Source of the DNA: Octopus bimaculoides
Taxonomy: Eukaryota
Direction: 5' to 3'
DNA length: 40,662 nt
Assembly: GCF_001194135.2 (NCBI RefSeq)
Contig: NC_068991.1
Coordinates: 45,270,158-45,310,819, forward strand
The notes under the pieces were generated by a model. That model did not search any database. It had not been told where the DNA came from and saw nothing but the letters and a program-made list of their open reading frames with translations. The position numbers and the translations under genes are program-made. Below are positions 1 to 40,662 of this stretch, piece by piece (the stretch's first letter is position 1; the number at the start of each line of letters is the position of its first letter).

Positions 1-50
1 TGTGTGTGTGTGTGTGTGTGTATGTGTGTGTGCGTGTGTGTGTGTGCGTG
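1..50. repeat. (TG)n microsatellite
   Basis: Near-perfect TG dinucleotide run at the window start. Confidence 0.95.
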
Positions 51-1008
51 TTACTTTTTGCTATGTAAGAATATGAATTTTATTACGTTGCTATGTTGTC
101 AAGTGTTCCCGATGCAATACTAAATAGCTTCTGTATATTTACTAAGACTGCTGTTTAAAATGGCAACCATATCTCCAAAAAATAATTAATTCCCTGCCAC
201 CTTTCAGGAAAAAAAGGGTCTCGTGTTTAAAGTATCTGTTCAGCAAGGACAACATGACCTCACCCCATAATAAAGCCGAAGTAGTCACGTCTAACAGCAC
301 CGATCGAATGTTTCCCTTCGATCGTTTCATTATGCATTTCATGACATAATTCTGTCCAGGCGGAGTTCACTGGAATAGAGATGGTNNNNNNNNNNNNNNN
401 NNNNNNNNNNNNNNNNNNNNNNNNNNNNNNNNNNNNNNNNNNNNNNNNNNNNNNNNNNNNNNNNNNNNNNNNNNNNNNNNNNNNNNNNNNNNNNNNNNNN
501 NNNNNNNNNNNNNNNNNNNNNNNNNNNNNNNNNNNNNNNNNNNNNNNNNNNNNNNNNNNNNNNNNNNNNNNNNNNNNNNNNNNNNNNNNNNNNNNNNNNN
601 NNNNNNNNNNNNNNNNNNNNNNNNNNNNNNNNNNNNNNNNNNNNNNNNNNNNNNNNNNNNNNNNNNNNNNNNNNNNNNNNNNNNNNNNNNNNNNNNNNNN
701 NNNNNNNNNNNNNNNNNNNNNNNNNNNNNNNNNNNNNNNNNNNNNNNNNNNNNNNNNNNNNNNNNNNNNNNNNNNNNNNNNNNNNNNNNNNNNNNNNNNN
801 NNNNNNNNNNNNNNNNNNNNNNNNNNNNNNNNNNNNNNNNNNNNNNNNNNNNNNNNNNNNNNNNNNNNNNNNNNNNNNNNNNNNNNNNNNNNNNNNNNNN
901 NNNNNNNNNNNNNNNNNNNNNNNNNNNNNNNNNNNNNNNNNNNNNNNNNNNNNNNNNNNNNNNNNNNNNNNNNNNNNNNNNNNNNNNNNNNNNNNNNNNN
1001 NNNNNNNN

Positions 1009-1341
1009 CACCGTAACTACCGCTACGATCTTCATTATATGTGTACCGCCACCATCACTACTGTCACCACCCCTGTCGCCACCGTCATTATTATCAGCGA
1101 TATATCATCATTATCACCATTCCCATCATTATCACCACAACTAACATCATCATAATCATCCTCCTCATCATAAAAAATAAAACTCGTCACCCGCTCCACC
1201 GCCTTTAACACCACAGTCACCACCATTGCCATCATCATCATCATCATCATCATCAACATTAGCAGCAGCAACAACAGTAACAGCAGTGCCATCATCATCA
1301 TCATCATCATCTTTCGTCATCGTCTTTCATCTTCATCCTCT

Positions 1342-1380
<39 letters not shown>

Positions 1381-1415
1381 GCCACTACCACAAGTAACAG
1401 CAACAACGACATTAA

Positions 1416-1448
<33 letters not shown>

Positions 1449-1449
1449 A
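1009..1449. repeat. Compound trinucleotide microsatellite (CAT/CAC/AAC)
   Basis: Degenerate CAC/CAT repeats, pure (CAT)n at ~1341-1380 and (AAC)n at ~1417-1447. These explain the poly-M/S/T ORFs. Confidence 0.9.
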
Positions 1450-1739
1450 GTCATAAAGAAAAATATATAAACCGAAATTTTTATTGATCGATACCAAGAG
1501 ACATGGCTTTGATCCAGAATCCGTCCACGTGCATACAGAAACGAAAACGAAAAGGCCAAGAAAAACAAAGAAAGACAAAACAACAAATGCGATCATGTGA
1601 TGGAGACCGTCAAAACGGCTTCGTATCCTCCATTTTTATCTCCACCTCCTCGCCCCTCCTTTCCTCTTGCACTCTCGCACACGCCCTCTATCGCTCTCAC
1701 ACGCTGCCTCTCTTTCTCTCCTCATTTTTTTCCTACACA

Positions 1740-2178
1740 CCGTATGTATTATGTATATATATTTATCGATTTATATACTTGTGTGTGTGTATTTATCGAT
1801 ATGTATTGATACACACACATAGCTCGATAATGATGTACATATATATATATATGTGTGCGTATGTGTGTGTGTGTGCGTATCCGTATGTATGTATGTACAA
1901 GTGTGTGTGTGTATGTGTGTATGTATGTATGTATGTATGTATGTACGGTTATATACCACACCGTAATTTCTAAGATAGCGATGGAAACAAACACAATTAA
2001 TTATTTACAACTTTCTCTGACGGAAATGCCAAATAGTCACAGATGACACTTTACATAGATATAAGTACATATATGTATGTGCTTGTGACTGTGTGTGTAT
2101 GTGTGTGTGAGTGTACGTGTGTGTATGTGTGCGCGCTTGTATGCATATATGTATGTATATATATAACTATGTATGTAT

Positions 2179-2222
<44 letters not shown>
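1740..2222. repeat. Compound (TA)/(TG)/(TATG) microsatellite region
   Basis: Alternating TA, TG and TATG runs ending in (TA)n at the gap. Interrupted by a ~120-bp non-satellite insert at 1945-2065. Confidence 0.9.
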
Positions 2223-2733
2223 NNNNNNNNNNNNNNNNNNNNNNNNNNNNNNNNNNNNNNNNNNNNNNNNNNNNNNNNNNNNNNNNNNNNNNNNNNNNNN
2301 NNNNNNNNNNNNNNNNNNNNNNNNNNNNNNNNNNNNNNNNNNNNNNNNNNNNNNNNNNNNNNNNNNNNNNNNNNNNNNNNNNNNNNNNNNNNNNNNNNNN
2401 NNNNNNNNNNNNNNNNNNNNNNNNNNNNNNNNNNNNNNNNNNNNNNNNNNNNNNNNNNNNNNNNNNNNNNNNNNNNNNNNNNNNNNNNNNNNNNNNNNNN
2501 NNNNNNNNNNNNNNNNNNNNNNNNNNNNNNNNNNNNNNNNNNNNNNNNNNNNNNNNNNNNNNNNNNNNNNNNNNNNNNNNNNNNNNNNNNNNNNNNNNNN
2601 NNNNNNNNNNNNNNNNNNNNNNNNNNNNNNNNNNNNNNNNNNNNNNNNNNNNNNNNNNNNNNNNNNNNNNNNNNNNNNNNNNNNNNNNNNNNNNNNNNNN
2701 NNNNNNNCACACATATGCATACGCTTTGATATA

Positions 2734-3117
2734 TTGTTGTTGGTACTCCATCGCTTACGACGTCGAGGGTTCCAGTTGATCCGATCAACGGAACAGCCTG
2801 CTCGTGAAATTAACGTGCAAATGGCTGAGCACTCCACAGACACGTGTACCCTTAACGTAGTTCTCGGGGATATTCAGCGTGACACAGTGTGACAAGGCTG
2901 ACCCTTTGAATTACAGGCACAACAGAAACAGGAAGTAAGAGTGAGAGAAAGTTGTGGTGAAAGAGTACAGCAGGGTTTGCCACCAACCCCTGCCGGAGCC
3001 TCGTGGAGATTTAGGTGTTTTAGCTCAATAAACTCTCACAACTCCCGGTCTGGGAATCGAAACCGCGATCCTATGACCGCGAGTCCACTGCCCTAACCAC
3101 TGGGCCATTGCGCCTCC
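2734..3117 (-). mobile_element. Full-length tRNA-derived SINE, family A (~385 bp, octopus OR-type, (AAC)n tail)
   Basis: Minus strand starts GGAGGCGCAATGGCCCAGTGGTTAGGGC (A box) with GGTTTCGATTCC (B box) and ends GTACCAACAACAA. Flanked by a 13-bp TSD, ACG(C/T)TTTGATATA, at 2721-2733 and 3118-3130. Closely similar to 30275-30652. Confidence 0.9.
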
Positions 3118-3599
3118 ACGTTTTGATATAAAGTATAATACAAAGCTCTTATTTCAGCACAGTTCCCTTAGTTTCGTCATTATTATTAAATGCATAACAC
3201 ATATAAATGCTGAAGAATGGAATATTCCATACATAGAGGGTTCAATCGCCGAATAGACACGCACTTAACTTATTTATTTTTGTTTTATTTTGATCCTAAA
3301 TGAGATCCATCTCAATAAACTCCACCCGAAACCTGACATAAAAGCTAAAATCTTCACTCCCATTCACGCAAATTGTGCATGTCAAAGACAACGAGAAGCC
3401 TCCATTATTCTTCATGATTTCTGTTTTGCAAATCTAAACAAGACATTTTTCAATGGTTTTTGATAATCTGTTCCTGTACACAATCTAATTAATGATCTAA
3501 CAAGGATCTTCAGGCTACCTCAAGCATCCCTTCCGTGCGTCCATGTGTGACTCAACGTACTCAAGACATTCATAAAAAAACGTGCTATTATCGAATCAT

Positions 3600-4475
3600 A
3601 TATAATGATGGAAGACTTCAACTTCTCTTATGAGGATTGGCTCGCAAATACTTTGAAACCAAACGATTTCAAACCCAAAGGAAGCAGCAATGGGGACATT
3701 TCCCGCAAGTGTTCTGGGGGAATGCGAACACCAATTTACATTTTCGATAGGAGATCTCTAAAGAGATTCGCGTATACACCAACACATTTTCTATTCCAAT
3801 TGGTCAAATCCATTTTCAAGCAGGGTAGAAAAAAATTGCAGTAAACTAAAGACGTTTTTCACATTCCATAGTTTTATGTCTTGAAGTTGTTTGAGAAGTG
3901 GTGAGATTTAGAATAACATACTTTCCTGGAGAGCAACAATTTCTTGAAAACCAGTAGAGCTTTCGATGTAGCAGAGATTACTGTTTCTGTCTAGCATTAA
4001 TAACATTTTGGGAAGAGGTACTTTCAACAATTATCAATTTCTTTAGAACAGAATGTTAGTCTTAGAAACTGTTAATTCATCAAAGTTTCATAAAACTCCA
4101 ATCTCTTGATTGAATATTGAATTATCAACATTCATCATTTGTATATCAAACATCAATAATTACTTCTTACATTGTACAACAATAACAACCTCAACATAGT
4201 TAACTTACCAACTTCTATTAATGCAGAAAACTTTCTAAAAATTTCAATGATTACTCCATCAAGCTGTTAGCGTCAATGATCTAACATTGGAATTCGTGGA
4301 AAATAACTGCACTGGATTGCATTCCCAAGTAGGCAACTGAAACGCAGGAAAAATCATTAGCATTGCTCCCCAAGGTACTGTGTTGGGCCCACTTCTTTTA
4401 ATAGCTTAAATAAATGACATCGCAAATGTCATAAAAATACAGCAAAATAAAAATGCTCAGAGACGACTCGCCTTC
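3600..4475 (+). mobile_element. Decayed CR1/L2-group LINE ORF2 remnant (endonuclease and RT motifs)
   Basis: Motifs appear in the expected order through stops and frameshifts: MMEDFNFSYEDW (cf. GDFNxPxIDW), FLESNN..NQ*SFRCSR (cf. NQHGFR), GIRGK*LHWIA, PQGTVLGPLL (4368-4397), INDI, KMLRDDS (cf. FADD). Confidence 0.8.
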
Positions 4476-5510
4476 AGAAAACTATCAATGGAGCTGGTTA
4501 AAATTTCAGTCTCACCTACACACCGTAATTTCATAGGAGAAGAAAAACAATCTGAGACTGAACAAGAAAATATTAGAGTTCATCCACTGTGGAAAAGAGG
4601 ATGCGCTTAACCGAACATATTCTCTTTCCTCAGGAGACCTTTCACATGGCGATTAAAGTCTGATTCACACACACACACACACACNNNNNNNNNNNNNNNN
4701 NNNNNNNNNNNNNNNNNNNNNNNNNNNNNNNNNNNNNNNNNNNNNNNNNNNNNNNNNNNNNNNNNNNNNNNNNNNNNNNNNNNNNNNNNNNNNNNNNNNN
4801 NNNNNNNNNNNNNNNNNNNNNNNNNNNNNNNNNNNNNNNNNNNNNNNNNNNNNNNNNNNNNNNNNNNNNNNNNNNNNNNNNNNNNNNNNNNNNNNNNNNN
4901 NNNNNNNNNNNNNNNNNNNNNNNNNNNNNNNNNNNNNNNNNNNNNNNNNNNNNNNNNNNNNNNNNNNNNNNNNNNNNNNNNNNNNNNNNNNNNNNNNNNN
5001 NNNNNNNNNNNNNNNNNNNNNNNNNNNNNNNNNNNNNNNNNNNNNNNNNNNNNNNNNNNNNNNNNNNNNNNNNNNNNNNNNNNNNNNNNNNNNNNNNNNN
5101 NNNNNNNNNNNNNNNNNNNNNNNNNNNNNNNNNNNNNNNNNNNNNNNNNNNNNNNNNNNNNNNNNNNNNNNNNNNNNNNNNNNNNNNNNNNNNNNNNNNN
5201 NNNNNNNNNNNNNNNNNNNNNNNNNNNNNNNNNNNNNNNNNNNNNNNNNNNNNNNNNNNNNNNNNNNNNNNNNNNNNNNNNNNNNNNNNNNNNNNNNNNN
5301 NNNNNNNNNNNNNNNNNNNNNNNNNNNNNNNNNNNNNNNNNNNNNNNNNNNNNNNNNNNNNNNNNNNNNNNNNNNNNNNNNNNNNNNNNNNNNNNNNNNN
5401 NNNNNNNNNNNNNNNNNNNNNNNNNNNNNNNNNNNNNNNNNNNNNNNNTGTGTACATACATACACACATGTCTCTCTATATATAAGCATTTTTATATATA
5501 TTTATCTATA

Positions 5511-5995
5511 TCAGGTCATTAAGAATGAAATGTCCGATTTTCTTATGCATCAAGTTTGACAGTCGTTAACTCAAATGTTTTATCCTGGCAATTCTTTGTT
5601 TTACGACATTGAAGAGTTACATCATCACTTTTTGAAATGCAATTTATGGTGTCTGATTATATTGTGAGTTTTCTCTTGTAAATCAATATTTGTGAACCCA
5701 TGAAGAGAAACAAAATTGTGTTGTTTATGAATATGAGTTCTGTCGTGGAACCAATGTCAGCCCAAAACATCAAAAAAAAAACTTCAAATCTGAAGAAGAT
5801 GCAAAAACAGTCTTTCATGATTTCATCACCTCTTCCTCTCCAGAATTCTTCGCTGCCGACATAAATAAGCTACCGATAAAATGGCAAAGTTGTGTTGATA
5901 ATTTAGGAGCATACTTTGATTAACGGCATCGGTTTTCGCTGAGATAAAGATAAACTTTCAGTTCAAAATCGGATATTTCATTCTTAATAACCTGA
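5511..5995 (+). mobile_element. Internally deleted mariner (Hsmar1/cecropia-like) MITE, 485 bp
   Basis: 31-bp TIRs at 5511-5541 and 5965-5995 (29/31 identical) with TA on both sides. Retains a transposase N-terminus (VYEYEFCRGTN) joined to a C-terminus (FKSEEDAKTVFHDFITSSSPEFFAADINKLPIKWQSCVDNLGAYFD*). Confidence 0.9.
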
Positions 5996-6432
5996 TACAC
6001 ACACACACACACACACACACGTTGTGCGTGTGTGTGTGTGTCAAGCAAAGCCACTATTTCACGTGACTCACTAAGTGATAGCAACAACTATTGCAAATGA
6101 CCAGTACACAGAAACTGGAACAGATAGCACATGTTCCTTCAAGCTGCAGTCTTAGTTTATCTTGAAAATATAGGACAGGAAACTAAATAGGTTAATTCTG
6201 CGTGCAAAATGACCAGAATTATTCAATTTTGTTAATATCAATGCATTTGATATGTATTTATGTATTTGGTCCTAAATGAAATTCTTGAAATTCATGAGTT
6301 TGTTGTAAATATGCTCTCCTGAGAACGTGAAGCGCCTAAAACAATTCATTAAAAAGCTTCTGCTCACGATATAGGGTTCATTCCCCTATGCCCTGGGGCC
6401 GCAACTGTGCTAAAAGGTTTATACTACATGTG

Positions 6433-6433
<1 letters not shown>

Positions 6434-6467
<34 letters not shown>

Positions 6468-6545
6468 GTCTGTCTGTCTGTCTGTCTGTCCGTCCGTCTG
6501 TCTGTCTATGTATCTGTGTGTTTATCTATCTATCTATCTATCTAT
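6434..6545. repeat. (TCTA)n/(TCTG)n compound tetranucleotide microsatellite
   Basis: Direct reading of the sequence. Confidence 0.95.
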
Positions 6546-6551
6546 TTTATA

Positions 6552-6742
6552 TTTTACTTGTTTCAGACATTGTTAGAGTGGCCATGCTGGAGCATCGCTT
6601 TGAAGGGACTTAGTCTAATAAATCGACCCCAACTTTTTTTTAGCCTAGTACTTATCCTATAGTTTCTTTTGCTGAACTGCTAGGCAACGTAAACACACCA
6701 ACACCGATTGTCAAGCGGTGATCGGGGACAAACGCAAACACG

Positions 6743-6745
<3 letters not shown>
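6552..6745 (-). mobile_element. tRNA-derived SINE, family C (tail ...CCAGCATGGCC...CTGAAACAAGTAAAA), partial
   Basis: Minus strand contains GGGGTCGATTT...GCTCCAGCATGGCCAC...TCTGAAACAAGTAAAA. The same tail occurs on + at ~7416-7465 (GGTGCACCAGCATGACCGCAGCCACTTGGCTGAAACA). Confidence 0.65.
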
Positions 6746-6775
<30 letters not shown>

Positions 6776-6975
6776 NNNNNNNNNNNNNNNNNNNNNNNNN
6801 NNNNNNNNNNNNNNNNNNNNNNNNNNNNNNNNNNNNNNNNNNNNNNNNNNNNNNNNNNNNNNNNNNNNNNNNNNNNNNNNNNNNNNNNNNNNNNNNNNNN
6901 NNNNNNNNNNNNNNNNNNNNNNNNNNNNNNNNNNNNNNNNNNNNNNNNNNNNNNNNNNNNNNNNNNNNNNNNNNN

Positions 6976-7062
6976 AATGGCACTTACCCAAGGTGCCACG
7001 CAGTGGGACTGACACCGGAACCATGTTGTTGGGAAGGAAGCGTCTTATCACACAACCATTCT
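6976..7062 (-). mobile_element. CORE-type tRNA SINE, 5' part (truncated by gap)
   Basis: Minus strand reads GGTTCCGGTGTCAGTCCCACTGCGTGGCACCTTGGGTAAGTG: a tRNA B-box region followed by the CCTTGGGCAAGT-like CORE motif. Same family as 37995-38105. Confidence 0.75.
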
Positions 7063-7302
7063 TGTATATATTTATAACATGCCATATATATATACATCAT
7101 GCCAAAGAAAACTAAGTATATCTAGTGGGATATCTTTTTTTACATCAAGCGCATGAAGTGACACAGCCTGCATTGACTGATGCAGCACAATAACAAGATG
7201 CACACTATCCTACCCCTAAAGGCCAGCTTCAGGATGGATGGAAACGATTGTTGTGCTGAATAAAGATTTGTACTAAATCCATCTTCCGTTTCCTTCACCA
7301 GT

Positions 7303-7334
<32 letters not shown>

Positions 7335-7477
7335 GGGATAAAAATCCAAATTTACAGGTAAATTCAAATTATTAAAAATTAAAATTAAATTCAGTTTCAC
7401 AGTATAATATATATATGTGGTGCACCAGCATGACCGCAGCCACTTGGCTGAAACACATAAATAAATAAATATATATA

Positions 7478-7627
7478 GTTTTAGGGAAAAGAACCAAGGT
7501 TCATGAATATAATACTGTGCAGTATTATATTATACTTATTTATTGTGCTTTTACTTATTAATTTTTCTATATGTGACAGTGGATTTTCATTGATGAGTTC
7601 ATGAACCTTGGTTCTTTTCCCTAAAAC
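7478..7627. mobile_element. 150-bp fold-back insertion in a (TA)n tract (Penelope-like inverted end, or MITE)
   Basis: Perfect 30-bp inverted repeat GTTTTAGGGAAAAGAACCAAGGTTCATGAA (7478-7507 / 7598-7627), extended by TA repeats on both sides. Internal 12-bp hairpin at 7506-7531. Confidence 0.7.

Positions 7628-7644
<17 letters not shown>

Positions 7645-7690
<46 letters not shown>
7645..7690. repeat. (TG)n microsatellite
   Basis: Pure TG run. Confidence 0.95.
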
Positions 7691-7692
<2 letters not shown>

Positions 7693-7693
<1 letters not shown>

Positions 7694-7889
7694 GAGAATT
7701 CACAAAAACAAAAACAAAAACAAAAAAACAAAAGACGAAGACAAGTGGTGTAGACAACAAGCAGATGTATTAGTTTAACGCTCGGGAAGTGAAAACGTCT
7801 TTAACGTTTCGAGCCTACGCTCTTCCACAGAAAGAATCACAGAAAGAAGCAAGGCGAGAAAATAAAGAATGTGTAGCTAGCGATCTATC
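7693..7889 (-). mobile_element. ~200-bp non-autonomous Penelope-like element between (TG)n and (GATA)n
   Basis: Carries a hammerhead-like fold with the GAAACGT signature typical of Penelope pseudo-LTRs. A second copy at 11641-11770 (opposite orientation) shares both ends, GGAGAATT... and ...AGCGATCTATC. Confidence 0.6.
7798..7835 (-). ncRNA. Minimal type-I hammerhead ribozyme-like motif with core variant (CUGUGGA)
   Basis: Minus strand: TCTTT-CTGTGGA-A-GAGC-GTAG-GCTC-GAAA-CG-TT-AAAGA. This gives a 5-bp stem I, a 4-bp stem II, GAAA and a palindromic ACGT stem III. Position 6 is U rather than the canonical A. Confidence 0.5.

Positions 7890-7890
<1 letters not shown>

Positions 7891-7947
<57 letters not shown>
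7891..7947. repeat. (GATA)n microsatellite
   Basis: Pure TAGA run. Confidence 0.95.
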
Positions 7948-8397
7948 GGCAGGGAGAAAATGCTTCGGTTGGAGGATTGAAAAGGTATGTCAACGGACTT
8001 CATAATGTAGCACTTGTTGCTTCTGTTAGCCAGCACAGCGGTGCATTATGCAAAAGAATATGCAAATCATTGGCCGGGTTCAAGAGTAATTTGAATGATT
8101 TTTTCTAGCAATGGATTTTGCTCGTATACGAGAAAGCAGTTACTATATATAGATGTATACCCACGTACGTACGTATGTCTGTGTGTATGTATGTATGTAT
8201 GTATGTATGTATGTATGTATGTATGTATGTATGAACGTATGTATGTATGCATTACGCTTATTTTCCCCTCTGTGAAACCATGGTTCAAATCAGGATTCAA
8301 TTCACAATTATGTAGAGTGTTTACTATATTGTCGAAGTGACAGTTCAGAAGGAAGCTAAGTTTATAAGTTCTAAAATTTCAGAAGAATTCGTTGTTG

Positions 8398-8560
8398 GAC
8401 AGTTTAGTTTAAAGGTTAAAACACTTGACGCGTAATCACAGAGGTGTGAATTCGAGTCTCATGGCTGGCCAGTAGCGTATTTTTCTGCAATAAATGGATA
8501 ATTTATCCTGATCACGCTATTTATCGCATTATCACGTGTTTGAAAAATAAATTTATTTCT
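8398..8560 (+). mobile_element. Degenerate tRNA-like SINE head (Thr-CGT-like) with AT-rich body
   Basis: A-box-like TAGTTTAAAGG, anticodon-arm-like TGACGCGTAATCA and B-box-like ATTCGAGTCTC. The cloverleaf is too mismatched for a functional tRNA. Confidence 0.45.
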
Positions 8561-8598
8561 TTTCTTACTAATTACATTTTTCATATTTGTCATTATAA

Positions 8599-8800
8599 AG
8601 ATGGTGAGCTGATAGAATCGTTAGCATACCGGACAAATTACTTAGCCTCATTTCCTCTGTCTTGTACGTTCTGAGATCAAATTCTGCCGAGGTCGGGTTT
8701 CCCTTTCATCCTTTCGGGGTGGGGGCCGATGGAATCGACTAACCCCGCCCCAAATCCCTTAAAATTTCACGTTTTATGCCCGTAGTAGGATGGATATTTG
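8599..8800 (+). mobile_element. tRNA SINE family B (~210 bp; central CCTTTCATCCTTTCGGGGTCGATAA domain, Meta/MESC-like)
   Basis: Head GGTGAGCTGATAGAATCGTTAGC, B box GATCAAATTC and CCCTTTCATCCTTTCGGGG. One of about 11 copies in the window. Confidence 0.8.
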
Positions 8801-8916
8801 TCATAAATACTCAATGGATATTTGTGGATTTTCATATATTTGAGCGCAATAGTAAAATGCTCTCCAAATTTCAAATTAGCTGTGGAAGTGCTTCGAGTTA
8901 TATACCCTAACTTACT

Positions 8917-8920
8917 CTGT

Positions 8921-8998
<78 letters not shown>
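8917..8998. repeat. (TG)n microsatellite
   Basis: Long TG run. Confidence 0.95.
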
Positions 8999-9000
<2 letters not shown>

Positions 9001-9385
9001 TTATGTGAAGTGATTGGGTCTCAGATATTGTTTATCCGTTGAGGAATACTCATACGCCAATTTTTATGAATCGAAGCCAGTAACGTGACCGAAAATTTTT
9101 TAGGTCAGCAGAAAATTGACATAAGTAAAGCTTTGTGAGAACATTCACCTTTACAACCACTAATTTCCGCCTGGTCTGCCACATTTTCGACAGCGTGACA
9201 TGCTTTGACCAATTAGTCTGGTGCCACTAGTGTCGCGAAGAAACACATTGAGAGACCCTGGCCAGTCACACGTGTATGAAACTCGGAGTAACAATGAAGG
9301 GTATCATCAATTGTTATTTTGTAATTATAAACCTTATGTCAATATACTGAGTTCTCCTTTCTTTTATTGGTACTTATAAACATAT

Positions 9386-9619
9386 GCCTGTAATTAAAAG
9401 GGTCAGCCTTGTCACACTGTGTCACGCTGAATATCCCCGAGAACTACGTTAAGGGTACACGTGTCTGTGGAGTGCTCAGCCACTTGCNNNNNNNNNNGGG
9501 TACACGTGTCTGTGGAGTGCTCAGCCACTTGCACGTTAATTTCACAAGCAGGCTGTTCCGTTGATTGGATCAACTGGAACCCACGACGTCGTAAGCGACG
9601 CAGTGCCAACAACAACAAC
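9386..9619 (+). mobile_element. 5'-truncated SINE family A copy
   Basis: Matches the 3' half of 30275-30652 and has an (AAC)n tail. 10-bp TSD ATAAACATAT at 9376-9385 and 9620-9629. The duplication around the 10 Ns is probably an assembly artefact. Confidence 0.85.
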
Positions 9620-10076
9620 ATAAACATATATTTATGTTAGTTTAAGTGTGTTATGTGTCTATATGTGTGCGAGTCTCTTTCCATTTGTGTGTGTGTGTGT
9701 GCGTGTGCGTGTATGTGTGAATGAAAATGTTTCCTGAACATCACGAATACATATTTTGTAAGGAGTTATTGATATGAATTCATTCTGTAGGAAAATTGTC
9801 TACAGTGAAGTAAAAAGTGTTTGGTTAAGAAGGTTGCTTGGCAAACACTTGATGCCAGGTTCGATTCCAAAATGTAAATGAAATAGGAGAGAAGACGAAT
9901 CAGAATGTATGTCATTACAATAGAATATAATTTTTATGCCACTATGTGTGTGTAAACTCAAAAAATGATCAACTGATACCAAATCTGAGATTTACAATTC
10001 CTGTAGTTTTAAACATTTTAAAAAATACACGTTATGCATATATACAAATATATAAATATGTACATACGTTACACAC

Positions 10077-10232
<156 letters not shown>

Positions 10233-10339
10233 CTTAGGAAGTTAAAAGTTATGGCCAGTCATAGTGACCATTAGTTTTGCACCTATAAAGCGCTTAGCTG
10301 TATAGGCGGCTTGTTAGACTCAAATGGTCGACGATACAT

Positions 10340-10371
<32 letters not shown>

Positions 10372-10669
10372 GCTAACATACATATATATACATACATGCT
10401 TACATACTTACATACACACATGTGTGTGTGTGTGTGCGTGGTACTTTTATTTAAATCTTGGCTCAACGAGCATTTCAATCGACTATATTTAAGCACCTAT
10501 GCTATTTTTAAATCTTAAATTTAGTATCAGCTTATTTAACGTGAATTTTAAACACGTAGAAGGCTATATTAGCGTGATAATACCGGTATACGCTCCGATT
10601 CCTTTTGCTTCGCTTCATTTCTCTCTTAAAGTAAATACAGTATGTACAAAAAGAACAAGTTCTATAAAT

Positions 10670-10888
10670 ATTCTTTTCTACTCTAGGCATAAGGTTAGAA
10701 ATTTTGAGGGAGGGGTTGGGCAGTCGATTAGATCGAAGCCAATACGCAACTAGTACTTAAATTATCGAACCCGAAAGGATGAAAGGCAAAGTCGACCTCG
10801 GCGGAATTTGAACTCAGAACGTTAAGACAGAGGAAATGCAGTGAAGCATTTCGCCCAACGTGCTAACATTTCTGCCAGCTCGCTGCCT
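10670..10888 (-). mobile_element. SINE family B copy
   Basis: Plus strand CCCGAAAGGATGAAAGGCAAAGTCGACCTCGGCGGAATTTGAACTCAGAACG is the reverse complement of the family B core. Confidence 0.85.
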
Positions 10889-10904
10889 TAAGTTCTATAA
10901 ATAT

Positions 10905-11225
10905 TCTCTCTCTCCCTCTCTCTCTTTCTCTCCTTCTCTCTCTCTCCCTCTCACTCTCTCTCCTTCACTCTTTCTCTCCTTCTCTCTCTCTCTCTCCTTC
11001 TCTTTCTCTCCTTCTCTCTCTCTCTTTCTTTCTCTNNNNNNNNNNNNNNNNNNNNNNNNNNNNNNNNNNNNNNNNNNNNNNNNNNNNNNNNNNNNNNNNN
11101 NNNNNNNNNNNNNNNNNNNNNNNNNNNNNNNNNNNNNNNNNNNNNNNNNNNNNNNNNNNNNNNNNNNNNNNNNNNNNNNNNNNNNNNNNNNNNNNNNNNN
11201 NCTCTCTCTCTCTCCCTCTTCTTCT
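10905..11225. repeat. (CT)n polypyrimidine microsatellite spanning a gap
   Basis: Interrupted CT repeats on both sides of the N run. Confidence 0.9.
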
Positions 11226-11640
11226 CTCACTGAAGTTTCCCGTGTTACATACAAAATTTGAACTATGGCGTGGCTACAAAATATTCATTTATTAGAATAT
11301 CTATCTATTTATTTGTTTGACTTTCTGCTCTTTATAAACTTACATTATTTATATTCTAATTTATATATTTTTTTCTCAATTTATTGAATAATGAAACATG
11401 AAAATGTAATGTATTATATAATTATTTATCTACCTCTATTGTCTTATCCTAGTATGTATAACTCTGTGTGTGTGTGTGTGTGTGAGAGAGAGTGTGTATG
11501 CGTGTGTGTGTGTGTTTGTATCTGTGGGGACAATACGATGAGCAACATCAAATCGGGTCGGGGGTTTACATATAATGAGAGGAGAATATATATATATATA
11601 TATATATGTATGTATATATATATGTGTGTGTGCGCGCCAT

Positions 11641-11770
11641 GATAGATCGCTGATCACTACATTTATATATTTTTTTCTCTTTGTTTCTCTCCTTGTTTCT
11701 CTCCTTGTTTCTCTCCATTTGTTGTTTACATCACCTGTCTTCGTTTGTTGTTTTTTTAGTAAATTCTCCC
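11641..11770 (+). mobile_element. Internally deleted copy of the 7693-7889 Penelope-like mini-element (opposite orientation)
   Basis: Its reverse complement begins GGAGAATTTACTAAAAAAACAACAAACGAAGACAGGTGATGTAAACAACAA and ends AGCGATCTATC, as 7693-7889 does. The hammerhead segment is missing and TTGTTTCTCTCC occurs three times. Confidence 0.65.
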
Positions 11771-11775
11771 CCCCC

Positions 11776-11848
<73 letters not shown>

Positions 11849-11864
11849 TGTATGTATGTATGTA

Positions 11865-13100
11865 TAGGGTGTCCCAGAAAGATTTACCCATTGGTATTTC
11901 TTAATCATTCAAAATAAGCTTAAGGTAGGATAATGAAATTCGGCACACGCATTCTAATGTAAGTTGTCAATTCATTGCAATAATTATATTTCAAAATGCC
12001 CACCTTTCACCTTGATTATAGCCATACCACCTCTTCATCCAGCTTGACCCATGAAGACAGAAGGGCTTTCTTCAAATCTAACACATTTGAATAGGAGCGA
12101 GCAGAAACATTACTCTATAAGATGGACCACATAACAATATCCATGGGACTGTTGTCTGGACTTGAGAGACCCATATCGTCTTGTCCCAAGATCCGCTGAA
12201 ATGCTCTTTGCACCACCTCTGTGTCAAATTGGATGTGTGGGCTAGAGCCCCGTCTTGAGTGAAGATGTAACGGTCACCAAAGGTTTCTGTGACCCAGGGT
12301 AACACATTCTCATCCAACATTTCTACATAAACTTCACTATTGACCTTGACGCCAGCATCGATGAAGATCAAGGAAGACTTGACCCAGTCAGATGCAGTTG
12401 CGGCCCACAGCATGAGTGAAGCTGGCTTCTGACGGCGTAAATGACTCTTGCAGCCTTCGAGCGACTCTTCTGCATTACACGCATAAAGCCTGTCATTCTG
12501 CCTGTTGGTAACTGCTTCCACGGTGATGATCTCGTCGGACGGACCAGATCAACACTTTATTAGCGGCGCGCTTCATTTGAGCTAACATGGTTTCACCCCT
12601 GTCCAGCCGTTTCTTCTTGGAAGCTTCTGAAATTAACTAGATTGTTTCTTGTATACAGTTAGCTTTAAACTCTCTTTAAAAATCCTGTGCATTGACGATT
12701 TCGAAATACCAAGATCTTCTGTAGTTTTTCTTGCACTCCGCTTCTTCTCATCTTCAACAGTTTGTTTGGTATGAACTGATCATTTCCTACCAGGAATTAG
12801 CTTGCTAGTAGTAGCGGACTCCATATAGCATTTCCAAGTATTGAACACTGTTTTACGGCACACATTCAACAGTTCTGTTATATCCTTGTTGCTCAGTTCA
12901 GCTGTTTTCAAAGCAACAATCTGGTCACGTTTTGCTTTCGACACTGTTTGTTTACAAACCTGTTATAGACGAACGAAACAATAGACACATGAACAAAAGA
13001 TATATATGCAAATCTTTATGTAAAATGTAGATAATATTACCTGAACCGATATTCTTTAGGAAGAGTTTTAAACATGGGTAAATCTTCCTGGAGCACCTTG
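11865..13100 (-). mobile_element. Full-length decayed Tc1/mariner element, DD37D (maT/Bmmar1-like), 1236 bp
   Basis: 27-bp TIRs at 11865-11891 and 13074-13100 (22/27 identical, all differences transitions). TA on the left and CA (mutated TA) on the right. Inserted in a (TATG)n tract. Confidence 0.9.
11990..12950 (-). pseudogene. DD37D transposase pseudogene
   Basis: HTH region (RDQIVALK..LLNVCRKTVFNTWK; SARKTTEDLGISKSSMHRI), then WS(D)E..TVEAVTNRQNDR, MLWAA, GVKVNSEVY, TQDGALAHTS and W-LSSPDNSPMD. After repairing a 1-bp deletion there are 37 residues between the second and third Asp. Several stops and frameshifts. Confidence 0.9.
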
Positions 13101-13137
13101 CATATTCATATACATGTCTGTCTGTCTGACTGTCTGC

Positions 13138-13282
<145 letters not shown>

Positions 13283-13324
13283 CATATATTTATGTACGTA
13301 TAAGTGTGCATGTATGTATGTATG

Positions 13325-13700
13325 ATTTTTAAAAGTTTTATTTAAGCTTTTCTTGAGAGAGTTGAAGCTGTTTGCTAACAAAGCTACAAGACTTTTGGGG
13401 TGGAGAGAGTTCTCGGTGTTTGTAAATATGTGGTTTGGGTTGGTGTGTTTGTTGAGTTGTCAATATACACGCCCAAGTGTGAGCATGTAGTCATCTAAAG
13501 AATTACAGATGGATAATTATTGGAATGTCTAATAAATCTTCACTGTGCCACTAATAAACTGGATTTGGAGAATCTGTGTCAATTTCTTTTGTTCTTTCTA
13601 CGATACGTGCACGCATTCCATAGAATAACTTTCTGAAAATTATAATCCAGATGGATGTACACCACATACCAACACCCCAAAGATAAAACCTACACACGAT
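13325..13700 (-). mobile_element. 3' fragment of an RLE (R4/Dong-like) LINE, CATA-associated lineage
   Basis: Minus strand encodes QIQFISGTVKIY*TF (cf. KIQSLTGTVKFCKTF at ~39548-39592). Its 3' UTR aligns with 40330-40450. It ends AATAAAACTTTTAAAAAT followed by (CATA)3. Confidence 0.75.
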
Positions 13701-14244
13701 CACTAAACCTCTTAGAGATAACAGCCAAATCCCCCTCAAATTACAATCTACCATCTCAAACTATACAGTACACATTGCTCAGTGTAATCTTAGCTACACC
13801 ATGTCTGAATAAATGATAAGATGGCTCTACGACAAATGAAGGCTTTTGTTTGATCACAAATGTTCTTGATCAGAATTGACCTGGGGTTAAAAAAAAAGAC
13901 ATCATGATACTCTTCATTTTACTTTTGCTTCTTTGTTTGTTACTTTATTCATTTGTTTGTTTTTTTTCTTCCTATATTAATAGCATGTGGAACTTTCGTG
14001 CGTATTTTGAACAGTTCTTTATAGAATAAAAACAACATCATTTTAAAATATGATTAATAAATAATGCTATTATTGTGTGGAATAGTCATGTCAAGTGTTG
14101 CGCCTATGGGTTGTTATCAATTGACATTTGATTCTCCTCTTTGATATTAGTTTATACAGAATGCTTTAAAACCATCCGCAGTGAAACTAGTTTTTTTTTT
14201 TATCATTCAAGTCTTCGCGTCTGGTTATGAACATTTTTACGTTA

Positions 14245-14251
14245 TATATGC

Positions 14252-14282
<31 letters not shown>

Positions 14283-14482
14283 CATGCATAGATGCATACA
14301 TACATACATACATACATACATGCATACATGCATACATACATACATATATGTATGTTAGTGTGTATATATGTATATTTATGTACGTATATACATATGTGTG
14401 TATATGTGTGCGTGTGCGTGTGTGTCTGTGTGTATGTGTATAAGTTAATGTAGATATATGTGCATGTATACGTTTATACGTA

Positions 14483-14526
<44 letters not shown>

Positions 14527-14815
14527 NNNNNNNNNNNNNNNNNNNNNNNNNNNNNNNNNNNNNNNNNNNNNNNNNNNNNNNNNNNNNNNNNNNNNNNNNN
14601 NNNNNNNNNNNNNNNNNNNNNNNNNNNNNNNNNNNNNNNNNNNNNNNNNNNNNNNNNNNNNNNNNNNNNNNNNNNNNNNNNNNNNNNNNNNNNNNNNNNN
14701 NNNNNNNNNNNNNNNNNNNNNNNNNNNNNNNNNNNNNNNNNNNNNNNNNNNNNNNNNNNNNNNNNNNNNNNNNNNNNNNNNNNNNNNNNNNNNNNNNNNN
14801 NNNNNNNNNNNNNNN

Positions 14816-14850
<35 letters not shown>
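14245..14850. repeat. Compound (CATA)/(TG)/(TA)-gap-(GA) microsatellite region
   Basis: Direct reading of the sequence. Confidence 0.9.
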
Positions 14851-14852
<2 letters not shown>

Positions 14853-16294
14853 CGGTGGTGATGGAAATGGATATAGATATATATATACACATATACTACA
14901 TATATATATGCTTGCGTCTAACAGAAGAACACACGTATGTATGTATGTATGTATGTATGTACGTATGTATGTATGTACGTAATCGGTACAGTGAGTCCCA
15001 CAAAAGATACTTTGGGTCGCTGAAGGGCTTTGTCAGTGACTGAAAAAAGTGCTATGGTTTACTTTGTAACTTTTTAAAAACTGAAATAATGCTCCAGTTT
15101 GTGAGTTTCAAAATGTATGGAGACAAGATGGAGAGTATATATTCTATATCAGGATTTCAATTAGTGACTGTACTTTATATCTGTAGTTTTGAATGTGTTC
15201 AATATAATTCTTTCCGCTACTGTCTGCAAGTGATAGTTTTACTCTGAAAGCACACACTTTTGTGAAACATTTTGTCATCAAGTGGTAGGGCATGATTGTG
15301 ACAGATTACTTTGGTGCAATTATATTTCTGGGATATTTGGAATACGATGCTTTCCAAGCATCTGTAACTAATTTTCTTATTATTCTTAATGAAGAGTTTG
15401 ACATTGATGCGTGGCGAGAAAGATATATATATATATAATCCAAGAAAGTTAGGGGTTGTGAATCCAACCCACTAAGGGATAATATCTATGCAATACACTG
15501 CCGGAAGGATACCCAATTACTATAACACTAGTGTCTTTACCAAGTGCAATATATGGGTGCAGGTAAAAGGAAATTTTACCCTTAATTTATATAGCAGCAA
15601 TGTCTGCAAGTTGATGAGTACCACATATTCCCCTCCATTTTCTTATTGCTATATATAAATATATATATATATATATATAACGTTATCGATAACATTGTCT
15701 TCTAAGTTTTATTTTAGTTCAGCATATCTGTTCCTGTATCCGTAGCTCGGATATATCATTGACATATCGAGTATAGATAGGAAAACAAGATGGAAAAAAA
15801 AACATTAGTTGATAACGTAACCATCTTGTACACATTTCTACATAAATTAGATTAGCACTGAAAGCTTTATTAATAGCAAACTACGAACCGATGATTAACA
15901 GAGAGATACGGCCCCCCGTGTAATAAACTAAGAACAATTATCATCGTTGTAAATAACTTGAGGTTGACCGTTAAAATTTAAAGCCAGTGTTGATATCATC
16001 ACTAACAACACTATTCCCATGGTCCATCCTGTCTACTACGAAAACGCACGAGTATCTAATGTTAGTAGCAACCATTTTACACAGAAGCTAAGACTGATTA
16101 AGGTCTAGCAACCCTGCTGGATATAACATCGCCATTTCAACTTAAACACAGAGGGCTATAAGGAAAATAGTAAACACGTTAACGAAAAGCATCAAATCAG
16201 GAAAATATCATATTTTCAATATAGCATGTTTAAAAGAAAAATTGCTCCCAATCTACACAAATATGTGTGTGCATGTGTACAATCACGTACACAG

Positions 16295-16343
<49 letters not shown>

Positions 16344-16714
16344 GACGCGCGCGCATGAGTATATAGAGTCATATATTCTTGATACGCATAGAAGTATTCA
16401 TTATTCTCACTTCCGTATAACAAGTTTTAATGTTCCAAGCTGATTCAACACCTTTCCTATTTAATATAACACTGTACCTAAAATTAACTATATAGGCCGC
16501 ATAAATGGACAACTAACATTTCTAACCTACTGAACTAGCGTGCTCTCTCTTCCTCTTTCTCTCTCTCCCTCTGTATATNNNNNNNNNNNNNNNNNNNNNN
16601 NNNNNNNNNNNNNNNNNNNNNNNNNNNNNNNNNNNNNNNNNNNNNNNNNNNNNNNNNNNNNNNNNNNNNNNNNNNNNNNNNNNNNNNNNNNNNNNNNNNN
16701 NNNNNNNNNNNNNN

Positions 16715-16784
16715 TATATATATACATACATACATACATACATATAGGAAATAGTGGCACAACATGTATATAAATGTATGTATG

Positions 16785-16826
<42 letters not shown>

Positions 16827-17140
16827 TGTGTGTGCGTGCGCGCATGCGTGTGTCTAATGCTTACTCTATTGTGCAGTGAAGTTACCAAACTAGCTCAGGT
16901 ATTCCTGCCAAGGTAAAACTCCAACGCAATAAATTTTTTTCCGAAAGCTAAATTTTGGTACTGTGTGAGGATTTGTATGTATGTATCTATGTATGTATGT
17001 ATGTATGTACGTACGTACGTATGTACGTATGTATATATGTATGTATGTACGTATAAACTTAGGTACACATGTATATATGTACCTGTGTGTGTGTGTATGT
17101 ACATATATATATATGTGTGTGTGTGTGCGTATATATATGT

Positions 17141-17192
<52 letters not shown>

Positions 17193-17221
17193 AAGCGAGA
17201 GAGAGAAAGCGAGAGAGAGAA

Positions 17222-17252
<31 letters not shown>

Positions 17253-17268
17253 AAGAGAGAAAGGTATG

Positions 17269-17322
<54 letters not shown>
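16715..17322. repeat. Compound microsatellite blocks (CATA, TG, TATG, GA, GATA)
   Basis: Successive simple repeats, interrupted by unique sequence at ~16850-16975. Confidence 0.85.
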
Positions 17323-18009
17323 TGAAATGCAATTTCCAACAAATTTGCGATCTCTTGCCAAATACATAGGATCAATATTATTGATTTATATTTACAGTTC
17401 TTGCTGTTGTAATTTGACCTCAGGTTAGCCCTGAACGAACAAACTTGTGATCAAAGCATTCTAACAATAGCCATCCTGTCGTTAGTCGACCCAAGATTTG
17501 TGAATGAATCTGGGTAGACGGAAACTATTCAGAAGCCCATCGGATGTAGTGCGTCTCTAAGTTACAGATGCAGTCGATCTCCAAGACAATTTCGTTTAGG
17601 GTACGTATCTGTGCGATGTTCAACCATCTTGCATACTAATTTGGTCGTGTAAGATGTCGAGTTGACGGAACAGCTGGAAATCAAATCAACGAGAGAGTCC
17701 ATCACATATGCATGGTGTGTGTCTGTGTGTCTAAATAAAAATGAAGGAGAGATGCGAAAAGAGAAATGAGTGAGGGAGGGATTTAGATGAATTACTAAAA
17801 AATTTGAAGCACGCACTCATATGAGCAAAAATGTGTGCGCGCACGTGTGTGTGTGTATGTGTGTGTGCGTGTGTCTGTGTATGCGTAAGTGTGTGTGCGT
17901 GTGACTAATGTATTTTTCTTGTCTTTTGTCTAATACTCTCTGTCATTTTCACTTTCAACCGCTCATCATTTTTTACCACTCTCTCGTTTGTTTGTTTGTG
18001 TCACTTCCT

Positions 18010-18310
<301 letters not shown>

Positions 18311-18799
18311 ACTCACACACTTATGTCTGTGTACACGTGTATGTTTCTCTTAGTTTCTCTATCTTTCTCCACTCTGACTCTCCCTCTCTCTCTGTGCGCA
18401 ATAAACACTATTTGATCACTATTACTTATTCATGTCTATCTGATCTGCCAAACGATAGAGCGTCGAACTAGAATGCTTATGCAATATACTATTTAGTTAC
18501 ACCCGTCCGTATTAATGAGTGCAATTTAAATAACCAACTACTCGGAATTGAGCCGGACATTGACTTCCGTCTCCTCAGAGATTCAACTAAAATAAGTACC
18601 AGCAATATACTTGACTTCGTTTCAAACAGACTAGCTCACGCTCCCTATGCTCCAATCTGTTCCACAAAAATGTGTTGTTTTTCAAGTGGGACCCTTTTTT
18701 TTAGTTTTATGTCAGTGGGGAAAGCGATGTCCATGAACCTTTACAGGTTGTGGACACTACCTTCAGATGCATTGAATACTTGTTCGGATTGGATGAAGG

Positions 18800-18925
18800 T
18801 ACTTCAAGTGCGACGGTCAGGAACGATAAAATAAAGTACCAGTTAAACACTGGGGTCAATGTAATTGCCTTTCTACTGCCCCTCAAAACTACAGGCTTTG
18901 TACCAAAATTAGAAAGAATCATTGT
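18800..18925 (+). mobile_element. 3' half of a diverged SINE family B copy
   Basis: GATAAAATAAAGTACCAGTTAAACACTGGGGTCAATGTAATTG...GGCTTTGTACCAAAATTAGAAAGAATC followed by (TTG)n. Confidence 0.65.
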
Positions 18926-18944
18926 TGTTGTTGTTATTTTGGTT

Positions 18945-19845
18945 TGGCACAAGTTTGGTCTTATTGCTGGTACGATTTATGTAGGTAGTGGGTTACTACC
19001 CATAGCCTTAGGTATCCACAAGTTTTCAGCTGTCTTTCAAGTGCTTAGAACCCTCCTGATGACCCTTGCTATCCCTAAAAGACAAAATTTCTGTAGGAGC
19101 TCTATCGGGCAGTCTATTTCAATCTCCTTCAGCCATTTGTCTATATTTTTGCTTAATGTTCCCAACGCGCCAATTATTACAGGCATGACCTTTACTATTC
19201 GCATGCTCTAAATTCTTCCTATTTCAAATTTTAAGGGATTCTATTTTCTTGGAATCAAACAGGCATGGTGGGTTGATAAGTAAGCAACTTCACTTTTCCT
19301 TATCTATAATCGTTATATCTGGCCTACTATTTTCTAACTTCTTGTCCGTTTGGATAGAATAGTCTCACAAAATTTTAAATATTTCCGACTCTAGTACTCT
19401 TTCGACTCAATGATTGTACCATGTGTTTCCAGCTTCAAATCCCCATTTCTGGCACAGTTTCCAGTATAAAACTTTTACATCCTGGTCGTGCTTCCATTTC
19501 TTATATTCTTCCTGTGCCAACCTGGAGCATTCTGCCACAAAGTGTGCTACTGTCTCGTTCTAAGTTCCACAGGCTCTACATTTTCCTGACACATTCTCTC
19601 CATATATATTTTTTCACAAGTTCAAATGTATTATTCGCAATTGATCACGCTTGATTTGGGGCTGATACAATTAGACTTTCTACTTCCTTTTTTAATCGCA
19701 CCTTTTTCCAACCAAGCCCTGGATTTTGTTCCATTATACATCTTCAGTGGCACTCAAAATTTGACCATGCAGAGGTTTCCTCACGTGTTCTCTTTGTATT
19801 TCATTCTTCTCTTTTTTTCCTATTACGAGTTTCATCACCTGTTCT
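18945..19845 (-). mobile_element. 5'-truncated R4/Dong-like RLE LINE (zinc knuckle + RLE domain), decayed
   Basis: Minus-strand motifs: KPLHGQI, SRAWLEKG..KKEVESLIVSA, ETVAHFVAECSRLAQEEYKKWKHDQ (CCHC and RHD-like), RPDITIID, VMPVIIGALGT and LQKFCLLGIARVIRRVL. Flanked on both sides by TTA/TTG repeats. Confidence 0.85.
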
Positions 19846-20029
19846 TTATTGTTATTATTATTATTTGTTATGTCTCAACGCTACTGCTATCTAGCACCTT
19901 CGGATGATCTCTACTCAACCACAACACAACTGCTACTCGACTGCTACTCAACACTCCTACCACGACCAGACTACCTCTATTTATATATCTTGGGAGATTC
20001 TACTTCTTTGCCTGGGGGCGTCGACACAA

Positions 20030-20081
<52 letters not shown>
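20030..20081. repeat. (TTA)n microsatellite
   Basis: Pure run. Confidence 0.95.
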
Positions 20082-20710
20082 GGCGGCAGAATCGTTAACA
20101 CACCGGGAGATGTGCTTAGTGGTATTTCGCTCGTCGCTACGTTCTGAGTTCAAATTCCGCCGAGGTCGACTTTGCCTTTCATCCTTTCGAAGTCGATAAA
20201 TTAAGTACTAGTGAGGCATTGGGGTCGATGTAATCGACTTAGCCCCTCTCCACAAATTTCAGGCCTTGTGCCTATAATAGAAGGCATTATTATTATTATT
20301 ATTGTTATTATTATAAAGGCGGTGAACTGGTAGAGTCGTTAGCATGCCGAGCAACATACTAAGCGGCATTTCATCTGTCTGTACGTTCTGAGTTCAAATT
20401 CTGCTGAGGTTGACTTTGCCTTTCATCCTTTCGGGGTCGATAAATTAAGTACCAGTGAAATACTGAGGTCGATATAATCGACTTAACCCCTCCTCTAAAT
20501 TTTCAGGCCTTGTACCTATAGTAGAATGGTTTATTATGCCATGCGGCATTTTCTTCCATTTTTTGACGTTCGGAGTTCAAATCCCATCTTGGTCATCTTT
20601 ACTTTTTATCTTTTCGAGGGACGAAGAGATAAAGTACCAGTTAAGTAACGGTGTCGGAGGTATACACAAATCCCTTCCCCTCAAAATCGTTGTCCTTATT
20701 CCTGAATAAA
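20082..20710 (+). mobile_element. Head-to-tail cluster of three SINE family B copies (20082-20285, 20316-20530, 20538-20710)
   Basis: Each copy has GTTCAAAT (B box). The first two have CCTTTCATCCTTTCG..GTCGATAAATTAAGTAC and the third is diverged. Separated by (TTA)n. Confidence 0.85.
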
Positions 20711-20750
20711 AATTGTTGTTGTGTTGTTGTTGTTGTTGTTGTTGGTGTTG

Positions 20751-20782
<32 letters not shown>

Positions 20783-20800
20783 GATGATGGTGGTGGTATT
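20711..20800. repeat. (TTG)n/(GGT)n microsatellite
   Basis: Direct reading of the sequence. Confidence 0.9.
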
Positions 20801-21145
20801 GTTGATGATACAATCCAAATCACGTGTTTGGATTGTATGTTTTTTTTTCTTTTCTGTGTCTTCTGTACTGCATCGCGAAGACCTATTACGAAGAAAGAAG
20901 TTTATTTCACCCACTTTTGGTGGAAGAAGACACTTTAAGTAGATTTTGACCTTACTTGCTTACGTTCAACACAAAATATGTCGATGAGAGACAACTCCGC
21001 AGGTAAAAACTTTGACACTGAAAAGAAAAACAACCAAACAAGGATACTGAGCACATATATTTTGAAAGAAAAATTAGTGTTGCTTTTGTGGGTATCGGTA
21101 TTAATAAAAATGATTTTTGCCACGAAATTAGCAATAACAGCAATA

Positions 21146-21343
21146 ATGGCTTCAAACTTTGGCACAAAGCCTGAAATTTTGGAGGAGGTGGAAAGCCGAT
21201 TACATCGGCCCCAGTACTGAACTGGTACTTATTTTATCGGCCCTGAAAGGCAGAGTCGACCTCGGCGGAATTTGAACTCAGAACATAAAGACGGACCAAC
21301 TACCACTAAGCAATTTGCCCTGTGTGCTAACAGTTCTGCCAGC
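21146..21343 (-). mobile_element. SINE family B copy
   Basis: Reverse complement of the family B core (GTCGACCTCGGCGGAATTTGAACTCAGAAC). Confidence 0.85.
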
Positions 21344-21429
21344 AATAATAACAATAACTTATTCACAGATTTTACAAAGAGAAGGAAATTCCATAATCTT
21401 TCATGATAATAATTTGTCTGGAAACTATC

Positions 21430-22640
21430 CCCATCTTTTTCAAATGAGTTTTGCAAGAGACAAAATTTCGATGACAGGAAGACAGCGTAGCAACATTGAT
21501 GAGTAAAGAAAAGTCTCTCTATCTGAATCTAGTATTAGTTAGGCGTACAAGAAAACGAAGATTACCCCTCTGTGCATTGCTAAATCTCATGAGTTTTTTC
21601 TTCCGATCTCCAAATAGCACTTGGAAGAAAGATCTCGTTGATACAGGGAGTGAGATCTCTTACAATGTGTGAAGACATGAAATTAATATGTAATGTTTTC
21701 TTTTTTAAAAAAAAACAAACTCGTGCTAAAGAGATGAGCTTTCAAGCCCTCACAGACACTCATGGTGTGAGAGAAATACTAGTGTCAATGTAATGTATGT
21801 CAGAGTTGAAGTCGGACGTAGTTACTTCTGTAGCACAAAGTGAGCAAGTGCTCAATGCTGAGTGACCTTTGGCAGTGTGGAATCAGATGAAGCCTCATGA
21901 GCATACAAAACTTCATTATCATCTAAGATCAGAAAAGATTCCGTAGTTGTATTCTGTAATGAATGCAGAAGCAAAAGCTTTAAGAGTGATAGTTTTCTGA
22001 CCGAAAACCCAACAGCTAGACACGTGACGTGAAAGTAAAGGTCCTTTAAGTATTATCTTCCAATAGAAGCTGACGAAGCTAAAATGAAAATACAACGGAA
22101 ACTGCACTAGCAGGCCACGAGGGGTTGCTGTTGCCGGCGAACCACCAGGGGCATCTCCGGAAACGTCGGAAGTGTTCATCTTGTTCTTGATTTGAAAACT
22201 GATCTTGTCACGTAACTTCCTTGTCCAGGCTATAAACCAGCAGTACCCCTTCATCGTATTGCGAAAATGGGGAGGAGGTGGAAATCAAGCAGGTGAGACC
22301 GACTGCTGGAGACAGCGAAAGATGCACGAAACGAAAAAAACAAAAAATCACCTTCTTCTCAAATTATAAATATGCTTCAAAAGAAGGTTAGGGAATATTT
22401 TGAAGAGGAGCGCATTTCATTCAGCCCGGGCCTGTATGAAATTCACAGTTCTTTGTACAACAGCAATATCAAATTTAAAAAAGAAAAGAAAAGAAAACGA
22501 AGAACCGATAGAGTTACTGGACAAAATAAAGGAAAATGTAGAAAGTTATCATTTAACAAGGAAATGGGCTCCATTTTCTGCAATATTGAAATGATAAACT
22601 GGTGGTGAAAACAGCATTAGTTAAATTTATGATCAGTTAG
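21430..22640 (+). mobile_element. Possible heavily decayed L1/Tx1-like LINE ORF2 (EN to start of RT)
   Basis: Scattered motifs in the expected order: VLQETKF (~21446), SPGLYE (~22423; cf. KSPGLDGLPYE) and EPIELLD (~22501; cf. RPITLLN). Many stops. Confidence 0.3.
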
Positions 22641-23094
22641 TGGACGTGGGAGATGGCTCGCTCAATGTGACCCTTTACATGCTCATGGATATTTGTAGTG
22701 TACCAATTCCAAGGTTACAGTGATTCTGAGTGAACTGGTTCCATTAGCTGTGGTTTATCACCTGTGTGAGGGTTACCCAATTTGTGATTAATACATTTCA
22801 ATTATGCTTTATTGCATGTGTATTTTCAGATATTTAGTGTCTGAATGTATGTATGCATTTATATATGAATGTATGGAGAGATGAATGAATGGATGGATGG
22901 TGGTAATAACGATTAAAATCCCTTACAGCATCTAGTTTCGACCTAGTATCGGTAGCACAAAATACCAGTCATGTATTGGAGACTGATCGATTAGGACTAG
23001 ACTCACCCTATTTCTCTATACAAATGTTTGGACATGTGCCAAACTTGGTTATTGTTTAGCTTGTTTATTTCTGTGTTTGTTTGATTTACTGTAC

Positions 23095-23098
23095 ATAA

Positions 23099-23155
<57 letters not shown>

Positions 23156-23533
23156 CATGTATGTATGTATGTATGTATAGGCATGTGTGTATGTGTGTAT
23201 GTATTTATTTGTGCTTGCGTGTGTGAGTGTGTTTCTGTACGTGCGTTTATTTCTATGTATTTTTGGTCTTGCTGTTGTTGCTTTTCTAGAATTTTCTGCC
23301 ACAGTACACACACACACACACACATACATACGCGCGCGCGCGCACAGCACAATTTTGAAATCAGGAATCAATAAAACTGAACCTTTGCTATTTGCAAAAA
23401 GCATCAAAATAAATGGGTAACGTATGAGAACTTCGTTGTGCAAGTAGACTTAGTCCCACTGCGTGAATCTATAATTATGCTGTGATCTGGACTAAGTCCA
23501 GAGTTATTTTACCATATGTATGTGTGTGTCTAT

Positions 23534-23566
<33 letters not shown>

Positions 23567-23790
23567 CACACACACATATGTATGTATGAATGTATATATA
23601 TATATATATATAAACACACATAGATATAAATGTATATATATATTTATGAATGTATATATGAATGTATGTATGAATGTGTATATATATATATACACATACA
23701 TGTACATGTATATGTGCATACACTTGTGTTTGTATGCATATGTATACATATGCTTGTATATATGTATATATATATATATATGCATACCAG
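23095..23790. repeat. Compound CATA/TA/TG/CA microsatellite region
   Basis: Direct reading; unique segment at ~23345-23515. Confidence 0.85.
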
Positions 23791-23952
23791 TGAGCAATAT
23801 ATGTTTGCGCCTGTATCTGTCTAATTTATTTTATTTGCAACAGTGTGAATGTTCTTTCTTCAATTATATTTTCTTCACCTTTCTTAACCTAGAAACAAAC
23901 TTTCTTCATTAGGAGTCACACATCATTGTCATTTAATGACTATGTACGTATG

Positions 23953-24860
23953 CTCTTTTCTAGTTTTAATTTTGTGAAGTTTTCCTTCAAGTAAAGAGCT
24001 GGTTTCTGTAATAGACATGAATCTCCATCACTGGAACGTAGATAACAAAAGCAATGTCGTATGTTGAACTTGAGAAAAGTTTTGCACTTACAGATTGTAT
24101 TTGTAGCTGGTTGATTGTTTTTTTCTGAAGAAACCCTAGGTTTTCCAGATTGTCACTTAGGCATTTACTAAAAAACACAACCCCCACCCACTCAAAAAAC
24201 AATGTGAATTTATAATCTGGTTAGATAAGCTGGATGTTTTAAGGTAGTTGTATCGAATTTTCGATGAGATAATCACATCAGTAGGATAGTGAGCCTTTAA
24301 AGCGGTACATATTGTTTCTCCCAAACAATTATATCCAGCCTGTTTGGCAGAAGCTTTAATGAGAATGTTTCACCAATATTCCTTGTGTTGATCTGTATGT
24401 ACGTATTTAATAACTGGAAGATTCGCTCTTGATCTCAGCACATTCATTTTCTTTCTTATGGCATTGTATATTATTTTGGCGACAAAGTCATGTCGCGCTG
24501 GGAGGCAGTAACTTGATGATATTTTTTCTGCAGCTGCTGATGATATTTTATGTCTTCCACAGAAATATGACATTATCGACATTTTTTCAGTTGCATCTTG
24601 GGAGTTCAAGGGCTTCACTATTTCTTTTCTTTATTTGGTATCTTGTAGCGAACTCCTGCTCTAGGATTGCAAACGCATAGCCTTCGAAGTACAGTGTAAG
24701 GCGGCAATCGCGAATCCAAGGATGGTTTCAATTCATGGCGATATTAATGTCATTTTCGGGTGTTCGGGAAACATATCCAAGCATAGTCATTTTCTCTTTT
24801 CTTTTCTTTCTTTTCTGCACGCTGAGCGTTTTATACCCAGCTTCTCTTTGAGTGTTACTT
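23953..24860 (-). mobile_element. Decayed RLE (R4/Dong-like) LINE 3' fragment, CATA-associated lineage
   Basis: Minus-strand motifs: YFEGYAFAILEQEFATRY, YCLPARHDFVAKIIYNAIRKK, HKEYW*N, PDYKF and SKCLSDNLENLGF..LQIQSVS. The 3' UTR aligns with 39700-39796 and ends at CATACGTACATA. Confidence 0.8.
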
Positions 24861-25384
24861 CAGTTGCCTCTTGATACAGTATACATATGGTTGTGTGTAT
24901 CTGGGATCTAGTTTTTTTCCATTCGCAAAATATGCATTTTTAAAAGGAAGTAAAAAATCTGAAAATCGGTTAAATAATGTAGCCTTACAGTCTCATTGCT
25001 TTGAAGGTGTGATGCTGTGGAGAAAAAATTGGAGAAAAAAGTTACAGAGGTTTAAAAATCGAAAAAAACTGTGTATTTTTAGCCAATAGCCAGAGAGAAA
25101 ATACCTGCGTTTAGCGGAGCGGTGTCAACTTTAAGGTAGTACCCTGTGAAATTTATAGTTTAGCGTCTGACCTGTTCATTGTAGGTTTCTAAATAATCAG
25201 AAATACCTAATAAAATCAACATGTATCATCTTACTGTTTCTTTTGTCTCTTCATTGATTGTATTTTTAATTTTTTTTTAAATTTGTTATATTAATATATT
25301 TGTATGCATATGTTTACTTCATGCGTTTTTCAGTATTATGTATACCTGTCATGTATTTGTGTACACCAGTAATATATAAGCGCA

Positions 25385-25565
<181 letters not shown>

Positions 25566-26093
25566 GGTGTCTGTCTCTAAAACTCCAAAGTTGTGCAATG
25601 TTTTCATGCTTGAATTTGTAAACTACGACAAAAATAACACTAGTCAACAAAGAATTTGTCCCAAGGAAAAGAATATCTGTGTCTTATATGTTTTTACATA
25701 CAGAATTCAAAAATAATGTCAAATTATCTGTATCACCCACAGTTTCTCTGTTCCACGATATCCCTCTCAGTTCCTGTTGCATGGGCTAAATTTCAGTTAA
25801 GCTGTTGAAATGTGAAGCTAACAGTTTAAGAAATACTCGTAATTAAAATTTTTATGAATAGAATTAACCTAGTAAACTCATAAATCCAGCTATCTGAGTC
25901 AATGAGTCCCAAAAATATTTGAAATGAAAAATATGTAAAAATACTAACAGAAAAATATGTAATATACTAACACACAGAAAAATTAAAACAAAACGCGCGG
26001 GTGAAAAGAATGTCGTGTTGTGAAGAATCAAGTGGGAAGAATCAACATAGACAACAGCGGCACAGACAACAGTGAACCATAACACAGCGTGCG

Positions 26094-26140
26094 GTTGTCA
26101 TGGTAACAAGCTACTACTTGCCATGCTGTTTGTTGATTGG
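26094..26140. promoter_or_regulatory. RFX X-box-like motif plus ATTGG (CCAAT) box; may belong to a MITE
   Basis: GTTGTCATGGTAAC (26094-26107) fits the X-box consensus and ATTGG lies at 26136-26140. Motif match only. Confidence 0.2.
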
Positions 26141-27626
26141 CTAAAATTACCCAAATTTCCCAACTTTAATTCCATATAACATCAAATTCTTTAATTTACG
26201 AGATAAAGTAATTGGTTGATCGCAATAAAAATTCAGAGTTACATCGATACACCAAAACTGAAAGCAATATGAGCAAAATTAAGCGGAGCTCATTTTGTGA
26301 ATGAGAAAGACTAGATCCTGTATCTACGTGTGTATGTAGGTGTACGTCCATTTTTAAGATTGAAGAGATTGAATTGTGTTACATTTGGCAACTATTTCTA
26401 GTAGGTCTAGCAACAACATAGAGGGGCATTTACTTGCTCGTGTTACAGTTGGTATTTAAATCAATGTCAACCTCGTCTGTGTAAACGTATGATCAGATGC
26501 CTCCCATCCACGGCCAATCTTCCTGTTTTTCTGCAGACACCTAGAACAGCATTATTGATGGGGTGTAATTTAAGAGAACTTTAGCTACTATTTTTATTGA
26601 AATAAGCGATCACACAGACTCTTCTGTGTTGGCTCGAGATATTAGGGTTAATTGTGGTGATGTCGTTGTCGCCTTTTCCGCCGTCAACTAAGCTGATACT
26701 GGTGTTGTTGTTGGTAGTGATGGTGTTGCTGCCATTAACCTTGTTAACGAGCAGCGGAAGTGAATATCTCCATCATCCTACCGACGAAGAAGTTCACAAT
26801 TCGCACTTCCTTCTCTCTCTTCTTTTTTCATCTCCGCCCCCCCCCCCCACTTCCCTATCCACAGCCATTATCGACAAATAATTTAAAGGATGATTTAATG
26901 AACGCCGCACGTAAAACAAATTTTAATTGAAATTTTCATTTCAGTTGAAGAAAGAAAACAAAACTTGAACAATAATCGTTAACGGCTCACAAAGAAAAAG
27001 GGTGATGATTTCAAGACGCCTTGCTTTGTCTTGAGTCCTCAATTTCTGATAGTGTCGTAGCGGCACCGTCGTTATATACGGCGTGTATAGCTCATCTCAC
27101 TCCTGATCAGGTCACAACCAAATTCTTCTAGAATGAGAGAAAGAAAGATTGATGGGGACAAAAAATGAAAGGATTTAAACCCAAAACATTCGGAGGTTAT
27201 TACTGGCCCTTTATTTTGTAAACTACAAGATTGCTGGAAGTTTACAGAGAACCATGCAAGATATAACCTCCGTTGAAAATACAAATTTACTGAATCCATT
27301 GATTCTTCAAGTGTGCAAAATGCATATAATACTGATGGTAGAGGCTTAGGAGAGAATTACTTTGAAAATTACATTCTTTATCATATAGTTGTCATCGTTT
27401 CTGCCTTGAGACTTGTTATCTATTATTTCTAACTTTATGTTACAGAAAGTTACAACTATTGAAGGAGCTACAGTTAACTGTCTTTGAGAAAATTCTGATT
27501 CACTTCTACTTTCATTTTCATTTTGACTTGATTATTAAAATAGTTGAAAATCTGTTGAAAGAATAATGTAGAAAGCAAACGCTTCAAACGATATTAACTG
27601 TGAACAGAAATCGAAGGCACAATCTA

Positions 27627-27819
27627 CGAGGGGAGACTGAAAAATTCCTGGCTTTAGGTAAAAGAACAGAAGGATCGGTTAATTATGATTTTATTCAACA
27701 TATTCCCCTCTCAGATTCACACACTTATTGCAATGATCCTTCAGTTTTACTAAGACCTGTGAAAGAACTCAGAAAGTTGGGTCTCCAGCCAGCACCAAGA
27801 ACTTTTCGGTACACCCTCG
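27627..27819. mobile_element. 193-bp mariner (irritans/Hsmar2-like) MITE
   Basis: TA-flanked imperfect TIRs CGAGGGGAGACTGAAAAATTCCTGG / CGAGGGTGTACCGAAAAGTTCTTGG (19/25). Internal TTTATTCAACATATTCCCCTCTCAGATTCACACACTT resembles the mariner subterminal sequence. Confidence 0.7.
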
Positions 27820-28001
27820 TATCTATAATATTATTCTGGTACGACTATATTGTTAACATATAAATCTTTATACACCGAGCCAACTCTCCTTTTTTTTCAT
27901 CTCAGAGAAAAGTGCGTAGGTAAAATGTAGTAGTTGCTCAACTAAGCTGTGGATCCTGAAAATGCGTGAGTGAGAGTGGGGGTAGAAAGAGAAAGAGGGG
28001 C

Positions 28002-28002
<1 letters not shown>

Positions 28003-28066
<64 letters not shown>
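28003..28066. repeat. (GAAA)n microsatellite
   Basis: Pure run. Confidence 0.95.
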
Positions 28067-28067
<1 letters not shown>

Positions 28068-28069
28068 CA

Positions 28070-28190
28070 TCATCGACACTAGTTCATGAGCGTTACTTTA
28101 TCCACTTCGAAAGGATGAAAGGCAATGTTGACCCTGGTGAAAGTTGAATCCAGAGCGCAGAGAGTTGGAACGAATACTGCCAGAGAGGAG
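28070..28190 (-). mobile_element. Diverged SINE family B fragment
   Basis: CGAAAGGATGAAAGGCAATGTTGACC core on the plus strand. Confidence 0.65.
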
Positions 28191-28384
28191 TACTATGAGA
28201 TCGGCAGTTCGTATTCGAACACTGCGGCAAGATAGGATAAAACGCAGTTAAAGAGTGTGATTTTTGCACATAAAAACGAAGATGGGTCATTACGCCATAG
28301 AACATCTGCTGACTTCCTTGTCAAATGTTGTTTTGTTAAATATAGTGGCATAGTGGTAGTGGTATTGGTGGTGGTGGTGGTGGG

Positions 28385-28560
28385 TCTCCATCGTTCGACA
28401 TTAAGAATTCAGGTGTTCGATCAGTTGATCCAGCGGCTCATGAATTAACGTATAAATGGCTGAGTACTTCATTGATACCTGTAATCCTTAATGCAATCTT
28501 CAGACGGAATTAGCAAGATACAGCGTGTGACAAAACGTACCTTTTGAATTGCAGGCACAT
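28385..28560 (-). mobile_element. Diverged SINE family A 3' half
   Basis: Aligns loosely to 2745-2915 (AATTAACGT..AAATGGCTGAG.ACT...GTGTGACAA...CTTTTGAATT.CAGGCAC). Confidence 0.6.
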
Positions 28561-28569
28561 TCCACTGGA

Positions 28570-28725
28570 CAATCTTTTATAAAGATTCCATCCATCCAGT
28601 TTCATGCACAAGATATGGGTCTACTCGAGTACATAGAAATTTACATTTGCTTTAGATGCCAAAGAGTAGAATCGAAATCGGGAGATCGTAGTTGCAAAAC
28701 GAACATTTTAACTATTCGGCCATAC
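28570..28725 (-). mobile_element. Highly diverged CORE-type SINE
   Basis: Loosely colinear with the CORE family at 37995-38105. Confidence 0.4.
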
Positions 28726-28821
28726 TGCTCTTACTGTCATCGCATATATTCTTCGGCAAATACGAAAGTGGTTGATTTCTCGTTGATTCCTTCGGTTACT
28801 TTTTGAAGTAATTGCTAATTC

Positions 28822-28824
<3 letters not shown>

Positions 28825-28882
<58 letters not shown>

Positions 28883-29826
28883 NNNNNNNNNNNNNNNNNN
28901 NNNNNNNNNNNNNNNNNNNNNNNNNNNNNNNNNNNNNNNNNNNNNNNNNNNNNNNNNNNNNNNNNNNNNNNNNNNNNNNNNNNNNNNNNNNNNNNNNNNN
29001 NNNNNNNNNNNNNNNNNNNNNNNNNNNNNNNNNNNNNNNNNNNNNNNNNNNNNNNNNNNNNNNNNNNNNNNNNNNNNNNNNNNNNNNNNNNNNNNNNNNN
29101 NNNNNNNNNNNNNNNNNNNNNNNNNNNNNNNNNNNNNNNNNNNNNNNNNNNNNNNNNNNNNNNNNNNNNNNNNNNNNNNNNNNNNNNNNNNNNNNNNNNN
29201 NNNNNNNNNNNNNNNNNNNNNNNNNNNNNNNNNNNNNNNNNNNNNNNNNNNNNNNNNNNNNNNNNNNNNNNNNNNNNNNNNNNNNNNNNNNNNNNNNNNN
29301 NNNNNNNNNNNNNNNNNNNNNNNNNNNNNNNNNNNNNNNNNNNNNNNNNNNNNNNNNNNNNNNNNNNNNNNNNNNNNNNNNNNNNNNNNNNNNNNNNNNN
29401 NNNNNNNNNNNNNNNNNNNNNNNNNNNNNNNNNNNNNNNNNNNNNNNNNNNNNNNNNNNNNNNNNNNNNNNNNNNNNNNNNNNNNNNNNNNNNNNNNNNN
29501 NNNNNNNNNNNNNNNNNNNNNNNNNNNNNNNNNNNNNNNNNNNNNNNNNNNNNNNNNNNNNNNNNNNNNNNNNNNNNNNNNNNNNNNNNNNNNNNNNNNN
29601 NNNNNNNNNNNNNNNNNNNNNNNNNNNNNNNNNNNNNNNNNNNNNNNNNNNNNNNNNNNNNNNNNNNNNNNNNNNNNNNNNNNNNNNNNNNNNNNNNNNN
29701 NNNNNNNNNNNNNNNNNNNNNNNNNNNNNNNNNNNNNNNNNNNNNNNNNNNNNNNNNNNNNNNNNNNNNNNNNNNNNNNNNNNNNNNNNNNNNNNNNNNN
29801 NNNNNNNNNNNNNNNNNNNNNNNNNN

Positions 29827-29876
<50 letters not shown>
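28825..29876. repeat. (GA)n - 944-bp gap - (TG)n
   Basis: Microsatellites flank the largest N gap. Confidence 0.9.
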
Positions 29877-29880
<4 letters not shown>

Positions 29881-30009
29881 AATGAGTGGCTTTATAAAAC
29901 ACGGACTTAAAATTATACTGTCTGTCTACTAAATAAAAATTAACACTTCCATTAAAAAAAGAGATCATTTAAGTTTTGGACTCTTTTGTCCATCTTATAT
30001 ATAAGTTGG

Positions 30010-30254
30010 TTAGTCCTCATTACTCTGTAAGGAGCATAGGGCTAGTTCCCCAGTTTCTCTGCTTATATATTCCTTCCTGGACGAGAGGCTGGGCTGCCGC
30101 AGGATTGTTCATTTTTACCAGCTGAGTGAACTGAAGTAACATGAAATGACGTATTTTGCTCGAGAACTCAATGCATCGTCCGGTCTATGAATAAAAACAA
30201 CAATCTTACGTTCATGAGTCCAACGTCCCTAACCACTAAGCCATACGCGTTCAC
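30010..30254 (-). mobile_element. tRNA SINE with a V-domain-like body
   Basis: Minus-strand head GCGTATGGCTTAGTGGTTAGG, then CTCAGCTGGTAAAAATGAACAATCCTGCGGCAGCCCAGCCTCTCGTCCAGG, which resembles the V-SINE CCTGCGATGGACTGGCGTCCCGTCCAGG motif. Confidence 0.5.
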
Positions 30255-30274
30255 TCTTGTATATAAGTACATGA

Positions 30275-30652
30275 GAGGCGCAATGGCCCAGTGGTTACGG
30301 CAGCGGACTCGCGGTCATAGGATCGCGGTTTCGATTCCCAGACAGGGCGTTGTGAGTGTTTATTGAGCGAAAACACCTAAAGCTCCACCAGGCTCCGGCA
30401 GGGGATGGTGGCGAACCCTGCTGTACTCTTTCGACACAACTTTCTCTCACTCTTACTTCCTGTTTCTGTTGTACCTGTAATTCAAAGGGTCAGCCTCGTC
30501 ACACTGTGTCAAGCTGAATATCCCCGAGAACTACGTTAAGGGTGCACGTGTCTGTGGAGTGCTCAGCCACTTGCACGTTAATTTCATGAGCAGGCTGTTC
30601 CGTTGATCGGATCAACTGGAACCCTCGACGTCGTAAACGACGGAGTGCCAAC
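30275..30652 (+). mobile_element. Full-length SINE family A
   Basis: A box TGGCCCAGTGG and B box GGTTTCGATTCC. 12-bp TSD ATA(A/T)GTACATGA at 30263-30274 and 30653-30664. Confidence 0.9.
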
Positions 30653-30679
30653 ATATGTACATGATCTAAATTAACTGTC

Positions 30680-30875
30680 AGGCAGCGAGCTGACAGAATC
30701 GTTAGCGCGGTGGGCACAATGCATTTCCTCCTACTCTTTACGTTGTAAGCTCAAATGCCGACTTTGCCCTTCATTCTTTTGGAGTTGATAAGATAAGCAC
30801 CAGTTGAACACTGGGTTCCAAGTAATCGACTAACACCTACTTTCAAAATTACTGTCCATAATTTGAAAGTATTTT
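30680..30875 (+). mobile_element. Diverged SINE family B copy
   Basis: GGCAGCGAGCTGACAGAATCGTTAGC head and GACTTTGCCCTTCATTCTTTTGG core. Confidence 0.75.
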
Positions 30876-31227
30876 AAACACGGTACCTTCGTTGATCCGA
30901 GATATATATAATTTAGTAAAATATATATTCAGTTTGATAGAATTTTAGGAACTGAGTTTGTCATATCACCTGGAAGGTTAAATACTCGTATGTTTCACTG
31001 ATATATATGTGTGTGTGGTGGTGGTGGTGGGGATGGGGGTAGGTGTACATATTTGTTAACTAATTTATCTTGAAGAGCTTATGGAATTTCACTACTTAAA
31101 CTCACATCTGTTTTGGATCATTCGTATTAGATAACATCGCATGAATAATAGTATATGTTGATAAAACAATATAATATTCCCATGTCTATAATACATGTAT
31201 GTTGTTAACTATGTATTTTGATTTGGA

Positions 31228-31237
31228 TATATATGTG

Positions 31238-31300
<63 letters not shown>
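31228..31300. repeat. (TA)n microsatellite
   Basis: Direct reading of the sequence. Confidence 0.95.
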
Positions 31301-32999
31301 GAATGTTTTGCATGTATGATATAATGTATATACTCAGTTATCTAAGGAATTTGTAATATGTGACCACAAACACATAAACAATATCATACACATAAACGCG
31401 ATCACATACACACAAAAACATACGCAATCATTAACATCATTGATTTATATATGCATATGCGTGAGTGTATTAACATGTGTCTATACCCATGTATAATCTA
31501 ATCTTTCTTGCCCATACACCGTAGTTAAATCAAGGAGTATGAACTCTTAAATCTTCAGATGTTGCTTTTGTGTCAAACTGATGTGTTCTGCTTTTTGTTC
31601 TCTTCATAAACAGACTTTCGAACAAAGAATTCTAACATTATCTTATCTTAATAGAAAAAGAAAACTAATCAACAGCAGAGAAGAGAATCTGAAGTGAGGA
31701 GAACCTTTTCTCTGCTGTCGTCTCGACATGCTAGAAAGAATGACTATAACTCGCTCAAAATCATACTTTGCTTATTTATAAGGAGAACAAAACGTTGGAT
31801 AAAGAAGACAAGATGTTCACGATTGAAATCCTTTTGCTCATAAACTTTTTTCGATCAGAGGAGTCATGCTGAGGTTAAATAACAACAAAAATAATGATAA
31901 CAATGGAAACAGGAAAAGGAAAACGGAGGAAAGAACTTTGTAAATGCATTGCACAGTTTTTCACGAATTTTCATTCCTCGCAAGGATGGCCGTTTGAAAT
32001 TCTAAAGTGTTTTTCTTCTCTTTAAGGTCACGAATTGGCTCAGTTGTTAGAACGCTTATGGAAAGTTCATTTGATCTGACTCTCTTTTTTTTTTTCATTC
32101 TCAGTTCATTTCCCCGCGAAGTTAGTTTTGTCTTTCATATTTTGGGGACAGTAGATGCTTTGAGTTCTGACAGCAATGCGTGTGACCACACTGGTGCCAA
32201 ACTATGTGGACCCAATTCGACCACCTTCCCTTTGGAAAAAAGAGAGGTATTGCCCAGACCTACGCATAAATGTGTAGCCGCATGATCTGCATTGACCGAC
32301 GGAGGCCCTACATACTTCTCTTTGTTTACAGGGTGGTACTTTTAAACAGGTTGGTTTTATTCAGTAAACTAGCTTATATTTACGAAGACATTCAATAGTA
32401 ACATATTAGGAACAGTCTTAAATAAACTGGTAGCGGTCTGCATTGGTAAAAATTGTGCAGTAAAGGTCATAAATTTAGTTATGTTTTCGGTATCCTGCAA
32501 AAGGTCGAAAAGGTCAGAGGCGCTGCTCTTCTTGATTAAGCTATGGAAAAAAAAAGGTGAAACAGAATTTGGTCTAGAAGAGTTGGAATAAATTCTTTTC
32601 TGTCCACCGAAAGGTCAGTCTCGAAAGATCAGATTTCTTTTCTCCCTACGGCATGCAGACTTAAACGAACTAGTGACCTAAGATGTCCAGTGCATTGTTA
32701 TGTCTTTTTCAATAATTGTTCCAAGCAAGTATTTTAATACTTGATCTGCTAATGATATACAGTCTAATATTGATCTTCGCAGAGAAACTACATTCTCATA
32801 TCCTTGCCATTCTTCTTAAAGCCTCCCATGCTCTAATTTCAATGATTTAGAATTACCGTTTTATGACAGAATAGTTCTTAAAATCTGTAGTACTTTCGAA
32901 CTAGATGACTATCAACAAGCAAGCTATTGAGACTTTTCACCTGAGAAAAATTCACTCTTAGTTTTTTTTTTATTCTTCGCGTTATTATTTTTTCATACC

Positions 33000-33205
33000 G
33001 AGGCTGTGAGCTGGCAAAATCATGAGCTTATCAAATACTTAGCTGCATTTCCTGTAACTGAATTACGTTTCTACGTTCAAATTCCACAGAGGTCAACTTT
33101 GCCTTATACTAATTCAGGGTCAATCAAATAAGTCAGTGAGGTCGATATAATTGATTAATCCATTCACCCAAAATTTCAGACTTTGTACCTGTAGAAGAAT
33201 GAATT
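33000..33205 (+). mobile_element. Diverged SINE family B copy
   Basis: GAGCTGGCAAAATC head, GTTCAAATTCCACAGAGGTCAACTTTGCC core and AATTTCAGACTTTGTACCTGTAG tail. Confidence 0.7.
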
Positions 33206-33655
33206 ATCATTTCTTAATATCACCGGAATCTACTTTTATAATTTATTTTAGATTCTTCGGTGCAATATTCAACACTCGGTTTATTTTCATGATATATTCG
33301 GAATTAGAAAGCTAGTACTCACGAACGTAAGCCAGGACACTAATATGACAAATCTACAAATGATGGGCCACTACATTAGACACTAATAGGTCAAAATAGC
33401 AGATTATTTTCACACGTGAAACCTAATCCGAATGCTTGTAACGGACTGGTCTGCGTCCGAAGCACCCAGTGGCAACAGATTAAGTCTACTATGCAGTTTA
33501 CCCTAGACATAACATCTTTCAGGTTTCGTTAGTGTAATGGCTAAGTTTATTACTGTTCTATGCAGGTATTTGTGATCCCAAAACAATTCGTTATCGATAT
33601 TCTAACATTTTACTTTTAGGTTTATGGCTACATAAATATATATATATATATATCA

Positions 33656-33687
<32 letters not shown>

Positions 33688-33736
33688 ATTATGTATGTGT
33701 GCGTGTGTGTGTAATGTGTAAATGTCTGTGTGTAAA

Positions 33737-34005
33737 GGCGCGTGATCTAGTGGTTAGAAGGTTGTGCTCACGATCGCTAGATCGTGGGTTTCATTTTCAG
33801 ACCAGGTGGCCATTTGTATTCTTGAGTAAAATACTTAATTTCACCTTGCTCCAGCTCCCCTTTCGATCAAGTGGGGGAATGTATTGGCCTATTCGCCTAG
33901 CCAGTGAGGTAGCATCATTCAGAGGCTAAAACACAATGCAAAGCGCATTGTGACTAGCGATGTTTAACAACATATAATACTCTGGTTGGTCACGTGATCA
34001 CGTGA
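33737..34005 (+). mobile_element. tRNA SINE family E with a (TCACGTGA)2 tail
   Basis: GGCGCGTGATCTAGTGGTTAG head (A box) and a CTTGAGTAAAATACTT motif. Ends GGTCACGTGATCACGTGA immediately before (TA)n. Confidence 0.65.
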
Positions 34006-34052
<47 letters not shown>

Positions 34053-34448
34053 NNNNNNNNNNNNNNNNNNNNNNNNNNNNNNNNNNNNNNNNNNNNNNNN
34101 NNNNNNNNNNNNNNNNNNNNNNNNNNNNNNNNNNNNNNNNNNNNNNNNNNNNNNNNNNNNNNNNNNNNNNNNNNNNNNNNNNNNNNNNNNNNNNNNNNNN
34201 NNNNNNNNNNNNNNNNNNNNNNNNNNNNNNNNNNNNNNNNNNNNNNNNNNNNNNNNNNNNNNNNNNNNNNNNNNNNNNNNNNNNNNNNNNNNNNNNNNNN
34301 NNNNNNNNNNNNNNNNNNNNNNNNNNNNNNNNNNNNNNNNNNNNNNNNNNNNNNNNNNNNNNNNNNNNNNNNNNNNNNNNNNNNNNNNNNNNNNNNNNNN
34401 NNNNNNNNNNNGTAGAGAGAAAAGCCTACGGAAAAGACCACGGTCACC

Positions 34449-34718
34449 TCAGGCTTCTTTTTTTAAAGGTACATGAAAGTAAGTACCTTCTCTCTTTTTG
34501 TCACTTTTTGTTACAAGTCTATGCTTAAAATGGTGTCGTCTTTCAATTCTTACCATTCTTGCCACATTTACCCATTTTTTATTGAAACTTTCATTCGACA
34601 ACACTTTCCTCTCTATCCTCATCCTCCTTTTCAAGTGGTACTTGAAAAAGTTGACGAGGGACTGACCAGAGAGGAATGTGTTTGTTTGTAGACCTTTCAA
34701 ACGCGTCCACCACACGCA
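34449..34718 (-). mobile_element. 3' end of an L1/Tx1-like LINE ORF2
   Basis: An uninterrupted 88-codon frame, WWTRLKGLQTNTFLSGQSLVNFFKYHLKRRMRIERKVLS..FNKKWVNVARM, resembles the post-zinc-finger C-terminus of Tx1-type ORF2. It abuts (GATA)n. Confidence 0.55.
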
Positions 34719-34719
34719 A

Positions 34720-34743
34720 TAGATAGATAAATAGATAGATAAG

Positions 34744-34796
<53 letters not shown>

Positions 34797-34808
34797 TGAC
34801 AGATAGAT
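34720..34808. repeat. (GATA)n microsatellite
   Basis: Direct reading of the sequence. Confidence 0.95.
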
Positions 34809-35085
34809 ATAGGGCCAATTGGTAGGTTCGTTTGAGTATCGGATAGATTACTGTGCAGTTATTTTATATATACGAGTGAGTGGACAAACGAAAGAAGGGC
34901 ACTCAACACATTTATTGGGAGTTACATGTATGGATCGAAACAGTTTCATCCAAATTCGTTGGCACACTGAGTTTCAAGCCTGATACTTAATCTTCAGCCA
35001 TTTTGAATTTGAAATTGAAAATGGTTGAAGATTAGTAGCACGCTTGAAAAAATGTGTACCAACGAATTTGAATCAAACTGTTTTG

Positions 35086-35086
<1 letters not shown>

Positions 35087-35151
<65 letters not shown>

Positions 35152-35155
35152 TTAT
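35087..35155. repeat. (TCTA)n microsatellite
   Basis: Direct reading of the sequence. Confidence 0.95.
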
Positions 35156-35569
35156 NNNNNNNNNNNNNNNNNNNNNNNNNNNNNNNNNNNNNNNNNNNNN
35201 NNNNNNNNNNNNNNNNNNNNNNNNNNNNNNNNNNNNNNNNNNNNNNNNNNNNNNNNNNNNNNNNNNNNNNNNNNNNNNNNNNNNNNNNNNNNNNNNNNNN
35301 NNNNNNNNNNNNNNNNNNNNNNNNNNNNNNNNNNNNNNNNNNNNNNNNNNNNNNNNNNNNNNNNNNNNNNNNNNNNNNNNNNNNNNNNNNNNNNNNNNNN
35401 NNNNNNNNNNNNNNNNNNNTGTGTCTATAGTAGAAAGGATTATTGCTGTTGTTGTAAGACATTGTAGTTGCTGGATGTCTGATACACGAATCAATAATTT
35501 TGAGATAGAAAATTACCGGATGTTCTTTCATAAGAACTAATAATGATTTTAATTAGTCAAATTTGCGTG

Positions 35570-35613
<44 letters not shown>

Positions 35614-36131
35614 GCGTGCAGACACGAAACGCAGGTCAAATTAAAAAATTAAAAGAAACTGATATTTACAAAGAAACCTACGTTAATTGTGATGCATATA
35701 ACGTAAACTGTGGTTGAGTAAGAGCGGAGAGGATAGGGAGACAGAGAAGACAGAGTGGAGGCGGAGTGGGTGACGGAGAGGAAGTCGGAGAGTGAGTTGG
35801 AGAGTTAGATGGAGAGGGAGACGGTGGGGGTGAAGAAGAAGTGAGCGTGCACTGAGGACAGGGACAGATTATGTTAAAGAAGAATGGAGGGCGGTCCGTT
35901 CTGTGAATGTTTAGCTGACAATTACATTAATTATGTGTAAATCAATTTCAATTAGATTTAATTATACTTGAAAAAAAAATGAAATTTAATAAAATAAAAT
36001 AAAAATGATATGTTACGTTACGTTTCTGCTGCGAATAAACTGGTTGATATGATGAGAGGTGAAATGGTTATGGTTAATGGGCCACTGGGTATAGAGAAAA
36101 GAAAGGGATACACACACGCACGCGTGCACGT

Positions 36132-36177
<46 letters not shown>

Positions 36178-36187
36178 NNNNNNNNNN

Positions 36188-36231
<44 letters not shown>

Positions 36232-36429
36232 GAGAGATCGAAAGAGAGAGAAACAGAAATAACAGCGAGTGGAGAAAGACAGGGTGTGAGAGAGAGACGT
36301 AGGAGTTTTGTTTGATATGCACACGGTAAGAGAAGAGTTTAGCAGAACTGGTTCTTTGGTGGACAAAAGAAAAAGAAATTCGCGAATATACGAATAGTGA
36401 AGAAATTGTAAATCGGAAGCAAAAGATGG

Positions 36430-36462
<33 letters not shown>

Positions 36463-36464
36463 AA

Positions 36465-36497
<33 letters not shown>

Positions 36498-36776
36498 GTT
36501 TGTCTGTGTTAGGTACACAGCTTGTAATTTCCAAAACTCGCAGTCCTCCGTCGCTTATCACCTCTAAGTAAACATAACATCTACACCATTTCAGAACTCT
36601 GATCCTTAAAAACACTACACCTCTTGCCCAGTCCAGTTAAATATAGTCGCATCAACTATCTCCTTAACTCCAAATACCGTGCATGGATACTTAGCACCAG
36701 CCATAATTATATCGGATCGAGTTTAGCTTGTCCATTCCGATGTAGTCATAACTAGGCTCTATATACAGACACAGAA

Positions 36777-36988
36777 AGGCGGTGAACTGGCAGAAACGTT
36801 ATAATGCCGGGCGAAATGTTAAGCGGTATTTCGTCTGTCTTTACGTTCTGAGTTCAAATTCCGCCGAGGTTGACTTTGCCTTTCATCCTTTCAGGGTGTA
36901 TAAATTAAGTACCACTTGCGTACCGGGGTCGATCTAATCGACTGGCCCCTCCCCAAAAATTTCGGGTCTTGTGCCTAGAGTAGAAAGG
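36777..36988 (+). mobile_element. Full-length young SINE family B copy
   Basis: Complete head-core-tail with a perfect 17-bp TSD, TATATACAGACACAGAA (36760-36776 / 36989-37005). Confidence 0.92.
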
Positions 36989-37994
36989 TATATACAGACA
37001 CAGAAGCAGAAAGAGACTGCACAGTAAAGGGAATATACAACATACCTAAACTGTCCCGCTATATCAGATACAGCTAAGATCTTGCATGTCAAGATAGACA
37101 TTATGGTCTTTAATTAGTCAAAAACGTATGACATACCCGAAGATTTAGATCTTTAGTCCGAACTTAGACAGTAGGCCGGATATCCATGTACCATAAGTCT
37201 GTTCGATGAGGATCGAGTGAGGACTAAAAAACAGCAACAACAATCGGCTTGTTGATTGCCACCTATGCCACAACACATCAGACACCTTTTTCTATGTTTC
37301 ACTCACCTCCAAGCACTCATTAAACACTATACACAATACTTTCATCACGGAACATCAACTGCCTGGAATGACCTTTTTGTTCATGTTTGTCCTTGGGGGT
37401 GTGAACTAAGAAATGTCTGAATTGACCATCAACTTTAGCATTCCCAGTAATCTGAGGCAGCCTGTGAATGTCATGGACTTACCAACTGCACGTCAACTTT
37501 ATCAATATCATTCGTCTAGGATGACCTGACAATGTTATTGACTCACAAAATTATCCACAGCTTAATTGATTTCAATTGTCTGGGGTGGTCTGAGAGTGTC
37601 ATGGATTCAGGAACTGACCATCAACTGTATCAGACTCACCATTCTGTTGCGATATATGCAATTGCAAAAGGAAAGATAGTATGGGCGTGACTTGAATGGT
37701 CTTTGATTATAGACATATCTGTTCTTTTAGAGTCGATTTGGGGCGAAACAATAACAGCAATAACACAAGCCAACAAAAAGTCGTTTGATGTGTTGGAAAC
37801 AGTAGCCAAATCTTCCTCCAAATTACATTCTATTGCCTTAAAAGAGGAGTGTACATTACTTCATAAGGTCCAAATTGCAATGTCTGAATAAAATTTAGGA
37901 TGGTCACAACTGGATCTCCTATGATTACTTGTCTGTTTTATCATGGGAAACAACAACAACGACGACAACTATATCATCGTATATATCTAATAAT

Positions 37995-38105
37995 AGCTTT
38001 GGTCGGCCCGAGGCTATAGTAGAAGACACTTGCCCAAGGTGCCACGCAGTGCGAATGAACCCGGAACCACGTGGTTGGGAATCAAATTTCTTACTACCCA
38101 ACCAC
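37995..38105 (-). mobile_element. CORE-type tRNA SINE, 5' half
   Basis: Minus strand: GGTTCCGGGTTCATTCGCACTGCGTGGCACCTTGGGCAAGTGTCTTCTACTATAGCCTCGGGCCGACCAAAGC, containing the CCTTGGGCAAGT CORE motif. Confidence 0.8.
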
Positions 38106-38699
38106 ACTATTATCGTCTCTCGCATATTTCATCTTTTGTCATTGATACATTAACGAGCAGCATGTTGTATTCAGAAATCAACGCTGCCATCATCTTTCTC
38201 TTCATTTAAATCGTCTTATTCTCTGGCTGTAAATTCTTCCACACACACTCACACACACACCACCACCACCATCACTACCATCACTGAAGCACTACCACCA
38301 CCACTAAAACACCACTCTTTCCCGCACCCCATTTTCATCTCTTGATTTCGTCCATTTCCACCAACCATCAGCTTTTCCTTCAAAACTCTTGCACGCTACG
38401 ATAATGACAATACCATTTGTATAATTTTGTTTTTCATTGAGGCATGTTGTAATTTCGTGGTGATTGATATACAATACTGTCCTTCTCCGTCTTCTTCTTC
38501 TTCTTTAGGACTCGTCCTGCCCTCTCTAATAATATGCATCATACTTGTTCAAATCTTTCTCTTTCTCTTTCACTCTAGGTTACATTATGGATTACGTAAT
38601 TCTATTAAAACTATCACTTCTCTTTCCTCCGTGCTTGTAGACTGTCAATTTAGTCAGATGTCTATGTTGCTTTCACTTCTCTTTTCTTTCTTTCGTGCT

Positions 38700-38815
38700 G
38701 TCTTCCTCTCTCTCTCTCTCTTTTTCCCTTTCTTTCTTTCTCTCTTTCTTTCTTTCTCTCTTTCTTTCTTTCCTTCTTTCTTTCTCTCTTTCTTTCTTTC
38801 CTTCTTTCTTTTCTT
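38700..38815. repeat. (CT)/(CTTT)n polypyrimidine tract
   Basis: Direct reading of the sequence. Confidence 0.9.
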
Positions 38816-39107
38816 TGAAGTGTTTTCGTTTAAGACTTGATTGATATGAGTTAATTTCCTTTCGATCCATATGATATCTTAGCTATATTTATTCAAACAA
38901 GCTAGAGACAACCTTAACGCTCATTTCGATAGCCCACTCTAGAATACACATTTCTTTGATTATGGTCATCGTCTCCTATAAATATTAATTTTGTTCTTTC
39001 ATTATATTTTTAGTCATTTGTATTCATGGGAAGAAGTCATCGTCATTTTGTGTTTGCGCCATAAGAAGAGATCCATGTGTCAGTGTTGTTATTCTTGAGG
39101 CTCGGGA

Positions 39108-39200
39108 ATGGTGGTGTAGTTGACCAGTTGGCTTTACAACTGCATGATTCTGTTTTCGATCCCACTGAGCATCACCTTAGGAAAGTGTTTTCTGCTATTG
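39108..39200 (+). mobile_element. Diverged CORE-type SINE head
   Basis: TTCGATCCCACTGAGCATCACCTTAGGAAAGTGTTTTCTGCTAT resembles the CORE family. Confidence 0.55.
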
Positions 39201-39292
39201 CATTGATTTGATCCATGCATTGGTACTACAATTCGATTGGCAAAAACTACTTGGGAGAGCATCTTTGCTAGCTATTTGCTTATCAACTACAA

Positions 39293-39424
39293 ACATACAT
39301 ACATACATACATACATACTTGCATACATACATACATACTTGCATACATACATACACACGCACGCACACACAGACACACACGCACACATACATACGTACAT
39401 ACGTACATACATACATACATACAT
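39293..39424. repeat. (CATA)n / (CA)n compound microsatellite
   Basis: Direct reading; it ends exactly at the 5' junction of the LINE at 39425. Confidence 0.95.
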
Positions 39425-39796
39425 TACAAGTTCAGGTTTATACCTGTAATTATTGGAGCACTGGGGTATGTATCATACTGCCTAAATACCAATCTTGAGA
39501 AATTAAACTTCTCAAAACCAGGAAGAAGAAAGCTGATCCAAAGACCAAAAATCCAATCCCTCACCGGAACTGTAAAATTCTGCAAAACTTTCCAGAAGTT
39601 CATCATTTAAGTATATGCATGAGAAGACATACATAAAACAAAACAGACAAATCTGCACGTATACATACATATACACATACATACATACACACAAAAACAT
39701 CCTGTTGTTGATGTTAAAATTCCAATGAAGGGGTCATCGATCTAGGTTAGAAACCGGCTCTTTCAAGAAATCTTGAAATAAAACTGAAAAAAATGA
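39425..39796 (+). mobile_element. 5'-truncated RLE (R4/Dong-like) LINE, copy X, with intact C-terminal frame
   Basis: 39425-39610 reads YKFRFIPVIIGALGYVSYCLNTNLEKLNFSKPGRRKLIQRPKIQSLTGTVKFCKTFQKFII* with no interruption. The 3' UTR ends AATAAAACTGAAAAAAATGA followed by (CATA)3. Confidence 0.85.
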
Positions 39797-39810
39797 CATA
39801 CATACATACA

Positions 39811-40581
39811 AGAAACTACTTACCCCTGAGGCATGATATAGTTGCAAGGAGTACAATGTTATTCGTAGGAAAGATTGCCCGGACGCATACATTAAATGCA
39901 TGTCAGAACCTACAGGTATCCACATTTTTAAAAACAAGAAATACTGGTGGGATACCCTCCACCAAAAAAAAAGACATCAACTCGATACAAACATGACAAA
40001 CCTGATATTGTTCTGTGGGACAGAGAACACAAGTCATGTACTGTTGTACAGGTCAGCTGCCCAGGGGATGTGAGTGTACAGTCAAAAGTCCAGGAAAAGG
40101 AGAACATGTATGGCGAATTAATGCGGTACTTATAGCTCTTGTACCCTGACTTTGAATTCTCATTTGTACCTGTCATCACATCTGCATTAAGTTATGTACC
40201 AACAACTTTTGCACAAAATGCGAGGAATACTCGGTTTCACGGAATCAGAGTAATGGAGACTGACATGAATTTTACTAAATCCAGTTTATTAATGACACAA
40301 TGAAGATTTGCAAGACGTTCCCAGATTCTTATGTGAATAGATGCACACACTTGGATGTATGCATCGACAGTTCAACCAACACACCAACTCAACCACATAT
40401 TAACAAACATCGGCAAAGCTCTTAACTCAAAACGTCTTGTCGCTTTGTTAGCTTTGTAACTATAAAAATAATTTAATTGAAGCTACCCATTCCGTACTCA
40501 ATCTAGATCAGTGCTTCACAACCTTACTTCACTTCCGTTACACTTATATTCTTTCAATTCTCATGAAACTGAACGAAAAAT
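39811..40581 (+). mobile_element. 5'-truncated RLE (R4/Dong-like) LINE, copy Y
   Basis: NYLPLRHDIVAR, HDKPDIVLWDREHKSCTVVQVSCPGD..EKENMYGEL..L*LLYPDFEFSFVPVI and IQFINDTMKICKTF. The 3' UTR aligns with 13325-13510. It ends AAACTGAACGAAAAAT followed by (CATA)4. Confidence 0.85.
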
Positions 40582-40662
40582 CATACATACATACATACAT
40601 AAATACATAAATACATATGAAAGCACGTATGTGTGTATGTATGTATGTATATATGCATATAT

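What the first reader, a model, noticed from the sequence alone, without database searches (positions are those of the whole stretch)
39293..40600. RLE LINE lineage that appears to target (CATA)n microsatellites, with a tandem nested pair
Seen: the arrangement is (CATA)n | copy X (39425-39796) | (CATA)3 | copy Y (39811-40581) | (CATA)4, so both 5' truncation points and both 3' ends lie in CATA repeats. Two more relatives on the minus strand also end in CATA units: 13325 is followed by (CATA)3, and 23953 by CATACGTACATA. All four share the terminus AAAACT-N(2-4)-AAAA(A/G)..|CATAC. Established: R4/Dong-clade RLE retrotransposons can be sequence-specific, Dong targets (TAA)n, and target-specific elements build tandem arrays by inserting into the repeat carried at a previous copy's end. 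Inference: this is a tetranucleotide (CATA/TATG)-specific RLE lineage, which I do not recall being described. It may both exploit and seed the abundant TATG microsatellites of this genome.
Basis: partly seen in the sequence, partly recalled or inferred. Interest (0 to 1): 0.75.

Follow-up and report, generated by a model that had tools for sequence, protein, structure and literature searches.

The report
CATA-microsatellite-inserting RLE LINE fragments
Four decayed, 5'-truncated copies of a restriction-like-endonuclease LINE retrotransposon each end in CATA repeats, and genome-wide reads plus relatives in other animals indicate that the lineage inserts into its own tetranucleotide microsatellite; this is a new target for a known kind of element, not a new kind.

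Summary
X (39425-39796) and Y (39811-40581) lie head to tail, each preceded and followed by sense-strand CATA repeats. Two minus-strand relatives end at 13325 and 23953 in CATA units. The shared terminus motif occurs 4 times against 0.02 expected.

All four are C-terminal fragments (CCHC knuckle, then KPD...E...EK..Y endonuclease) of a LINE. Full-length relatives carry a reverse transcriptase and match only R2 proteins among solved structures.

In raw reads of the same species, essentially every X-family 3' end runs into at least 30 more bases of CATA. Many other 5'-truncated X-family copies abut at least 20 nt of sense CATA at about ten different truncation points. This recurs in three independent assemblies.

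Relatives elsewhere show the same logic with CATA, CTTA or CTGA.

Preferential insertion into (CATA)n is therefore supported. Four points are not shown: strict specificity, the basis of the preference (endonuclease or RNA-tail annealing), R4/Dong membership, and seeding of the genome's TATG arrays. Only 4 of 19 arrays in the window adjoin such an element.

Microsatellite-specific RLE LINEs are already known (Dong, (TAA)n), so I rate this a new variant of a known kind, of moderate interest.

The parts
39294..39424 (+). Compound (CATA)n array interrupted by CACG/CACA units (about 39356-39385). It is the 5' flank of copy X.
39425..39796 (+). Copy X. 39425-39610 holds the last 61 codons plus stop of the RLE-LINE ORF (YKFRFIPVIIGALGYV...GTVKFCKTFQKFII*). 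39611-39796 is the 3'UTR, which contains an internal CATA-like run at 39655-39692 and a terminal block of about 100 nt at 39700-39796.
   Evidence: This family has on the order of 10^3 copies in the same species.
39797..39810 (+). (CATA)3.5. It is the 3' tail of X and at the same time the 5' flank of Y.
   Evidence: Genome-wide, X-family termini continue into CATA.
39811..40581 (+). Copy Y, from a different family. It runs from ...YLPLRHD, just after the CCHC knuckle, through KPDIVLWD...VQVSCPGD...EKENMYG to the ORF end near 40330, with at least two frameshifts and stop codons. The 3'UTR extends to 40581.
   Evidence: (57% identity to P0001, E 7.6e-40). It is 75% identical in DNA to L001.
40582..40601 (+). 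(CATA)5 tail of Y, followed by AATACATAAATACATATG and then an opposite-orientation (TATG)n array.
13325..13640 (-). Copy m13, comprising the last ~35 codons and the 3'UTR. Its 3'UTR is 72.5% identical to Y's over 193 nt. Any extension 5' of about 13640 is too decayed to call.
13310..13324 (-). (CATA)3 tail of m13, as read on the minus strand.
23953..24850 (-). Copy m23, comprising the pre-CCHC linker, the CCHC knuckle, the RLE domain and the 3'UTR, with many stops and frameshifts. Its 5' end lies between 24800 and 24931, next to only a short ACACACAACCATATGTATAC patch.
   Evidence: It is 69% identical in DNA to L002.
23941..23952 (-). Decayed tail of m23, CATACGTACATA.
19019..19613 (-). Distant relative with a CCHC plus RLE C-terminus, about 33% identical to P0196/P0191. 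It is a different family with no CATA tail. Its 3'UTR runs towards an (AAC)n run near 18960-18975.

Best explanation
X, Y, m13 and m23 are dead, 5'-truncated copies of several related families of a single-ORF LINE. The ORF encodes a reverse transcriptase, a CCHC knuckle and a C-terminal restriction-like endonuclease (R2 superfamily, the type that octopus repeat libraries label 'Dong-R4').

Proposed mechanism:
1. The element integrates by target-primed reverse transcription into (CATA)n microsatellites, in one orientation.
2. The TATG strand is nicked.
3. Its 3' end pairs with a (CAUA)n tail on the element RNA and primes cDNA synthesis. Every copy therefore ends ...AAAACTnnnAAAAA(T/G)(N)|CATACATA in the same repeat phase.
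4. The 5' end of the usually incomplete cDNA is joined to the upstream part of the same repeat array, often at short CATA/ACA-like microhomologies.
5. Because each insertion regenerates a CATA array at its 3' end, later insertions, including those of other CATA families, land beside earlier ones. This builds head-to-tail strings such as X-Y.

Shown: the protein architecture, the universal 3' CATA, the recurrent 5' CATA junctions, and the same two-sided pattern in relatives.

Inferred: which strand is nicked, the role of tail annealing, and whether the protein itself recognises CATA.
For: Identity:
- The conserved C..C..H..C - RHD - KPD - E - EK..Y C-terminus is present in 80 homologues.
- Full-length relatives P0092, P0232 and P0233 (1085-1161 aa) carry RVT_1 (E 3e-27 to 1e-28) and no other domain.
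- Their best solved-structure matches are R2 proteins (E 1e-24 to 3e-28).
- A profile of the C-terminal domain matches only the R2 C-terminal endonuclease, and does so collinearly, but the match is weak (E 0.3).

3' end:
- The terminus motif occurs 4 times against 0.02 expected.
- In raw reads of the same species, depth is unchanged across the X terminus into the tail (about 210-235 per strand class on either side).
- The loose ends behind 39807 and 39810 read (CATA)n for all 30 letters shown, with agreement 0.6-0.74 and median overhang 74-88 nt.

5' end:
- With 25 nt of the CATA block kept in the reference, 12 of the 15 best-supported joints go from the block straight to internal positions 39467, 39474, 39477, 39491, 39492, 39551, 39562, 39573, 39574 and 39579. 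A further 52 joints were not shown.
- Without the block, only 9 joints were found.
- The same joints recur in Logan contigs of three samples from three studies and in raw reads. Several non-identical contigs also carry CATA directly before 39425.
- Sense CATA of at least 20 nt covers only about 0.3-0.5% of the window.

Relatives:
- L006 is a 5'-truncated copy with long (CATA)n on both sides, about 290 nt upstream and (CATA)56 downstream.
- L008, L009 and L016 belong to a young full-length family that ends in (CATA)n.
- In the (CTTA)n families, the full-length copies L011 and L013 and copies b and c of L005 start directly after the repeat. L005a, L005c, L007 and L012 end in it.
- L003 ends in (CTGA)62.
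Against: - Not every 5' junction is in the repeat. In the window, m23 is not and m13 is undetermined. Among relatives, L007 has a single ACTT and L003 has a 12-nt tandem repeat.
- I could not count 5' junctions with non-CATA flanks genome-wide. The enrichment is therefore a lower-bound argument, not a measured ratio.
- At 39477, one run shows 174 reads whose upstream parts lack a clear consensus (agreement 0.42).
- Constant repeat phase and tandem strings are also expected from tail annealing or template jumping, without any sequence-specific nuclease.
- No empty site, polymorphic insertion or biochemical datum is available.
- The window is a gapped draft with 12 N runs.
Confidence: 0.7

Rival explanations
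1. CATA is only an element-encoded 3' tail, as in many LINEs with microsatellite tails, and insertion is essentially random. CATA at 5' ends then arises secondarily. One route is the reverse transcriptase jumping from one RNA to the tail of another in a single event. Another is unequal recombination or slippage between the internal and terminal CATA runs of a copy.
For: - The 3' association is universal, while the 5' association is not.
- X carries an internal CATA-like run (39655-39692). Reads show tail-to-39701 joints, which could be slippage duplications of the terminal 100-nt block (section 5c).
- In several relatives the upstream repeat is simply the tail of a preceding copy (L005, L011).
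- R2-type reverse transcriptases are known to template-jump (established knowledge, not tested here).
Against: - X and Y belong to different families, so a single-event jump is less likely.
- The array upstream of X is 130 nt long and is not preceded by an RLE-LINE terminus. The same holds for L006.
- 5'-CATA junctions occur at about ten different truncation points inside the coding region, not only at the internal microsatellite.
- Random insertion predicts under 1% such junctions.
Confidence: 0.17
2. Passive co-occurrence. The elements and CATA arrays both accumulate in the same repeat-rich, low-recombination regions, and the adjacency reflects the very high microsatellite density of this genome.
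For: - The window is extremely microsatellite-rich, with 172 TRF rows and 19 perfect CATA arrays.
- Waldo-A/B near CA repeats in Drosophila has been explained in this way (PMC3812793).
Against: - The adjacency is exact to the base, strand-specific and in constant phase at all four 3' ends.
- The motif-plus-CATA pattern has 0.02 matches expected by chance.
- Genome-wide, the termini continue directly into CATA.
Confidence: 0.03
3. The element is a member of a family already described and named (Repbase/Dfam 'Dong-R4' or HERO consensus from octopus) whose CATA specificity is already recorded. Nothing here would then be new.
For: - Dong-R4 LINEs are annotated in Octopus vulgaris (5 recently active families, 1129 insertions) and O. 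bimaculoides (PMC13282606, PMC9115989, PMC8967140).
- HERO families with microsatellite specificity are recorded in Repbase Reports, cited in PMC4640811.
Against: - None of the papers I could search mentions a CATA or other tetranucleotide target for an RLE LINE.
- PMC7998251 states that Dong targets (TAA)n in most insects, molluscs and cnidarians.
- Repbase and Dfam themselves could not be consulted.
Confidence: 0.3

Closest known systems
Dong (Bombyx mori) and Dong-like elements of the R4 clade
   Same: Both have a single ORF with reverse transcriptase, a CCHC knuckle and a C-terminal restriction-like endonuclease, with no APE domain. Both are flanked by a microsatellite on both sides, form head-to-tail strings, and are frequently 5'-truncated. 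'Dong-R4' is the label under which such LINEs are annotated in cephalopods (PMC7998251, PMC3812793, PMC13282606).
   Different: Dong's target is the trinucleotide (TAA)n. Here it is the tetranucleotide (CATA)n, with sister families on (CTTA)n and (CTGA)n. Clade membership by RT phylogeny was not tested. The HDV-like 5' ribozyme known for Dong and R4 (PMC3774820) was not detected by Rfam in the relatives.
Waldo (WaldoAg1/2, WaldoFs1), R1 clade
   Same: Waldo inserts sequence-specifically into (ACAY)n microsatellites, which include ACAT = CATA (PMC3812793).
   Different: Waldo uses an APE-type endonuclease and belongs to an unrelated LINE group. The elements here carry an RLE and lack APE.
HERO clade families and Togen ((TG)n), the other RLE LINEs with microsatellite targets
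   Same: They are RLE-encoding elements, and some families are specific for microsatellites (PMC4640811).
   Different: Their targets differ or are not given in the accessible text. No reference sequences were available to test relatedness.
R2 (28S rDNA-specific)
   Same: R2 proteins are the best solved-structure matches for the RT and for the C-terminal CCHC/RLE region. Its TPRT mechanism is the model used here.
   Different: R2 has N-terminal zinc-finger and Myb domains and targets a unique rDNA site. No N-terminal zinc finger was found here, and the target is a simple repeat.
Stringent-type LINEs with microsatellite tails (for example eel UnaL2, RTE elements)
   Same: The 3' end consists of a short tandem repeat that can pair with the nicked target (from my own knowledge; RTE tails are covered in PMC2887409 and PMC9115989).
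   Different: Those elements are APE-type and insert at dispersed sites. Their 5' flanks are not the repeat.

Membership tests
RLE-encoding non-LTR retrotransposons (R2 superfamily) | Reverse transcriptase domain in the same ORF | tested here: met
   It is absent from the truncated window copies. It is present in full-length relatives that align to them: P0092, P0232 and P0233 carry RVT_1 at E 3e-27 to 1e-28.
RLE-encoding non-LTR retrotransposons (R2 superfamily) | CCHC knuckle followed by a PD-(D/E)xK-type endonuclease at the C-terminus | tested here: met
   m23 and the relatives carry C-x2-C-x7-H-x4-C followed by RHD. Y carries KPDIVLWD...VQVSCPGD...EKENMYG. These align collinearly with the C-terminal endonuclease of R2 proteins, but only weakly (E 0.3). 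No fold prediction was possible.
RLE-encoding non-LTR retrotransposons (R2 superfamily) | No APE endonuclease and no LTRs; 5' truncation of copies | tested here: met
   Pfam finds only RVT_1, plus a weak zf-RVT hit. All four window copies are 5'-truncated.
R4/Dong clade | Placement inside the clade in an RT phylogeny with reference elements (R4, Dong, Rex6) | not testable with these tools
   No reference sequences were obtainable.
R4/Dong clade | No N-terminal zinc fingers; divergent Myb/SANT-like N-terminal domain (PMC7998251) | tested here: inconclusive
   Pfam finds no N-terminal zinc finger or Myb domain in P0232, P0233 or P0227, even at E up to 10. The divergent Myb domain needs a profile-profile search, which was not available.
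R4/Dong clade | HDV-like self-cleaving ribozyme at the 5' end (PMC3774820) | tested here: inconclusive
   Rfam at gathering threshold gives no hit on L005, L006, L007, L008 or L010. A conserved 5' motif ...GGACGTGTT... exists, but its structure was not analysed.
Dong proper | Insertion into (TAA)n | tested here: not met
   The flanking repeat is CATA in the window, L006 and L008, and CTTA or CTGA in sister families.
Microsatellite-specific LINE (operational criterion of Kojima and Fujiwara: the same repeat at both junctions in most copies) | Target repeat at the 3' junction | tested here: met
   All 4 window copies have it. Essentially all X-family reads crossing the terminus continue into the repeat.
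Microsatellite-specific LINE (operational criterion of Kojima and Fujiwara: the same repeat at both junctions in most copies) | Target repeat at the 5' junction in the same orientation | tested here: inconclusive
   The feature is met for X, Y and L006, and for many genome-wide truncated copies. It is not met for m23 and is undetermined for m13. The share of all 5' junctions that carry the repeat could not be measured.
Waldo (R1 clade) | APE-type endonuclease N-terminal to the RT | tested here: not met
   The full-length relatives have no APE domain, and an RLE is present instead.

The most novel reading that the evidence does not exclude
These fragments belong to a radiation of RLE LINEs in molluscs and other marine invertebrates. 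Within it, closely related families have repeatedly switched between tetranucleotide microsatellite targets of the form C-N-N-A (CATA, CTTA, CTGA). The target would be read by the protein (N-terminal domain and/or CCHC-RLE) as well as by RNA-tail pairing. That would make the group a natural series for learning how RLE LINE target choice is re-programmed.
Probability: 0.3. Interest if true: 0.7.

Novelty: new variant of a known kind. Interest (0 to 1): 0.5.

Why it matters
R2-type elements are being developed for site-specific insertion of DNA (PMC13580325), and what sets their target is an open practical question. A group of close relatives that differ mainly in which tetranucleotide repeat they enter would give matched protein and target pairs for comparison.

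For octopus genomics, the finding explains why 'Dong-R4' copies sit in head-to-tail strings inside CATA arrays. It also warns that these arrays and their flanks are not independent markers.

It does not explain the overall abundance of TATG/CATA microsatellites in this genome.

Tried and rejected
1. A protein search with the X-family consensus peptide found no candidate. A search with the read-through Y peptide gave one hit. All three search slots are now spent.
2. Scans of viral contigs and genome contigs for relatives found none.
3. Several contig look-ups gave no junction information: L002, L015, and L016 at its 5' side.
4. I tried to place m13's 5' end with a transition-tolerant DNA alignment and to test for A-to-G hyper-editing. 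The alignment upstream of about 13640 is unconvincing and the substitutions are symmetric (A>G 16, G>A 18), so both ideas were dropped.
5. Reads laid on the m13 terminus were swamped by the microsatellite-like flank. The m13-type last 25-50 nt is rare, so this was uninformative.
6. Plain loose-end tables could not show 5' flanks, because subfamily break points dominate them. Keeping a short CATA block in the reference solved this.
7. Rfam found no ribozyme or other family in the relatives. ARAGORN found no tRNA in the SINE-like segment upstream of X.
10. No suitable high-copy repeat lies next to another CATA array in the window, so an empirical negative control for the joint method could not be run.

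Full report
**What is in the sequence**

Reading 39100-40662 confirms the layout. A compound (CATA)n array (39294-39424) is followed by copy X (39425-39796), then CATACATACATAC, then copy Y (39811-40581), then (CATA)5 at 40582-40601. On the minus strand, m13 ends at 13325 followed by (CATA)3, and m23 ends at 23953 followed by CATACGTACATA.

The shared terminus, written loosely as AAACT-N(2-6)-AAAA-N(1-4)-CATAC, matches these four places and no others. Shuffles give 0.02 expected matches.

Some details need correction:
- Y reads GAAACT, not AAAACT.
- Y's tail has five units.
- X and Y are not copies of one family. BLASTN finds no similarity between them, whereas the 3'UTRs of Y and m13 are 72.5% identical over 193 nt.

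**What the copies are**

Translation shows that X holds the last 61 codons of an ORF (YKFRFIPVIIGALGYV...GTVKFCKTFQKFII*). Y holds, across frameshifts and stops...YLPLRHD...EYWWD...KPDIVLWD...VQVSCPGD...EKENMYG.... m23 reaches further upstream, through a C-x2-C...H-x4-C knuckle.

Eighty database proteins share this C-terminus. TBLASTN with them finds five places in the window: the four copies and a distant fifth at 19019-19613 (-).

Full-length relatives of 1085-1161 aa (P0092, P0232, P0233) have RVT_1 as their only clear Pfam domain. Their best solved-structure matches are R2 retrotransposon proteins, at E 1e-24 to 3e-28. A second aligned stretch covers the CCHC/RHD region.

A profile of the C-terminal 175 residues matches only the C-terminal endonuclease of R2 proteins. 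The match is collinear through KPD and EK..Y but weak (E 0.3).

So these are remains of a restriction-like-endonuclease (RLE) LINE. Octopus repeat libraries already list such elements as 'Dong-R4', abundant and recently active.

I could not test clade membership.

**The 3' end genome-wide**

DNA runs of the same organism hold the flank of the locus. About 1.9 Gb of raw reads were sampled per run. The single-copy flank has depth of about 0.9, while the X coding part reaches about 1000 per strand class. The family therefore has on the order of 10^3 copies.

I laid reads on 39697-39870, which covers X's last 100 nt, its 14-nt tail and the low-copy start of Y. Depth does not fall between the last bases of the element and the tail (about 210-235 per class on both sides). 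The parts of reads that run on beyond 39807 and 39810 read CATA repeats for all 30 letters shown, with agreement 0.6-0.74 and median overhang 74-88 nt. Essentially every copy that keeps this terminus is followed by a CATA array, typically well over 40 nt.

**The 5' end genome-wide**

Plain clipped-read tables were useless, because subfamily break points dominate them.

Keeping 25 nt of the upstream CATA block in the reference (39400-39616) turned other copies' junctions into 'skip' joints. Of the 15 best-supported joints, 12 lead from the CATA block (39423/39424) straight to internal positions 39467, 39474, 39477, 39491, 39492, 39551, 39562, 39573, 39574 and 39579. They are seen in Logan contigs and in raw reads, and 52 more joints were not shown. 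The same stretch without the block had given only 9 joints.

I repeated this on 39400-39500 with contigs from three samples of three studies. The same joints recur. Several non-identical contigs also carry CATA directly in front of 39425, as in the window copy. About 240 contigs per run simply continue upstream into element sequence.

Some joints fall at CATA/ACA-like motifs inside the element (39474-39478 is CATAC). This fits joining by microhomology.

For comparison, sense-strand CATA arrays of at least 20 nt cover only about 0.3-0.5% of the non-N window per orientation. I could not count 5' junctions with other flanks, so the enrichment is argued, not measured.

Within the window, m23's 5' end (24800-24931) is not in a clean array and m13's cannot be placed.

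**Relatives elsewhere**

Contigs that encode homologues show the same pattern, with family-specific repeats.

(CATA)n:
- L006 is a 5'-truncated copy with about 290 nt of (CATA)n upstream and (CATA)56 downstream. The upstream array is interspersed with 12-nt mini-copies, ATGAATGTAAAG, that resemble the element's own terminus.
- L008, L009, L010 and L016 are one young family with an intact 1130-1135-aa ORF. L008, L009 and L016 end ...TTAGAAACGAA|(CATA)n; L010's contig stops inside the 3'UTR, before the terminus.

(CTTA)n:
- L005 holds four elements head to tail. Copies a and c end in (CTTG/CTTA)n, and copies b and c start directly after such arrays.
- L011 is full length and starts right after (CTTA)19, which itself follows another copy's terminus.
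- L013 is full length and starts right after (CTTA)n at the contig edge.
- L007 and L012 end in (CTTA)n.

(CTGA)n:
- L003 ends in (CTGA)62.

Exceptions:
- L007's 5' flank has only one ACTT.
- L003's 5' flank is a 12-nt tandem repeat.

In a rough neighbour-joining tree of the C-terminal domains, the CTTA families cluster together. The cephalopod sequences (window Y, L001, L002, Argonauta P0003) group with the CATA family of L008. That tree has no support values.

**Mechanism**

The simplest reading is R2-like target-primed reverse transcription into the repeat. The TATG strand is nicked, and its end pairs with a (CAUA)n RNA tail and primes cDNA synthesis. This explains the constant phase (...|CATA) at every 3' junction. 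The truncated cDNA end is then joined to the upstream repeat.

Each insertion leaves a fresh CATA array, so later insertions stack up. In the window this involves two different families.

The data do not show whether the protein recognises CATA or whether tail pairing alone gives the preference.

The main rival is a tail-only element whose 5' CATA comes from template jumping or from slippage between internal and terminal CATA runs. It is weakened by four observations:
- X and Y belong to different families.
- The arrays upstream of X and of L006 are not preceded by an element terminus.
- The truncation points lie inside the coding sequence and are varied.
- The chance expectation is low.

The rival is not excluded. 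Reads with tail-to-39701 joints (section 5c) could well be slippage duplications of X's terminal block.

**Seeding of microsatellites**

Of the 19 perfect CATA arrays in the window, 15 have no such terminus beside them. Array-derived read depth also dwarfs element depth. The idea that this lineage seeds the genome's TATG arrays is therefore unsupported.

**Comparison with what is known**

- Microsatellite-specific RLE LINEs are established. [quoted passage not shown] Some HERO families and Togen ((TG)n) are further examples (PMC4640811).
- ACAY repeats are the known target of the APE-type Waldo elements (PMC3812793).
- Dong-R4 LINEs are annotated in octopus, but no target is mentioned.

A tetranucleotide (CATA) target for an RLE LINE, with sister families on CTTA and CTGA, was not found in the searchable literature. 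Repbase and Dfam could not be checked.

I rate it a new variant of a known kind, with interest 0.5.

Noticed in passing
window 19019-19613 (-), 3'UTR to about 18960: A fifth, distant RLE-LINE fragment with CCHC plus RLE, about 33% identical to P0196/P0191. It has no CATA tail, and its 3'UTR runs into AACAACAACAACAA. It may belong to a family with a different repeat tail.
   Followed up: partly
window 39090-39293 (+): A segment of about 200 nt with tRNA-like A/B-box-looking motifs (TGGTGTAGT..., TTCGATCCCA) ends exactly at the CATA array upstream of X. This gives a string of three head-to-tail units. ARAGORN finds no tRNA, there is no other copy in the window, and read depth is single-copy at 80% likeness.
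   Followed up: partly
L003, L005, L006, L007, L008, L011-L013 (3' junctions): The tail units of the related families are CATA, CTTA and CTGA, all of the form C-N-N-A. The first tail base after the element is always C.
   Followed up: no
L006 1992-2283: The upstream CATA array is interspersed with at least five copies of a 12-13-nt motif, (A)ATGAATGTAAAG, that resembles the element's own terminus (AATGAAATGAATTTTAATCAAAG). These look like abortive or re-initiated reverse transcription products.
   Followed up: no
window 39655-39692 and 39700-39796: X's 3'UTR contains an internal CATA-like run. Genome reads show the terminus plus a short tail followed again by the block that starts at 39701 (...AAAAATAC|CCTGTTG). 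This indicates tandem duplication of the terminal 100 nt, by slippage or by very short insertions.
   Followed up: partly
L005 11343, L007 about 470, L010 1-30, L013 60-90: Full-length relatives share a 5'-terminal motif, ACCG(Y)G...GG(A/T)(C/T)GTGTT, within about 30 nt of their start. It might be part of a 5' ribozyme or a promoter. Rfam found nothing at gathering threshold.
   Followed up: partly
window 39616 (joints): Some X-family copies have CATA repeats directly after position 39616, a few bases past the stop codon. This points to a subfamily with almost no 3'UTR.
   Followed up: no
window, 12 N runs (for example 386-1008, 14527-14815, 16579-16714, 28883-29826): About 4.2 kb of the window is assembly gap, and most gaps lie next to microsatellites. 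Some element ends and arrays may therefore be missing.
   Followed up: no
window 1883-1943, 8184-8249, 14935-14975, 16988-17047 (minus-strand CATA arrays): Several CATA arrays without an RLE terminus are preceded by ...CGTA|CATA or ...CGTAATG|CATA. I did not test whether another repeat family with a CATA tail lies there.
   Followed up: no
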